Shown in pieces: positions 1 through 64,000 of a DNA stretch of 64,000 nucleotides. The stretch comes from Planctomycetota bacterium (lineage in GTDB: Bacteria > Planctomycetota > UBA8108 > SXIK01). The notes below the pieces were generated by a model. The model was not told where the DNA came from, ran no database searches, and saw only the letters and a program-made list of their open reading frames with translations. Location of the stretch: assembly GCA_965223265.1 (NCBI GenBank), contig OZ244999.1, positions 6,336,001 through 6,400,000 of the forward strand. Reading direction: 5' to 3'. Within the stretch, counting starts at the first letter, position 1; every line of letters starts with the position of its first letter. A program made the position numbers and the translations under genes.

Positions 1-129
1 CTCGCCGCGGCCTTCAGGGTCGTAAAGCGGGACCTCCTCCACCTCGAAGTCTTCGACGAATCGTTTAATCTCGCCGCCGATTCCGGGGAGATTCACCGTA
101 AAATACTCGTGAGGGATTCCCGGTAGCAT
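1..129 (-). CDS. truD: tRNA pseudouridine(13) synthase TruD, N-terminal part (runs off the window edge)
   Basis: Manual translation from ATG at 129 gives MLPGIPHEYFTVNLPGIGGEIKRFVEDFEVEEVPLYDPEGRGE, matching the TruD N-terminal pattern PGIGG..K...EDF.VEE.P.Y...G.GE. Not in the ORF track. Confidence 0.8.
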   Translation of the reverse strand, partial: MLPGIPHEYFTVNLPGIGGEIKRFVEDFEVEEVPLYDPEGRGE

Positions 130-297
130 GGCGCCGCCAATCCTGCCACGAAGCGCTGTGGCTGGCAAGCCGGCGAGCTCGGGCCTCGGACCGCGCGCCG
201 CGAAGCATTCAGAAGTCTGTCCGAATTTCCGCTCGAGGGGGTACTTACATTGCGAGGGAAAACCTCGTGCCCAAAGGCCCCTTCGCGATGGACCTAA

Positions 298-459
298 GGA
301 TGAAGAGCCGCCTGGCTTGGAGCTGAAATCCTGGGCGTCTGCGTCGATATCAGCTGCGGCGAACGCGCATGATCTCCGAGATTTTCGAGTGTCAGCACGG
401 TCGAGCTAGGAGTGAAGGGGTTGATTTCTCCGTCGAATGACTTTTTCCAGGACTGTTAA
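298..459 (-). mobile_element. Degenerate copy of the MITE at 62531-62708
   Basis: Reverse complement reads ttaacagtcctggaaaaagtcattcgacggagaaa...ctcggagatcatgcgcgttcgccgcagctgatatcgacgc...tttcagctc, colinear with the 62.5 kb element. One terminal repeat is decayed, so the left boundary is approximate. Confidence 0.7.
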
Positions 460-596
460 AAGGGATCCATCAGCCGTCTCCCATGTGATAGGATTTTGTT
501 GGTAGCTTGACCAATCAACCGCACCCGCGGATCAGATTCCGTTCGGCTGCCGGGGCATTTGACATTCTCACCCAATCGCTGAATTGCTTGAGGTAA

Positions 597-1754
597 ATGA
601 TGTACGTCTCTAGTCGTTTTCCAGCTGTGATCGCAGCCTCCCTTCTGGCCGTGTTTGCGACTTCAGTGGCTATCTCCGCGCCCGACGACAATCGTCCGGT
701 GGGTTCAGATGCCAAGACGGCCGCCGCGACCAAGAAAGCACCGAGCGGTACGTACTCCCTGCCGATACCTCCGAAAGATTTCGCGCCCCCCAAGCTTGTG
801 GTCGAAGAGGCCGTCTATGACTGGGGCGCAGTGGTCCGCGGTACCGTCGTGACCCACACCTTTCAACTTCACAACAAAGGTGGAACACCGCTGATCATCC
901 AGCGCGTCAAGCCCGCTTGTGGCTGCACCGCGGTCGACGAACCGAAAGAAGCCATCCCTCCGGGAGGATCGGCACCGGTGACGCTGAAGGTTGATACGAC
1001 CAAATTCAAAGGTTCGATCAAGAAGACAGCGCAGGTGTGGTCGAACACTCCAAGCAGCCCCGACGTGTTGACCCTCCAAGGCGACGTCGACACCGTTTAC
1101 AAGATCGAGCCCGAAAGGCCTCAGATCGAGGTCGTGCGCGGATTCCCCGTTCAGCCCTACAAACTGACGCTCCGGCGCGCTGTCGAGAGTGCCGCGAAGG
1201 TGACAGACGTCACGACAGCGAGCACCGTGTTGACGCCGACGCTCCGAGAGGTCGAGGCGGGACAGCTCTATGAAGTCGATCTCAAGGTCGAGCTCAGCGA
1301 CAACAAGCGCAGCTACTTTTGGGAAGACCTCGTCGTCAAAGTGGCGACCGACGGTCAGGAAGTCGAGATGCCGGTGAAGGTGCAGGTGCGCGTCAAGGAT
1401 CGCATCGACATTTCCCCCAAGTCAGCGTATTTCGCCCATAAGGACACGGAAAAACTGAAAGGCGCCGACGCCCAACCGATCACCAAGACGGTCGATATTA
1501 AGAGCCTAGGTGGCCCTGACCACACGTTCAAGATCGCCGGACTCAAGAACACCAATAAGGCGTTTCAGACGAAGCTCATTACGGTCGAGGAAGGCAAGCA
1601 CTACCAGCTGCAAGTCACGCTTCCGGCTGCGCCCTCCGACGGCAGCAAGATGATCCGTGAGCAGATCATCCTCGAGACAGACGACGATCAGCAAACTGAG
1701 CTGAAAGTCACCGCCATGGCAATGTTCCGCGTCACTCCGGCGAAAAAGAGGTGA
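597..1754 (+). CDS. Exported DUF1573-domain (Ig-like) protein
   Basis: Signal peptide, then YDWG.V..G..VTHTF.L.N.G..PL.I..VKPACGCT. Confidence 0.75.
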   Translation: MMYVSSRFPAVIAASLLAVFATSVAISAPDDNRPVGSDAKTAAATKKAPSGTYSLPIPPKDFAPPKLVVEEAVYDWGAVVRGTVVTHTFQLHNKGGTPLIIQRVKPACGCTAVDEPKEAIPPGGSAPVTLKVDTTKFKGSIKKTAQVWSNTPSSPDVLTLQGDVDTVYKIEPERPQIEVVRGFPVQPYKLTLRRAVESAAKVTDVTTASTVLTPTLREVEAGQLYEVDLKVELSDNKRSYFWEDLVVKVATDGQEVEMPVKVQVRVKDRIDISPKSAYFAHKDTEKLKGADAQPITKTVDIKSLGGPDHTFKIAGLKNTNKAFQTKLITVEEGKHYQLQVTLPAAPSDGSKMIREQIILETDDDQQTELKVTAMAMFRVTPAKKR

Positions 1755-2911
1755 ATCGGAACACCAACTGGCTGATCGTGACGTTGATCTCGACGCTGGC
1801 CACAATTCAATGGTTCATCCTTCAACCATTGGCTGCGGCCGGCGTCGAGATCAACCGACCTGCAGCGCTCGAGAGCGTCGACTCGGAGCTTGAACTCGAC
1901 GAGGGCGCGGAAGAGGGTACCGAGGAGCCCGGCGAAGAGTCGAATTCCAGCCTTCGGCCGGAGAGCGCCGTGTACAACTGGGGCACTCTCTTTCGCGGCG
2001 AAGAGATCGGCCACACTTTCACCCTGATCAATCAGGGCGACCGCCCGATTCGAATACTCGAAGTCAAGCCAGCATGCGGTTGCACATTGGTGCAGGAGTC
2101 CCTCGCCGGGAGCACTGTGGATCCGGGCGCAAAAGTTCGCATTCCGCTGCGCCTCGACACCAGCGCCTTTCGTGGCGGCTTGAAAAAGTACACAGAAGTA
2201 TTGACCGACGACGCGCGCGTCGGGATCAAGCTGTGGATGCGCGGCGAAGTGGTCGACCTGGTCAAGCTCGACCCCGAGCAGCCGGTCGTCGACGTGGTTT
2301 GCGGCTCAACAGAAAGACCAGAACCCTTTGCACTACAGATTCTGCCGCAGGCAAAGGGGCAAGCCCGTGTCCAGCGCGTTAAGGCGCGACACGGCCTTCT
2401 GCACGTCGAGCAGCAGCAGCTGGAGACCGACTCCCTCGAGCTGGCGCGCTTGCGGCTTTCCGTCAACGCCAGCGACGAGAAGACACCAGGAATCGAAACC
2501 GAGATCCTCGAGTGCGACATCACCCTCGATGGCCGAAAGCACAGAATCAGGCTCCCCGTTACCGTCAAACTGAGACCTCGCATCGCGCTCACGCCACTGA
2601 AGTCAGCATATTTTCGCCGAAAAGAAACCGCAGAATTGAAGAAGAACCCGGAGGCTCACGTCGAGAAGACGCTCGAGCTGCAGAGCATCGGCGGAGCAGG
2701 ACACAAGTTTCGTATCGTCAGTGTCGCTGAGCTGAAAGCGCCTTTCGCTGTGCGACTCCTCGAAGCGGAGGCAGGAAAGCGGTACGCGCTGACGATCACG
2801 GTAGCGCGCCCTGCAGGACAAAACGTACGTTTCGCAAAAGCGGTGGTCGAGATCAAGACCGACGACCCGCTCGTGCCGCTGATCAAGGTGCCGGTGCGCG
2901 CTCAGTTCTAG
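1751..2911 (+). CDS. Exported DUF1573-domain protein, paralog of the upstream gene
   Basis: YNWG...GHTFTLINQG...VKPACGCT; shared C-terminal SAYF..K.T..LK...KT....S.GG..H.F.I; GTGA overlap with the previous gene. Confidence 0.75.
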   Translation: MNRNTNWLIVTLISTLATIQWFILQPLAAAGVEINRPAALESVDSELELDEGAEEGTEEPGEESNSSLRPESAVYNWGTLFRGEEIGHTFTLINQGDRPIRILEVKPACGCTLVQESLAGSTVDPGAKVRIPLRLDTSAFRGGLKKYTEVLTDDARVGIKLWMRGEVVDLVKLDPEQPVVDVVCGSTERPEPFALQILPQAKGQARVQRVKARHGLLHVEQQQLETDSLELARLRLSVNASDEKTPGIETEILECDITLDGRKHRIRLPVTVKLRPRIALTPLKSAYFRRKETAELKKNPEAHVEKTLELQSIGGAGHKFRIVSVAELKAPFAVRLLEAEAGKRYALTITVARPAGQNVRFAKAVVEIKTDDPLVPLIKVPVRAQF

Positions 2912-2958
2912 TGCGTCGTGGCTACAGACTTGGCGGACGAAAGATGATCCCAGGACGA

Positions 2959-4983
2959 TCAAGGTCGTTCCGGACGCTCCAGCCGAAACTCATTTCGCTG
3001 TGCGTCGATCGTGTACTTGAAGTGTTGCAGAAAATTCAGTCCGAGCAGAGCCGTGTCGGCACCAACACTTGCAGGTAAGACGAGAACCCGCAAGTTACGG
3101 ACACTGTAGCCCTGTAAGCTGACCGAACGCATCTGGATGAGTGGAGTGCTGATGACCCCCCCTGCCGTTCGGACATTGACGCGCTCTGCACGGCGTAGGT
3201 CATAGCCCAACTGTTCTGCTAGCTGCCACGGAATCGCCGTGTAAGTCGCGCCCGTATCGATGATGAAGCTGAATTCGTCACGACGGCCATCGACGACAAC
3301 ACCGGCGCGAAGGGTTGAGCTCCCCGGTGCGATCGGAATCACGACGGCATCGCGACGACGCAGCGCGTCGTCGATACGACGCAGCAGCGTGTCGACGGCG
3401 TCAGCAACCCCGGAATCTAAAGCCCTTGCTTGCTGCAGAAGCAGCACAGCGTCGTCAAAGGCTTCAAGGTCCACGTAGAGGCGCGCCAGCTCGACTTGCA
3501 AAGCCGCGGAGTTTGGCAGCTGCTCGATCGCTTCGATCAACGCCAACTCCGCGAGACGAACGTCTGACACCGCGATCGCCTCTCTTGCACTTAAAAGATA
3601 GGCGTGTTCGACAAGCTGTTCGAGCGTTGCGCTCGGTCGCAGCTGGCGCGCTTGAAGCAACGCTGCGATGGCCTCGTCAAACTGACTCAAGTGGAGACAC
3701 GCTTCGCCGTAGGCTTGCCACAACCCCGGGGCGTCGTCGTAGCGGACGAGTGCAGCATCGGCGACCGCTAGCAAGTCCTCCCACATCGCCAAGCGGGCCA
3801 AACGTGCGATTTCTTCGCCATAACTCGTGCGCAGCAGACGCTCGGCCTCCTCAATCGTCGAGGCGTCGGGTGCGTCCACAAATCGCCGTTCGAGTGCGCG
3901 CACCATGAGACTGACGGCGTCCGCCCATTTCTTCTGACGGATCGCTTCCTTGCCGCGCTCGAAGAGATCGGAGAAAGTGCCGGCATAGACACGGTCCGTG
4001 AGCTGCTGCAGCGTCATAGAGACAGGAAAATCCGCCAGGCGAGCGAGGGCCGCGGCGGAGTCGACTCTCACATTCGGCTGATCAGGTACTGCCACTCCGT
4101 CCACGGCGCCGCCGTCTTCGCTCTTGGCGACGCGCCCACAGAGCCCTATGAGCGTCGCGTTGCGATCCACCACGGCGAAAGCGTCGTCGAGCGATGCGCC
4201 AGAGCTTGAGACGATCCCACGCGGAACGCGGTCGATGGCGCTGCGCTCAACACGCTCGAGGCTGGCTCTGATGGGCGTCGCCGCGCCTCCGAACGCGACC
4301 ACGTCGGCCGGCGTCTCGATCATCTCCAAACTCAGGCTGAGAATCTCTACCCAGGGATCGTCACGCGACTGACCAGCAAGCCTCACGAGTGCCTGATTCG
4401 AATCGTCATCACTGCCTACGAGGCCGACGACATCGACCGACTCCGACTTGCGACTCAGGAACCTCGCGGTGGCGCTGTACGCGCCGAGGAGAGGAGAGAA
4501 ACGACACAAAACGACTCCCCCGGCGCCGACCACGACGCCGCGCATCTCGCGCAGAGGCTTCCCGTTCGCGTCGCGCAATTCGAGAACGACGACGCTCGGG
4601 ACAACGGTTTCGCCCACCTGACGCAGAGACAGAGGCGGCGCTTCCTGCTCCTCGACCGACTCAATGGTGACACCCTCACGCCAATTCTCAGGGATCTCGT
4701 CACCGTCCGGCTTGAGCGCGGGTCGCTCGGTTGAAACCCGGTTACTGTCGTTGTGCAGTGAGGCGGATGAGCTGTCTTCTACGGCTCCATTGCGCAAGAC
4801 GTAGAGGGCGCCACCAAGAAGCAGCAGGAGAACCGCGAGCAACGCGAATGGCCAAACGCCACGGTTCGAACGGACCGCCGGCTGGCGCGGTTGCGGCTGC
4901 TGAGGTGTCGGGATCCGGACCCCGCAGAAGCTGCAGTAGCGCGACGATTCCGCACACGTGTTTCCGCAGCTCGGACAGCGCAT
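2959..4983 (-). CDS. Zinc-ribbon / TM / degenerate trypsin-like / TPR / clan AA (retropepsin-like) aspartic protease
   Basis: CPSC..CSFC, a hydrophobic TM segment, TPR-like helices, and C-terminal FIIDTGAT...LLGLNFL. Confidence 0.75.
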   Translation of the reverse strand: MRCPSCGNTCAESSRYCSFCGVRIPTPQQPQPRQPAVRSNRGVWPFALLAVLLLLLGGALYVLRNGAVEDSSSASLHNDSNRVSTERPALKPDGDEIPENWREGVTIESVEEQEAPPLSLRQVGETVVPSVVVLELRDANGKPLREMRGVVVGAGGVVLCRFSPLLGAYSATARFLSRKSESVDVVGLVGSDDDSNQALVRLAGQSRDDPWVEILSLSLEMIETPADVVAFGGAATPIRASLERVERSAIDRVPRGIVSSSGASLDDAFAVVDRNATLIGLCGRVAKSEDGGAVDGVAVPDQPNVRVDSAAALARLADFPVSMTLQQLTDRVYAGTFSDLFERGKEAIRQKKWADAVSLMVRALERRFVDAPDASTIEEAERLLRTSYGEEIARLARLAMWEDLLAVADAALVRYDDAPGLWQAYGEACLHLSQFDEAIAALLQARQLRPSATLEQLVEHAYLLSAREAIAVSDVRLAELALIEAIEQLPNSAALQVELARLYVDLEAFDDAVLLLQQARALDSGVADAVDTLLRRIDDALRRRDAVVIPIAPGSSTLRAGVVVDGRRDEFSFIIDTGATYTAIPWQLAEQLGYDLRRAERVNVRTAGGVISTPLIQMRSVSLQGYSVRNLRVLVLPASVGADTALLGLNFLQHFKYTIDAQRNEFRLERPERP

Positions 4984-5119
4984 CGCTCACCTTCGTTCGT
5001 CGTACCTCTTCTCAAGTATGGAGTCCGACCGCTCGGCGCACAAGGCTTCAGGGAAGTTCCGGAATCATCCAAACTTCACGACGACGTTGCCCAGAACGTC
5101 GACTCTCGGCGCGACGGGG

Positions 5120-6313
5120 TTATCGCGCAGCGGAAAACTCAAGCGTACCCGCACCGACGAGAAACGCGCTGTATCTCCCATTCTCGGGCCGATTGAGATC
5201 GAGCTCGAACTTCATGGGCTGAAGCGCATCCACGCCAGCACGCAGCCACTCTGCAAGATCACGAGCCAGCAGCACGACGCCGGCTGGCTCCTGGCCACGA
5301 TCGGGGGCTGGAATCAAGGCGCCCAACTCCCGGTAGAGAATCGGAACCAGGGTGCCATCCTTTACCGGATCGAGGATGGCCTCCCGCACCGTACGGGCAA
5401 GCTCATCGCTGCTACCCGAGAATTCAGTGCGAACGGTGAACGAGACATGTCCGTCGCCATGAAAATCACCGACGGCCTCGACACTTTTCCACCCGGAGAG
5501 TAACACGTCATCGCTCGTTAAATCCACGAAGAGCGGGCTCGGTCGCGCAGCAAACTCGAATCCTGCACGGCGTCCCTGTGGCGCGCCTGAGAGGAACGAA
5601 GCTGCGAACTGCGACTTCGGCGCAAGGTTTTTCAGACTCAAGTCGTCCGGACGTGCCAAGGCGAACGGCAAGGAGCGGGCCCTTTGACGCTCGAGCTGAA
5701 GAGCCGCGCGCAAGTAATGCCGAGAGGTCGAGAGGAAAACGAAATCACCCGCCCCAGTAGCACAGAACTCGATCGCTGGGTTGATCAGAGAATACAGGCA
5801 GGTCAGCTCGACGTCACGACGCAAGGCGGCGTCGAGCTCTGCAGCTGGGATTCGCGTTGCCGCAGCGAATAGCGCCTCGCGAAGGGAGCTAAGGATCTTG
5901 TCACGATTCTCCGATCCGACGTCAAAGGCAGCGAGCCACTCGCGGTGTCGGCCGTTGAACCGCGCTGCGACAACAAACTCCCTAGAAATCAGTGGCCACC
6001 AGTCGGTCTGCGCGAAAACGCCTCGGAAGAGTTGAATCTCCTTCTTGCGCAGCTTTAGCTCTTCGCCGCCCGCACGCTGGAGCAGATACCGCCCCCAACC
6101 GTCCAGAAACGACGGCTGTGCTAGAGCATCACGCAGGGCGGTTATGCGAGCCTGCACTTCTTCCTGAGGTGCATCCGGGAGAACAACACGAAGGTAGAGC
6201 TCAGAATCGGCTGGAACGACGTGCGCCAGGGACGCCCCGGCAGACACTGCGGAGCGCGTCGCCGCGACGATGAGAATCGCAGCGAACAGTTTTTTGACGC
6301 CGCTTGGTGACAT
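5120..6313 (-). CDS. Hypothetical exported protein (start uncertain; ORF open to 6433)
   Basis: Long ORF with a signal-peptide-like KKLFAAILIVAA after the ATG at 6313. Confidence 0.55.
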   Translation of the reverse strand: MSPSGVKKLFAAILIVAATRSAVSAGASLAHVVPADSELYLRVVLPDAPQEEVQARITALRDALAQPSFLDGWGRYLLQRAGGEELKLRKKEIQLFRGVFAQTDWWPLISREFVVAARFNGRHREWLAAFDVGSENRDKILSSLREALFAAATRIPAAELDAALRRDVELTCLYSLINPAIEFCATGAGDFVFLSTSRHYLRAALQLERQRARSLPFALARPDDLSLKNLAPKSQFAASFLSGAPQGRRAGFEFAARPSPLFVDLTSDDVLLSGWKSVEAVGDFHGDGHVSFTVRTEFSGSSDELARTVREAILDPVKDGTLVPILYRELGALIPAPDRGQEPAGVVLLARDLAEWLRAGVDALQPMKFELDLNRPENGRYSAFLVGAGTLEFSAAR

Positions 6314-6417
6314 ATCATCGCTCCATAGTCCACGCCGTGAACATCTTGTCGTGATTCTCCGACTCAAGCGTGCATTTGCAGACAGTGTCGCGAGCTTCAC
6401 GCGTGCGAGAATCTTGA

Positions 6418-7410
6418 TCAACTGTACATCCATTCAAGAATCGCTTTTTGCGCATGCAGGCGGTTCTCCGCTTGGCGCATCACCACCGACTGTTGAGAGT
6501 CCATCACCTCGTCCGTGACGACGACGTTACGCCGCACCGGTAAGCAATGCATGAAATACGCCCGCCGCGTCAGCGACATGACCTCCTTGTCGACGATCCA
6601 GTCACCGTGTCGAGCGCGGAGTTCGCTCTCCGCCTCCGCATCTTCGTAACGGGACAGTCCAGCCCAAGCCTTGGCGTAGATCACGTCTGCGTCGCGGGCC
6701 CCTTCATGTCGATCGTGGGTCACCCGCACACTTCCTCCCGCCTTCTTCGTGAAGTCTCGCGCTAAATCCATGATGCCGTCGTGCAGTTCGAACCCAGGAG
6801 GATGCGCCAGCGTTACATCCATGCCGACGCGCGTGGCGGCAAGAAGGATAGAGTTCGCAACCGCCATCGGCAACGCACGTGGATGGCTAGCCCAGGTGAT
6901 GCTGATCTTTCGCCCCTTGAAGCCTTCAAACAGCTCGCGGACCGTAAGCAAGTCTGCCATCGCTTGACATGGATGGTAGACAGCCGACTCCATGTTGAAC
7001 ACGGGAATCTTAGCGTGCTCCATAAAGGATGAAAACGTGCGGTCGAGCAAATCGTTCTCACGGTTCACGCCACGTGCAAAGCAGCGCAGACCGACCCCAT
7101 CGAAATAACGTGACAGCACCCCCATGGCCTCTTGCACGTGCTCGGAACTCTCGCCATCCATTCTCTTTCCGAACTCAGTTTCGAGCTTCCAGAGCGTCTG
7201 CCCTTCCAGATTCGTCACACCAGCGGCGAGTTGTCGGATGGCAACCTCGAAGGAACACCGTGTCCGCAGAGATGGATCGAGAAAAAGGAGGCCGATTTGC
7301 TTGTTCTCGAGTCCCCGGGTGTACCGATTCTCTTTGTGATAGAGCGCACGATCCAAGAACGTGTCGATCTGAGCTGGAGAGAACTCGTTCAGACTGTAGA
7401 AGTGACGCAT
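6418..7410 (-). CDS. argF': N-acetyl/N-succinylornithine carbamoyltransferase (ArgF')
   Basis: PSLRT, LWKLE..MDG..EH, HPCQ, YAKAW and HCLPVRRN motifs of the AOTCase/SOTCase family. Confidence 0.9.
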   Translation of the reverse strand: MRHFYSLNEFSPAQIDTFLDRALYHKENRYTRGLENKQIGLLFLDPSLRTRCSFEVAIRQLAAGVTNLEGQTLWKLETEFGKRMDGESSEHVQEAMGVLSRYFDGVGLRCFARGVNRENDLLDRTFSSFMEHAKIPVFNMESAVYHPCQAMADLLTVRELFEGFKGRKISITWASHPRALPMAVANSILLAATRVGMDVTLAHPPGFELHDGIMDLARDFTKKAGGSVRVTHDRHEGARDADVIYAKAWAGLSRYEDAEAESELRARHGDWIVDKEVMSLTRRAYFMHCLPVRRNVVVTDEVMDSQQSVVMRQAENRLHAQKAILEWMYS

Positions 7411-7580
7411 GAGTGTTTCCTCTCACGGTCATACGGGGTACGACCGCTTCTTTTCCGTGTACGGGAGACTCGGCAATGTGCTCCACGCGGCGCAGGGAGC
7501 TCCCAGGGGAGCGGCCCCGAGCCAAACCATGAATTATACTCTCGTGCGACGACGCGCAAAAGCACCAAGCAATCCGCCGC

Positions 7581-8759
7581 TCACGCAGCGAAAGCCTCGA
7601 ACGCATCAAAGAAGGCAGACCATTCCGCCGCTGTCGCTGTCAGCGGTGGCAGCAGGCGCAAAGTGTTCGGTTCGTCGGCTTTGCCGACCAAAATGCGCCG
7701 CTGCACAAGATGTTTATGGAGCTCCGACGCGGGCTGCTCACACTCGACGCCGATGAGGTAGCCGAGACCGCGCACGTCACGGACGACGCCGCGCCCGATC
7801 ATGCCTCGAAGGCGCTCGATCGCTTCAGCTCCGAGGCGGGCCACCTTGGCGAGGAGCTCTTCCTTGATGATCGTTCGATAGGTCGCCGCCACCGCGGCTG
7901 CCGCGAGCGGTCCACCGCCGAACGTGCTGCCATGGTCGCCTACCTTCACCGCCTCGCTGATCTCGCCGCTTGCGAGTACAACACCGACGGGAAAGCCTCC
8001 GCCGACGCCCTTGGCCGTGGTCACCAGGTCTGGCTCGACGTCCCAATGTGCTCCGGCGAACCACTTTCCGGTTCGACCTGTGCCCGTCTGGACCTCGTCG
8101 AAGATCAACTGGATCCCGTGGGCTGTGCAGTAGTCCCGAAGACCGCGGTAGTAATCGGGCTCCGCCATGTAGACGCCCCGCATGCTCTGCACGGGTTCGA
8201 GCAACACGGCGGCAACGTCGTCGGGTGGCAGCCGCTGGACTGCATCGAGATCACCGAGTTCGACGAAATGCGTGCAACCGACGAGGTTTTCCTGAAACAT
8301 GTTTCGCAATCGCGGACTCCACGTCACGCTCAAACTTGCGATGGTGCGGCCATGAAACCCTCCCTGCATGGCGACCACGGTCGAACGAGCGGTGTGCTTG
8401 CGTGCCAGCTTGAGCGCAGTCTCGTTCGCTTCAGCGCCCGAGTTACAGAAAAAAACGGTGCGCATGGACGTGTAGGAATGTTCGACCAGTAGCTCCGCCG
8501 CCTCGGCACGTTTGGGATGAAAGCAGACGTTCGAATAGAAATCGAGCTCGTCGAGCTGACGCTTCAAGGCGGCAACCCAGGCTGGATGCGAGTGCCCGAG
8601 AAGGGAAACCGCATGGCCACCGTAGAAATCGAGGTAACGATTGCCGCTATCATCCCAGACGTAACAACCCTCTCCCCGCACAAGCGCGAAAGGGAACTTG
8701 CCATAGGTCGGCAGGAGAAACTGTTTCTCCTGTTGGTAGGCTTCTTTGCTTTGGTTCAT
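7581..8759 (-). CDS. argD: Acetyl/succinylornithine aminotransferase (class III PLP)
   Basis: FCNSGAEANE, FHGRT, FDEVQTG, TAKGVGGG and HGSTFGG motifs; arg cluster context. Confidence 0.9.
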   Translation of the reverse strand: MNQSKEAYQQEKQFLLPTYGKFPFALVRGEGCYVWDDSGNRYLDFYGGHAVSLLGHSHPAWVAALKRQLDELDFYSNVCFHPKRAEAAELLVEHSYTSMRTVFFCNSGAEANETALKLARKHTARSTVVAMQGGFHGRTIASLSVTWSPRLRNMFQENLVGCTHFVELGDLDAVQRLPPDDVAAVLLEPVQSMRGVYMAEPDYYRGLRDYCTAHGIQLIFDEVQTGTGRTGKWFAGAHWDVEPDLVTTAKGVGGGFPVGVVLASGEISEAVKVGDHGSTFGGGPLAAAAVAATYRTIIKEELLAKVARLGAEAIERLRGMIGRGVVRDVRGLGYLIGVECEQPASELHKHLVQRRILVGKADEPNTLRLLPPLTATAAEWSAFFDAFEAFAA

Positions 8760-8896
8760 TGTTTTTCATCCTGATCGATCGAAGCGCGCTTGGGTACGCA
8801 CGTCGAAAAGTCGTCGTTCAAGGAATGATCGGTACCGACGGAGACACGAACCGCGACGGCAACAGGAAGCTGCTGCGTCAGCCGGCGGTCGCGATT

Positions 8897-9958
8897 TCAT
8901 ACGTATCCGGCAGGAAGTCTCAAACCGGTCGTCTCCGGCAAACCGAAGGCATAGTTAAAGTTTTGAACTGCTTGGCCGGCAGCTCCTTTACCCAGGTTGT
9001 CGATGGCGCTGAAGACGACGCTGCGGTCTGTCTCCCCGGCGATGCCAATCACTGCACGCGGACCTCCTTGCACCCAGCGCAGCTCGGGCGATCCAGAGAC
9101 GACGGACACGAGAGGTGCGTCGTCATAGGCCGCGCGAAATAGGCTCTCGACAGCATCTCGCCCTAGGCCAGGAACGAATGTTGTCGCGAAGATGCCGCGC
9201 ACGAGCGGGCCGGACTGCGGCACAAAGTGGATCTTGAAATCTGTGTCCGTAAGCGTTTTCAGAAGCCCCTCGACCTCGAGCAGATGTTGATGCACGAGCG
9301 GCTTGTAGGCTCGGACGTTGCTCGCACGCTCAGGGTGGTGCGTTGTCTGCAGCGGCTTGTTTCCGGCACCCGATGACCCCGTGAGCGCCGCAACGAAAAC
9401 GTCGCCGCGTAGTTGACCGGCCGCCGCGAGTGGCGCCAAAGCGAGATTGACTGCCGTCGCAAAGCACCCCGGATTCGCAATCAGCCGTGCGCCCGCAAGC
9501 TGTTCTCTACGGTACTCCGTGAAGCCGTAGACGAATTCGGCGAGTTGATCAGGCGCGACGTGCTCACGGCCATAAAACTTCTCGTACGCCGCAGCGTCTT
9601 CACTGCGGAAATCACCGCCGAGATCGATGAAGACGACACCCTGGTGCTCGCGCGCAAGCCTTGGGATGACATCCTGCGAGCTATTGTGCGGCAAGCAGAC
9701 GAACACCGCCTGCGTCTCGCTAATTCGCGCCGACGCCGAGTCAAGATCGATGAACGTCAAATCCAGAAAGTCGCGGAGATTCGGCAGCACACCGCTCACG
9801 TGATTGCCCACCCGCGCATTCGCGCTGATCCAGCGCACGTCGACGCGCGGATGGCCGACCAAGTAACGGAGGATCTCTCCACCGATGTAACCCGAGGCTC
9901 CCAGAACACCGACCGGAATGACCGCGCCGGGTTCGTTCGTCGTGTTTGTCTGTTGCAT
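8897..9958 (-). CDS. argC: N-acetyl-gamma-glutamyl-phosphate reductase
   Basis: GASGYIG, catalytic NPGCF, SGAG and DNLGKGAAGQAVQN. Confidence 0.93.
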   Translation of the reverse strand: MQQTNTTNEPGAVIPVGVLGASGYIGGEILRYLVGHPRVDVRWISANARVGNHVSGVLPNLRDFLDLTFIDLDSASARISETQAVFVCLPHNSSQDVIPRLAREHQGVVFIDLGGDFRSEDAAAYEKFYGREHVAPDQLAEFVYGFTEYRREQLAGARLIANPGCFATAVNLALAPLAAAGQLRGDVFVAALTGSSGAGNKPLQTTHHPERASNVRAYKPLVHQHLLEVEGLLKTLTDTDFKIHFVPQSGPLVRGIFATTFVPGLGRDAVESLFRAAYDDAPLVSVVSGSPELRWVQGGPRAVIGIAGETDRSVVFSAIDNLGKGAAGQAVQNFNYAFGLPETTGLRLPAGYV

Positions 9959-10039
9959 CAAGATTCTCCAGCATCGAATGCGACATCACCCGAGTGGGTG
10001 CCGGCGATCGTGCGCCGGTTGTCATTCGTGCGAATAGCG

Positions 10040-11083
10040 TTAGATTCCGAGCTTGCTCCTGACGAAGCGAGCCAGCTCTTCGGGGCGTTTGTACGCGTTG
10101 ATGGCCGGTGTCCCAAGCTCACGATCAAGCAAATCGACGCCGGCGCGATTGTCGGTGCAAGGCCCGGAGAAGAGATCGATCCCGATCCCCCGCTGCGCCA
10201 GAAACTGCGCGCCTCCCCACGCACCCACAAGATCGGCGGCGCAAAAGGCGTGCATCTGAACGAATCGCTTCAGCTCCTCGTCTTGCAGAATATCGGTGAC
10301 CCCATAGTCACCGAGGATTCCGTCTCCGAGCTCAAGTGCGACCAGATCCGGAGCCCCGCGTGAAAGCGAAGCAATCAACGTCTTTGCGATGGTGACCAGC
10401 TCGGCGGCCGCCAAGCTAGCGGTCGACGCGTAGCCGACGTCGAGAAACGAGGCAGTCGCCGCAGCGCCATGGTCCTCCATCGCGATGAGATCTCTCAAGC
10501 AGGCGATCCCGGTGACCTTACCACCGGCAATCGCCAGGCCCTCCTTCGAAAGCTCTTGGATGAGCTCCGCCAAGAACAGCGTCTTCCCGGAGTCCATCCC
10601 TGTGCCGCTGACGGCCAGAATCGGGGGCACGTCGAGATCCGCGATCGTCTGCGCCGCTTCGATGCTGCCGTCACTTAGCCGCACGATGCGTCCATCACGA
10701 ACAGGCATGCCCAGCACCTCACAGGCGACTGGGACGCCGAAGTCCATATGGTCGCTGGAGCTGACCCCAAGAACGCCACCGCGGTTGAGCAGCTGCAGCG
10801 TATCACCGACTGCGAGTGTCGCCGGTACGTCGCCGCAAAAACCGCGCAGCGCACGACGACGACCGAGCGCGCCGACGAAGAGGTCGCCGCGAAAAATCTT
10901 CGCCATGCGGCCATCCGCTAGCTCGAGTTGGCTGTAGACGCGCTTTTCGCGGAGTGCCCGTACGACAACCGTGTGACCGGCGTGCGCCTCGAGATCGTCT
11001 GTCAACTCGATTTCCTTGTCGAAACCAAGTCGCGACACGACAGACGCAATTTTGTGAACTTTGATCTTCATCGCTGCATCCAT
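10040..11083 (-). CDS. DUF1611/DgcN-like P-loop protein in the arg operon
   Basis: VSGTGMDSGKT P-loop, GKVTG..CLRD and ELGDG motifs; co-oriented between argG and argC. Confidence 0.65.
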   Translation of the reverse strand: MDAAMKIKVHKIASVVSRLGFDKEIELTDDLEAHAGHTVVVRALREKRVYSQLELADGRMAKIFRGDLFVGALGRRRALRGFCGDVPATLAVGDTLQLLNRGGVLGVSSSDHMDFGVPVACEVLGMPVRDGRIVRLSDGSIEAAQTIADLDVPPILAVSGTGMDSGKTLFLAELIQELSKEGLAIAGGKVTGIACLRDLIAMEDHGAAATASFLDVGYASTASLAAAELVTIAKTLIASLSRGAPDLVALELGDGILGDYGVTDILQDEELKRFVQMHAFCAADLVGAWGGAQFLAQRGIGIDLFSGPCTDNRAGVDLLDRELGTPAINAYKRPEELARFVRSKLGI

Positions 11084-11138
11084 GCATCGGCGCTACGGCG
11101 ACGACGCGTACGGAAAACGAGTTGCACCGCGCGTCAGC

Positions 11139-12368
11139 TCATCCCGTTGCGTCCGTGGTGTGGCCCCCCGCCTGGCGATAGAGCCGCGAGGGAATCGCCA
11201 TCATCGTGCTGAATCCGCGCACATCTTCGCCGCTCCAGAGTTTTGGCATCTCACCGTAGACCCCTGATGCGCCGTGCATCATGCTGTTGGGACTGCGCAC
11301 GGCTTGGACGTCGAACGCTCCCGCCGCGAGTCGCACGCACGCATCGCCGTCGACGCGATCTTGCGACGAGTCAATCAGTGCTTCGATGTCACGCAGCACC
11401 GGCTCAAACGCGTTGCCTTCATGGATCAGCTTGCCGTAGAACTCCGCCATGTGATCTTTCCAGAAACGCTGCCAAGCAGTCGTGGTAATCTTCTCAAGCT
11501 CGCGGTGCGAGTGGATGAGCACCTGGGCAGCGCCGGCTTCGAACGCGATGCGCCCCTTGATTCCGAGCACCGTATCGCCAATGTGAATCCCAAGGCCGAC
11601 GCGATGCCGCCGGCACAGGTCGCCGAGCTTCTGTACGAGTGTGACACCGTCCATGTCGACACCGTTCAGCGCCGTCGGCACGCCGCCCTTGAACGTGATT
11701 TCCACGATCTCCGTTTCCGTCGTCGCCGGCACGCTGACCGCTTGATCATAGAGCGAGTCGGGAATCTTGCTCCACGGGTCGTGCGTCTCGCCGCCGCCGA
11801 TCGTCGCACCCCAGAGCCCGCTGTTGATCGAGTACTGGCGCACCGACTTGTCGATTTCGACGCCACGTTCGGCGAGAAAATCGAACTCTTCATCACGTGT
11901 TAGCTTCTCGTCACGAATCGGCGTCAGAACCGGCACCCCCGGCAGCAGCACCGCGAAGGCAATGTCGAATCGCACTTGGTCATTGCCCGCACCCGTGGAA
12001 CCATGCGCCACGGCCGCAGCGGCTTCGCGCTGGGCGACCTCGGCGATGATTTCCGCCTGCACGACGCGCTCCGCCGCGACGGCGAGCGGATAGACGGCGC
12101 CCCGGAGAACGTTCCCTTTGATCAGGTAGCTGACGTAGCGATCGAAGACTCGGCCGCGTCCGTCGATCGTCTCGTGCGCCAGGACACCGAGACGCCGCGC
12201 GCGCGCCTCAATCTCTTCCAGCTCTTCTGCGCCGAACCCGCCCGTATCGACCGTGACGGTGACGACGTCGTAGCCCTTCTTTTCCCGCAAGTAGGGAATG
12301 CAGTAAGACGTATCCAGTCCGCCGGAATACGCCAGGACGACCTTCTCTTTCCTAGTCATTGTTGTCAC
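11139..12368 (-). CDS. argG: Argininosuccinate synthase
   Basis: LAYSGGLDTS, HGSTGAGNDQVRF and GIKGR motifs. Confidence 0.95.
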   Translation of the reverse strand: MTTMTRKEKVVLAYSGGLDTSYCIPYLREKKGYDVVTVTVDTGGFGAEELEEIEARARRLGVLAHETIDGRGRVFDRYVSYLIKGNVLRGAVYPLAVAAERVVQAEIIAEVAQREAAAAVAHGSTGAGNDQVRFDIAFAVLLPGVPVLTPIRDEKLTRDEEFDFLAERGVEIDKSVRQYSINSGLWGATIGGGETHDPWSKIPDSLYDQAVSVPATTETEIVEITFKGGVPTALNGVDMDGVTLVQKLGDLCRRHRVGLGIHIGDTVLGIKGRIAFEAGAAQVLIHSHRELEKITTTAWQRFWKDHMAEFYGKLIHEGNAFEPVLRDIEALIDSSQDRVDGDACVRLAAGAFDVQAVRSPNSMMHGASGVYGEMPKLWSGEDVRGFSTMMAIPSRLYRQAGGHTTDATG

Positions 12369-13770
12369 CTATTCCTTCGCTGGCTGTGTCTTCCTCATGC
12401 GCCGACTCTGTTAGAAGCTTGCGCACGCGCTGGATCTGACTGCGCACCTGCGCCGGTGCCGTGCCGCCGACGACGGTCTTGTCCGCCAGCGCCGCTTCGA
12501 TGCGCAGCGCGTCGAACACGTCTGCGGCGAACTCTTTGTGAACATCCTGGTAGTCACTGAGCTGCAGCTCCTCGAGTTTCGCGCTCCGCGCCTCGGCGAG
12601 TCGAACGACCCGGCCGACGACGCCGTGGGCCTCACGGAACGCCACGCCCTTGCGCGTCAGGTAGTCCGCCAGCCCCATGGCGTTGAGGAACCCGCCGTCG
12701 AGCGCTGCTTCTGTCCGCTGGCGATCGACCTGCAAGGTTTCGATCGTGGCCCGAAACACCGGCAAGATCAGCTCGATCGTGTCGACGGCATCGAAGAGAC
12801 CTTCCTTGTCTTCCTGGAGATCCTTGTTGTACGTGAGCGGCAGTCCCTTGAGCGTCGTCAGCAGTCCCAGGAGGCTGCCGAACACACGCCCACTCTTTCC
12901 CCGGGCAAGCTCGCACGCATCCGCGTTCTTCTTCTGCGGCAACATCGAGCTGCCCGTGGTCACCGAGTCGTCGAGCGTGGCAAAACCGAACTCCGCCGTC
13001 GACCAAAGGATCAGATCCTCACTCCAGCGCGACAGGTGCACCATCAAAAGCGCCGCAGCGTGAAGAAAGTCGCAGACGAAGTCGCGATCACTGACGGCAT
13101 CCATGGAGTTGTGCGTCAGGCGCTCGAAGCCGAGCTCGGAGCGCAAGAGATCTCGATCGATGCCAAACTGATTGCCAGCACACGCGCCCGATCCGAGCGG
13201 ACACGCATCGCTCTGGTCCGCGGCCCACAGAAACCGCGTGCGGTCGCGCTGCAGCATCTCGGCGTAGGCGAGAAGATGATGCGCAAGGAGTACTGGCTGC
13301 GCGCGCTGCAGGTGCGTGTAGGCTGGAATGACGACGTCGATGGCCCGCTCGGCGGCATCAGCAGTCGCCAGTATGAGGCTGCGCAGTGAAGCGGCCACCT
13401 CCTTGCTCACACGTTTGACGTAAAGCCTCAAGTCCGTCGCGACTTGGTCGTTCCGACTGCGTCCGGTGTGGAGTTTTTCCCCCGCGGCGCCGGCAATCTC
13501 TGTCAGCCGCGATTCGAGGTTCATATGAATGTCTTCGAGCTCGCGCGAGAACGCGAAGCTGCCCGCTTCGATCTCTGCGAGCACTTGACGCAGACCTTCG
13601 CGAATCGAGGTCGCCTCCGCCGACGAAATGAGCCCTCCCTGCTCGAGCGCTTTCGTCCACGCCAGACTGCCCGCGACGTCTTCGCGGTAGAGTCGCTGGT
13701 CAAAATCGATCGACGCGTTGAGTCGCGCCATCGCTCGAGTGAGGCTCTTGCCGAATCGTTCGCTTCGCAT
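12352..13770 (-). CDS. argH: Argininosuccinate lyase
   Basis: EDIH, HTGRSRNDQ, YTHLQRAQP and GSSMLPQKKN. Confidence 0.96.
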   Translation of the reverse strand: MRSERFGKSLTRAMARLNASIDFDQRLYREDVAGSLAWTKALEQGGLISSAEATSIREGLRQVLAEIEAGSFAFSRELEDIHMNLESRLTEIAGAAGEKLHTGRSRNDQVATDLRLYVKRVSKEVAASLRSLILATADAAERAIDVVIPAYTHLQRAQPVLLAHHLLAYAEMLQRDRTRFLWAADQSDACPLGSGACAGNQFGIDRDLLRSELGFERLTHNSMDAVSDRDFVCDFLHAAALLMVHLSRWSEDLILWSTAEFGFATLDDSVTTGSSMLPQKKNADACELARGKSGRVFGSLLGLLTTLKGLPLTYNKDLQEDKEGLFDAVDTIELILPVFRATIETLQVDRQRTEAALDGGFLNAMGLADYLTRKGVAFREAHGVVGRVVRLAEARSAKLEELQLSDYQDVHKEFAADVFDALRIEAALADKTVVGGTAPAQVRSQIQRVRKLLTESAHEEDTASEGIGDNND

Positions 13771-13774
13771 GAGG

Positions 13775-14782
13775 TCAACTCTCCCCCGTCGGCGGTGACT
13801 CTGGTGACGATGACGGTGGTGCGGCGGATGCGTCGTTCGCTCCCGACTCGGCAGTCGCGTCGAGATCCTTCAAGCGATCGCGATAGATCCGCTCCTCGTC
13901 GCGATCGAGAATCATCGTGCCGGTGCCGCGCACGGTGAACACCTCGCACAGCAGAGCGTTCGGCTCGAGACCGTTGATGATGTGCGCTCGCTTCACCCCA
14001 CCACGCACAGCGGCGGCGGCCGTCGTCAACTTAGGGATCATCCCATCCGAGGCTTCGCCACGCTGAATCACGGCGTCGATGTCTTCGAGCGTGAGGTACG
14101 AGTAGCGCGTCGAGGGATCGTTCAAGTCGCGGTACACCCCACTCACATTAGAAAACAAGAACAACTTCTCAGCAGGGAGCGAAGCGGCGATCTCACTGGC
14201 GATGGTGTCGGCGTTGATGTTGAGCACCTGCCCGTCATCGCTACAACCAAGCGAAGCGACGACCGGCACGAATCGCTCCTCGAGAAGAACGCGCAGGACA
14301 TCGGGGCGCACGCTCTGAATGTCGCCGACGTTCTGGAAGTCGACTTCACGCTCGCTCCCGCTAGCATCGTCGTACACTTTCCGGGGCGGCCGTTTGATCG
14401 CTTGGACGAGATCGCCGTCGACGCCAGAGAGTCCGACTCCTGGGGTGCCGTAGCGACGCAGCGCCGCCAAGATATCGGTGGAGATCTGGCCGGCAAAGAC
14501 CATCTTGGCGAGCTCGAGCAGACGGTCATCGGTGATGCGCCGTCCCCCAACCTTCTTGGCTTCGATGCCGAGGCGACCAGCGATGTCGGAGAGCTGCGGC
14601 CCACCGCCATGGATGATCACTAGCCGGATGTTGAGCTCGTGGAGCAAGGCGATCTCTTCGGCCAGAGCGCTGAGGCGCTCCGGATCGGAGACCACTTCGC
14701 CGCCAAACTTGATCACGAAGATCTTGTTGCGGTACTCCTTGATATAAGGGAGCGCCTGCTTGAGGAGTTTGATGTCTTCCAT
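13775..14782 (-). CDS. argB: Acetylglutamate kinase (likely start ATG 14782, MEDIKLLKQALPYI)
   Basis: VIKFGG, HGGG, RITD, NINAD and GMIPK motifs. Confidence 0.92.
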   Translation of the reverse strand: MEDIKLLKQALPYIKEYRNKIFVIKFGGEVVSDPERLSALAEEIALLHELNIRLVIIHGGGPQLSDIAGRLGIEAKKVGGRRITDDRLLELAKMVFAGQISTDILAALRRYGTPGVGLSGVDGDLVQAIKRPPRKVYDDASGSEREVDFQNVGDIQSVRPDVLRVLLEERFVPVVASLGCSDDGQVLNINADTIASEIAASLPAEKLFLFSNVSGVYRDLNDPSTRYSYLTLEDIDAVIQRGEASDGMIPKLTTAAAAVRGGVKRAHIINGLEPNALLCEVFTVRGTGTMILDRDEERIYRDRLKDLDATAESGANDASAAPPSSSPESPPTGES

Positions 14783-15588
14783 AGTATCGAGCCGATTGCC
14801 GGCGAATTCCAACGATTGGACAAGGACGAAGCCCGCATGGTGGCGAATGCACCGCGTTAGGTCAAGGTGACGAGCTCGAGTCGGCCGCGCCGCCTTGAAT
14901 GGGTCCGAACCGCGGCAGAATCGATCCGCGGCGAACCAATCCTCCGGGTGAGGATCGAGCCCCCCGGTAAATTCAGCGCCGCAAGTCAGCGCCCGTTGGT
15001 CAGCGCCGGTCACAGAGACCGCCGGCGGGCGGGCCACCCGTTGCCGAGCGCGACAAGCCGCACTTGCTCTGAGATCGATTCGTCATCGTCGCGATCGGCG
15101 ACGCAAAGGACAAACAAGCTGACGACTTGCCGGAGGTCCGCTCCGGGCGCGGCACCGGTTCCACGCCGCACACTACAGTCGCGCTCTGCAGTGACGTGAG
15201 TGGCCGACACCCACGGCCGCGCGGGCGCTGAGAAGCTTCGCTGCACCCACGAGTGAGGCCGCGCGCGCTGCTCGCGCTCTTATCGACGACGTCTAAGTCG
15301 GTTACGTCTAAATCGGTGCAGTCGAATCGACCGTCGTGTCAGCATGGCTCGGGTCGCTTGGTGGGTTCTTCGGCGCACCGCGCCGGTCGGAAACCCCACG
15401 TTATATCCGTGCTCTCGAGTCACTCCAAGACTTTTCCGGGTAGTCGCGCCTGCGGCCAACGTGATTCTGCTGGCGCCGGGCGTTAAAAAAGGAGAGTGAG
15501 CGGGTAGAATCCGTCTCCCAACAGAGAGCAAACTCGGCGCCCGCGCGCAGAGCGAGTAGCGCAGATCCCCGAGCAAAAAGGAAACCCC

Positions 15589-16365
15589 ATGGCCCACAAC
15601 CTCCTGGCCGGTAAGAAAGGTCTCGTTCTCGGTGTCGCCAACAAGCGAAGTATCGCCTGGGCAGTCTCGCAAGCTGCAAGCGACAACGGTGCGGAGCTGG
15701 CGTTCACGTATCTGAACGACAAACTCAAGGACAAGGTCGCAGCGCTGGCGAAGGATCTTCCGGGCAGCTCCCCTCTCTATCCGTGTGACGTCACGCGCGA
15801 CGAGGAGATCGACGCTCTCGGCGAGAGCGTGCGCCGGGACTTCGGCACGCTCGATTTCGTCATCCATTCGATCGCTTTCGCCGACCGCAAAGACCTCGAA
15901 GGCCGTTTTGTCGACACCTCGCGCCAAGGTTATCACTTGGCGCAGGACGTCAGTAGCTACTCGCTCACCGCCACCGCACGCGCCACCGCGCCGCTCATGG
16001 AAAGCGGCGGCAGCATCGTCACCATGACCTACCTTGGAGCCGAACGCGCCATCAAGAACTACAATGTCATGGGAGTCGCCAAGGCGGCGCTCGAAGCGTC
16101 CGTGCGCTACTTGGCATCAGAGCTAGGCGAGCGTCAGATCCGCGTCAACGCCGTCTCGGCAGGCCCGATCAACACCCTGGCAGCACGCGGCATCGCCGGC
16201 TTCACCGACATCCTCGACCATGTCGCACAGGTCGCGCCGCTGAGGCGCAACGTCGAGGTCGAAGAGGTTGCCAACACGACCGTCTTTCTCGCCAGCCCAC
16301 TCGCCAGCGGCATCACCGGCGAGACGGTCCATGTCGACGGTGGCTTCAACATGGTAGGGCTTTGA
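15589..16365 (+). CDS. fabI: Enoyl-ACP reductase
   Basis: GVANKRSIAW, HSIAFA, YNVMGVAKAALE and SAGPI.TLA. Confidence 0.95.
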   Translation: MAHNLLAGKKGLVLGVANKRSIAWAVSQAASDNGAELAFTYLNDKLKDKVAALAKDLPGSSPLYPCDVTRDEEIDALGESVRRDFGTLDFVIHSIAFADRKDLEGRFVDTSRQGYHLAQDVSSYSLTATARATAPLMESGGSIVTMTYLGAERAIKNYNVMGVAKAALEASVRYLASELGERQIRVNAVSAGPINTLAARGIAGFTDILDHVAQVAPLRRNVEVEEVANTTVFLASPLASGITGETVHVDGGFNMVGL

Positions 16366-16512
16366 GCTGCGAGCTCGGGTCAGCGTGAACGAGCCCAGCC
16401 GCGCGCCCGTGAGCTCCGCTGGTGTTGGCCACTGATTCGAATCTTTCGCGACGTCTCCGCCGTTTCTGAAACCGGCGGAATCGGTGCAAGAGGGAGGCGC
16501 GTCACGGGCATA

Positions 16513-16570
16513 CGCGATTGCGATTGCGTGTGCGTGTGCGTGTGCGTGTGCGTGGGTCTGGGCCTGGGCG
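16513..16570. repeat. Compound hexamer microsatellite
   Basis: gcgatt, gcgtgt and gcctgg-type units in a 6-bp register. Confidence 0.8.
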
Positions 16571-16576
16571 CCTGCT

Positions 16577-16610
16577 AAAGTAGCAGGCACACTCCTGTGT
16601 GCCGTTCCGG
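16577..16610 (+). repeat. GTAG-type REP element
   Basis: aaaGTAGca-GGCACAC-tcct-GTGTGCC-gttccgg; the same core occurs at 53301 and inverted at 53384-53758. Confidence 0.8.
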
Positions 16611-16775
16611 AGGTGACCGTGGACCGTGGACCGTGACCGTGAGTTTCGAGCGCACGCTTAAGATTCACAGCCTCGGAATGTGCCGCCCGGTCTTGCGACA
16701 ACCGCAGACGTTGCTTGACCCTTTCGTGACGGGCTCTGAAGGGGGTGCTGGCAGCTCCCAACGGGTGCGCCGCCG

Positions 16776-16794
16776 TTTCTAACAAGTTTCTAAG
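16776..16794 (+). promoter_or_regulatory. Putative OmpR/PhoB-type direct-repeat site
   Basis: TTTCTAA at 16776 and 16787 (11-bp period), about 120 bp upstream of the TPR-HK-RR module. Confidence 0.4.
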
Positions 16795-16909
16795 ATCGGC
16801 CGGCTAAGCTACCTGCGTCGAAGAAAAGAGCGCCGCAGCGGGCGGTGCTCGCCGTATTCTGGTTCTCAGGATGCGGCGTCTGCAGCACGAAGCGCAGCAG
16901 GAGGCAGGT

Positions 16910-19900
16910 ATGAAACTCACGGGCACGATCGCAACGCTGGGTCTTTTGTGGACGACACTCGCCCCGACCCTCGGGGCACAAGAGGTGGCTGCGGACAAGA
17001 AGTCCGCCCGCGACGACGCTGAAACTCGCCTGCTCGAAGCCGAGCTGCTCGAAGTCTCGAGCGGCGATCTGGAGCGTGCGCTCCGCATTTACACCGCGCT
17101 CGCCGAAGCCGAGGAGACACCGGAGCCAACGAAGGCCCGGGCTCTCCTTTACATGGCGCGCTGCCATCGCAAGCGTGGCCAGCTGGAAGACGCGCGACGC
17201 ATTCTTGACACCATCGTCAAGCAACACCAACGCGAAGCTGCCGTGCTGCGCCAGGCGCGCACGTTTCTGCGCGAGCTTGATGCGGGCGGCCAGCGCGCCG
17301 AGTTCGACTGGCTGGGTGAGCTAGCGCGCAGCCCGGAGATCCGCGCCCGCGTCTTCGACCTGGCGATGGATCTGGTCGACGTGACGAGCGATGAGGCCCA
17401 GCGCGCCCGACGTCAGCTCCTCGCGCTCGGGACGATCAGCGTGCCTGTGCTCGAGCAGATGGCGCAAACGTCGCGCGACGCCCGCCACCGGCGGCACCTG
17501 GCGCTCATCCTCGCCCACCTCGGCGCGCACGAATGGCTGCGCGTCGCGCTCGGTGCCGAGGGCGCACCGCCTTTCTTTTCCGGCAACGGCCGCAGCACCT
17601 TGGGTCAGAACTTTCGGGAATTCATCGGTTACGTCGTCGAACTGCCAGCGGCGGGCCGCCAACGTTTTCTCACCACGCTCGAATCCATCGCGGCGGATTG
17701 CCCGGCGGCGTATGTCGAGTGCCTTCGCTTCGTCGCCGGCGACCATGGCCGCCTGCAGACACGGCTTCCCATCATGGAAGAGGTACTCAGCGTCGAGACG
17801 GACCAGCGCTCCATTTTCGGACTTGCAAAACGTCTCGGCGACATCGCCCGGGCAGATGCAAGCCAAGCTAGGATCATCGCGGCGCGCCTGCTGGAGGCGC
17901 CGCCGAAGTTACGCGGCATCTATTACGATCTCCTCGACAAAACAGCCCCTAAGGTCCTCGGCGTGACGCATTGGCGGCGGATGCTCGAGGATCATGTGGC
18001 GGCGGACGAGCAGGCGACGACGCGGCCCATATTCAAGGAACGAAGACCAACATCCCGCACGTCGGTCAGAGTCGCAACGCCAAGACAGATGCGACCCGGA
18101 GTCGACGTTCGCACCCTCGTCGCCAAGCTCGAAGCGGCGACGGCCTGGCAGGTGCTCGAGGCGTTCACGGAAAGCTCAATCGCCACGGAGCTGTTGACGT
18201 ACTTCGCGAACAAGTACCTCGCGCAGGATGGTCCCACCGCAGCGCCTGTGGAGTGGGCTGGAATCCTTCGGAACTGCGACGCGGATTTCGAGATTGACTG
18301 TCCGGTCAACTCAGGCGGGACACACCGCCTCAGGGGTAGCAACTTCGCCCTCCTGCACCTTCTGGCGGAAGAGCGCGACGAGTTCCTCGACGAGTTTCTC
18401 GACGTTCTGGACCACCGCCGCCAGGAGGCACCGGAGTTCCACGGCTACGGCTCGCGGCCTGAGCATTGGGCCTGGCGCCAAGAACAGTGGACGCCTTCAC
18501 CGCGCTACGTCGCCGCCATGACGGCGCGCCTGGGCAGTGACGACAACGTCACTCTCGCCATCGCCCTCGAGGCGTTGTCGCTTTCCGCACCTCTAGCTGC
18601 CGAGGCGCAGCAAGCGATCGAGTCGCTGCTGGACACATCAACGAGCAATGCGATCCGCGAGCTGGCGCTCTACGCGCTCCTACGTCACTTCGAAACCGAG
18701 CCGCGTTACGGAACACGCGCGGCGGAGCTCTTGATGGTGGAATTCCTGCGGCGATCGAACCGCGGTAAAGATTTCAGAGCTGACGGCGGGAGTCAGCGCT
18801 TCGAACAGCTGGAGCAACTACGGGCCGGAATCAAGGATCTCCCTGACGACGCGAGGCGCCAGATTCAAGAAGCGATCGGAAGTCCTGATCCCAGCGCGCA
18901 CACGGTGAGTCCCGTCGGTGCTAATCAATTGGGTCACCTTTCCTTGCCGTGGCAGCAAACCGTTGAGTCCCGCCGGTCCTTTCGTCGAAGAGTCGTAGAC
19001 CAGCGACGCTCACGTCGTAGTTCGCGTCATTCTACGTCTGGGTCCGGTGGTCTCGAGGTGCTCGGGTGGATCATCGCTCGCCCGGTCTACGGCCGGACGT
19101 CGTCTCGTAGGGAACAAACCGACGAACTCCGAGACGCGCTCTACCCTCACGTTCTGAAGTTTCTCGGGACGGAACAGGGACAGGCGTTTCACTCCTGGTA
19201 CGGCGTCGCGTCGCAAGATCAGCTCCTCGACTTCGCCGCGGCAACGAAAGACCGCGCCGCTCGCGCGTATGTGATTTCGCAGAGGCTGATTGAAAAGCGA
19301 GCGGAACCAGACTGGGAAGTGAGGCGGCTCGAGATCCTTCGCCACGTCGCGGTCGACAGGAATTTACCGACGGAAGCCCGACGCGCCGCGGTCGAAGTCG
19401 CGCGTCAGCGAAGCCTCGACTGGTTCTCCCTCGAGGCGCTACTGAGTGATGACCCCTTCATCGACCGTCTCATGGCAGTCCAGCTGGGAGGTCCCGAAGC
19501 CCCTTTCGGAGAAACGTACTTCTCTCGCCTCTGGCGCGACACGCGCGATGACCACACCAAGAGATCCAGCGCGTTCAAAAACGCCTTCAAGAGCCCTCAC
19601 GCCGCGGTCCGCCGCGCCGCCTACGACGCGTATCGGGATTCTGCAGCCGACGCTGTCGAGGTGTACCGTAGTGGCCTTCAAGACGACGACGAAGAGGTCC
19701 GCGGTGAAGTCATCGACCACCTGACGCACACCTCACGCACCGACATGGCGCCGCTCTTCCTCGAACTGCTCGCCTCGGGCGAACGCTCGCAGCAGCTGAC
19801 GGCGATCCATGGACTGAAGAAGTTCGCGCTCGCCGACAGTCTGCCGGCGATCGGCGCGCTCCTCAACGATCCGAACAACGACGTGCGCGTCGAAGCGCTC

Positions 19901-19996
19901 AAGGCACTCAACAGCATCCGCGACACGCTGAAGGAACGGAAGGAGTGGCAAACGGTTCTGCAGCGGCTCGCTGACCCGGCGATCGAGAATCTGTAA
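16910..19996 (+). CDS. Large exported TPR/HEAT-repeat protein
   Basis: RBS caggagg, signal peptide, N-terminal TPR (LE..GDL..A..IY...ARALLYMARCH) and C-terminal HEAT repeats (D.D.EVR, LNDPNNDVR). Confidence 0.75.
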   Translation: MKLTGTIATLGLLWTTLAPTLGAQEVAADKKSARDDAETRLLEAELLEVSSGDLERALRIYTALAEAEETPEPTKARALLYMARCHRKRGQLEDARRILDTIVKQHQREAAVLRQARTFLRELDAGGQRAEFDWLGELARSPEIRARVFDLAMDLVDVTSDEAQRARRQLLALGTISVPVLEQMAQTSRDARHRRHLALILAHLGAHEWLRVALGAEGAPPFFSGNGRSTLGQNFREFIGYVVELPAAGRQRFLTTLESIAADCPAAYVECLRFVAGDHGRLQTRLPIMEEVLSVETDQRSIFGLAKRLGDIARADASQARIIAARLLEAPPKLRGIYYDLLDKTAPKVLGVTHWRRMLEDHVAADEQATTRPIFKERRPTSRTSVRVATPRQMRPGVDVRTLVAKLEAATAWQVLEAFTESSIATELLTYFANKYLAQDGPTAAPVEWAGILRNCDADFEIDCPVNSGGTHRLRGSNFALLHLLAEERDEFLDEFLDVLDHRRQEAPEFHGYGSRPEHWAWRQEQWTPSPRYVAAMTARLGSDDNVTLAIALEALSLSAPLAAEAQQAIESLLDTSTSNAIRELALYALLRHFETEPRYGTRAAELLMVEFLRRSNRGKDFRADGGSQRFEQLEQLRAGIKDLPDDARRQIQEAIGSPDPSAHTVSPVGANQLGHLSLPWQQTVESRRSFRRRVVDQRRSRRSSRHSTSGSGGLEVLGWIIARPVYGRTSSRREQTDELRDALYPHVLKFLGTEQGQAFHSWYGVASQDQLLDFAAATKDRAARAYVISQRLIEKRAEPDWEVRRLEILRHVAVDRNLPTEARRAAVEVARQRSLDWFSLEALLSDDPFIDRLMAVQLGGPEAPFGETYFSRLWRDTRDDHTKRSSAFKNAFKSPHAAVRRAAYDAYRDSAADAVEVYRSGLQDDDEEVRGEVIDHLTHTSRTDMAPLFLELLASGERSQQLTAIHGLKKFALADSLPAIGALLNDPNNDVRVEALKALNSIRDTLKERKEWQTVLQRLADPAIENL

Positions 19997-20103
19997 CTCG
20001 CCCGCGGTTGAACGCGTGTCGTGGCTGAAGACGCGCGAGGGATCTCCCTCTTGGTGGAGGCACACCCCATTGTTGCAAAAAGAGAAGCGCTCACGGGCCA
20101 TGC

Positions 20104-20253
20104 GCGATTGCGATTGCGATTGCGATTGCGATTGCGTGGGCGTGGGCGTGGGCGTGGGCGTGGGCGTGGGCGTGGGCGTGTGGGAGTGGGAGTACTCTGC
20201 TTCTGCCTCTGATTCTGTCTCCGTATCCGTATCCGTATCTGTATCTGTATCTG
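20104..20253. repeat. Compound hexamer microsatellite of about 150 bp
   Basis: (gcgatt)5, (gcgtgg)~7, then gtggga, ccgtat and ctgtat units. Confidence 0.85.
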
Positions 20254-20383
20254 TAGCCCGCACCACCGTACGGCGCAGGTCGTTACGCAACTGTAGGGAC
20301 CGACACACTCATGACCAAGGCTACATGTCGCGGTTCATGAACCCGGTGCCGCGGCGGCCTGGCGCACGTCAATTCGAGGTAAT

Positions 20384-22636
20384 ATGTACCGCCCTCTGAT
20401 CGCCTACTTGCTGCTCATTCTGGTGCCCTCGGCCGTGCTTGGGTGGCTGGCGTGGCGCGCCTCCGGGCAGGATTATGCCGCCCAGACGGCGCAGGAATCC
20501 GCGCACGCGCGCGATGAGGCGACGGTGTTAGCACACCGCGTGGAGACAGCTCTGTCCGACCGGCGCCAACACGCCAAACGCTTGGTCGTCTCGACCCTCT
20601 CGGACGCTGACAGCTCCGGGCTTCTCGAGGCTGCTGTCGCCTTTGCGGCAGACGGCAAATGGCTCGGTTACACGATTGCTGCCCGGCGCGCCGGTCGCGA
20701 AAAACGATCCACGGAACAGCGTGAACTCGCTGCTGATCTCAACGCGCAAGTTCACGCGGAAGACGCACGCCTCTACGAGCTCGCGCGGCGCGGCGGCGAA
20801 GCGTATGAGTTCGTCCACCGCGATCCCCATCGCGCGCTCGATGCCTATGCCTTCTATTTGCCGCGACTGCGCGCGCCGCACCTCCGCGATCAGCTTCGCT
20901 TTGCCATCGCCAGGACCGCACTTGCCGCCAGCCGAGCCGACCTTGGCGCCCCGATCCTCAGGCAACTGGCGGCCGGCGACGGCGCGCGCGAAGGCGCGGC
21001 GAGCCTGCCAGGTCGGTCAATCCCGGTCGCGGGAGGCACCCGAGTGCCGCTGGATTTAGCAGCCGCGCTGCGACTCGCCGAACTGGAAAAGAAACAGAGC
21101 GCACATGACGCACACGCCGCGCCACCTGCCGCGTACGACGGCGAACGGTTAGCGCGCGCAGCTCTCCGCCGCCGCGCGCGCGGACTCTCGACGCCGCTCC
21201 TGGCGCTACTCGTCAGTCGACTGCCGACTCCCGATCCCGACCTCGCACGCTACGTCGATCATCGCCGCCAGCTCGAAGAGCTCGTGGCGCGGCACGCATC
21301 GATCCTGTCGCACCACGACGCGGTCCTCGATGGCGACGACCTACTCGTAGCGATCGATGGACAGGAGATCGAACGACCAAACCCGCAGCTGGCAGCTACG
21401 ACACGCGGTATCGTTCGCGTCCCCGCGGCACTGCCGCGCTTGCAAGCGAGCAGCGGCTTGATCGTGGGCATCGTCAGGAGCGGCAGCGACACGCCGGATG
21501 CCAAAGTGTTCGACGTCCGTCCGACCAATACGGCGGCGACGAAGTCCACGAGCGTGCGCCTCCCCGTGGCGATCCGCGACGGCGGCCGCCCAGTATGTTA
21601 TGTCGTCGTCGAGGACGCGACGTTGCCGAAGCGCCTCGCCACGCTTCGAGAGCGCCGTGACGTCCAACGCACGGCGGTAGGCCTCTTGGTTCTCCTCAGC
21701 CTCGCCGGCGGCGCCGTGCTCGTGGTCTACCTAGGCCGTGAGCGCCGGCTCGCGCGCCTGCGCGCGCGCCTCCTTGCCAACGTCTCGCACGAACTCAAAA
21801 CGCCGACGACGTCTGTCCGCTTGTTCAGCGAGATGTTGACCAAAGAGAAGCTCGACCGCGAGCAGACGCGCCGCTTCGCCTCGCTCCTCCACAACGAGAG
21901 CCTTCGTCTCAGCCGCATCATAGAAAACGTTCTCGAGTTCGCGCGCGGCGGCAAACGGCGCGACGTCGAGCTCGAGGAGGTCGACGTGTATGAGTTAGCC
22001 AAGCGCCTCATCGACAGCTTCGAGTACCGTGCGAGCGAACTCGGCGTGCGCCTCGAGTTCAGCGGTGAGGCGCCGCGGCGAGAGGACTTCTCAGTGCAGG
22101 CTAACGGCGCGGCAGTGGAGCGCATTCTCTACAACCTGATAGACAACGCCATCAAGTATCGCGCCTCCGATGATCCGTATGCTCTCGTGCACTTCAGCTG
22201 CGATGCAGACGCCGCGCTCGTCACGGTCACAGACAACGGCGTCGGCATCACACCGCGGGATCGCAAGCGGGTGTTCGAAGAGTTCTATCGCGCCCGTTTT
22301 GATGATTACGCCGTCCAAGGGACAGGCCTCGGGCTGTCGATTGCACGCAGCCTCGCGCGTCAAATGGGTGGCGAGCTGTCGCTGATCGCGACGAGCACCA
22401 AAGGCAGCACCTTCGTGCTTCGCCTGCCAGCGATCGAGTCGAGGACTGGTCACGCCGCGACCGAGCTGGAGACACCAAAGAAGCGGGGCGTTCATCCGAT
22501 TGCACAAGAAAAAGATTCAATAACTCCGGCGGACGCAGCGTCGAAGCTCGACAGTACGGCGCCAGACGCGGCGAAGTCGACGACTCGGCGCGAAGCGACC
22601 GATTCATCCAACCGAGGAGGACGCCATGCCGGGTGA
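20384..22636 (+). CDS. Membrane sensor histidine kinase
   Basis: Two TM segments; HELKTP, NLIDNAIKY, DNGVG and GTGLGL boxes. Confidence 0.92.
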   Translation: MYRPLIAYLLLILVPSAVLGWLAWRASGQDYAAQTAQESAHARDEATVLAHRVETALSDRRQHAKRLVVSTLSDADSSGLLEAAVAFAADGKWLGYTIAARRAGREKRSTEQRELAADLNAQVHAEDARLYELARRGGEAYEFVHRDPHRALDAYAFYLPRLRAPHLRDQLRFAIARTALAASRADLGAPILRQLAAGDGAREGAASLPGRSIPVAGGTRVPLDLAAALRLAELEKKQSAHDAHAAPPAAYDGERLARAALRRRARGLSTPLLALLVSRLPTPDPDLARYVDHRRQLEELVARHASILSHHDAVLDGDDLLVAIDGQEIERPNPQLAATTRGIVRVPAALPRLQASSGLIVGIVRSGSDTPDAKVFDVRPTNTAATKSTSVRLPVAIRDGGRPVCYVVVEDATLPKRLATLRERRDVQRTAVGLLVLLSLAGGAVLVVYLGRERRLARLRARLLANVSHELKTPTTSVRLFSEMLTKEKLDREQTRRFASLLHNESLRLSRIIENVLEFARGGKRRDVELEEVDVYELAKRLIDSFEYRASELGVRLEFSGEAPRREDFSVQANGAAVERILYNLIDNAIKYRASDDPYALVHFSCDADAALVTVTDNGVGITPRDRKRVFEEFYRARFDDYAVQGTGLGLSIARSLARQMGGELSLIATSTKGSTFVLRLPAIESRTGHAATELETPKKRGVHPIAQEKDSITPADAASKLDSTAPDAAKSTTRREATDSSNRGGRHAG

Positions 22637-23303
22637 ACGCATCCTCATCGTCGAGGACGATCCTGCTATTCTCATCGGCCTGAGGGAAAAACTGGCGATC
22701 GAGGGTTACGACACGGTCTCCGCCAAGGATGGCGAAGCGGCGCAGCGGGCACTCGACGAAGCGGCACCCGATCTTGTCATCCTCGATCTCATGCTGCCGA
22801 AGATCGATGGATTGACCCTGCTGCGATGGCTCCGCCAACGTGATCGCGAGCTGCCGGTCCTGATTCTGAGCGCTAAGGGCGCCGAGGCCGACAAGGTCGC
22901 GGGACTGCGGACTGGGGCCGACGACTACCTGGCCAAGCCTTTCGGCCTCGACGAGCTCATCGCGCGCGTTGAGGCGCTCCTGAGACGCACCTGGCACGGC
23001 GCCGAGAGCATCGAGTTCGGCGACGTGCGGGTCGACTGCGAGCGGCGCCTCGTCTTTCGGGCCGGCGCCGAAGTCAACCTGTCTCGACGCGAGCTCGAGG
23101 TGCTCCTCTATCTTTTGCGTCATCGCCGCGGCGTCGTCTCACGCGAGCAGATTCTCGAAGGCGTTTGGGGCTATGAGCCGTCGAGCGCCGCGCGCTCCGT
23201 CGACTTTCACATCCTGAATCTGCGCCGCAAGCTCGAGAAGGATCCGAAAAATCCGGTCCATCTCGTCACCCGTCACGGCATGGGCTTTCAGCTCGTGGTG
23301 TGA
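22626..23303 (+). CDS. OmpR-family response regulator
   Basis: IVEDD, LDLMLP, GADDYLAKPF and a winged-helix C-terminus. Confidence 0.95.
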   Translation: MPGERILIVEDDPAILIGLREKLAIEGYDTVSAKDGEAAQRALDEAAPDLVILDLMLPKIDGLTLLRWLRQRDRELPVLILSAKGAEADKVAGLRTGADDYLAKPFGLDELIARVEALLRRTWHGAESIEFGDVRVDCERRLVFRAGAEVNLSRRELEVLLYLLRHRRGVVSREQILEGVWGYEPSSAARSVDFHILNLRRKLEKDPKNPVHLVTRHGMGFQLVV

Positions 23304-23507
23304 CGTCAGCGCCTGCCAAGACATGACGGCAACAAAGGTCGAAAGTCTTTGGCTGCCCCCTTTGTTGCCTTCGTTCTCTTCTGTTCGATTCTTCACGTGA
23401 CCGGGTAGCTTGAGGCTTGCACTCATGCTTGTTCTTGGACAGAAAGCAGCCAGGAAAACGAAGGAAGAAGAGCGGAGAGCTCTCGTGCGCGCGGCGCGAT
23501 CCTTCGC

Positions 23508-24485
23508 TCAGTGCCGCTTCATCCGCTTGCTGACGCGATGGAGAAAACGGCGTTCCTTACGCGTCAGCGACATCATGCCATGCTCCTGAATCTTCTTGAG
23601 CAGCGCATCGAGCTCACGGCGCTCCTCGGGCGTCGCCTCGCTCGCCTCGGCTCGACGCTGGCGCAAGCGGTCGAGGAACGACGGCCGATCGCTCGTGCGG
23701 CGACGCGAACCCTCGAGACTCGTGTAGCCGCGCGAAAAATCGTAGCCGAACGTGTCGTCGCCGATCTCTCCCTCGCGCAGGCGCACGTAGAGCTGCTCCG
23801 TTCCAAACCAGGCCCAGATCAGAATCAGAACGAGCCAGAACTCTCCCGTCACGATCGCAAACAGCGCACCGACGATCGCGCAGCCGCGCGAGACGTAGAT
23901 CGTGATCAGAGTGGCGCGACCGTAGGCGCCGGGCGCGCCCTTCTTCGACATCCATCCCCACAGGAGCGAGTGAAAAATACGCCCACCGTCGAGGGGATAG
24001 AGCGGCACGAGATTGAAGATGAGAAGGATGAGCTGAAAGTTGACCAACGTGCGGCGCACCTGCCCAACGTACACGTTATCGCCAAGAGAGGGGTCGAGCC
24101 GAAGCATCACCGTGAACGCAATCCACGAGAAAAGAATGAGACCGAGCGTCACGGCAGGCCCTCCGGCCGCAACGATGAACTGGCTTCGCGGCACGTTCGG
24201 CGCACTACAAAACGCCAGGCCTCCGAGCGGCCACATGAGGATGTCCTCTGCATCACCGCCGACAGCCCGAGCAGCGAAGGCGTGGCCGAATTCATGCAGC
24301 AGAATCGCGACGAAGATGATGCCGGTCGTCAGTAGCCACCAAAGCAGCAATTCGCCACGCCGAAATCCATCGCTATACAGTTCGCTAAGCTGCATGACCC
24401 AAAAGGCAAGGAGCAGCCAATGGATGCGGACGCGAATTCCCGCGATGCGTCCGATGGGAAGTCCCCAGGAGTAAAACTCGTTCAT
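23508..24485 (-). CDS. Site-2 protease (M50) with a short C-terminal helical domain
   Basis: HEFGH and NLVPLYPLDGG motifs, multiple TMs, C-terminal LDALLKKI...G..SLT..ERRFL. Confidence 0.88.
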   Translation of the reverse strand: MNEFYSWGLPIGRIAGIRVRIHWLLLAFWVMQLSELYSDGFRRGELLLWWLLTTGIIFVAILLHEFGHAFAARAVGGDAEDILMWPLGGLAFCSAPNVPRSQFIVAAGGPAVTLGLILFSWIAFTVMLRLDPSLGDNVYVGQVRRTLVNFQLILLIFNLVPLYPLDGGRIFHSLLWGWMSKKGAPGAYGRATLITIYVSRGCAIVGALFAIVTGEFWLVLILIWAWFGTEQLYVRLREGEIGDDTFGYDFSRGYTSLEGSRRRTSDRPSFLDRLRQRRAEASEATPEERRELDALLKKIQEHGMMSLTRKERRFLHRVSKRMKRH

Positions 24486-24855
24486 CGCGCTGCTTCGAAA
24501 GGAATGAATGATCGGTACGTCTCAGTAGCGCGGCGTCGGCTCTGCACGAGACCGTCAGAATCGGCGCACCCGATCGCCACGTTTGATCAGCCTGACTATA
24601 CCGTGAAATACCGAAAACCCAACCCGCAGGCAAATCGAGAGTTCGTCGACGTGTGAGCGCCGGAGAATTCTGTAGTTTCACTTGCCGCGTGCCTGCAATT
24701 GTTGTTGCTGGCCCATTGACGCCGCACTATGATGCGGAGCCAGAGATGAGAAGGACCCGTTCTCGGTGGCGGCGGGGGAATCCCCCCGCGGAGAGGCAGA
24801 CCGATGAGCCAACACGGGCCAACAGGATCGCGGCGAACCGAGTTCACTTGCGAGC

Positions 24856-26037
24856 ATGGTAGTGAGTTCACTCGCGCCGAGGGCGCTGGATCAAGCCGCC
24901 CGCTGGCGTGCGCGAACGGCGGCTGGGGCAGCGGTGCGATGGTGGGCGCTCGTCGCAGTTCTTTCAGCCACATTTTCAGTCCCACTCGCGGCGGCCGAAG
25001 AAAAAACGCCCGATCTGCCGACGGCGAGACGAGCGCTACGAAACGCGCTCAGAACTCTGCGACGCGAGAAAAACTACGCACTCACGCTCAGGTACGAGCG
25101 CGGCATCGCCGAAGATGCGACGCACCGCGCGAAGTCGAGCGTGTCCCGAGCCACTTACACAGGCAACGTCCTTCGCAACCGCTTCATGCACGTACCGAAG
25201 TACAAAGCATACCGAACGCCTACTCGAGGCGTCTGGTGGGAACCAGATCGCATCAAGCAGGGCGGCACGTTTCGCGAGCGAAAGAAGCAGAAAGTCAATG
25301 GGGGTTGGCGCGCCATCGTCTTTCCGGCTCAATCGGTGGGCGGAAACAAAGCCTTCATAATGCACTCGCGCTTCTATTTCCCCACCGAGATCCTCGAAGA
25401 CGCAATGACACACGTAGGCTCTGCGCGTTGGGTTGATCAGTCTCTGATCCCGGAAGCAACGCCCCAAGACGATGACGGCGACGCTGCGGACGCGGATACC
25501 GATCCAGACTTGGACAGACGCGACAAGAAGAAGAAGAAGAAGAAGAAGAAGAAGAAGAACAGCACCGCTGAGAAGAAGCAGCTGGACGGCGAGAGTCAGC
25601 GCAGCAAAGGGCGCACCCGAGTCGACCGACCGAAACACTCTACGTCTGCGGTCAAGCCCGAAAAGCTCATTCGCGTGACCGTGCCACCGAAGCTTGCGCA
25701 GAAGAAACGCGTCTCCTGCGGCGGCTGGGGGTGAGGCTGGGGACGCGACTTGGCCGGTCTGGACAAGAGTCACGACAACGCGTTTTACGAAATTTGGATC
25801 GACCCTGAGACGCAGCGCCCCGTGCGTATCCGCTACCTCGTCCTGGTGGCGCCCATCGGTGGGCGCACGAAGGCCGCCGCGAAGATCAAGAAAGGCAAGA
25901 TCCTCGACGGCAAGCACTACGTGTTCCATTTTGATTTCACCATATCCGACTTCGGAGAGATCAAGCCGTTCTCCGTCCCCAAAGAGGCTCGTGCGGTCCT
26001 GGCGAAGATCAAAGATCTCGATCGTTCGGCATTCTGA
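24856..26037 (+). CDS. Exported protein with in-frame TGA at 25732-25734 (candidate selenoprotein, about 393 aa, possibly LolA/LppX-like fold)
   Basis: ORFs 24856-25734 and 25750-26037 are in the same frame with a single TGA between them. There is a signal peptide, a SECIS-like hairpin 3' of the TGA, and a C-terminal IWIDPET..P.RI...SDFG....VP.EA. Confidence 0.65.
25525..25557 (+). repeat. (AAG)11 trinucleotide run encoding poly-Lys
   Basis: Read directly from the sequence. Confidence 0.9.
25742..25785 (+). promoter_or_regulatory. Putative bacterial SECIS element
   Basis: GAC-UUG-G-CC[GGUCU]GG-A-CAA-GA-GUC hairpin; the apical GGUCU starts 21 nt after the UGA and resembles E. coli fdhF GCAGGUCUG in the same Ala-Gly-Leu frame. 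Confidence 0.55.
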
Positions 26038-27101
26038 TGCGACCGCTTTCGAGTTCCACACAAAGAGTGAGTGCCGCAGCGATCGTGTGCGTTCTCTCCT
26101 TGAGTTCAGCAGCACACCCGGATGAGGCGAACACCGAGCCGACGCTCGCCAACTCTGTCAAACTGGGCGAATGGCGGCACGGTCCGAAGGTCAAGTTGAG
26201 CCGTCTCAAAGGGCGCGTCGTGGTCGTCATGACGATAATGTCGCACCACCTGTATCTGCGGAACGCGCGCCTCCATCACCTCGACAATTGGAACAGAAAG
26301 TTCGCGGCACGAGGGGTGACGGTGATCGTGACAGTCAAGCCCCGCGCGGAACACGCTCTGCGCGTCTGGCACACTGTGTGGACGAGTGATTGGCGATTCA
26401 CGATCACCGAGGGCGGTTCGGTCTCCTTGCCAGACTACAACCCTTCCCAGACGACTCTCTTCGTCTTCGGTGCCGACGGCAAGCTCGTCGACGCAGGATC
26501 ACTCGGAGAGCTGCAAAAGACGGTCCTGCAGCTATTCGAGACCGAACCACATTTCGTCATGGCAGACCGCAAGTACGAGCACTTCGCCAAGTATGACGCG
26601 GCGCTCAAGCGAGGGCTGAGCTACGGCGCAGCAATCGCGCGCATAAAAAAGGAGGCTGGCAAAAAGCGTGAGACGCTGGAGGAGGCCAAGCATCTCGTCA
26701 AGCGCATGCAACGTCTTGGTAAAAGCCGTCTGTCGCGGGCACGAAAACTTGAGAAGGCCGATCTCACCGAGGCGATCGAAGCCTATGAGTTGGTGGCGCG
26801 TGAGTGGAAGGGGGAAAAAGTCGGAGCGCGCGCCCGCAGCCGCGTCGACAAACTCCGCAGTGACGCCGACGTTCAGCGCCAGCTCAAGTCACTCAAAATC
26901 GCGGCAGCGATTCTGAAACGCTTCGAGGACTTCAGGTTCATCGGGCACGAAATCAAGCCCGAAAACCCCCACAACCAGCGCGTCCGCGCCCGCATTGAGG
27001 CGGATGCCAAAGCCATGCTCAAGCACTACGCGGGCACGCAAGGTGCGCGGAAAGTGAAGAAACAGCTCAAGCGGTACAGCATCGAACTGCCCGCACCGTA
27101 G
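26037..27101 (+). CDS. Exported TlpA/thioredoxin-like protein without CxxC, with a helical C-terminal domain
   Basis: EW..GP.V.L..LKGRVVVV...KFAARGVTVI...LFVFGADGKLV; TGATG coupling to the upstream gene. Confidence 0.6.
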   Translation: MRPLSSSTQRVSAAAIVCVLSLSSAAHPDEANTEPTLANSVKLGEWRHGPKVKLSRLKGRVVVVMTIMSHHLYLRNARLHHLDNWNRKFAARGVTVIVTVKPRAEHALRVWHTVWTSDWRFTITEGGSVSLPDYNPSQTTLFVFGADGKLVDAGSLGELQKTVLQLFETEPHFVMADRKYEHFAKYDAALKRGLSYGAAIARIKKEAGKKRETLEEAKHLVKRMQRLGKSRLSRARKLEKADLTEAIEAYELVAREWKGEKVGARARSRVDKLRSDADVQRQLKSLKIAAAILKRFEDFRFIGHEIKPENPHNQRVRARIEADAKAMLKHYAGTQGARKVKKQLKRYSIELPAP

Positions 27102-27238
27102 TCGAGGCGCTGATCGGGGGTACGCGCGTCTCAAAACGGCACTCGGAAGACCTCTTCGCCGCGCCTTTTCGTCATTTTTCGCAGGCGTTTGGGAGTGGAC
27201 TCTTTCTGAGTCGCCCCTGAGCCGCTAACCTTCAGACT

Positions 27239-27892
27239 ATGTGGCCCGACCACGACAACACGGCACGTCTTCTCGAGCGCGCTCGAGAAGGTGACAGCGA
27301 GGCAGAGAATCAGCTCCTGGCGCGGCATCGCGACGCCCTCAGGCGCGTCGTCGCGCTGCGACTCGATCCCGCCATCGCGGGCCGCATCGACGCCAGCGAC
27401 ATCGTGCAGGAGGCGCTCGTCGAAGCGAGTCGGCGGCTGCCGCAGTACATGGCGGATCCCGCCATGCCGTTTCATCTTTGGCTACGTCAACTAGCGAAAG
27501 ATCACCTGATCGACGCTCATCGAAAACACCGCGTGGCGCAGAAACGAAGTGTCGACCGCGAACGCTCGCTGACGGATCCAATCGCGAGCGACAGTTCATC
27601 GATCGCCCTTCTCCAGCAGCTGGCGGCAGAAGGCCTGACCCCGCAGGCCGCCGCCATGCGCAAGGAGATTCAGGCACGATTCCGAGGCGCGCTTGACGAG
27701 CTTAAGGAGACGGATCGCGAGGTTCTCCTCATGCGCCACTTCGAACAGCTGACCAACCAGGAGGTGGCCACGGCTCTCGACCTCAGCGAGCCTGCCGCTG
27801 CCATGCGCTACATGCGGGCCATCCGGCGCCTTGGTGAGCTCATCGGTGGTGATGGTGACGCAAGTGGGGGTCGGGAGAGCGGCGCCGAATGA
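27239..27892 (+). CDS. Planctomycete-type ECF sigma-70 factor
   Basis: RIDASDIVQEA, FHLWLRQ..D.HRKH....RSVDRE and DREVLLMRHFEQL.N.EVA. Confidence 0.9.
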   Translation: MWPDHDNTARLLERAREGDSEAENQLLARHRDALRRVVALRLDPAIAGRIDASDIVQEALVEASRRLPQYMADPAMPFHLWLRQLAKDHLIDAHRKHRVAQKRSVDRERSLTDPIASDSSSIALLQQLAAEGLTPQAAAMRKEIQARFRGALDELKETDREVLLMRHFEQLTNQEVATALDLSEPAAAMRYMRAIRRLGELIGGDGDASGGRESGAE

Positions 27893-29652
27893 CGCAGGAG
27901 CCACACGGAAAGCGCGAGCATTCGGCGGCGGCTTCCGACGGCGACGCCAACGACGCGAATCTCGCCGCCGAAGTGACCGCGGGAGAGCGCGACGCGGCGC
28001 TCGCCCAACTGCTCGATCGTGCCGTTGCGGAGCTCCGAGCCGGTCGACACCCGGACGCTGCAGCGCTGGCGGCGGAACGACCGGAACTGACAGACGAGCT
28101 GCGCCACCTTCTGGGGACTCTCGTGATCACCGAAGAGCTTGCCGGATCCAGCTCTGCACTCGACCCGGCGGCGACCGGCTCTGTTCATGGTGTTGACATC
28201 CTCGCGGGCGGAACACCGCTGCCTGAGCGCTTTGGCGGCTTTGACATCGTTCGCGAGCTCGGCCGCGGCGGCATGGGCATCGTCTATGAGGCGCGCCAAG
28301 CGACGCTCGACCGCACCGTGGCGCTCAAGGTACTGATCGGCGGCGCGCGGGCATCAGCGAGCGACAACGAACGCTTCTACACCGAGGCGCGGTCTGCCGC
28401 GCGGCTCCAGCATCCCAACATCGTTGCTGTCTATGACGTCGGAGAGCACGACGGGCAGCCTTACTTCACGATGCGCCGCGTCGATGGTGAAACGCTCGCG
28501 CAGCGACTCATCGCCGGACCACTCGCACCGCGCGACGCCGCGCAGCTCCTGGTGCTGGTCGCACGCGCCGTACAGCACGCGCACGAGATGGGCGTCCTCC
28601 ATCGCGATCTCAAACCGTCGAACGTCCTGCTCGATCGACGCGGCGCACCCCACGTCACCGACTTCGGGCTCGCCAAACCTCTGGACGCCGACAGCGGTTT
28701 GACGCAGACAGGAGCCATCCTCGGGTCACCGAGCTACATGGCACCCGAACAAGCAGCGGGCAAGCGCGGCATCGTGGGCGCCGCTACTGATGTCTACGGA
28801 CTCGGCGCGATTCTCTACCACGTTCTTACCGGGCGCCCACCCTTTCAAGCGGCGACGCCTTTCGACACGGTGCTGGCGGTTCTCGAGCAGCAGGTCGTGC
28901 CGCCGAGGGTTCTCCAGCCGAACATCGATCGAGATCTCGAGATGATTTGCCTGCGGTGCCTGCAAAAGCCCCAAGATTTGCGCTACGCGTCAGCCGCGAC
29001 GCTCGCAGACGACCTCGAAGCCTACTTGCGCGGCGAGGCAGTGTCAGCGCGCTCGACCGGCATCATGGACGTCATGAGCCGCGTCTTTCGCGAAACGCCG
29101 CACGCACACGTGTTGGAGAACTGGGGGCTGCTGTGGATGCTCCACAGCTGCGCGCTGCTCGCACTTTGCCTCGTAACCCACTACATGCGCTATCACCGCG
29201 GCATCATGTCGCCGGGCCCTTACATCGCGCTGTGGACGATCGGGCTCGGCGCTTGGGCGGCCATCTTCTGGGGCCTGAGGCGCCGGGGCGGTCCGATCAC
29301 ATGGATCGAACGGCAAATCGCACACCTCTGGGGCGCCGGCATCATCTGCAGCTCTCTGCTCTTCCTCCTCGAGATCATCCTGCGGCTGCCAGTGCTGACA
29401 CTCTCGCCGGTCTTACCCCTCATCAGCGGCAGCGTCTTTCTCGCCAAGGCCGGAATTCTGTCAGGCATATTCTACATTCAGGCGGGATGCCTTTTCGCGC
29501 TCAGCGCCCTGATGGCCTTCCACCCCACCAGCGGACTCGTACTCTTCGGGTTTGCCTCGGCAGCCAGCTTCTTCATTCCAGGTCTCAAGTACTATCGCCA
29601 GCGACGCGCGCAAGAGCGTTCGATCGCCGACGACGCTCAACATCCAACGTAG
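27889..29652 (+). CDS. Membrane Ser/Thr protein kinase coupled to the ECF sigma factor
   Basis: GRGGMG, VALK, HRDLKPSN, DFG and APE motifs; multi-TM C-terminus; ATGA overlap. Confidence 0.92.
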   Translation: MTQEPHGKREHSAAASDGDANDANLAAEVTAGERDAALAQLLDRAVAELRAGRHPDAAALAAERPELTDELRHLLGTLVITEELAGSSSALDPAATGSVHGVDILAGGTPLPERFGGFDIVRELGRGGMGIVYEARQATLDRTVALKVLIGGARASASDNERFYTEARSAARLQHPNIVAVYDVGEHDGQPYFTMRRVDGETLAQRLIAGPLAPRDAAQLLVLVARAVQHAHEMGVLHRDLKPSNVLLDRRGAPHVTDFGLAKPLDADSGLTQTGAILGSPSYMAPEQAAGKRGIVGAATDVYGLGAILYHVLTGRPPFQAATPFDTVLAVLEQQVVPPRVLQPNIDRDLEMICLRCLQKPQDLRYASAATLADDLEAYLRGEAVSARSTGIMDVMSRVFRETPHAHVLENWGLLWMLHSCALLALCLVTHYMRYHRGIMSPGPYIALWTIGLGAWAAIFWGLRRRGGPITWIERQIAHLWGAGIICSSLLFLLEIILRLPVLTLSPVLPLISGSVFLAKAGILSGIFYIQAGCLFALSALMAFHPTSGLVLFGFASAASFFIPGLKYYRQRRAQERSIADDAQHPT

Positions 29653-29707
29653 CTGGGTCAACTGACGATTGTGTTCGGCGGCATCGCATTCGCGATGACA
29701 CTCACAC

Positions 29708-31114
29708 TCAGGGTGAGAACGCAATCCCGCTCACGGGAGCGCCAGCATCGAAAGGGCTCCCCGTGGCGGCCGTCAGTTCGCCCGCGGCGCCGACGACGAA
29801 AATCTCGAGTGCCTCCGACGTCGTCGTCCCGACGACAACGATCGGTCCGGCCGTGGCAATCGCGAACGCCGGACCGCCGAGGCCAAACGGCGACAGGACG
29901 GCCTCTGAGGGCGCACCCAGGGCGTCCGTCACCAGGGACACCACGGCCGCGACGCTACCGCGCACCCCGACGATGGTGGTGCCGCTCACCGCGAGCGCCT
30001 CCACGGCCGCGCCCGAAATCGTAAATGGTGAACCGGCGAGAGCAGTCAACGCCCCGCTCGATTCCATCGTGAACGCACTGACCGAGCTAACGTCCCGGTG
30101 CGAAGCGTAGAGAGTCGTCCCGAGCTGCGTCAGCGCGATAGGGGAATCGAGCCCCCCACCCGTAAACGGCGATGCCGCGTTCGTCAGTAGCTGACCTTCC
30201 GAGCCGATGTCGAAGATCAAGATTTCGTCTGTGATCTCGCTGGCGGCGTAAAGCGTACCCGCACGCCGAGCGAGAGCGGTGGCACCGTCGGCCAAAACAC
30301 CACTATGAGGGCTGAGTGAGAGGGCGCCGGTGCTACCGTCGAAATCGAAGACCGTAATCGTCTCGCTCCCGGAGTTAAGAACGAAGACGTGGTCGTCGGC
30401 CGCTGCGACGTGACTCGCCTCGAGGCCGTCGGTTGCAAACGGCGATCCGAGCACAGGCGAGAGCTCACGATTGAGTTCGTCGAGAGCCAAGACCGCGACA
30501 TCGCCCGAGTCGGTGTGCGTGATGAGAAAGTAGTCACCGACGAGCAGGATAGAGTGGGCTGCGTTGCCGCCCGTCCCGAGGCCGCTAAGGAACTCGGTTT
30601 CGCCCGTTGCGACGTTGGTCAAATAGAGACTCGCAAACCCCGTCACGCCTTCATCGGCGACGACCATGAAGCGACTGTTGTGGAGCTCCATCCCATCGGT
30701 CGTATCCGAGAAACCGTTGTTCGGTTTGACTCGGAGGAAAACCGCGTCGAGACGTTCGCCTGGCAGATCGCTCTGCGAGTCCCAAACGAACGAATACGAT
30801 TCTCCAAGCTCACTCACCATGAGGCCGCTGGTCGGATCGCCGCCGGCGCCCGGAGTCGCCTGTTGAAACACCGAGCCGTTGGTGCTGTAGGTGACGTCGA
30901 CGTCGACGAGGTTGCCGTCGTCGCCTCTCAGCGTGTACGCCAGCACGACATCACCACTCTGCACGCCAGCCGGCGTTGTGACGCTCGCAGAAGAACGGGC
31001 TCCACTGCCGAAGAGGCTATCGGAATCACAGCCGACGTGAAGACCAGCGAAGCAAAAAACAGAGAGCAAAAGTCGAACCCTGACTTGCTGGCGCTTCACG
31101 TCACCCTTCCGCAC
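29708..31114 (-). CDS. Putative lipoprotein with a lactonase-like beta-propeller
   Basis: Lipobox-like HVGC and repeated G.LT...GSPF..G blades. Confidence 0.65.
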   Translation of the reverse strand: MRKGDVKRQQVRVRLLLSVFCFAGLHVGCDSDSLFGSGARSSASVTTPAGVQSGDVVLAYTLRGDDGNLVDVDVTYSTNGSVFQQATPGAGGDPTSGLMVSELGESYSFVWDSQSDLPGERLDAVFLRVKPNNGFSDTTDGMELHNSRFMVVADEGVTGFASLYLTNVATGETEFLSGLGTGGNAAHSILLVGDYFLITHTDSGDVAVLALDELNRELSPVLGSPFATDGLEASHVAAADDHVFVLNSGSETITVFDFDGSTGALSLSPHSGVLADGATALARRAGTLYAASEITDEILIFDIGSEGQLLTNAASPFTGGGLDSPIALTQLGTTLYASHRDVSSVSAFTMESSGALTALAGSPFTISGAAVEALAVSGTTIVGVRGSVAAVVSLVTDALGAPSEAVLSPFGLGGPAFAIATAGPIVVVGTTTSEALEIFVVGAAGELTAATGSPFDAGAPVSGIAFSP

Positions 31115-31633
31115 TGTCCTTGGTCTCTTGACGATACCCTCACCTCCAGCACATGTATCGGCTCGATCAAGACGAGCCCATGGCCCTTCGGGAAAGCGCA
31201 GTTTTATCGCTCTCGCGGCGACGAAACCTGAGTTCGCGCCTTGTCTGGGCGGGCTCAGTTGCCCCCTTTCGAGTGCTCGGCTCCGTCGCAGGCCTGTCTA
31301 CGACTGTGTGTTACGACAAGCGGTCGCCGCCGGTGCGGCAACGGACTCGAGAACCCGGCGAAGGATGCTGGTCGCACGGGGGCCGGAGCGGTTAAAATGC
31401 GCATCGGTTATGGGTTGGATGCAGGCCTTCAGCGATTGCGGCTCGCGGGGTTATCGACCGCAATCGAAGCCCGCGATGTCGTGATTTTCGGGTTGGAGTC
31501 GGGAACTGATCGTCCTCGTGCATCAGTGGCCAGCTTGGCCACGGCGCGCGAGTAGGTCGCTAGCTCGTCGGCGGGTCGCGCCATAGACGTTTTGGCGGTG
31601 TCACGAGTTCGTGGCTTCTTGCGAGGAAGAAAA

Positions 31634-32839
31634 ATGAAAACGACCAGTGTGTCGTGGTATGCGCTGATCTTAGGTCTGGGTCTCGGCTGCAGCGGTTTCC
31701 TGGTTCCGGTGTACGGTCAGGGTGGATACGTTGACGTGCAAGGTCCGCCAGTCGTTGGTAATGGATTCACCAACGGCGCCGGGGCTACGCTCGGACGTCT
31801 GTTCGTTCGTGTTGGTGGCGTGGACGCGGACGCGGAACCGGGCGCCCCCACCATACCGCTAGAATTCAATCTGACGTCAAGCCAATTGAGGGTCGAGCCA
31901 ACCACGTGCGCCTCCGCGGCGGACAGTCGCTGTGACCCCTCTGGAGTCGGCAAAGCGGGTGTCATGGGATACCCGACAGGCACGTCAACGGCGTTCATGT
32001 TTCTGCGCCTGGCGGGCGCCGTGTACCTGCCCTACGATCAACCGCCACGCGTCGCCGGGTCGTCACTCGAGCTAGCCCTCGAGGGCGGACTCAACATTGG
32101 CATCGGGGCACAGCCCGGAGATCGATTTCGCCTTCGCCTTGCCGTCGCGGACCCGGAAAAACTGCGCCGATGGGGCGGAGAGGTGATTCAAGGAAACAGA
32201 CCGTACGATGTCGGCACTGGCTGCGCACTGCTCTACCAGGACGCACTCGCGTTCCGTTTCCCGGGCGTCATCGAAGGCGTGGTCCAAATGAATGACGGAG
32301 ACGCGATCGTGCTCGAGTGCGAGACGGCCACCTGGGTCGCCAGTCAAGATGTCCCCGGGCGCACCGTGACCCTCGAGCCAGATGGCGACGCAGCACGCGC
32401 TGCAGGCCTCCGAGAGGGTGTCTTTTGCCTCCTGCACATCAACTACTCGGGGCTGCCGCGGCTTTCTCGCGTCTTCCCTGATGCGGTTGCCGACGACGTC
32501 GAGATCGTGCAGACAACCGTCGAAGCCGGACCGGTTTTCGCCCGCGGCGATTGTAACGGTGACGGCGATTCCACGTCGGGTTTGAGCGACGCCGTCTTTC
32601 TTCTCAGTTTCAATTTTTCTGCCGACGCGGCGCGACCTCCCTGTTTAGCTGCCTGCGACGCGGACGCCGACGGCGATGTCGAAGGACAGGTGACTGACGC
32701 GCTCTTCTTGCTCAACCACGCGTTTGCTTCGGGAGCCGCGCCACCCGCGCCTTTTCCGTACTGCGGGTTAGAGCCGGAGGGTCTGGCGAGCATCGCGCTT
32801 GGCTGTGACGAAGTCCCGGCGTGTCCAGAGCGTAGCTGA
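31634..32839 (+). CDS. Exported protein with a C-terminal dockerin-like domain
   Basis: Signal peptide; FARGDCNGDG...SDAV...ACDADADG...PFPYCG. Confidence 0.7.
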   Translation: MKTTSVSWYALILGLGLGCSGFLVPVYGQGGYVDVQGPPVVGNGFTNGAGATLGRLFVRVGGVDADAEPGAPTIPLEFNLTSSQLRVEPTTCASAADSRCDPSGVGKAGVMGYPTGTSTAFMFLRLAGAVYLPYDQPPRVAGSSLELALEGGLNIGIGAQPGDRFRLRLAVADPEKLRRWGGEVIQGNRPYDVGTGCALLYQDALAFRFPGVIEGVVQMNDGDAIVLECETATWVASQDVPGRTVTLEPDGDAARAAGLREGVFCLLHINYSGLPRLSRVFPDAVADDVEIVQTTVEAGPVFARGDCNGDGDSTSGLSDAVFLLSFNFSADAARPPCLAACDADADGDVEGQVTDALFLLNHAFASGAAPPAPFPYCGLEPEGLASIALGCDEVPACPERS

Positions 32840-33009
32840 GACAAAAGAGCAATAGATCACGCTGCGCGGCGCTTCCCGAGCCCTGTCCAACGTGGCAGAA
32901 AGTTTCCCAAGTCGGACGGATGGGGACCCGAGCAGGATCGCGCCCGAGTCGCTCCTTGCTTCGACGCTCCTGGCGCTGGCAGGCTCGACGCGAAATGGCC
33001 AAACTCGAG

Positions 33010-34404
33010 CTAAGGACGGTATTCGAACGTTTCGAGCATGGCGCGGCGCGGTTGCAACCACCACTCGTCGTCGACGCGGCTCCAGGTCTCAAGCAGCGCC
33101 CGCCCGCTGTCGGCCAAGAGCACCATTGCGGCCACGGTGTGGCGCTCCTCGTCCACCCACCGAATCTCGTGAACGTCGGCGCTGCGGCCCAGCAATCTCC
33201 CCAGCCGCCGGCGGACGCGGTCGCCGCGAAAAGGTCGCTCAACGTCGGCGCGCGCGTCGACGAATCCCTCGACGCCGCGACGCTCTCGCACGGCGGAGTG
33301 GAACGCCTCGATTCTTGTCGTCACGGTACGGGCGACTTCTGGGTCAACTCGCGGCTGAGCTCGAAACTTCGCTGCTGCGCCGCTGACACCGGGAAGCAAC
33401 GCCGACGACGCTTGTTCGGCGTTCGCCTGACGTCGTGCGACAAATTGCCAGGCGCCGACGCCACCAGCAAGCGCGACGAGCACGAACAGGAAACCCATGA
33501 GAGGGACATGCCGGCGACGCGTCTGTTCCAACCCTCCTGACGACACGAGCTTGTTGACTCTCTCTACGGCACGCGGCACCGATTGAACTCGCTTGCGAGC
33601 GTCCTTTCGCATCAGCTCGTGGATCAAACGAGACAGCGGCTCGCTGACACCCGAGGCGACAAGGTGCGGCGGCCGGAGCGGTTCCTTCACGACTTTCCAT
33701 ACGGCTTCGATCGTACCGTCAGCGTCAAACGGAGGCACTCCTGTCACCATGTGGTAGAGAGTCGCGCCGAGCGAATAGACGTCGGTACGCTCGTCGAGCT
33801 TCTTGCCGAGAGCTTGCTCGGGCGACATGAAGGCAGGAGAGCCGACGATGGTGCCAGTCCGCGACAAGCTGGCGTCGCCTTCGAGGACACGCGCCAGGCC
33901 GAAATCGACAATTTTCACGTGCCCTTCGTTCGAAATGAGAATGTTGTCCGGCTTGATGTCTCGGTGAATGATGCCTTTCGAGTGTGCGTGAGCAATGCCC
34001 GCAGCGGCGACGCGGAAGATCTTGATCGCCTCTGCCGACGTGAGACGTCCGGTTCGTTTGATGCGTGCGCCGAGACTCTCCCCTTCGACGTATTGCATGA
34101 CGATGTAATAGACGCCATTTTGCTCGCCCGCATCGTAGACGCTGACGATAGCGGGATGGTCGAGGCTCGCAGTCGCCCGCGCCTCGCGGATGAATCTGTC
34201 GACGGCGTTGACGTCCGTCGGCAGGTTCGTTCGCAGGAGCTTGACCGCGACGCGTTTGTTGAGCGTCTGATGACGAGCCAAATAGACCATGCCCATGCCG
34301 CCTTCGCCGAGCTTCCGCTCGAGGACACACTGCCCGATGCGTTTGCCCGCGGCGGCGTCTCGCTGCTCCACCCCGGAACTACTCGACGAACGACTTTCTG
34401 ACAT
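33010..34404 (-). CDS. Membrane Ser/Thr protein kinase
   Basis: GEGGMG, VAVK, HRDIKPDN, DFG and SPE motifs; one TM segment. Confidence 0.92.
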   Translation of the reverse strand: MSESRSSSSSGVEQRDAAAGKRIGQCVLERKLGEGGMGMVYLARHQTLNKRVAVKLLRTNLPTDVNAVDRFIREARATASLDHPAIVSVYDAGEQNGVYYIVMQYVEGESLGARIKRTGRLTSAEAIKIFRVAAAGIAHAHSKGIIHRDIKPDNILISNEGHVKIVDFGLARVLEGDASLSRTGTIVGSPAFMSPEQALGKKLDERTDVYSLGATLYHMVTGVPPFDADGTIEAVWKVVKEPLRPPHLVASGVSEPLSRLIHELMRKDARKRVQSVPRAVERVNKLVSSGGLEQTRRRHVPLMGFLFVLVALAGGVGAWQFVARRQANAEQASSALLPGVSGAAAKFRAQPRVDPEVARTVTTRIEAFHSAVRERRGVEGFVDARADVERPFRGDRVRRRLGRLLGRSADVHEIRWVDEERHTVAAMVLLADSGRALLETWSRVDDEWWLQPRRAMLETFEYRP

Positions 34405-34752
34405 GCTCTTTTCCCAGTGCGCCTAGTCTCATCGCCCTCCTACCCAAGAATAGAGGATGTCGCCGCGACGGACCACCAACCCGAAAATTCCCACACCCGC
34501 AGAGCCGCCGAAACAGCGTTGGGAGCATCGTACGGCCGAAAGAATTGCCTATCGTTTGGCGCCACACGATCCGAACCGATCCCACTGCTCCCCGTTAACG
34601 GACGATCGAGTCGAACGATTCTCGGCCCATCGAAGTCGCGGCGCAGCAGTCCGAGAGGCGCAGCAGCCGACGCTCTCTTGAACGCTCTACGGCGCACGAA
34701 CCGATGTTTTGCTCGCCTTGATTCTGTCACATTGAGGCTATACTTTGCCGTC

Positions 34753-37700
34753 ATGAAGCCCGCGCTCCAGCAGCTCCAAACGCTGTGCCCAGCCGTCGAA
34801 GCGGATCTCATTCGCGAACACTTGCGCCGGTTGGATGAGGAATACTTCGAACGATTCTCACTCTCGGAGATCGCCAAGCATCTTGAGCGGCTCGGTCGTC
34901 TGTCGAGAAAGAATCCCGTCGAAGTCATTTTGAAACGCCATGACGGCCAGGCGTTCGATTGTACGGTTCTGGCGTTCGACTACGACGCGGAGTTTTCGCT
35001 CATCGCAGGCATCTTGTTCGGCAACGGAGTCAACATTCAGTCTGGCGACGTCTTCACCTACGCGAAAGCACGCCAGCAGGCAAGGCCTCGCAGCCGCCGC
35101 TTTCCTTGGACTCGCGGTCAGCGAGAGAACCTGCTGTCGCGGCGGCGTATCATCGATCACATCGTCGGGCGTTTGGTCACCACCGAACCGTGGGAGGATT
35201 GGTCCACACGCTTCATAGAACAGCTGCAGGCGGTGATTTCGCTCCTTGAAGCCGGGGACAAGGCGTCCATTGAGGAAGCAAAGCATCGAGTCAACGAGAG
35301 AGTCACGCGCCGATTGGTCGACTCGCAGTCGTCCGGTCACGACGTGCTTTATCCCGTGTCGCTCGAGATCGACACAGAATCAAGCGGGAACACCCGCCTC
35401 AAAGTAGAGTCACAGGATACTCCGGCGTTCCTGTACGCCTTGACGACTGCGCTGTCACTGCACCAATTGTCGATTGACCATGTCCAAATTCGCACAAGCG
35501 CAGGACACGTCGCCGACGAGATCGACATCGTCGGACCCGACGACCAGCCGGTGACGGACCCACGAGTGCTTGACAAGATTCGTCTCTCGGTGGTCCTGAC
35601 GAAGCAGTTCACCTATTTTCTTGATCGAGCGCCGGACCCATACTCAGCGCTGTCGAGATTCGAGCAGCTCGTGGTCGAGATCCTACGCCTCCCAGAGGGC
35701 GACGATTGGGCCAAGCGCCTGTCAAACCCGAAAGCTATGAAGCACCTCGCTCGTTTGCTCGGCGCCAGTGATTTTCTTTGGGAAGACTTCATTCGTCTGC
35801 AGTACGAGGCGCTCCTGCCAGTGCTCGCATCTGCTTCGGAGACATCCGAGGCCAGCACCGCGAGGCATGATGCGGCGGAGTTGTCGCGGCGTCTCGAGCA
35901 AGGACTTGAGTCCTGCGGTTCGCTCGCGGAGCGCATCGCGTGCGTCAACAAGTTCAAAGATCGAGAGATCTTTCGCCTCGATCTCGATCACATCCTGGAC
36001 GACTCCGTTGACTTTCGGCAGCTCGCCGAGCAGTTGACTGAGCTGGCCGAAATCGTCATTCAGGCGATCGCAGACATTCTCTACGCCGAGCTTCTCCAGC
36101 GCCATGGCACACCGCGAACGGTTGCAGGACTGCCAGCGTCCTACGCCGTGTTCGGCCTCGGAAAACTAGGCGGAGCCGCGCTTGGGTACGCCTCAGACAT
36201 CGAGCTTCTTCTCGTCTACAGCGACACCGGAACGACAGACGGCGACAACGCAGTAAGCAACGCCGAATTTTTCAGCGATCTGATGCGAGAAATCGCGCAA
36301 GCGATCCAGGCGAAGCGCGAGGGAATTTTTCACGTCGACCTGCGACTACGTCCGTACGGAAACGCTGGCCCCATGGCCTGCAGCTTAGCGAACTTTTGCG
36401 AGTATTACGGGCCGGGCGGCGCAGCGCATTCGTTTGAGCGTCTCGCCTTGGTCCGACTCCGAGCCGTGGCTGGGGATCGCAAACTTGGCTCACAGGTGAC
36501 TCGCTTGCGCGACGAATTCATCTACCGGTCCCCAAGTATCGTCGTCGAAGAGCTACAGGAACTGCGAGCGCGTCAGTTCGAAGAGAAGAATGAACCTGGC
36601 CGATACAACGCCAAATTCAGCCCGGGTGCTCTCGTAGATCTCGAGTACACTGTGCAGATTTTACAGCTACACTACGCGTCCGAGCACGACGACCTACGCA
36701 CACCGCGCATCCACAAAGCGCTCAATGCGCTACAGAAAGCGGGTGTTCTCGAGCCGATCGAAAGCGAACGTCTAACGTCGGCGTACGACTTTCTGCGGCG
36801 GCTCATCAACGGGCTACGCATGCTTCGTGGTTCGGCCAAGGATCTCTTCCTACCGCCGTCAGACTCTATCGAGTTCGTCCACCTCGCACGCCGCATGGGA
36901 TACCAGTCGACTGATGGGCTCGGCCCAGCTGATCAGCTGCTTCTTGAGTTCTCAACGCAGACGGCGACGGTGCGCACGTTTGTCGAGAAGCGCATGGGGC
37001 GTGCAGCGCTACCGGGTCCGCTCATGGGCAACATTGCGGATCTCATCCTCTCAGACGATCCAGCGCCCGAACTGTGCGAGAAAGTACTTCGTGATGCAGG
37101 ATTCAAGCACCCGCAGCGCGCCCTCGCCGGCCTCCAAGCGCTTGCCGCGCGCACGACGAACAAGCGACAGTTCGCACGCCTGGCGGTGCTCGCCGTCGAC
37201 AAACTTCGTCGCGAACCGAACCCGGACATGGCTCTCAACAACCTGGACCGTTTCGGCGTCGACGGCCAGGATCACGAGGCGCACTACGCTGCCTTACTCG
37301 AACAACCGACCAGACTCGAGATCCTGCTCGGCATCTTCTCGCGCAGCCAGTTTCTCGCCGATGTTTTGATTCGAAACCGTGAGTTTTACGATTGGGTAAC
37401 GACGCCGCAAAACCTTCACGAACCCAGAAAACGCAGTCAGCTCGTGCGCGAGTTACGAGCACGCGCCGAAGCGTCTGACTCACATGACGCGTGGCTAGGA
37501 GAATTACGACTGTTTCGTCGGCGGGAGCTTCTTCGCATCGGAACGCGAGACATGTTCCTAAGAGTGAGCACACCTGAAGTGATGCAGGAACTCACGACAC
37601 TCGCCGAGGCACTGGTCGACGCCGACCTCGAACAAGTTTGGAAGGAGCTGGTGCGCAGCGGTCAAGTCCGCAGCGATGAGCTCGAAGCGCTGGCGTCGAA

Positions 37701-38592
37701 CTTCTCAGTGCTTGCCTTCGGCAAGCTCGGCGGTCGAGAGCTCAACTACAGCTCCGACATCGATTTGATTGGAATCTATCACGACACTTCCGACGTAGGC
37801 ACACCCGCGCAGGGGACTGCCGTCGAACCCAACCCGTTCGCAGCCGCGATGTCGATGCTCCGTGAGGATCTCTCGAAGCACACCGAGGAAGGCTACGCCT
37901 ATCGCGTCGATCTTCGCTTACGACCCTACGGCCGTTCGGGCGAGCTCGTCTCGACCGTGGAGGGACTCGTCTCTTACTACGAGGAGACAGCTCGCGTGTG
38001 GGAGATCCAGGCGCTGCTCAAACTACGGCCCATTGCCGGCAATTTGGATGTCGGATACGAACTCCTCGAGCGGCTCTATCCCGTCTTGGTACGCCGGCGC
38101 GACCCGAGCCAGGTCACGCTCTCAATCCAGGAACTGCGCGAAGAAGCGATCCGCAACTCGCAGACGCGGACGCTGGGATCTGGCGTCGACGTCAAGAACG
38201 GTCCTGGGGGCATCCGGGACGTGGAGTTTCTGGTGCAGGGGTTGCAACTCATCCATGTTGCCGACCACCCGACTCTACTCGGGAGCAACACCCTTCAGGT
38301 TCTCAGGGCGCTTGAGGACGCTCGCATTCTGGATGCCGAGACATGTAGCGATTTACGACGCGATTATTTGTTCCTGCGACGAGTCGAACACTACTTGCAG
38401 ATTCTACACGACCGGCAAATCCACTCGCTGCCAGTCGACGTCGACGAGCTGGAGGCTCTGGCGAGGCGAGTGCTCGGACGGAAAACGACCGCCGCCGCGT
38501 TCACGGAGGAGCTACAGTCTCGCTTCGACCGCATCTATGCGACGCACGTAGCTCGACTGTTCCCGGACCGAACAGCAACGCAAAGGTCATAG
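34753..38592 (+). CDS. glnE: Glutamine synthetase adenylyltransferase/deadenylase with N-terminal GlnD-like ACT domains
   Basis: Two nucleotidyltransferase motifs (GKLGG..L.Y.SDI) and VDLRLRPYG twice; ACT-like segments at the N-terminus; likely start ATG 34753. Confidence 0.88.
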   Translation: MKPALQQLQTLCPAVEADLIREHLRRLDEEYFERFSLSEIAKHLERLGRLSRKNPVEVILKRHDGQAFDCTVLAFDYDAEFSLIAGILFGNGVNIQSGDVFTYAKARQQARPRSRRFPWTRGQRENLLSRRRIIDHIVGRLVTTEPWEDWSTRFIEQLQAVISLLEAGDKASIEEAKHRVNERVTRRLVDSQSSGHDVLYPVSLEIDTESSGNTRLKVESQDTPAFLYALTTALSLHQLSIDHVQIRTSAGHVADEIDIVGPDDQPVTDPRVLDKIRLSVVLTKQFTYFLDRAPDPYSALSRFEQLVVEILRLPEGDDWAKRLSNPKAMKHLARLLGASDFLWEDFIRLQYEALLPVLASASETSEASTARHDAAELSRRLEQGLESCGSLAERIACVNKFKDREIFRLDLDHILDDSVDFRQLAEQLTELAEIVIQAIADILYAELLQRHGTPRTVAGLPASYAVFGLGKLGGAALGYASDIELLLVYSDTGTTDGDNAVSNAEFFSDLMREIAQAIQAKREGIFHVDLRLRPYGNAGPMACSLANFCEYYGPGGAAHSFERLALVRLRAVAGDRKLGSQVTRLRDEFIYRSPSIVVEELQELRARQFEEKNEPGRYNAKFSPGALVDLEYTVQILQLHYASEHDDLRTPRIHKALNALQKAGVLEPIESERLTSAYDFLRRLINGLRMLRGSAKDLFLPPSDSIEFVHLARRMGYQSTDGLGPADQLLLEFSTQTATVRTFVEKRMGRAALPGPLMGNIADLILSDDPAPELCEKVLRDAGFKHPQRALAGLQALAARTTNKRQFARLAVLAVDKLRREPNPDMALNNLDRFGVDGQDHEAHYAALLEQPTRLEILLGIFSRSQFLADVLIRNREFYDWVTTPQNLHEPRKRSQLVRELRARAEASDSHDAWLGELRLFRRRELLRIGTRDMFLRVSTPEVMQELTTLAEALVDADLEQVWKELVRSGQVRSDELEALASNFSVLAFGKLGGRELNYSSDIDLIGIYHDTSDVGTPAQGTAVEPNPFAAAMSMLREDLSKHTEEGYAYRVDLRLRPYGRSGELVSTVEGLVSYYEETARVWEIQALLKLRPIAGNLDVGYELLERLYPVLVRRRDPSQVTLSIQELREEAIRNSQTRTLGSGVDVKNGPGGIRDVEFLVQGLQLIHVADHPTLLGSNTLQVLRALEDARILDAETCSDLRRDYLFLRRVEHYLQILHDRQIHSLPVDVDELEALARRVLGRKTTAAAFTEELQSRFDRIYATHVARLFPDRTATQRS

Positions 38593-38678
38593 ACGCTCCG
38601 ACAAGTCGCAGTCGGCCCTATGCGGAAGTTTCAGGCCACCAACGACGCCCATCGGAAGACGAAATGCCGCAAGAACTT

Positions 38679-38708
38679 TTGCGGTTGCGGGGCTGTGAGG
38701 CGTATGCT
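38679..38708 (+). promoter_or_regulatory. Possible sigma70 promoter of tRNA-His
   Basis: TTGCGG-N18-TATGCT, about 30 bp upstream of the tRNA. Confidence 0.35.
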
Positions 38709-38740
38709 ACAAGTCGTGCCTTCACACTCGTCGCACCTCT

Positions 38741-38819
38741 GGTGGGTGTAGCTCAGTTGGTTTAGAGCGCCAGGTTGTGGTCCTGGAGGTCGCGGGTTCG
38801 ATTCCCGTCACCCACCCCA
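38741..38819 (+). tRNA. tRNA-His (GTG)
   Basis: G-1, GTGGGTG/CACCCAC acceptor stem, CCAGG-ttGTGgt-CCTGG anticodon arm, GTTCGATT T-loop, C discriminator and encoded CCA. Confidence 0.97.
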
Positions 38820-39132
38820 CTCTCCCGTCCTCCCAAGCCTCGAAGTGCGGCATGGGATGACGCAGAAGAGCGACGTTGTGCTGACACTACGGAACAACAC
38901 GCTTCTTTGCGTGACGCTGTCAGGACATTAGAAGCTTCGCGCGGCTCGGTCGATCGAGAGGCACGGAGCGCGATACGGGCAATTCGGTCAGCCTGGAGTG
39001 TGGCGCGTCTGGATCGCAGTAGCGCCGCAGTAGAAACTCCAACGACTCACCGGTTAAGATGTCGTCGCCTTCATCGCGACGCTTACTTCGAGGGGGGCGC
39101 AGCGAATCCTGCGCAAGACCGGGAGGGGACGA

Positions 39133-42100
39133 ATGGTCGGATCGGTTCCGTCTGGGCGCTACCGTCGCATCGCGCTTGTGAGTGTGTGTGTGCTTGTCGC
39201 CGCGTCGCTCCATGCACAGGCGACGAACACGACCGGACCTGAGACGGAAAAGCGCTTCCCGCCTCTCAAGGTGGCGGACGGCTTCGAAGCCATCCTCTTC
39301 GCTTGCGACCCACTCGTCGAGTACCCTTCCGTGATCGCGCTCGGACCGCGCCAGGGATCCGTGTTCGTCGCGTACGACTACATGACCGGCTTAGGAACCG
39401 AGATCGTCCGGCGCGACGAGGTCCGTTTGGTGCAGGACACGGACCATGACGGTTACGCCGACAAATCTACGCTGTATGCGGACGGATTCAACTCGATCAT
39501 GGGTCTTGCGTCGCGCGGCGACGCGCTCTACGTGATGCACGCACCCTATTTGACCCTCCTGCGTGATGCGAACGGCGATTCTCAACCTGAGGAGCGCCGC
39601 CATCTGCTGCGCGGGCTCGGCCTCACCCCGGCGGAAAACCCGGTTCGTTTGCACTGCGCCAATGGCGTCACGGTGGGCTACGACGGGTGGCTCTACCTCG
39701 CGCTCGGCGATCACGGGTGCGATGTCGTGCGACCGGAGGGCGATCGTCTCCGCCTCGAAGGCGGCGGCATCCTCCGGTGTCGGCTCGACGGCAGCGACCT
39801 TCACGTGTTCTCCCGTGGTCTACGCAACATCTACGACGTCGCGTTGGACTCTGACTTGAACGTGTTTGTCCGCGACAATGAAAACGACGGCGGCGATTAC
39901 ATGAACCGCGTCTACCACTCTTTCTTCGGCGCCGACCATGGATATCCGTATGACTACTACGAACGCCCCCACATGACACTCCGCCCGCTCATCGACGTCG
40001 GTCGTGGGTCGTCCGCAGGCGGAGTCGCGTACCTGGAGACATCGTTTCCGCCGGCGTTTCATTCGGGCCTGATTTTTTGTGAATGGGGACGCGCAGTTGT
40101 TCACTACCCCCTAACACAAAGAGGTAGCAGTTTCGGCCCAACGACTGAATCGGATCTCGTCGCGGGCAGTTCGCTGGATCCCTACGGTTTTCGCCCGACG
40201 AGCTTGGTCGTCGATCGAGACGGTTCGCTTCTCATTTCTGACTGGGCGGACGGTCAACGTCCTCGGCGTGGGCGCGGCCGCATCTACCGCCTCCGGCATA
40301 CGGGGAGCGTGCACGACGCCGAACAGGAACCCTCGCTCGCGTCGACGCCAGCGGCAACGTTGCCCGAGGAGCGTTTCGAGCGCCTCGGAGCCGCCAGTTA
40401 CCACGAGCGATTCGCGGCGCAACTAGCCATCGAAGCGCGTGGTGACGCAGCGATCGAGGCCGTCGCTCAGGCGCTTGCTGACGGTTCCCTCACGACGGTC
40501 GGTGAACTACACGCTGTATGGATCCTGACGCAAGCACGCGGCACCGAGGCACTCGAAACGCTCTTGAGCGTCGCTCAACAGACAGACCGCTCTCCCAGAG
40601 TTCGAGTGGCGGCGGTACGGGCGATCGCGGACCTGGCCGACCCGGTCCTCGTACAAGACCGCCTCGGCGCAAGAGGCGACGGTCACGCGGTCACCGAAAA
40701 GCTCGCGGCGCTGGAGGTCGCGCCAGGTGACTCCCGTCTACGCCGCGAGTTGATCCTCGCATTTGGCCGCATCCATTGGCCAGGTCTTCCCTCGTGGCTT
40801 GCGGAACGGATGACACCAGATAGTGATGCAACCAGTGACGACGCTTTGCAGCATGCGGCGATGTTCGCGCTGCGGCAGTCCAAGAACTGGTCGGCGCTTT
40901 TAAGATTCCTGGACCTACCGCGCGGGGCTCCGACGCGTCGTTTGGCGCTTCAAGCACTCGACGGTCAGTACAGTTCGGCGGTGACGAACGGCCTCGTCGA
41001 GCGCCTAGAAGCGGAAAGGCGTGGCGATCGTCAACGGGAGTACACGGAGATACTAGCGCGTCTCTATAAGAAGCCAGGACTCTGGAAATACTGGGGATAC
41101 AGACCACCGCCACGACCCGCCCACACCGAGGCATGGGCAGGAACGACCTCCATCCGCGCCGCTCTCGACGCCACATTGGCGCGATGTGGCGTCGATGACC
41201 GGGTGTATGTCCTTGAGCGACTGGTGCGCGAAGCTGTTCCTGTGCGCGTCGACCAGGTCGCGACGTGGCTTGACGCCGAGCGCCGCGCCGACCGCGTCCT
41301 CACTATTCTTTCTGCCTTGGAGAACCAGCCGCTTTCACAGACCAGGGAGCCGCTCCATGCAGTTGTCACATCCACGGAACAGGAGGAGAGCATCCGTCTC
41401 AAGGCTCTTGCGATGCTGCGCGCCGACTGGGACAACACTCCCACATCGCTACTCAAGCTAGCGATGACGATCGAACCAGGTGCAGTCCTGGTCGAGACGC
41501 TCCGCGAACTTTCTCGCCGCCCTCAACTCGACAGCCGCGAGATCGTCCACGGCCATCTGAGCTCACAGTCCGCAGCGGTTCGAGCCGCAGCGGTCGAAAC
41601 ACTCGCTGTGCTGAACGATGTCGACAGTGGCGGCGCAGCTCTGGGTCTGCTGTCAGATCCAAATGAAAGTGTACGCGTCGCGGCGGCTCGTGCACTCGGT
41701 ACTCTACAAGTTACCGAAGCAGCTGACGGTCTTCTTGCCGTCGCTCTCGAACAATCGCCGCTGCTGCGAAGTGCCGCTTTCGAGTCACTTGCCAAGCTCC
41801 GCGACCCGCGCGTCGTCCCATTGCTCGAAGGGGCCATCAAGGAAACGCCGGGTGATCACAGTACGCGGCTGGCGGCGGTCGCCGCACTGGGTGAGGTCGG
41901 CGGTGCAGAACAGGTCGGCGCCATCGTCGAAATGGCGCGAACCGACCGTAGCCGTACACTCCACGCGGCGCTCGTTTCAACGCTCGATGTGTGGTCGCGC
42001 CGTGACGGCATCAGCGTCGACACTCGACGCCGAATAGAACACGGGATCGCCAAGGTACTAGGTTTCAGCGGCATCCTTGCGCGCTGGCGGGCATTCGGCC

Positions 42101-43008
42101 CTATGACCGTCACCGCGGCGAACGACCGAATCAGCGATTTGGTGAGCGCGGCGCAGAGAAGCAGCACCAGTGAAACCGACAGCGGGATGGTCATCTTCTC
42201 GCGCGGCGACGAAGGCCGACTACAGCTGCAGGGGTCTAGTGACTCGGCGACCTCTGCGGATGAAAACAGGGAGAGTGAACCGGCGCCAACGGCATGGATC
42301 GTTATGACTGAGGTCGACCGAGGCGAGGCCGCGTCCGTCGAATTTCTTGCGTCCAGCAGCGGCGGACTCGAAGTGTATCTCAACGGCGAGAAGTCTTACG
42401 TGCGCAGTCGACCGGGTCGCTACGAGCGCTACTCGGATCGATTCGCAGCTCAACTCGCGGCTGGAGTAAACCAGATCGTTGTCGTTGCGATGGAATCAGA
42501 GTCTCCATCGACGACTCTACAGATTCAACTGCGCGAACGCGGTGCGAGTGAACGACATGACCGTTTGATGACTTTGGCGCTCACTCGTCGCGGCAACGTC
42601 GACGGCGGCCGCGAAGTCTTCTTCAACGTCGAGAAATCGCAATGTCTCAAATGTCATCGCTTCGGCGATCAAGGCTCGAAGGTTGGCCCAGATTTGACTG
42701 GAGTGGGACGACGCTTTTCGCGCATTCATCTGATCGAGTCGATCCTGGCGCCGAGCCGCACCATCGCGGCAAGTTTTCACACCGAAACCGTTGTCATGAG
42801 GGACGGCACCGTGATCAACGGCGTCAAGGTGGAAGAGGACGGCGATTTCCTGACACTTGGTGATTCGCAGGGGAAGACGCACGTGCTGATCAAAGCAGAC
42901 ATCGAGCTTCGCGAGCGCCAACCGGTGAGCACGATGCCTGAAGGGCTCGAGAAGGCTTTTACAGACAGCGAGTTCGTCGACCTCGTCGCCTTTCTCCTCA
43001 GTCGTTGA
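39133..43008 (+). CDS. PVC-type membrane-bound dehydrogenase-like protein (beta-propeller + HEAT + heme c)
   Basis: G.DGWLY..GD, GLRN.YD, HEAT repeats, and CLKCH...GPDL...ESIL.PS...S.MPEGL. Confidence 0.85.
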   Translation: MVGSVPSGRYRRIALVSVCVLVAASLHAQATNTTGPETEKRFPPLKVADGFEAILFACDPLVEYPSVIALGPRQGSVFVAYDYMTGLGTEIVRRDEVRLVQDTDHDGYADKSTLYADGFNSIMGLASRGDALYVMHAPYLTLLRDANGDSQPEERRHLLRGLGLTPAENPVRLHCANGVTVGYDGWLYLALGDHGCDVVRPEGDRLRLEGGGILRCRLDGSDLHVFSRGLRNIYDVALDSDLNVFVRDNENDGGDYMNRVYHSFFGADHGYPYDYYERPHMTLRPLIDVGRGSSAGGVAYLETSFPPAFHSGLIFCEWGRAVVHYPLTQRGSSFGPTTESDLVAGSSLDPYGFRPTSLVVDRDGSLLISDWADGQRPRRGRGRIYRLRHTGSVHDAEQEPSLASTPAATLPEERFERLGAASYHERFAAQLAIEARGDAAIEAVAQALADGSLTTVGELHAVWILTQARGTEALETLLSVAQQTDRSPRVRVAAVRAIADLADPVLVQDRLGARGDGHAVTEKLAALEVAPGDSRLRRELILAFGRIHWPGLPSWLAERMTPDSDATSDDALQHAAMFALRQSKNWSALLRFLDLPRGAPTRRLALQALDGQYSSAVTNGLVERLEAERRGDRQREYTEILARLYKKPGLWKYWGYRPPPRPAHTEAWAGTTSIRAALDATLARCGVDDRVYVLERLVREAVPVRVDQVATWLDAERRADRVLTILSALENQPLSQTREPLHAVVTSTEQEESIRLKALAMLRADWDNTPTSLLKLAMTIEPGAVLVETLRELSRRPQLDSREIVHGHLSSQSAAVRAAAVETLAVLNDVDSGGAALGLLSDPNESVRVAAARALGTLQVTEAADGLLAVALEQSPLLRSAAFESLAKLRDPRVVPLLEGAIKETPGDHSTRLAAVAALGEVGGAEQVGAIVEMARTDRSRTLHAALVSTLDVWSRRDGISVDTRRRIEHGIAKVLGFSGILARWRAFGPMTVTAANDRISDLVSAAQRSSTSETDSGMVIFSRGDEGRLQLQGSSDSATSADENRESEPAPTAWIVMTEVDRGEAASVEFLASSSGGLEVYLNGEKSYVRSRPGRYERYSDRFAAQLAAGVNQIVVVAMESESPSTTLQIQLRERGASERHDRLMTLALTRRGNVDGGREVFFNVEKSQCLKCHRFGDQGSKVGPDLTGVGRRFSRIHLIESILAPSRTIAASFHTETVVMRDGTVINGVKVEEDGDFLTLGDSQGKTHVLIKADIELRERQPVSTMPEGLEKAFTDSEFVDLVAFLLSR

Positions 43009-43026
43009 CACCTCTCGGGTTCGGCA

Positions 43027-43713
43027 TTAGCCGTCCAACTCGAATCGGTAGCCGATCTCTCGAATCGTGCGGATGCGCCGCGGGCGCTGCGGGTCTGTCT
43101 CAAGTTTGCGCCGCAGCGTGGTGACACAGCGGTCGACACTACGGCTGGTGACAAAGACGTCGTGGCCCCAGACGCGACGCAGAATCTCGTCGCGGGTCAA
43201 GGCTCTGCCGGCGGAGCGCACAAAAAGCTCGAGAAGTGCGAACTCCTTCGGTGTCAGATCGACCGTAGAGCCGTCGCGCGAAAGAGTCCGTGCCCCGAGG
43301 TCAACACGCCAGCCGTCGAACTCATGAACTTCGGATTGGTCTAGTCGTCGACGCCGCAAGAAGGAGTTAGCCCGGGCCAAGAGTTCGTTGATGCTGAACG
43401 GTTTCGTCACGTAGTCGTCCGCGCCGAGATTGAGTCCAAGAACGACATCTGACTCTTGCCCTTTCGCGGAGAGGATGATGATCGGCATCTCGGCGCCCGC
43501 CGACCGGAGGTGCCGGCAGATCTCGTAGCCGTTCACCTTCGGCAGCATGATGTCGAGAACGAGCAGATCGGGTCTCCCCCCAAGAGCCGCGCTCAGTCCG
43601 GCCTCCCCATCAGTCGCGGTGAAAACGACATACCCGGCATGCTCGAAGTTGTCCTTCAACCCCCGAGATAGGACTGGGTCGTCCTCGACGATCAAAACTG
43701 TCTCACCGGCCAT
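43027..43713 (-). CDS. OmpR-family response regulator
   Basis: IVEDD, LDIMLP and GADDYVTKPF; start ATG 43713 (MAGETVLIV). Confidence 0.95.
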   Translation of the reverse strand: MAGETVLIVEDDPVLSRGLKDNFEHAGYVVFTATDGEAGLSAALGGRPDLLVLDIMLPKVNGYEICRHLRSAGAEMPIIILSAKGQESDVVLGLNLGADDYVTKPFSINELLARANSFLRRRRLDQSEVHEFDGWRVDLGARTLSRDGSTVDLTPKEFALLELFVRSAGRALTRDEILRRVWGHDVFVTSRSVDRCVTTLRRKLETDPQRPRRIRTIREIGYRFELDG

Positions 43714-43759
43714 CACACCACCACGCTTTTTCGCGTCGCGAACGGGGTCATCTTCGGCT

Positions 43760-45718
43760 TCATCTTGACTCACCGCTCGCTGCGTTGACCGGAATCTCGA
43801 CGCACGCGGTGGTACCCCCACCTGGCCTGCTAGAGACGTCGACGACGCCTCGATGGGCCTCGACGATGAGTCGAACGATCCCCAGCCCAAGGCCGAACCC
43901 ACTCTGCGCACGCGACAGGCGCTGGTCCCCTTGAAAGAAGCGGTCGAACGCCTTACGCACTACAGGCTTCGACATGCCGATCCCGTTGTCTTCGACGCAG
44001 AAGATGGCTCTATCGTCGCGCTCGGTCACGGTCAAACGTACGCGCTTGTTTTCGCTGGTGTATTTCCACGCGTTATCAAGGAGGTTGACAAGCACCGTGA
44101 CGAGCGCGTCGCGATCCGCTGTGAGAGCCCGAAGGTTCGCGGCGACATCTATGGTCAACTCGCTACCCGGCGCCTCGAAACGGTGGCCGACGGCCGACAG
44201 AGCGTCGGCAACGATCGATTCTGCTTCAACTGCTCCGAAACGAAACGTGTGCCTGCCACGCTCGAGCCGCGAAAAAGTTAAGAAGTTGTCGATCAATCGG
44301 CTCAGTCGCGCGTTCTCCGTCGCAATGAGTTGTAGATACTCAGTGACCTGCGTTTCGTTTTTGGCGCGCCCGGCGAGCAGAGTGTCGACGAGCAGGCGCA
44401 TGGAGGCAAGCGGAGTTTTCAATTCGTGAGAGACGGTGGAGATCAAGTCGCTTTTGAGCTGGGCCAGACGCATTTCGTGGCGCCAGCGACGCAGGAAAAG
44501 CAGTGCGATGGTGAAAATCCCGCCGAGCGCAAGAGCCCCCGTCCAGCCGTGGACGAGTCTCTCCCGCCGTGCGACTTCTTCGAATAAGTCAACTTGATCG
44601 ACCTCGAGCGCAACCTTCCATCCGGGCAGATCGTCGCCGAGACTTGTCTCGACAAAAGCGTTCACGGCGACGTTCGAGGGGGGTTCCAGTCGCAGATGAG
44701 TGCCAGAGATGTGCGGCGCGATGTACGGAATCTCGTCGATCGCGTTCTTCAGCATTCTGATCAAGGTCTCCTCTTCGAAGAGCGCGATGGTGGCGTCGTC
44801 GCCAGAAGGGTTCGGAACGCTGATCTGCCACACGCCTTCGATCGAGCTCGTAGCGAAAACGCTGTGCCCCGCCGGCCTGCTAGAATCTTCGACGTAACGA
44901 AGTGCCAAAATCTCGGCACGCATTGTTGGGAATGATTCGCTGGGTTCCAGTCGTGGCGCGAGCTCCCTCATGAGGAAGAGCCGCTCGGACGCTGACATCG
45001 GAAGACCGGAGTAGTCGTTGACGCGATCGATGAGGCTGCGGCGCAGCGTGTCGCACGCTGTGTCTGACGAGTCCTCGCAAGCTTCAAGCGCGAGAAGTCG
45101 ACCACGCCAGAGCGTCGATCGTCCGTCGGGGTCCACGAGCATTCGCTCTTCCAACTTTGGATCCGACGCTGCGACCAACAGCTGTTCTTTATTACCAACA
45201 CGATGCAAACAGCGCATCATCCCTTCCCACGCTTTCGCCCGAGCGACGAGCGACTGCGCGGAGTGAAAGACACCGCTATAACTTGCCGCGGCAGCGCGGG
45301 CATCGTCGCCCTCAAACTCGAGACGGCGAGCTACCTGAAGCAGCTCGTCGACCGCAGTGGTTTCATCATCTTCGCACTGGCTCAACGTCCGAGGTTCGTA
45401 CGGGTAGGCTACAGATCCATCGCCACGAACGATCACGGCGCCGCTGCAGAGCTCTCGACGAACAAGCGTCGAGAAGTTCTGCAGCGGATTCTCCGCAGTA
45501 TCACCGACTTCGCTGATCGCCTCACGCCATTGCCTGAGAGACTCCGCGACACGATCGCGCCCTTCGTACAGTCGCTGCCAGCAAACGATGCGCAGTTGCT
45601 CGCGGACGGCAAGGTCTCGCGACCGCATCGCTTCGTTCATGAACCAGAGCACGAACGCGGACGGCAGAAGCACAGCTGCAGAGAAGAGCAGTAACGCGGA
45701 GCCGCTTCGGTTCATCAA
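43760..45718 (-). CDS. Membrane sensor histidine kinase
   Basis: Two TM segments; HELKTP, NLLDNAWKY, DNGIG and GFGLGL. Confidence 0.92.
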   Translation of the reverse strand: MMNRSGSALLLFSAAVLLPSAFVLWFMNEAMRSRDLAVREQLRIVCWQRLYEGRDRVAESLRQWREAISEVGDTAENPLQNFSTLVRRELCSGAVIVRGDGSVAYPYEPRTLSQCEDDETTAVDELLQVARRLEFEGDDARAAAASYSGVFHSAQSLVARAKAWEGMMRCLHRVGNKEQLLVAASDPKLEERMLVDPDGRSTLWRGRLLALEACEDSSDTACDTLRRSLIDRVNDYSGLPMSASERLFLMRELAPRLEPSESFPTMRAEILALRYVEDSSRPAGHSVFATSSIEGVWQISVPNPSGDDATIALFEEETLIRMLKNAIDEIPYIAPHISGTHLRLEPPSNVAVNAFVETSLGDDLPGWKVALEVDQVDLFEEVARRERLVHGWTGALALGGIFTIALLFLRRWRHEMRLAQLKSDLISTVSHELKTPLASMRLLVDTLLAGRAKNETQVTEYLQLIATENARLSRLIDNFLTFSRLERGRHTFRFGAVEAESIVADALSAVGHRFEAPGSELTIDVAANLRALTADRDALVTVLVNLLDNAWKYTSENKRVRLTVTERDDRAIFCVEDNGIGMSKPVVRKAFDRFFQGDQRLSRAQSGFGLGLGIVRLIVEAHRGVVDVSSRPGGGTTACVEIPVNAASGESR

Positions 45719-47046
45719 CTCTTCTTTCCGCGCCTCTTCGCGTCGACGAGCCCTCTCTTCGCGTCGGCACTACCGGGTTCGTGCTTGAGCCACTGTTCGT
45801 AGTATCTCGCAGCCTTGGCGTATTCGCCGCGTTCGGCATGCGTCGTCGCCAGCCCGTTGAGTGCGGCAGTCGCGCCGGGCTCGGCAGAGATTGCCTTCTC
45901 CCAGAATTCGATCGCCGCGTCTGCATCGCCTCGACCTTTCGCCAGCCAACCAAGCCCGTTGAGCGCGGGCGCATGCTTCGGCTCGAGCTCGATGCAGCGC
46001 TGGAAAGCTTCCGCTGCATGCTCACGCTTGCCTTGGTTGAGCTGGGACCAACCGAGCCCGTTCCATGCGTTCGCTGCGTCAGGGTTAAGATCGACGGACT
46101 CCTTGAAGGCCGCCTCGGCAGCCGCAAGCTTTCGCTTCTGCCACAGACGCCAACCGGAGGCCGCAAGCTCTTCGGCGCGCAGGCGGTCTGCTTTCGAAAC
46201 CGTGCGCCGTCCGAGGACCTTCTCACCGTGCTTCAGAAGCCGGTAGCGAATCTTGAGGTGGCGAGGCTTGGTCTTGTCGACGAGATCGGTGATCTGTAGT
46301 ACACCGACGCTCCCCTCGCGGGTCTGAAATGAGTAGCTGCGCGGCAACTCACCGAGGGCGCTCAGCACGACCGGTCGACCGGGCTTGGCACCCTCGAGAT
46401 CCTTCTGGATCGACGCGAGTGTCGCGCCGGCGAATCTAGGCGTTGCTAGCGGCAGGCCAATGAAGTCAATTCCGTAGAGCCCTGGACCACTCGGTTTCGT
46501 CTCGCCGATCGCGTCGACGCCTTGAGCGGTGAGGGCGCGTAGACGCTCCACTTCGGTCCCACCTTTCACCTGCCGCGTCAGCACTTCACCACGATCGAAG
46601 TCGATCGCAAACCCCTTCCCGACGCCGTCGTCGTTGACTATGCGTTCGATGACCTCCCCGAGTGGCGGTAGCTTTTCGTCTTGGCTCAACGTCGCGAGTT
46701 TCTTGCGGGCGCGCCGGACAAACTCTTTCTGATCCGGAAAGTCGTCGACGATGTCATTGAGCAGTGACGCCGCCGCGCTCGCCTCGCCGCTCTTGAGGTG
46801 GCACTCCGCCAACCGGTACGTAGCTTCCGCCGCAACGCCGCGGTGCTTTTTCGCCTCATTGAGGATCTTGCGATAGATCTCCATAGCTGCGGCAAGGTCC
46901 CCTTTCGATTCCTCCAGGAACTTGCCCTTTTCAAGACGGACCGCGAGCGAATCGGCAGCGACTGTGTCGGCAAGCAGCGTGGTTGGAAGAGAGACGAACC
47001 AGACAAAGCCCAACGTCGTAATTCTCGCTCTAGGTGACATGAACAT
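45715..47046 (-). CDS. Exported TPR-repeat protein
   Basis: RBS ggaggg, signal peptide, N-terminal TPR (EE.KGDL.AA..IY) and C-terminal TPRs (A.NGLG). Confidence 0.8.
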   Translation of the reverse strand: MFMSPRARITTLGFVWFVSLPTTLLADTVAADSLAVRLEKGKFLEESKGDLAAAMEIYRKILNEAKKHRGVAAEATYRLAECHLKSGEASAAASLLNDIVDDFPDQKEFVRRARKKLATLSQDEKLPPLGEVIERIVNDDGVGKGFAIDFDRGEVLTRQVKGGTEVERLRALTAQGVDAIGETKPSGPGLYGIDFIGLPLATPRFAGATLASIQKDLEGAKPGRPVVLSALGELPRSYSFQTREGSVGVLQITDLVDKTKPRHLKIRYRLLKHGEKVLGRRTVSKADRLRAEELAASGWRLWQKRKLAAAEAAFKESVDLNPDAANAWNGLGWSQLNQGKREHAAEAFQRCIELEPKHAPALNGLGWLAKGRGDADAAIEFWEKAISAEPGATAALNGLATTHAERGEYAKAARYYEQWLKHEPGSADAKRGLVDAKRRGKKS

Positions 47047-47145
47047 AACGCCCTCCAGTAGGGTATGGATCTGGTGAGTAGAAAATCCACGGACTCACTG
47101 CGGTGCGCACCGGCAAGCTCACTGCAAGAACCATACAGGGCTCAT

Positions 47146-47171
47146 GTTACCGAATCGTGACCTCGAGGTGA
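47146..47171 (-). promoter_or_regulatory. Putative PhoB/OmpR-type box
   Basis: Minus-strand TCAC/TCAC/TAAC half-sites (+ strand gtga 47168, gtga 47157, gtta 47146) with an exact 11-bp period, about 100-125 bp upstream of the TPR gene. Confidence 0.45.
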
Positions 47172-47257
47172 TTTTCTGTGCCGATTTCCGAGCTCGTTGG
47201 CCGCGGCAGGTACGGCGTTGCTGCAGGCAGCGAGCGGTCGTTTTTCGATGACCGAAA

Positions 47258-49663
47258 ATGCCCAAGGGGCTACACTCGCTCTTAGGGAAGGTTGGAGAGC
47301 GCGCACGGTCTCAGCTCTTTCGGAGGTTCACGGCGATGCCTGTGACACGACGGCTTGGATCCCACGTGCGTCTCGGTTTGGCGGCGGTCATGCTCGTCGG
47401 CTCTGCAGCGCACGCCGAAGACTGCAACGACAACGGCATCGATGACGCCGTTGAGATTTCTGAGGAAACCAGCCCCGACTGTAACGGCAACGGCGTCCCC
47501 GACGCGTGCGATCTACAGATCGTCGGCGAGCGGTACGTCGAGGGCCATATTTTGGGAACAGTCCCCAGAGACCTCACCATCAGCGACCTCGACCGAGACG
47601 GCGACGACGATTTCGTCCTGGTGAATCGAGAACAGTTCGAGATCATCCTCACACGTGGAGATGGCACTTTCGCCGCACCGGTTTCGTACCCCCTCGACAC
47701 TGGCCCGATCGACAGCTTTTCCCATGGCGTCGTCGCTGAAGTGACGGGCGACGAATTCTCCGACGTCGTCATCCGCAATCGAAGGTTCGATGAAGCTCTC
47801 GACGACAAAATCGAGCAGATCTTCGTTTTTCCCGGACTCGGAGAGGGCACGCTCGGCGAGCCACTCACCGTGAGCTCGTCATCGGATGTGTCGCGAGGCA
47901 TCCTGGTTGGCGATATGAACAGAGATACCCTCGACGACATCTTACTCCTGCGTGATCTGGTCAGCGTCTCCGTACTCCTCAATCGCGGCGACGGACAGTT
48001 CGACGCGCAGCCCGCGTGGGAGTTTGCACCTGAGATCAGGGCGGCACTTCTGATCAACGTCGTTGGCGACGAGAGTCCGGAAATCGTCGTCAGAAACAGC
48101 GATGAGAACCTCATCGTTCTCAGCAGCGAGGGCGACGGCACGTTCACACCGAGTGGTGATGAGGTCTTCATTGGCGAGCGTTTTTCATTCCAGGCGATCG
48201 ATTTCGACCTTGACGGTGTGAGTGAGCTTCTGATCTCGAACTCCTCTGAAACAGCCATCTATCGAAACGACTCCGGCACCTTTGTGCGCGAGCAATCGAT
48301 TGCCGGAGCCTCGGCGGATTCACGCGCCGTCGACGTCGACGACGACGGCGACATGGACCTCGTGCACCTCTCCGGTGATGAAAATGACTATAGAATCACG
48401 GTTTTGACGAATGAGGGGCTCGGAGTGTTTCAGCCCTCCGACGTTATGTTTCACGTCCTTCCTCGAGTGATCCCCCCCATCCGTGCGGTGCCGTTTCGCC
48501 GCGGAGCCTCCGAAACCAGCGGTCTCCTCGTTGAATACGGACCCGAATTCGGCTCGAGGACCTCCCGTATCCTCGAGCTCCAACCCTATCCTCGCAGTGA
48601 AGATTGCAATCAGAACGGTGTTCCAGATGAGTGCGAACGCGAGCTGAGAGACTGCCGTGATTGCAACGACAACGGCGTGCCCGACGCTAACGACGTCGCC
48701 TCCGGCGAGAGCGTCGACGCCAACGGCAACGGCGTTCCAGACTCGTGTGAGCCCCACCTACCGCAGTTCGAACTGCGGTACGACGCGCCGAACTGGGTCC
48801 AGGGAGACCCCGGCGCAACCATCGAATTTCCGGTTATCGTGAAACTCCACTCGGCTGGTTTCCCGGCAGGCGAACCCGGCGCCGACCAATGGGTAATGAC
48901 CCTCACCGCTGAGTCGGCAGCGTTCGTGGATTTCAGCGTCGACGGGACCATCGCCGCTCCCGAACCGGAAGGGCTGCTCTCCGGTGGAATACTCAACGTC
49001 GGGTTCTTGCCAGTTCCTCCCCGTTCTTTCTGTCGACCCGAGGCTCAGGTAAGCAATGAGTGCCTGCTTTCGTTTGACCCACAGGTCTCTACGGACATCA
49101 CCGCGAGCCCCAGCCCCGTTCTGCGCTTGACGGTCAGGACGACCGCCCCAACTGACGGCGTCGGAGTGGCCCGGCTCGGATTCACCACCGAGATCTGTTG
49201 CTGCGGTCCCATCCTGACCGACGAGCCTCCTGTTCGAAGCGACGCTGACAGCTCGGACGGCGCCGGTGGTACTGGCGGCCTCATTCGTCCGGGCGTGAAT
49301 CGCCTCGGCAGAAGCGTGGACGCCTCCTTTCACTCTAAGGAGATCCTGATCTACGGCGTCAAAACAAAGTTCTTCCGCGGCGACGCCAACGACGACGGCA
49401 GCCTCGATGTCAGCGATCCTATCGTGATCCTGAACAAGCTCTTTGTCGGCGGCGTCGAGCTGCCGTGCCGCGACGCAGCCGACGGCAACGACGACGGCCA
49501 GGTCGATATCTCCGATCCGATCTTCCTCCTGACGCGTCTGTTCGTCGGCGGCGTCGAGCCCATCCCCGCGCCGGGACCGCCGGGACCCGACGCCGAGTGC
49601 GACGTCGACCCGGGTGAGTCTGACGGCCAGGGGTGCGCGGTTTATACGAGCTGCGGCGGGTAA
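47258..49663 (+). CDS. Exported FG-GAP-repeat protein with DCNxNG repeats, a cohesin-like region and a C-terminal dockerin-like domain
   Basis: DLDRDGDDD and DVDDDGDMD, DCN.NGVPD.C repeats, FFRGDANDDG..D.SDPI. The true start may be downstream. Confidence 0.75.
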   Translation: MPKGLHSLLGKVGERARSQLFRRFTAMPVTRRLGSHVRLGLAAVMLVGSAAHAEDCNDNGIDDAVEISEETSPDCNGNGVPDACDLQIVGERYVEGHILGTVPRDLTISDLDRDGDDDFVLVNREQFEIILTRGDGTFAAPVSYPLDTGPIDSFSHGVVAEVTGDEFSDVVIRNRRFDEALDDKIEQIFVFPGLGEGTLGEPLTVSSSSDVSRGILVGDMNRDTLDDILLLRDLVSVSVLLNRGDGQFDAQPAWEFAPEIRAALLINVVGDESPEIVVRNSDENLIVLSSEGDGTFTPSGDEVFIGERFSFQAIDFDLDGVSELLISNSSETAIYRNDSGTFVREQSIAGASADSRAVDVDDDGDMDLVHLSGDENDYRITVLTNEGLGVFQPSDVMFHVLPRVIPPIRAVPFRRGASETSGLLVEYGPEFGSRTSRILELQPYPRSEDCNQNGVPDECERELRDCRDCNDNGVPDANDVASGESVDANGNGVPDSCEPHLPQFELRYDAPNWVQGDPGATIEFPVIVKLHSAGFPAGEPGADQWVMTLTAESAAFVDFSVDGTIAAPEPEGLLSGGILNVGFLPVPPRSFCRPEAQVSNECLLSFDPQVSTDITASPSPVLRLTVRTTAPTDGVGVARLGFTTEICCCGPILTDEPPVRSDADSSDGAGGTGGLIRPGVNRLGRSVDASFHSKEILIYGVKTKFFRGDANDDGSLDVSDPIVILNKLFVGGVELPCRDAADGNDDGQVDISDPIFLLTRLFVGGVEPIPAPGPPGPDAECDVDPGESDGQGCAVYTSCGG

Positions 49664-49760
49664 ACCGCTCCTTCGGCGCATCGTTGCCGCCGAGGGTCGT
49701 GTCGCGGCGGATGCGCGTGCGAAATGGTTCCGACCCAGAATCGCCCGAGCGAACAGGTCG

Positions 49761-50501
49761 CTAGGAGCCTGCGCACGCCGGAACGCTCGCGCAGCCCAGT
49801 AGATCCGCGGTCGGATCCAGGCCACACTCCCCGAAAGGGGACGCGGGGGGCGGGCCGTCGACGAAGAGGTGGAGCAAGACCGCGATGCCGTCGCTCACAT
49901 CCAGGGCACCATCGTCGTTGACATCGCCACTCTTTTGGCAATTGACGGTTACGCTTCCGCTGAAAAGGTAGTTGAGAATCACGATAGCGTCTGAGATGTC
50001 GAGCTGGCCGTCGCCGTTCGACTCGCCACGCGCAAATGTTGCCGCGTTTTCGCGTTCCCAGATCGGCGCGCCGAGCTCGTCGATATCCTCTGTCGACGCG
50101 ATGCGCGTTCGACTCCAGCAGTACGTGTGGAGCTCATTCTCGAGAGCGGACTCAAGAGGAAAGACACCCGTCCGCGCAGGGACCTCGGCGTACACGATGT
50201 ACTCTTCCCCGGCGTCCATCTGCAGGCCGCAGATGCCTTCAGGCAGCGTGTAGACGTCGATGGCCTCTCCGGTCGGGCCTTTCCAAACGCGTGATATCTG
50301 AAACGTCGTCTTGAATTCGCCGTCGTAGGCAGCATTGAGAGCGACCCCCTGAAAGACAGCGTCAACGAGCTCAAGCTCAACAGCAGGTGGCCCAGGGTCC
50401 GTGCACGTGCAGGCGTAGACGCCGCCCGGTAAAAAAACGAGACCTATTATGAGCACAGCGACTACCAACCAGCGTGGGACACAACTATTCAGCATCGACA
50501 T
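49761..50501 (-). CDS. TIMP/NTR-like domain protein with a dockerin-like C-terminus
   Basis: Signal peptide VYA|CTC, DAVF.G, F.ISRVWKG, CG...G.EYIVYA, C.SRT, then FARGESNGDG. Confidence 0.72.
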   Translation of the reverse strand: MSMLNSCVPRWLVVAVLIIGLVFLPGGVYACTCTDPGPPAVELELVDAVFQGVALNAAYDGEFKTTFQISRVWKGPTGEAIDVYTLPEGICGLQMDAGEEYIVYAEVPARTGVFPLESALENELHTYCWSRTRIASTEDIDELGAPIWERENAATFARGESNGDGQLDISDAIVILNYLFSGSVTVNCQKSGDVNDDGALDVSDGIAVLLHLFVDGPPPASPFGECGLDPTADLLGCASVPACAGS

Positions 50502-50716
50502 CGCAGGGCTCCCGTTTCAGAAACATGCTCCGCACGCCTCACCGATCGTAGCCAACGAAGGGGAACGCGGACAAACACATTCCGACCCGACCCTCCTCGC
50601 GAGTTGGCAGAACACCGTGGACTGGTCGATATACCCTCGCAGTTGTGAAGAATCCGGAAGAATCCGCCCCGAGAGAGCCGAAGAGCCTAAGAGAGACGCT
50701 ACACCGGAGTCACACT

Positions 50717-51493
50717 ATGGGAACACTGACAACTCGACCCAGCACAATCGATCACCGCGCTTCGAAGCCTCCGGCCTCGCATCTGCCGACCCTCGTCTAC
50801 GTCGCACTCGGCGTCGTGCTGGTGTACCTGGCAACGTGGGCGGGACACGCGGGGTTCTATTTCGAGTTTCAGAAACCGCTCCTAGCCTACGAAGGCCACA
50901 GCCCGAACACCGTCTACTGGCGCCGCCCAACGCCAGTCGGTGGAGTCAGCAATTGGGAGAAGGAAGCCATCGGAGACTTCATGATTCCCTTGCCTCCGGA
51001 GCGTCCCCTGGGCACCGAAGTTGAGGGAGCTATGGTGAAGCTCACCTACGAAGTCGGCGAACTCAAAATCATCCGGCGGCCACGCAGCGCGCTGACCGAC
51101 GCACTGCGGACACAACTCAAATCCCTCGGAGCTCGCAATCCGGATGAACACATCTCCTCGAAGAGCGATGCGTCAATCCTGGAGGAGATCGTTCAGACCA
51201 CGCCCGCAGACTACGAGTTCTCTTGGTCAGAGCCCGAACGCCAACGCTACGCTGCACGGCTCCTGTCGAAAATGTCGCTCTTAGAGAGCCACTCAGCTCG
51301 TCGGTTCGAAATCGTCCACGATCAGCAACAACAGCAGAGTGCGGTGCTCGTCGAATTCGACAGCGGCGAGACGACGGTTGTCGCCATCGCAGACTACGGT
51401 GTACTCGTCGCGAAGATCTCAAGCAGTGCACCATCCGAATGGAAAACAACTGCTGCAAACTGGCTGCCGCGCGCGAGACCGTCAGCTCATTGA
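50717..51493 (+). CDS. Hypothetical membrane-anchored protein
   Basis: ORF with one N-terminal TM segment. Confidence 0.55.
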   Translation: MGTLTTRPSTIDHRASKPPASHLPTLVYVALGVVLVYLATWAGHAGFYFEFQKPLLAYEGHSPNTVYWRRPTPVGGVSNWEKEAIGDFMIPLPPERPLGTEVEGAMVKLTYEVGELKIIRRPRSALTDALRTQLKSLGARNPDEHISSKSDASILEEIVQTTPADYEFSWSEPERQRYAARLLSKMSLLESHSARRFEIVHDQQQQQSAVLVEFDSGETTVVAIADYGVLVAKISSSAPSEWKTTAANWLPRARPSAH

Positions 51494-51540
51494 TGACCCG
51501 TGCGTGGAGTGATCCAAAGAGCTCGATCCACGCGCTGCGG

Positions 51541-53067
51541 TTACTTCTGCGTACGAAACGGAATCGCAGGCAAGCCTTCGCGGTTGCTCAGGTTAGGTTC
51601 AGCTTCGTTGTGCCACCCAAACCGCACTGCCTTGGGCGCCGCCACAGCTGAAGACTCGACGACCACGGTGTCGCCGTCGATCCGAGCTCGGGCTGGGTGA
51701 AACTCTCCGTCCTCCCCCGCGACTGCAAACCAATTGAGCTCGCGCTCGTCGCGTGCGACCAGTCCACCTCCGACGTAGTCGAAATGGATGCGCGCCTTGG
51801 AGCCTTCGATCGACATCGACCGATACGTGGGCCCACTGTAGACGATGTCGCCTTTGCTGTAGGTTTTTGCCAGCGCCCAAAGCGCCAGACGTTTGCCAAC
51901 GTCCTGTTTGTTCTTGGGATGGATGTCGTTGACGTTGCCGATGTCAACGGTTCCAGCCATGCCGGTGTTCGGCATCGCGAGAGTGGCGGCCTGCGCTTCC
52001 CAGATCTCCGCCAACGCCGTCGGCGATCGGCCGCGGTAGTGAAACGGCGCTAGCTGCACGAAATAAAACGGCATGTCCGCGTTGGCCCAAACCTGGCGCC
52101 AACCCTTGATCAGCGCTTTCATCTTTTCGTGATACAGCATGCCCTCTCCCATGTTCGACTCACCCTGGTACCATATCGCACCGCGGATGGAGTACGGCAG
52201 TAGTGGATAGATCATGCCGTTGTACAGCCCCATCGGGACGCGGTGGCTGTTCCCAGGATCGCTCGGCCAGGCCGGGGGTTCAGGAACTTCACGCCCGGCG
52301 GCGACCGCCTTCTGCGCTCTCGGCAACCAGGCCGCGACGGCATCCACAGCTCCAACCTTAGCTGCGCTGTACTGCTTGCGTGCTGTCTCGATCTCGTCGG
52401 CGAGTGACCCCAGACCGGCGACCGAGCGCAGCCCGACCGCTGGCGTCCATGGTTCGATGCGCGTTCCGCCCCACGACGAATCAATCAGCCCGATCGGAAC
52501 GCCGAGTTCCTTCTGCAGTTGGCGACCGAAGAAGTAGGAGACCGCAGAGAAATGTCGCGCGCTCTCCGGCGTACAGACCTTCCACTCAGCCTCCACATCC
52601 TTCGCTGGAGCGCCTGACGGCACCTTCGGGACATCGAAGAGGCGGATTTGTGGATGGTCGGCAGCGGCAATCTCAGCGTCAGGATTCGCCGAGCGCTCGA
52701 TGGACCATTCCATATTCGACTGCCCCGAGCACACCCAAACTTCGCCGACCAGCACATTGTCGAGCGAAATCGCTTGGCCGCGCCCCTTGACGACGATCTG
52801 ATGCGGCCCGCCGGCGGCGAGCGGTGGCAACTTCACGGACCACCTGCCATCGTCGCCTGTCGTGGCCTCGGCCGACGCCGCACCGAAGGAGACCGACACC
52901 TTCTCCCCAGGCGCTGCCCAGCCCCAGATCGGGATCTCAACTCCCCGCTGCAGCACCATGTTACTGCCGATGACGGCGGGAAGCTCCAGCGCCGAAGCGT
53001 TTCCGGCGAAAACAACAACAAGAGCAAGTGCGGGCAGAACGGCAAACAGAGAGCGTCTCTCTCTCAT
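51541..53067 (-). CDS. Sialate O-acetylesterase (SASA) family protein
   Basis: NMVLQR, GEVWVCSGQSNM, WYQGESN and DIHP.NK; likely start ATG 53067. Confidence 0.9.
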   Translation of the reverse strand: MRERRSLFAVLPALALVVVFAGNASALELPAVIGSNMVLQRGVEIPIWGWAAPGEKVSVSFGAASAEATTGDDGRWSVKLPPLAAGGPHQIVVKGRGQAISLDNVLVGEVWVCSGQSNMEWSIERSANPDAEIAAADHPQIRLFDVPKVPSGAPAKDVEAEWKVCTPESARHFSAVSYFFGRQLQKELGVPIGLIDSSWGGTRIEPWTPAVGLRSVAGLGSLADEIETARKQYSAAKVGAVDAVAAWLPRAQKAVAAGREVPEPPAWPSDPGNSHRVPMGLYNGMIYPLLPYSIRGAIWYQGESNMGEGMLYHEKMKALIKGWRQVWANADMPFYFVQLAPFHYRGRSPTALAEIWEAQAATLAMPNTGMAGTVDIGNVNDIHPKNKQDVGKRLALWALAKTYSKGDIVYSGPTYRSMSIEGSKARIHFDYVGGGLVARDERELNWFAVAGEDGEFHPARARIDGDTVVVESSAVAAPKAVRFGWHNEAEPNLSNREGLPAIPFRTQK

Positions 53068-53300
53068 CGGGCAATCCCCCTCGGCTGTCGGACTGACTGG
53101 ATCGGTCGCATCGCCCGCGCCCATCGCTGGGTCGCAGGCCACCTGAAGTCGTCTCAGATTAGTTGCCGCTGCCAGCAGTGCCAAGCGAGAAACCGTCGCC
53201 GGTGACGAAGTCGACGCAAGAAAGGGAGACACGGCGCCCATGATCCGTGGGCCTTCCGCGCTTTCTTGGTCTCAGTAGGCGTCGGAGTGTACGTCTCTTT

Positions 53301-53758
53301 AAAGTAGCAGGCACACTCCTGTGTGCCGACTCGAGTCGACCGTGACTGTGAGTTGCGACGGTGTGGCGTCGCCAGAAAGAGAACCGGAACGGCACACGGC
53401 GTGTGCCTGCTACTTTGAAAAGTGCCATCACGGTCGCGGAACACGGCCACGGCCAGTCGGCACACCGCGTGTGCCTGCTACTTTGAAAAGTGCCATCACG
53501 GTCGCGGAACACGGCCACGGCCAGTCGGCACACCGCGTGTGCCTGCTACTTTGAAAAGTGCCATCACGGTCGCGGAACACGGCCACGGCCAGTCGGCACA
53601 CCGCGTGTGCCTGCTACTTTGAAAAGTGCCATCACGGTCGCGGAACACGGCCACGGCCAGTCGGCACACCGCGTGTGCCTGCTACTTTGAAAAGTGCCAT
53701 CACGGTCGCGGAACACGGCACGGCCAGTCGGCACACCGCGTGTGCCTGCTACTTTGAA
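53301..53758. repeat. REP doublet plus a 68-bp tandem array of GTAG REPs
   Basis: Forward REP at 53301-53330 and inverted REP from about 53384. The 68-bp unit starts at 53401, 53469, 53537, 53605, 53673 (67 bp) and 53740 (partial). Confidence 0.9.
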
Positions 53759-53866
53759 CACGGCACGCACCATAGGCCATCGATTCGCCGAAGGATCCCA
53801 GGGGCGACACACGGAGAATGGGCCGACCACCTCGACCCTCCACCTGATAGATCCTAGCTGCGGTGA

Positions 53867-55039
53867 TCACTCACCCCGTGCGAACCATTCGAACGACCCG
53901 TCGGAGATCTCTTCGAGTGACTCTGGATAGTCGACTCGGAGCGGGATCGGCTTGTAGAGCTCGATCTTGCGCACATCGAACTCGCTGGGCGACATGGACG
54001 AGAGAAGAGCCCGTGCGACCTTGTGAAAGGCCGAGCGCGTCATGATGCGCCGCGTCGATTGAAAGTGACCGATGAAATGTCCGTCGTAGGCGATAATGAA
54101 GTCGCGCTGTGCTTCGCCGGCAACGGCGGAACGCTGCTGGGCAGAAGCTCCGACCGACTGGGATTGGGCTGCGACCTCTGGCCCCACCGCGCACTGCTGC
54201 GACGGAAGCGCACGGGACGGTGGTGATGGTTCCGTGGACGCGGGACCGGAGAATGCATCGGAACGCACCGGGGCGACGACAGCAGCAGCATCACACCTGA
54301 TCTCTTCTGCAGTCGCGCTACCGGCGGCTCGCGATCCAGCATCGCTCTCTGAAGACGCCGCTGGCTTGCTGGCAACGTCGCGTGTTGCCACGGGCGGCGC
54401 ATAGACGCTCTTGACGACGGGCTGCACGCCGGCGGCGATTTGGATCTCCGTGACACGAGCCGCGCCGACGGCAGGTGCATCGGCTGCTGATGCCGTCAGC
54501 TCCTGCGGCGTGGCCGGCGCCACAGGCGTCCCGCCGTGAGGTTCTGACGCGGAGCCGTGAGGTTCTGACGCGGAGCCGTGAGGTTCTGACGCGGATTCGT
54601 TCATCTCGTCGCGCCACGCTGCAGTGCGAGCCGCAGCAGCCAACGACGCTAGCGGCGCGACAACAACCGGCGCAACCTTTCCAGTCGAGGCAGCTTCGGT
54701 GGGCGCGGCAGCGCTCGTGGGGTCATCAGATGTGGTCGACGCCGTCGATGCAGTCGCGCCCGCAGTCGGTGGCTCCGTTGTCGCAGGGGAAGCCGGGATG
54801 CGCACCTCACGCGCTGGCCCCACCTGCGGACTCTTGGAGACGACCTCCTGGGGCGTCGCTGCCGACTTCGGCAGCACGACGCTGCGTTCGCTCCGAGCGC
54901 GCTGCTCCACCTCTACCTGATGAGAGACCTGGACCGTTCGCACTGCCGGCTCGACCTTTTCGGTCTCGGTCGGCCCAGCAGGCCGCAGCTTGCTTTTGGC
55001 AGCCGGGATCACGATTTCAGCATGCGACTCAAAGTCCAT
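53867..55039 (-). CDS. Low-complexity Ala/Pro/Ser-rich protein with a small globular C-terminal domain
   Basis: Long ORF with SASEPHG x3 (21-bp repeat at 54534-54595) and C-terminal DFIIAYDGHFIGHF...IELYKPIP. Confidence 0.55.
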   Translation of the reverse strand: MDFESHAEIVIPAAKSKLRPAGPTETEKVEPAVRTVQVSHQVEVEQRARSERSVVLPKSAATPQEVVSKSPQVGPAREVRIPASPATTEPPTAGATASTASTTSDDPTSAAAPTEAASTGKVAPVVVAPLASLAAAARTAAWRDEMNESASEPHGSASEPHGSASEPHGGTPVAPATPQELTASAADAPAVGAARVTEIQIAAGVQPVVKSVYAPPVATRDVASKPAASSESDAGSRAAGSATAEEIRCDAAAVVAPVRSDAFSGPASTEPSPPSRALPSQQCAVGPEVAAQSQSVGASAQQRSAVAGEAQRDFIIAYDGHFIGHFQSTRRIMTRSAFHKVARALLSSMSPSEFDVRKIELYKPIPLRVDYPESLEEISDGSFEWFARGE

Positions 55040-55338
55040 GGACGCTTCCCATCTCAGTGCGGAGTCGACCCCCACTGAAACGTACCCTGGAGTTCGCGGG
55101 CTCGTCCACTCGCGCGGTTCGGAGAATCGTCAGGAAGACACCTCTAAGATGAATCAGAAGAAAGACTTAAAATCCAGAGACCGATCCCGCCACCCATCGC
55201 CTTGAGGGCCCGAGTCGGGCTTGGCACGGACCGCCGATGCGGATAGTTTCGAGATCAAATCGACGCGCCTGAAGCGCAGTCCTGCATCCCATCGCGTGCG
55301 CCACCATCGATCGCGAGAACAAACGGAAGGATCCAGAC

Positions 55339-56898
55339 ATGACGACCGACGCTCGCCTCCCCCTTCTGCTGATCTCCCTCGCCTGCAACCTGCTCACGAG
55401 CTCACCAACCGCCGCACGTGATTTTTCCACCGTAGAGATCAAAGCGACGCACGTCGGTGGCAACGTTCACATGCTCGTTGGTGCCGGCGGCAACATCGGT
55501 GTCTCGGTCGGCGACGACGGCATTCTCATTGTCGATGACCAGTTCGCACCACTGGCGGATAAGATCCGTGCAGCCCTTGGCGAGCTCAACAAAGGCAAAC
55601 TGCGGTTCGTCCTCAACACACATTGGCATGGCGATCACACCGGTGGCAATCCGAAGTTCGGCGAAGAAGCGACCATCATCGCTCACGACAACGTCCGCAA
55701 GCGGCTCTCTGGCGAGCTACGCACCCGCGGCCGCGAAAGTACGCCTCTGCCGAAGGAAGGACTGCCTGTGATCACCTTCGCTGAATCTCTGACAGTTCAC
55801 TTCAACGATGAAGAGATCGATGTCATCCACTTTCCGAGCGGCCACACCGACGGCGACAGTGTCGTCTTCTTCAAAGAGTCGAACGTCGTTCACATGGGTG
55901 ACCTCTTCTTCAACGGCTCCTTCCCATTTGTCGATCTCGCGAGTGGTGGCGATGTGGAAGGATATCTGCGCAATGTCAAAGCGATCGCCGAACGGCTGCC
56001 GGCGGGCGTCAAAATCATTCCAGGCCATGGCCAGCTAGCGACGCGCAGCGACGTGACGGCGAACATTCGCATGCTCACCGAGACCGTCGAAATCGTTCGC
56101 CAGCGAATGTCGGCGAACCAGACGCTCGACCAAGCGCGACACGCAGGTCTGCCAGCCGAGTGGGACGACTGGGGAAAAGGTTTCATCAAAACAGACCGCT
56201 GGATTGAGACGATCTACCGCAGCTTGACGGCCCACGCGGCGGCGAGAGAACCGGCGAACCGTCGCCGTAGGGCGGCGTTCACACCGATCGAGGATGACCC
56301 GAACCTGCCGCGCGTCCTCCTCATCGGCGATTCGATCTCGATTGGCTACACACTCGCAACGCGCGAGTTCCTCAAGGCTGAAGCGAACGTCCACCGCCCC
56401 CCCACCAACTGTGGTCCGACAAGCCGTGGTTTAGCGCACATCGAGGCCTGGCTCGGGGACAGCCGCTGGGACGTTATCCACTTCAACTGGGGACTACACG
56501 ACCTCAAATACGTTGACGCCGAGGGACGCAACACCTCGCCAGAAAAAGGACGGCAACAGGTGCCGCCGGACGCCTACGAGAGGAACCTTGAAACGCTCGT
56601 CGCACGACTCAAGAAGACGAAGGCCAAGCTTGTCTTCGCGACGACGACGCCAGTGCCACCGAACGAAGGCAAGCGCGTCGCCGGGGATGCCCGGAACTAC
56701 AATAAGATCGCGCGACGTGTGATGGCGAAGCATGACGTGGCCATCGACGACCTGCACGGCTTCGCGCTGGCGCGTCTCGACGCGATCCAGCTACCGCACA
56801 ACGTTCACTTCAAGCCAGAGGGCTCGCGAGTGCTGGCAAGCCAGGTCGCCGCAAGCATCCGCGAGGCGCTCGCAGCCAAGGCGGCGGCGGCGAAATAG
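55339..56898 (+). CDS. MBL-fold metallohydrolase fused to an SGNH/GDSL hydrolase
   Basis: THWHGDH, GHTDGD and PGHG, followed by LIGDSIS, NWGLHD and NVHF. Confidence 0.85.
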   Translation: MTTDARLPLLLISLACNLLTSSPTAARDFSTVEIKATHVGGNVHMLVGAGGNIGVSVGDDGILIVDDQFAPLADKIRAALGELNKGKLRFVLNTHWHGDHTGGNPKFGEEATIIAHDNVRKRLSGELRTRGRESTPLPKEGLPVITFAESLTVHFNDEEIDVIHFPSGHTDGDSVVFFKESNVVHMGDLFFNGSFPFVDLASGGDVEGYLRNVKAIAERLPAGVKIIPGHGQLATRSDVTANIRMLTETVEIVRQRMSANQTLDQARHAGLPAEWDDWGKGFIKTDRWIETIYRSLTAHAAAREPANRRRRAAFTPIEDDPNLPRVLLIGDSISIGYTLATREFLKAEANVHRPPTNCGPTSRGLAHIEAWLGDSRWDVIHFNWGLHDLKYVDAEGRNTSPEKGRQQVPPDAYERNLETLVARLKKTKAKLVFATTTPVPPNEGKRVAGDARNYNKIARRVMAKHDVAIDDLHGFALARLDAIQLPHNVHFKPEGSRVLASQVAASIREALAAKAAAAK

Positions 56899-56901
56899 AG
56901 G

Positions 56902-59304
56902 TTACTCGTCCTCAGCAACAGGCGCGAGCTCGACGCCTTCAGGCCACTCCGCACCGCCGTCGATCCAGCGTTTGAGCAGCGCGATCTGCTCGGCGCTGAG
57001 CACAGGAGCCTTGCCTTCCGGCGGCATGCGTGCGTCCTCGTCGTGGGTCGAGACGAGCTCGTAGACGAGGCTCTTCCCGCTTTCACCTGGCACGATCGTC
57101 GGCTCGTCGGAGTCGCCGACGGCAAAGGCCGTGGCCTTGCTCCCGAGTCGATAGCCACCGCTCGGCTTGCGTTTCGAGCCGCCGTGACACTTGAAGCAGT
57201 GGCGCTCGAAGAGCGGCTTGATCTCGCGGGCAAAGTCGACGGGCTCGTCCGGGGAGCCTGAAACCGTGTCGGTGTTCGAGTCTGTATCGGGATCCGCCTC
57301 GGCATCTCCCTCTGTATCTGTATCTGTATCTGTATCTGTATCTGTATCTGTATCTGTATCTGTATCTGTATCTGTGTCTGTGTCCGTGTCCGTGTCCGTG
57401 TCCGTATCCGAGTCAGCGTCCGCCTCTGCCCCTGCCCCTGCATCCGCCGCACCCAACCCAGGTTCCACCGCGCCGTCCCCGGGCCGGTACCAATCCCCAC
57501 GCAGCCAACGTGCAACGAGCCGAATCGATGTCTCGTCAAGAATCTCTTTGCGGGCGAACGCCGGCATGCGGTCGTTCTTGTCGTCGTAGAAGTCCTCATG
57601 CTCGGGGTCGCCGATGAAGCGGACGAGCCACTCTTCTGAGCCGTATCCCTTCAAGTCCGGCGCACTCGAGCCACCGTCGTAGCCCCAGCCGTGACACCGG
57701 AGGCAGCCGAGACCGCCTTCCTTTCTCGTCTGCAGGAGCTCAAGGCCGTGCGCAATCACCTCATGATCCTGCGCGTCGAGCGGACGCTGTGACCTGAGCT
57801 CCGCCTGCGCCGAGAGCGCCGTCACGATCTTGTCCATCTTTGCTTCGTAGTCGTCCCGGAGACGTTTCTTCAGCCTGCCGAGTTCTTCGGACATCTCGCC
57901 GCCTTCAAACTCGGTGCCGCCGAAATAGTCTGCGGTATCGATCTTCTCGGGATCGAGGAATCCCTGCAGCCAAGCTCGACTAGCGAACCCTTTGAGATCC
58001 GATGCCGACTGCTGATCGTTCGGCTCATCGCCGCGACCGTCGTGCCCGTCGTACCGATGACAACTCGCGCAGGACTGCGCGAAAATCTTCGGTCCCTGGG
58101 TGAGCGGGTCGTGCCGCAGCAGTTCCGCCGCGCCCCCGACGGGAATGGCGTTGGGTCCTTGGGCGAGTTCAACAACGCGCGCGGCGTCGCGTTTGGCTTC
58201 GACTAAACCGTCTTCATACTCTTGCTTGTTAGCGTCCTCGTGCAATGCCGCCGCCGTCAGGAACAACACCCCCGCGAGCAGCACAAAGAGCGAAAGCACG
58301 TTGAAAACATGGCCGAGCTTCCAGCGACCAATGAACGGCATCAACGCCATGAATCCCATGACCATTCCCGGGATGTACACCGCACCCCACACTTCTGCCT
58401 CGCCCTTGAAGGCCTCGAACTTGAGGAATTGGAACAGAAAGAGGAAGTACCACTCGGGTCGTGCCGCCTTGAACTCATTCGTGGGCTCCGCCGGTGCCAT
58501 GAGCGCAGCGCCGAGCTGGCCGTCATCGCCGAACAGACGGCCCTTGACGCAGAGAAAAAGAACGACGGCGAGCACCGCAAGGCAGGCGACGCCATCCTTG
58601 AGCACCTGATCGGGCCAAAAGTAGGCGTCAGGTTTGCGACGCGGCACTTTGTGACAGATCCCTTGGCGCCGCATGAAATAGATATGCACGCCGATGAAAA
58701 AAATCATAAGCAACGGGAGGACACCGGCATGGAGTGCGAAGAAACGAGTCAGCGTGTGGTGCCCATAGTCGCTGCCGCCGATCATGAGCCGCTGCAAGTC
58801 GTGGCCGACGAGCGGCACAGTGGTCATGATGTTCGTCGCCACCTTCGTTGCCCAGTACCCTTTTTGGTCCCACGGCAAGAGGTACCCGGTTAGTCCTAGA
58901 CCGAACACGATGCCGAGGAGTATCAAACCGACCCAGAAGTTGAACTCACGCGGCGCGCGGTAGGCCCCATCGATCACCACTTGCATCACGTGGAGGACGA
59001 GGAGGACCATCATGGCCTGCGCTGTGAAGTGGTGAATCCCTCGCAGAAGCCAACCGCCGGGCACGACATACTGAATGTAGTAGACGCTCTCCCACGCCGT
59101 CTGTGAGCTCGGGCTATAGTACATCCAGAGGATGATGCCCGTGATCATCTGCAGAACGAAGCAGAAGACGAGCGTGCTCCCCCACACGTAACGCCAGCGC
59201 GCACCGCCAGGGATGTGTTCGTAGAGCATGCTCCGGATCATCGAACGATAACCCGTGCGCTCGTCCACCCAATTGAGAAGGAGACGGTCGAGCAGCCCCT
59301 TCAT
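56902..59304 (-). CDS. Cytochrome b fused to a diheme cytochrome c and a tethered planctomycete cytochrome c domain
   Basis: Four heme-b His, GYLLPWDQ and PEWY; CASCH and CLRCH; (DT)n linker; DF.REIKP.F..HCFKCH...MPP...WID.GA.W. Confidence 0.9.
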   Translation of the reverse strand: MKGLLDRLLLNWVDERTGYRSMIRSMLYEHIPGGARWRYVWGSTLVFCFVLQMITGIILWMYYSPSSQTAWESVYYIQYVVPGGWLLRGIHHFTAQAMMVLLVLHVMQVVIDGAYRAPREFNFWVGLILLGIVFGLGLTGYLLPWDQKGYWATKVATNIMTTVPLVGHDLQRLMIGGSDYGHHTLTRFFALHAGVLPLLMIFFIGVHIYFMRRQGICHKVPRRKPDAYFWPDQVLKDGVACLAVLAVVLFLCVKGRLFGDDGQLGAALMAPAEPTNEFKAARPEWYFLFLFQFLKFEAFKGEAEVWGAVYIPGMVMGFMALMPFIGRWKLGHVFNVLSLFVLLAGVLFLTAAALHEDANKQEYEDGLVEAKRDAARVVELAQGPNAIPVGGAAELLRHDPLTQGPKIFAQSCASCHRYDGHDGRGDEPNDQQSASDLKGFASRAWLQGFLDPEKIDTADYFGGTEFEGGEMSEELGRLKKRLRDDYEAKMDKIVTALSAQAELRSQRPLDAQDHEVIAHGLELLQTRKEGGLGCLRCHGWGYDGGSSAPDLKGYGSEEWLVRFIGDPEHEDFYDDKNDRMPAFARKEILDETSIRLVARWLRGDWYRPGDGAVEPGLGAADAGAGAEADADSDTDTDTDTDTDTDTDTDTDTDTDTDTDTDTDTEGDAEADPDTDSNTDTVSGSPDEPVDFAREIKPLFERHCFKCHGGSKRKPSGGYRLGSKATAFAVGDSDEPTIVPGESGKSLVYELVSTHDEDARMPPEGKAPVLSAEQIALLKRWIDGGAEWPEGVELAPVAEDE
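57311..57408. repeat. Hexamer repeat encoding a (DT)~16 linker
   Basis: (tctgta)10 followed by tctgtg and tccgtg variants. Confidence 0.9.
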
Positions 59305-59888
59305 ACTTTGGCTCTCTTCTCTTCGATGGCGGCTTCGAAATTCTGAAACTGGACGAGTATGTCGTCCCCTTCGATCTTCGCTGCCAATTCATCGAGGTCT
59401 CGCGGAGCCACACACGGGTCGCCTCGACTGCCGTCGGCATGAAACCTGCTGTCGTGACACGGGCACTCAAAGCTCGCATCGGGCTGCGCTTCGACGGAAC
59501 ACCCAGCATGGGGACAGACAGTGTTGAAAGCGGTGACGTGATCGGGATCCTCCGGCAACCGCCGAAGATAGACCGAGCCGATAGGGACTCGAGGGTACAG
59601 ATTCCAAGCGTCCTCACGGTCTGCGATAACGGGAAATCGGCGCGGTTTGCCATCGGCCGGCACCGCGTCGACGGCAGTCACGCGTAGGTACGGTGGGCCA
59701 TCGCCATCGTTCGACGACTGCTTGCGGCAAAGTGGCGCGAGAAGCACATATACGCCGTTGGCAAGCGGCGCCAAAACAGCCACACTACCGACCGCGACGG
59801 CGCAAAGCGCCTTCATGAAGCTGCGCCTCGGCGGTTGCTGACGAGCGTCGCCTTCGGCGGCTACGGACTCACCCATCTCTTCGTGCAT
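59301..59888 (-). CDS. Rieske [2Fe-2S] subunit of the bc complex
   Basis: Tat-like RRSF + TM, CPHAGC and CPCHDS; ATGA overlap with cytochrome b. Confidence 0.92.
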   Translation of the reverse strand: MHEEMGESVAAEGDARQQPPRRSFMKALCAVAVGSVAVLAPLANGVYVLLAPLCRKQSSNDGDGPPYLRVTAVDAVPADGKPRRFPVIADREDAWNLYPRVPIGSVYLRRLPEDPDHVTAFNTVCPHAGCSVEAQPDASFECPCHDSRFHADGSRGDPCVAPRDLDELAAKIEGDDILVQFQNFEAAIEEKRAKV

Positions 59889-60189
59889 TCAAGCTCTCCC
59901 TCGGTTTCATCGTCTCTCAGCCGAACCGTATTATACGCGCTTGGAGCAACCTCTAAACTCCGCTGTCCAAGCCGCAACCGAAGTTCGCGTCAGAATCTAA
60001 CAATTGTAGGAAAATCTTCGCCCATACATTCCGACAAGGCGCTAACAACCTTGGGCTGGCCCGGCAGTTACCAACCAATTGCCGGGGGAGTCACTCCGGA
60101 AGCGACGATGACGTCAGACTGCATTTTCAGTCGGTGGTGCATTTCTGGTCGACAATGCAGTGCGAAGCGTCACGACCCGAAACAGAGTT

Positions 60190-61575
60190 TCACTGCTCTG
60201 GGCTCGAGGTTGGTGGCTGGACGTCCGTCTTCTTCTGCGCTAGCACACTCTCAAGGCCACCAATGATGCCTTCCATGCGTCCGGCGAGCTGATCCCATTC
60301 GTCGCGACTCAGGTTGAGGCCACCAGAGCGCCGGAGCTTACCCATGAATCCTTTTTGCGCGTCGTCCACTTGCTTGCCGACGTCACGCAATTGATCGCGA
60401 AGACTGTCACGAATGCTCGAAAGTCGCTCAAGTGACTGCGACTGATCGGACTCCCAACGTGAGATTCCGGCGGAAAGCAAATCGGTCAGCTCAATGAGGC
60501 GCTGATTGAACTCGTTCTGTAGCTCGCCCAAGTCGTTGCCGTGACTGGAGACGCTGCCTGAAAGCTCCGAGATTCGATTTCTGAGTCCCTCGAACTGCTG
60601 TCCAACGCCGCGCACCTCGGGTGTGACCGAATCGATGTTGTCGACTTTCTGCGACATCGCGTCGACACGCTCCTGGAGTACCTGAAGACGCTCGTTCGCA
60701 GTCGAGACCGCGTTTTTGTGCGGCATGGTCGACTCCATGCGCTCGAGCACTTCGCGCACGACCGCAAACTTGTCCATGAGCGACTGAACCATTTCATCGA
60801 TCTCCTTGCGCAGCGTCTTCTCGAGTTCCTCAAATCGCACCTCGAGCTTGCTGACGTGACCTTCGACTTGCCCTATGCGGCCGTTGACCTGGCCGAATCG
60901 CTCGTCCGTGCGCTGCAACTGTTCGTCGACGCTGCCAAGTTTCTCATCGGCCGCTGACAAACGCGTGTCGTGTTGGGCCACGCGTTCCTGGAGGGCCGCT
61001 TGCTCGGAACCCTGCGTCAAAAGTCGCTCGTCAAGCCCCGCAAGCCGCTGCCGCGAACTCGTGACCTCGTCGACCGCGCTTTTGAGCTCGCCTTTCATCA
61101 GTTCGATCGTCTGGTCTCCGGTGCGCAGCTGCCCCTCCGCCGCACTCAGTCGGTCTTGCAGGCGCTGTACTTTTTCATCGACGCTGCTCACCTGACCGGA
61201 AAGATCCGTGAAGAGCGACTGCAGCTCGGTGAGCTGGCTGATTCTCTCTTCGAACCGCAGGATCTTGCCGCGTAGTTCGGGCGTTAGAGACGGCGCGGCC
61301 GCGCCCTTCTGCCGCGACAGACCGGCTTTCACCGCGGCGAAGTCTTGTAGCTCGGGAAAGAGCTCGTCGCGATGCTCATGGAGGACGGGAAGCAAGGCGT
61401 CGCGCACCGCGTTTTTGAGTGAGGTGCGGGTGACGGAGACTTGGCACATGCGTTTGAGAACTTCGCGCACGCCCCCTATGTGTTTGAGGACCTCGCGCAC
61501 CTCGAGGTCAGACCCCGAAGTTCGTTCCAACGCTTGCCCTAATTTCTCCCAATCCTGCTGTACTTTGTTGATCAT
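60190..61575 (-). CDS. Long coiled-coil protein
   Basis: Heptad-rich E/Q/R/L sequence over about 350 aa, no TM segment. Confidence 0.7.
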   Translation of the reverse strand: MINKVQQDWEKLGQALERTSGSDLEVREVLKHIGGVREVLKRMCQVSVTRTSLKNAVRDALLPVLHEHRDELFPELQDFAAVKAGLSRQKGAAAPSLTPELRGKILRFEERISQLTELQSLFTDLSGQVSSVDEKVQRLQDRLSAAEGQLRTGDQTIELMKGELKSAVDEVTSSRQRLAGLDERLLTQGSEQAALQERVAQHDTRLSAADEKLGSVDEQLQRTDERFGQVNGRIGQVEGHVSKLEVRFEELEKTLRKEIDEMVQSLMDKFAVVREVLERMESTMPHKNAVSTANERLQVLQERVDAMSQKVDNIDSVTPEVRGVGQQFEGLRNRISELSGSVSSHGNDLGELQNEFNQRLIELTDLLSAGISRWESDQSQSLERLSSIRDSLRDQLRDVGKQVDDAQKGFMGKLRRSGGLNLSRDEWDQLAGRMEGIIGGLESVLAQKKTDVQPPTSSPEQ

Positions 61576-61865
61576 AGAGAGCGACCCTCACAGAGTGGGA
61601 GGCGGGTGAACACAGGGGTCACGGAATTGCGTCGATCGTTCCCTTCACCTTACCGGCTCATACCCGCTGGTTGCAACCACTTAGCAGTCTTGTTGAGAAA
61701 ACTGCTGTGGACCGCAAGCCTGGTCAGCTGAGCGCCGGAGCAGCGGCGGCAGTCGCCTCTTTTGCTCGGGCGCAAGTCGTTCTTTCCACGGCCGATGCGT
61801 CAAGCAGCGCGGTCCACATCAGAGGGCCGAAGGCAGAAGCGAGCGACGGCGTTAGAATACCCCGC

Positions 61866-62525
61866 ATGACGGCAGCCAACGACCCACAGCAGCTCGCGCC
61901 CGTCCTGGCGTGGCGAAATCTCAGCAAGACATTCGGCAAGCGGCTGGCCGTAAGGCCCGAGGACGGTAGCCTCGAAGCCGGTGAGCACCTGGCGATCACC
62001 GGGCCGAGCGGTAGCGGCAAGACTACGCTGCTGAAGTTGCTCGCCGGACTGCAGAATCCCAGCAGCGGTGAGATTTGGCAGGACGGCCGTCTGGTGAGCC
62101 GGCACGGCTGGCAACAACCCGCTCACAAGCGCCGGATCGGCTTTCTCTTTCAAGAGCTCGGCCTCTGGCCTCATCTCTCAGTTCGACAGCATATCGAGTT
62201 CGCCCTGCCTCATCTGTCGCGCGAGAAACGCGCTCCCCTCGTCGATGCTCTGCTCGAGGACTGCCGGCTCACCTCTCTGGCAAGACGACAGCCAAGAGCG
62301 CTGTCGGGCGGCGAGCGTCAACGGGTCGCCCTCGCCCGGGCGGCGGCGTCTTCACCGCAGCTCTTGTTCCTGGACGAACCGCTGACGAACCTCGATCCGC
62401 GCCTGCGCGACGAGCTTCTCGAATGGGCCGTCGCGTACGGTCGCCGCCCTGGGGTGACGCTCGTGGTCGTGACGCACGACCACGAGATCGCTGGACGCAT
62501 CGGCAAACGCGCGGTGGAGCTTTGA
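61866..62525 (+). CDS. ABC transporter ATP-binding protein (no partner genes adjacent)
   Basis: GPSGSGKT, LSGGE, FLDEP and VTHD motifs. Confidence 0.88.
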   Translation: MTAANDPQQLAPVLAWRNLSKTFGKRLAVRPEDGSLEAGEHLAITGPSGSGKTTLLKLLAGLQNPSSGEIWQDGRLVSRHGWQQPAHKRRIGFLFQELGLWPHLSVRQHIEFALPHLSREKRAPLVDALLEDCRLTSLARRQPRALSGGERQRVALARAAASSPQLLFLDEPLTNLDPRLRDELLEWAVAYGRRPGVTLVVVTHDHEIAGRIGKRAVEL

Positions 62526-62530
62526 CTTAA

Positions 62531-62708
62531 CAGCCCGTTGAAAAAGTCATTCGGCTGAGAAACCGGCCTCTTCACGCCCAGATCAGCCGCGGCGAGCCTC
62601 GCCGTGTATACCTTATAGAAGAGGGCTCGGAGATTACCTGCGTTCGCCGCGGCTGATCTGGACGCGAAGCGACCAGTTTTCAGCTCGAAGCGCTTTTTCA
62701 ACAGGCTG
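62531..62708. mobile_element. 178-bp fold-back MITE with IS-like terminal inverted repeats, flanked by TTAA
   Basis: CAGCCCGTTGAAAAAG ... CTTTTTCAACAGGCTG; TTAA at 62527 and 62709; internal arms cagatcagccgcggcga / tcgccgcggctgatctg. Confidence 0.8.
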
Positions 62709-62778
62709 TTAACCTCATCCAGTTTGGCCATTTCGCGCCGGCCAAACAGCGTGCCAGGTGAGGCTGTCCAGGAGAATC

Positions 62779-63852
62779 TCAGCGACGCGCTTTGATCACG
62801 AAGTTGAAGAACGCAGCAACATCGCCGCGCTTGTCAAACTCAACCGTGAATTCGTTCGTGATCATCTCCCGCTCCAGGACGTCGCTCAGCCAGTCGACTT
62901 CGATCTCGAAGCCGTAAGCGTCGACGAACGGGACATAGTTACCGCGTGGATCCGCGTCGACTGGATCAATGTGTAGTTTGAGCGACGTGCTGATCTTGTA
63001 GTCGCGCGTGGCGAACAGAGGCTTCGGTTTCTTCTCGCCGAGATCGATGGCTTCGACTTCTTCGTTGACGGAGCCGACGTCGAAGTCAATGTCGCCGGAG
63101 TCGGTAATCGTGAGCGGGCCCCACGTGATCAGTGGAATGTCGGGCTCGCCGTCACGATCGTTGCGTGACAGCACTTGGTCGCGCGTGCTGTTCTCGCGGT
63201 ACTCGGCGTTGAACTCGTCCTGCTCCTCGCGGCTCTTGCCGATGTTATTGATCTTCCCCAGCGTTGCGTCATAGCGCGCAAAGGTCATCGTTGGGTCATT
63301 CTTGAACGTCTTCTTCCAGCTACGCTTAATGCGGCGTCGGATCTCGCGGTAAATCTTACGCCGAACGACCTTCTTGACCTTGAGAGCCAGCTCGGTGTCG
63401 CTGCGCGGAGGAATGTAGAAAAGTGGCCACACCGTGTGCTGGGCGTACGGTGGCACCTCTTCGCCGTAGAGCCCGCGGCCATGGAATACCCAATCTGGCC
63501 AAGCCCTCTCGACGGGGTCTGCCGACGCCTCGGGAATCTCCCAGTCCTCTACTTGGTGCGACTCATAGCCTCCGCCGTGCAGCTGCATGCGGAATTCGAA
63601 CCACGCCTCGCCCGGGCTGGCCGCCGCTGCTGGCTCAGCCCGTGCCGCGGTGGGGGCGGGCAGCGCCGCCGCGACCTCGAGCGGTGCCGCCTCGTCGGGA
63701 CGCGGCGAGGTCGGAGCGCTGGCTGGTGGCAAAAGACGTCGGGCACTCCCGCCGCTATCGAGCACGACCGTCTCGGCGGCGCTGAGAACCGGCGCTACAA
63801 GGCACGCCACGAAAACGCTCAGTAGCTTCGAAAGTAGCGATTTCGCGCGCAT
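62779..63852 (-). CDS. Hypothetical exported protein
   Basis: Signal peptide; beta-strand-like C-terminus. Confidence 0.6.
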   Translation of the reverse strand: MRAKSLLSKLLSVFVACLVAPVLSAAETVVLDSGGSARRLLPPASAPTSPRPDEAAPLEVAAALPAPTAARAEPAAAASPGEAWFEFRMQLHGGGYESHQVEDWEIPEASADPVERAWPDWVFHGRGLYGEEVPPYAQHTVWPLFYIPPRSDTELALKVKKVVRRKIYREIRRRIKRSWKKTFKNDPTMTFARYDATLGKINNIGKSREEQDEFNAEYRENSTRDQVLSRNDRDGEPDIPLITWGPLTITDSGDIDFDVGSVNEEVEAIDLGEKKPKPLFATRDYKISTSLKLHIDPVDADPRGNYVPFVDAYGFEIEVDWLSDVLEREMITNEFTVEFDKRGDVAAFFNFVIKARR

Positions 63853-64000
63853 CGGGGGCCTCTTGCTTCGGATCGAGAGTTCTCTTCGTTTCTTTACATT
63901 TCAGTCGGAAACGCGCCCAGAAAGGCGGATCAAGCGGCTTCTGTATAGCTGCGACAGCAAGTGTCTGAGATCGGGAAACTTTCGACGGTTTTCTGTCGTA

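What the first reader, a model, noticed from the sequence alone, without database searches (positions are those of the whole stretch)
10040..11083. DUF1611/DgcN-like gene in an arg operon with no argA or argJ: possible new N-acylglutamate synthase
Seen: the co-oriented run argB-argH-argG-X-argC-argD-argF' has no GNAT argA, argJ or argE, and X is a P-loop protein (GTGMDSGKT). Known: the DUF1611 member DgcN has been reported as an acetyl-CoA-dependent D-glutamate N-acetyltransferase. Inference: X supplies the first step (L-Glu N-acylation, acetyl or succinyl) or recycles the acyl group, a non-orthologous replacement in arginine biosynthesis. The family assignment is by motif only.
Basis: partly seen in the sequence, partly recalled or inferred. 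Interest (0 to 1): 0.8.

Follow-up and report, generated by a model that had tools for sequence, protein, structure and literature searches.

The report
Predicted P-loop replacement for ArgA
An unnamed, strongly conserved gene inside this planctomycete's arginine operon is most likely the pathway's missing first enzyme, built on an ATP-binding-type fold, but that role has already been predicted in print for what seems to be the same family and is still untested.

Summary
ORF 10040-11083 (-) lies in a co-oriented run argB-argH-argG-X-argC-argD-argF'. The complete 9.18 Mb genome has no ArgJ and no ArgA-type acetyltransferase domain.

X is not a DUF1611/DgcN member. It has no Pfam or NCBIfam hit, and a profile comparison with true DUF1611 gives probability 2.3%. 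A true DUF1611 gene lies elsewhere in the genome.

X belongs to a large unnamed family. Its N-terminal beta domain has no PDB match. Its C-terminal P-loop domain matches BioD, CTP synthase and DUF1611 equally well.

Evidence for a first-step role:
- X follows argG in 74 of 74 testable loci.
- Among 301 Planctomycetota genomes, 105 have X, 129 have ArgJ and 1 has both.
- 32 of 51 X genomes have an ArgE-like M20 gene within 10 kb.
- ArgF' has Ser where acetyl-type enzymes have Glu92, which points to succinyl intermediates.

X is therefore most likely an N-succinyl-L-glutamate synthase. Price et al. (PLoS Genet 2026) already predict this for a Steroidobacter protein of matching description. I could not compare the two sequences. 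Earlier notes of this scan report the same thing on other genomes. No bench test exists, and the acyl donor (succinyl-CoA, or succinate plus ATP) is open.

The parts
10040..11083 (-). Gene X: unnamed two-domain P-loop protein, 347 aa from the first ATG and 343 aa from Met5 at 11071. Candidate N-succinyl-L-glutamate synthase.
   Evidence: ORF and translation. No Pfam or NCBIfam hit. 2069 homologues. Model pLDDT 94.5.
10628..11071 (-). N-terminal beta-rich domain, residues 1 to about 148 of the 343-aa form. Conserved motifs GALGRRRALRGF, LLNxGGVxG and CEVLGM. R72 is kept in 95 of 97 diverse relatives.
   Evidence: Alignments. Domain model pLDDT 91.7. Best PDB match is only Z 3.3, and no Foldseek hit reaches E <= 0.001.
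10043..10627 (-). C-terminal SIMIBI / BioD-like P-loop domain, residues about 149-343.
   Evidence: VIA-align: CTP synthase 7dpt Z 16.6, DUF1611 2g0t Z 16.4, BioD 3of5 Z 16.1, DgcN 7xrj Z 14.6. Foldseek 7xrj E 6.5e-5, rmsd 5.2.
10580..10606 (-). P-loop GTGMDSGKT, of the BioD type G-x5-GKT. Among 97 diverse relatives G162 is kept in 97, K163 in 96 and T164 in 94.
13775..15037 (-). argB, N-acylglutamate kinase. The AA_kinase domain covers residues 105-355 of the 420-aa ORF, so the true start is probably further downstream. There is no GNAT tail.
12352..13770 (-). argH, argininosuccinate lyase
   Evidence: TIGR00838, 569.7 bits:
11139..12368 (-). argG, argininosuccinate synthase
   Evidence: TIGR00032, 304 bits, above the cut-off:
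8897..9961 (-). [quoted passage not shown]
   Evidence: TIGR01850, 333 bits:
7581..8759 (-). argD, N-acylornithine aminotransferase
   Evidence: PF00202, 352 bits; TIGR00707, 399 bits:
6418..7410 (-). argF', N-acylornithine carbamoyltransferase
   Evidence: NF003384, 395.5 bits against a cut-off of 288. Best PDB matches are Xanthomonas AOTCase chains.
7144..7146 (-). Codon of ArgF' Ser89. It aligns with Glu92 of Xanthomonas N-acetylornithine carbamoyltransferase, the residue that sets acetyl versus succinyl specificity.
   Evidence: PDB alignment, in which the E92S mutant chain 3l05 is the top hit. Residue number checked. The rule is quoted from Shi et al. 2007 through Price et al..

Best explanation
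X is the missing first enzyme of this organism's arginine pathway. It N-acylates L-glutamate, and the acyl group is most probably succinyl. The product, N-succinyl-L-glutamate, would then pass through ArgB, ArgC, ArgD, the succinyl-type ArgF', a deacylase encoded elsewhere, ArgG and ArgH.

Shown here:
- the operon position and its conservation across phyla;
- no ArgJ and no ArgA-type acetyltransferase domain found in a complete genome;
- near-perfect mutual exclusion of X and ArgJ;
- a separate ArgE-like hydrolase in many X operons;
- a non-Glu residue at the ArgF' specificity position;
- the BioD/DUF1611-like fold of the C-terminal domain.

Inferred: the reaction itself.

For the acyl donor I lean to succinyl-CoA, about 4 in 10 overall. 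This is by analogy with DgcN, the only enzyme of this fold group known to N-acylate glutamate. In that case the P-loop domain would hold the CoA nucleotide, and the arginine-rich N-terminal domain would hold the dicarboxylate substrates. ATP-driven ligation of free succinate through succinyl phosphate is a serious alternative, about 3 in 10.
For: Own genome (one contig, 9.18 Mb, 91.65% complete by marker genes):
- ArgJ PF01960 has no match.
- TIGR01890 ArgA matches only the kinase part of argB, model positions 3-294 of 429.
- Only two carbamoyltransferase genes exist, one of them argF'.

Synteny in 80 genome-contig loci (Planctomycetota, Terriglobia, Blastocatellia, Clostridia, Cloacimonadota and Wallbacteria MAGs):
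- argG is directly upstream in 74 of 74 testable loci.
- argC is directly downstream in 74 of 76 by script. One further locus, L047, counts on inspection. In L059 argC lies 5 kb away.
- ArgR lies upstream in 63 of 80.

Phyletic pattern in 301 Planctomycetota genomes:
- 105 have full-length X, 129 have ArgJ above the cut-off, 1 has both (G076) and 68 have neither.
- The split also occurs inside families. In f9, 3 of 8 have X and 3 of 8 have ArgJ. In f25, 4 of 8 have X and 4 of 8 have ArgJ. No genome in either family has both.

The deacylase step is covered separately:
- An M20 gene lies inside the arg operon in L055 and L110.
- Relatives of the L110 M20 gene lie within 10 kb of X on the same contig in 32 of 51 X genomes, on another contig in 13, and were not found in 6.

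Acyl type: the residue equivalent to ArgF' Glu92 is Ser in the window. Across 63 ArgF' sequences next to X it is Thr in 50, Ala in 8 and Ser in 5, and never Glu.

Fold: the C-terminal domain matches DgcN 7xrj, an N-acetyltransferase by its PDB title, and DUF1611 structures.

Fusions with arg enzymes exist: X-AA_kinase (P0158), X-ArgC and ArgG-X.

Print: Price et al. predict the same role for a protein of matching description.
Against: - No biochemical or genetic test exists for any member. The paper calls it a prediction.
- A 9 Mb genome holds many generic GNATs, so an unrecognised GNAT-type synthase cannot be excluded. I did not search them all.
- In the window's own genome the deacylase step is also unassigned. 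The operon-type M20 was not found at E <= 1e-30. The best ArgE-like gene (L034, TIGR01892 264 bits, below the cut-off of 297.7) has orthologues only in ArgJ-bearing families, 16 of 16 in f8. X could therefore in principle fill either gap here.
- 68 of 301 genomes have neither X nor ArgJ, so other solutions exist.
- Related genomes are not independent, so the Fisher p value overstates the case.
- The fusion proteins are single-member clusters, mostly with the immediate gene neighbours, and may be gene-calling artefacts.
- Thr, the commonest residue at the ArgF' position, was not among the tested substitutions.
Confidence: 0.7

Rival explanations
1. X makes N-acetyl-L-glutamate, not N-succinyl-L-glutamate, and the pathway is the Xanthomonas-type acetylcitrulline route, as the first reader first suggested.
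For: NCBIfam names ArgF' an N-acetylornithine carbamoyltransferase (NF003384, 395.5 bits). The closest solved enzymes are Xanthomonas AOTCase chains. DgcN, the nearest characterised fold relative that acylates glutamate, uses acetyl-CoA (EC 2.3.1.312 as quoted in PMC11747546).
Against: The window's ArgF' has Ser at the Glu92 position. The E92S mutant chain is its best PDB hit. According to Shi et al. 2007, as quoted by Price et al., E92A/P/S/V switches the enzyme to N-succinylornithine. None of the 63 ArgF' sequences beside X has Glu there.
Confidence: 0.1
2. X acts at the other missing step. It removes the acyl group from N-acylcitrulline, or passes it from N-acylcitrulline to glutamate in an ArgJ-like cycle.
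For: X and ArgJ exclude each other, and ArgJ covers both steps. In the window's own genome no conserved deacylase partner was identified. Price et al. note that Steroidobacter also lacks a recognised ArgE.
Against: 32 of 51 X genomes carry an ArgE-like M20 hydrolase within 10 kb of X, so the hydrolase step has its own gene there. I know of no amide hydrolysis or acyl transfer among the P-loop BioD-like enzymes that matched. That point rests on my knowledge of the families, not on a call.
Confidence: 0.07
3. X has no catalytic role in the pathway. It is a nucleotide-dependent regulator, chaperone or assembly factor for the arginine enzymes, as many SIMIBI NTPases are (UreG, HypB, ApbC, MinD).
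For: The fold list holds many such proteins at Z 12-15: UreG 15.1, ApbC 14.8, HypB 14.1. The Walker A GKT is intact.
Against: This would leave the first step with no gene in 104 genomes that have X and lack ArgJ. None of the arginine enzymes matched is, to my knowledge, a metalloenzyme needing such a factor. The best fold matches are the enzyme branch: CTP synthase, BioD and DUF1611. The large, strongly conserved, Arg-rich N-terminal domain looks like a substrate-binding module, which is an inference.
Confidence: 0.08

Closest known systems
[quoted passage not shown] I read passages of the main text and part 1 of S1 Text.
   Same: Both are hypothetical proteins embedded in arginine clusters with argB/C/D/F'/G/H/R. 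Neither occurs with a canonical ArgA. Both show only a remote Foldseek match to DgcN 7XRJ: the paper gives rmsd 5.6 and E 1.4e-7, and here it is rmsd 5.2 and E 6.5e-5. In both, the neighbouring ArgF' lacks Glu92. Some clusters hold an argE candidate.
   Different: I could not obtain the Steroidobacter sequence, so the shared family is inferred from the matching description and not from an alignment. The paper reports exclusion from Pseudomonas-type ArgA. Added here: exclusion from ArgJ in Planctomycetota, the failed DUF1611 membership tests, the N-terminal domain with no PDB match, and the GKT-versus-GKM difference.
DgcN, D-glutamate N-acetyltransferase (DUF1611, PF07755 + PF17396; PDB 7XRJ; EC 2.3.1.312). 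The primary paper, Yu et al. ISME J 2023, is not held. I saw only its citation, the PDB title and a mention in PMC11747546.
   Same: The C-terminal P-loop domain has the same general fold (Z 14.6, rmsd 3.6 over 181 residues). The proposed chemistry is the same: N-acylation of glutamate.
   Different: X has no HMM match, and hhalign gives probability 2.3%. The N-terminal domain is beta-rich and not the Rossmann-like DUF1611_N. The P-loop ends in GKT in X and in GKM in the 14 DUF1611 sequences aligned. X acts on the L-substrate in biosynthesis, not in D-Glu catabolism. X has no racemase neighbour, whereas the genome's true DUF1611 gene lies beside an enolase-superfamily gene.
Dethiobiotin synthetase BioD and the amidoligase domain of CTP synthase (ATP-dependent C-N ligases of the SIMIBI class)
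   Same: These are the best or tied-best fold matches: 7dpt Z 16.6, 3of5 Z 16.1, 1a82 Z 15.9. The P-loop is G-x5-GKT as in BioD. An invariant Lys (K185) aligns with the BioD Lys after strand 2, in a non-significant HMMER alignment (E 0.23). An invariant Glu (E247) sits in an ELGDG motif that resembles the BioD EGAGG motif; the BioD motif is recalled, not taken from a call.
   Different: There is no significant sequence similarity. X has an extra 148-residue N-terminal domain. The substrates differ. ATP use by X is untested.
GNAT-type N-acylglutamate synthases (ArgA; the N-succinylglutamate synthase of Bacteroidota) and ArgJ
   Same: They have the same proposed place in the pathway. X sits in an argR-argG-X-argC-argD-argF'-argB operon. 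As I recall it, this resembles the Bacteroidota operon in which a GNAT gene lies near argG.
   Different: The fold is unrelated. X has no GNAT or ArgJ HMM match.

Membership tests
DUF1611 / DgcN (PF07755 + PF17396) | Match to PF07755 (DUF1611_C) above the gathering score | tested here: not met
   X has no Pfam hit at E <= 0.001. At E <= 10 the only hit is MobB at 0.045. Distant family members give sub-threshold hits limited to the P-loop.
DUF1611 / DgcN (PF07755 + PF17396) | Rossmann-like N-terminal domain (PF17396) | tested here: not met
   No hit. The modelled N-terminal domain is mostly beta strands. The genome's true DUF1611 protein has PF17396.
DUF1611 / DgcN (PF07755 + PF17396) | Profile-profile homology to bona fide DUF1611 proteins | tested here: not met
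   hhalign of A1 (40 X relatives) against A2 (14 DUF1611 proteins of Planctomycetota): probability 2.3%, E 0.02, with only 49 C-terminal columns aligned.
DUF1611 / DgcN (PF07755 + PF17396) | Fold of the P-loop domain like solved DUF1611 structures | tested here: met
   2g0t Z 16.4, 2obn Z 15.2, 7xrj Z 14.6. These are tied with CTP synthase at 16.6 and BioD at 16.1, so the match is not specific.
DUF1611 / DgcN (PF07755 + PF17396) | Acyl-CoA-dependent N-acylation of glutamate | not testable with these tools
   Needs an enzyme assay.
[quoted passage not shown] 2026) | Hypothetical protein encoded inside arginine biosynthesis clusters | tested here: met
   Window operon. argG adjacent upstream in 74 of 74 testable loci and argC adjacent downstream in 74 of 76.
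[quoted passage not shown] 2026) | No canonical ArgA in the same genome | tested here: met
   TIGR01890 hits only the argB kinase domain. ArgJ has no match.
[quoted passage not shown] 2026) | Neighbouring ArgF' has A/P/S/V (or I/T), not Glu, at position 92 | tested here: met
   Ser89 in the window. Across 63 sequences: Thr 50, Ala 8, Ser 5.
[quoted passage not shown] 2026) | Remote structural similarity to DgcN 7XRJ | tested here: met
   Foldseek E 6.5e-5, rmsd 5.2, 244 columns.
[quoted passage not shown] 2026) | [quoted passage not shown] | not testable with these tools
   The sequence could not be obtained. Searches did not reach it.
BioD-like ATP-dependent ligases (SIMIBI class) | Fold, with an intact Walker A Lys-Thr and an acidic Walker-B-like residue | tested here: met
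   Fold. Among 97 diverse relatives, G162 is kept in 97, K163 in 96, T164 in 94, K185 in 97 and E247 in 96.
BioD-like ATP-dependent ligases (SIMIBI class) | Sequence-level membership (PF13500 AAA_26 or a significant PDB BioD hit) | tested here: not met
   X has no PF13500 hit. The A1 profile against Mtb BioD gives E 0.23.
GNAT ArgA / ArgJ | GNAT or ArgJ domain | tested here: not met
   No such hit in X.

The most novel reading that the evidence does not exclude
X is not a CoA-dependent transferase like DgcN. It is an ATP-dependent, ADP-forming succinate--L-glutamate ligase. The BioD-type site would phosphorylate free succinate to succinyl phosphate. The amino group of a glutamate held by the N-terminal domain, which matched no solved structure here, would then attack it. 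That would be a new reaction for the first step of arginine synthesis. In chemistry it parallels the ATP-grasp ArgX/LysX step of the LysW pathway, but on a different fold.

Grounds:
- The family keeps the full Mg-NTP set over its whole range, fungal members included: GKT, K185, D194 and E247, each in at least 93 of 97 sequences.
- The 14 DUF1611 proteins aligned end the P-loop in GKM.
- The top fold matches, CTP synthase and BioD, act through phosphorylated intermediates. This last point rests on my knowledge of those families.
Probability: 0.3. Interest if true: 0.75.

Novelty: new member of a known kind. Interest (0 to 1): 0.4.

Why it matters
If X is the first enzyme, arginine-pathway gaps close in a third of the Planctomycetota sampled here (105 of 301 genomes) and in many Acidobacteriota and other phyla. 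These genomes would then be read as prototrophs, not auxotrophs. It would also show that a P-loop fold took over a job that GNAT or ArgJ enzymes do elsewhere.

The functional prediction is already in print and in GapMind, so the remaining value lies in three things:
- the bench test;
- the open acyl-donor question, succinyl-CoA against succinate plus ATP;
- the N-terminal domain, which matched no solved structure here.

Tried and rejected
Same family as the published protein. I tried to obtain the Steroidobacter protein or a named gammaproteobacterial relative.
- Cluster look-ups of 20 family representatives gave no such organism name; two were Aspergillus proteins.
- An E. coli K-12 locus fetched to get a Gammaproteobacteria handle gave only a W handle, which has no relatives.
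- A search from representative P0130 returned Planctomycetota names only.
- The link therefore rests on the matching description.

DUF1611 membership. Pfam, NCBIfam and hhalign all failed.

The genome's true DUF1611 gene as the missing synthase. Rejected. In 151 genomes it has strong matches in 43: 30 with ArgJ, 7 with X and 6 with neither. In this genome it lies beside an enolase-superfamily gene far from the arg operon.

The ArgE-like gene L034 as X's conserved partner. Rejected. Its orthologues at E <= 1e-60 are in 19 of 301 genomes, 16 of them in family f8, an ArgJ-bearing family with ArgJ in 15 of its 16 genomes, and none in the window's own family.

The 437-aa ORF after argF' as a missing enzyme. 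Rejected. It has no family hit and its N-terminus looks like a signal peptide.

The PF04768 (NAT) search of the genome was uninformative, because the control genomes did not ring.

N-terminal domain fold. No convincing match; best Z 3.3, to LexA-type domains.

Fusion search. There are 6 longer proteins, each a single-member cluster, fused mostly to the gene neighbours. This is weak evidence.

Literature. Searches for DgcN, DUF1611 and D-glutamate N-acetyltransferase found nothing on X. A Planctomycetes plus N-acetylglutamate synthase search listed two papers that I did not open. Yu et al. 2023 is not held.

A search of earlier findings by sequence found nothing.

Gaps inside some Blastocatellia operons hold FG-GAP proteins or proteins with no Pfam family, and no GNAT.
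Full report
OBSERVATION

The ORF at 10040-11083 on the minus strand is real. It encodes 347 aa from the first ATG, and 343 aa from the second Met in the public gene call. It carries GTGMDSGKT.

It lies in a tight co-oriented run:
- argB, 13775-15037
- argH, 12352-13770
- argG, 11139-12368
- X, 10040-11083
- argC, 8897-9961
- argD, 7581-8759
- argF', 6418-7410; NCBIfam N-acetylornithine carbamoyltransferase, 395.5 bits against a cut-off of 288

Pfam scans of 52 window ORFs found no GNAT, ArgJ or M20 family. The window is part of a one-contig 9.18 Mb genome, 91.65% complete by marker genes. Names on database hits place it in Planctomycetota.

IS THE PATHWAY REALLY MISSING STEPS?

- ArgJ (PF01960) has no match in the whole genome, while the control rang in 10 of 14 known genomes.
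- The ArgA model TIGR01890 matches only the kinase part of argB, model positions 3-294 of 429, so no ArgA-type acetyltransferase domain was found.
- There are only two carbamoyltransferase genes, one of them argF'. The route must therefore pass through an N-acylornithine carbamoyltransferase, and it needs an acyl-citrulline deacylase.
- Ten M20 genes exist. The best ArgE-like one is L034, with TIGR01892 at 264 bits, below the cut-off of 297.7.

WHAT X IS NOT

X has no Pfam or NCBIfam hit at E <= 0.001. At E <= 10 the only hit is MobB at 0.045. A profile of 40 X relatives compared with a profile of 14 true DUF1611 proteins gives probability 2.3%.

The genome has a separate true DUF1611 gene, carrying PF17396 and PF07755, at G000:C1:9121288-9122571. 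It lies beside an enolase-superfamily gene. In 151 Planctomycetota genomes, strong DUF1611 matches occur in 43: 30 with ArgJ, 7 with X and 6 with neither.

WHAT X IS

X belongs to a large unnamed family: 2069 proteins at E <= 0.001 in one search, and 1264 clusters at 50% identity in another, all called hypothetical. Members named in the records come from Planctomycetota, Acidobacteriota, Clostridia, Cloacimonadota and Wallbacteria. Two distant ones are from Aspergillus.

The AlphaFold model is confident, with pLDDT 94.5. It has two domains.
- Residues about 149-343 form a SIMIBI P-loop domain. Its best matches are tied: CTP synthase 7dpt Z 16.6, DUF1611 2g0t Z 16.4, BioD 3of5 Z 16.1, DgcN 7xrj Z 14.6. 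Foldseek gives 7xrj E 6.5e-5 and rmsd 5.2.
- Residues 1 to about 148 form a beta-rich domain. Modelled alone it has pLDDT 91.7. It has no convincing PDB match: best Z is 3.3, and no Foldseek hit reaches E <= 0.001.

Across 97 diverse relatives the following residues are kept:
- G162 in 97, K163 in 96, T164 in 94
- K185 in 97, D194 in 93, D211 in 93, E247 in 96
- R72, in the N-terminal domain, in 95

EVIDENCE THAT X BELONGS TO ARGININE SYNTHESIS

In 80 loci from named MAGs, argG lies directly upstream in 74 of 74 testable cases. argC lies directly downstream in 74 of 76 by script. One more locus, L047, counts on inspection, and in L059 argC is 5 kb away. ArgR lies upstream in 63 of 80. About 63 of the 80 loci are Blastocatellia or Pyrinomonadaceae, so they are not independent.

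Rare fusions exist: X-AA_kinase (P0158), X-ArgC (P0293, P0296, P0297) and ArgG-X (P0294, P0295). Each is a single-member cluster.

WHICH STEP?

In 301 Planctomycetota genomes, 118 match the X profile at E <= 0.001. I classed them as follows:
- 105 full length, with E <= 1.4e-84
- 5 paralogue-like, with E about 1e-38 to 1e-49
- 8 P-loop only

ArgJ is above its cut-off in 129 genomes. Only G076 has both. That assembly is 12.3 Mb, 87% complete and 3% contaminated. 68 genomes have neither. The split recurs inside families: in f9, 3 of 8 have X and 3 of 8 have ArgJ; in f25, 4 and 4 of 8; no genome in either has both.

ArgJ covers both the first step and the deacylation, so this pattern alone does not tell which step X fills. 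The deciding evidence is the deacylase:
- Two arg operons carry an M20 gene beside X, in L055 and L110.
- Relatives of the L110 M20 gene lie within 10 kb of X on the same contig in 32 of 51 X genomes. They lie on another contig in 13 and were not found in 6, including the window's own genome.
- Only two genomes without X reach E <= 1e-37 with this query.

In these operons every step except the first has its own gene. That leaves the first step for X.

Against this, the deacylase in the window's own genome is not identified. Orthologues of L034 are confined to ArgJ-bearing families, 16 of 16 in f8, and are absent from the window's family.

ACETYL OR SUCCINYL?

The window's ArgF' aligns best with the E92S mutant chain of Xanthomonas AOTCase, and it has Ser89 at that position. 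Price et al. quote Shi et al. 2007: E92A/P/S/V switches the enzyme to N-succinylornithine. Among 63 ArgF' sequences next to X the residue is Thr in 50, Ala in 8 and Ser in 5, and never Glu. Succinyl is therefore the better guess. Thr itself was not among the tested substitutions.

PRIOR ART

Earlier notes of this scan pointed to a preprint, which I then read in passages. [quoted passage not shown] - They propose ACG33_RS14135 of Steroidobacter denitrificans for this role.
- It is a hypothetical protein 'virtually always' found in arg operons.
- It is never found with Pseudomonas-type ArgA, and it occurs in 109 genera.
- It has a weak Foldseek match to 7XRJ.
- ArgF' position 92 is A/P/S/V in 90% of 70 cases.
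- The role is labelled a prediction, with no assay.

Every feature I could test matches X. I could not fetch the Steroidobacter sequence, so the shared family is inferred and not shown. The notes returned describe the same situation on other genomes: 8 were shown, and 23 hold the search words.

MECHANISM

The printed model rests on the analogy with DgcN, an acetyl-CoA-dependent D-glutamate N-acetyltransferase. For DgcN I saw only EC 2.3.1.312 as quoted in PMC11747546 and the PDB title; the primary paper is not held.

I lean to succinyl-CoA as the donor, but two observations keep an ATP-driven ligase open. First, X keeps GKT, K185 and E247 across the whole family, whereas the DUF1611 proteins aligned here have GKM. 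Second, a non-significant alignment (E 0.23) places K185 on the BioD lysine after strand 2. The best fold matches, CTP synthase and BioD, work through phosphorylated intermediates; that rests on my knowledge of those families. The Arg-rich conserved N-terminal domain would suit dicarboxylate substrates, which is an inference.

VERDICT

The functional idea is well supported. The family label is wrong. The idea is already published as a prediction.

What remains open:
- the bench test
- the acyl donor
- the N-terminal domain
- the deacylase of this genome

Noticed in passing
window 5120-6433 (-): A 437-aa ORF overlaps the end of argF' by 16 bases. It has no Pfam or NCBIfam family. A hydrophobic stretch after Met41 looks like a signal peptide. 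It seems to be an exported protein of unknown function at the tail of the arg operon.
   Followed up: partly
L146:4118-7068 (G260) and L148:4148-6970 (G089): Distant paralogues of X (E about 1e-42 to the X profile) lie directly after a flavin-reductase gene and an M20 peptidase gene on the same strand. ArgJ was not found in either genome. G260 is the one member of family f8 without it. This may be a second acylase/deacylase pairing in the family.
   Followed up: partly
P0188, P0191: Two family representatives, about 30% identical to X, are annotated from Aspergillus melleus and Aspergillus avenaceus. The family therefore reaches fungi, where its role is unknown.
   Followed up: no
G000:C1:9120204-9122571 (L151:4205-6572): The genome's true DUF1611 gene (PF17396 + PF07755, 427-aa ORF) lies tail to tail with an enolase-superfamily (MR_MLE) gene. 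This is the pairing expected for a DgcN/DgcA-like system. The same pairing appears in L134.
   Followed up: partly
Planctomycetota genomes: 68 of 301 genomes have neither X nor ArgJ. They include all 14 sampled genomes of families f3, f4 and f5, in the window's own order and class. How they make N-acylglutamate, or whether they make arginine at all, was not examined.
   Followed up: no
G076: This is the only genome with both full-length X and ArgJ. The assembly is 12.3 Mb, 87% complete and 3% contaminated. It could hold real redundancy or a mixed bin.
   Followed up: no
window 13775-15037 (-): The argB ORF runs about 100 residues upstream of the AA_kinase domain, which covers residues 105-355 of 420. 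The real start is probably an internal codon. No family matches the extension.
   Followed up: no
L064:12651-14372, L071:12477-14744, L073:13232-14599, L115:13051-14388, L120:12734-14101: Some Pyrinomonadaceae arg operons have a 1.5-2.6 kb insert between argD and argF'. It holds either an opposite-strand FG-GAP/DUF5122 gene or a same-strand gene of about 450 aa with no Pfam family.
   Followed up: partly
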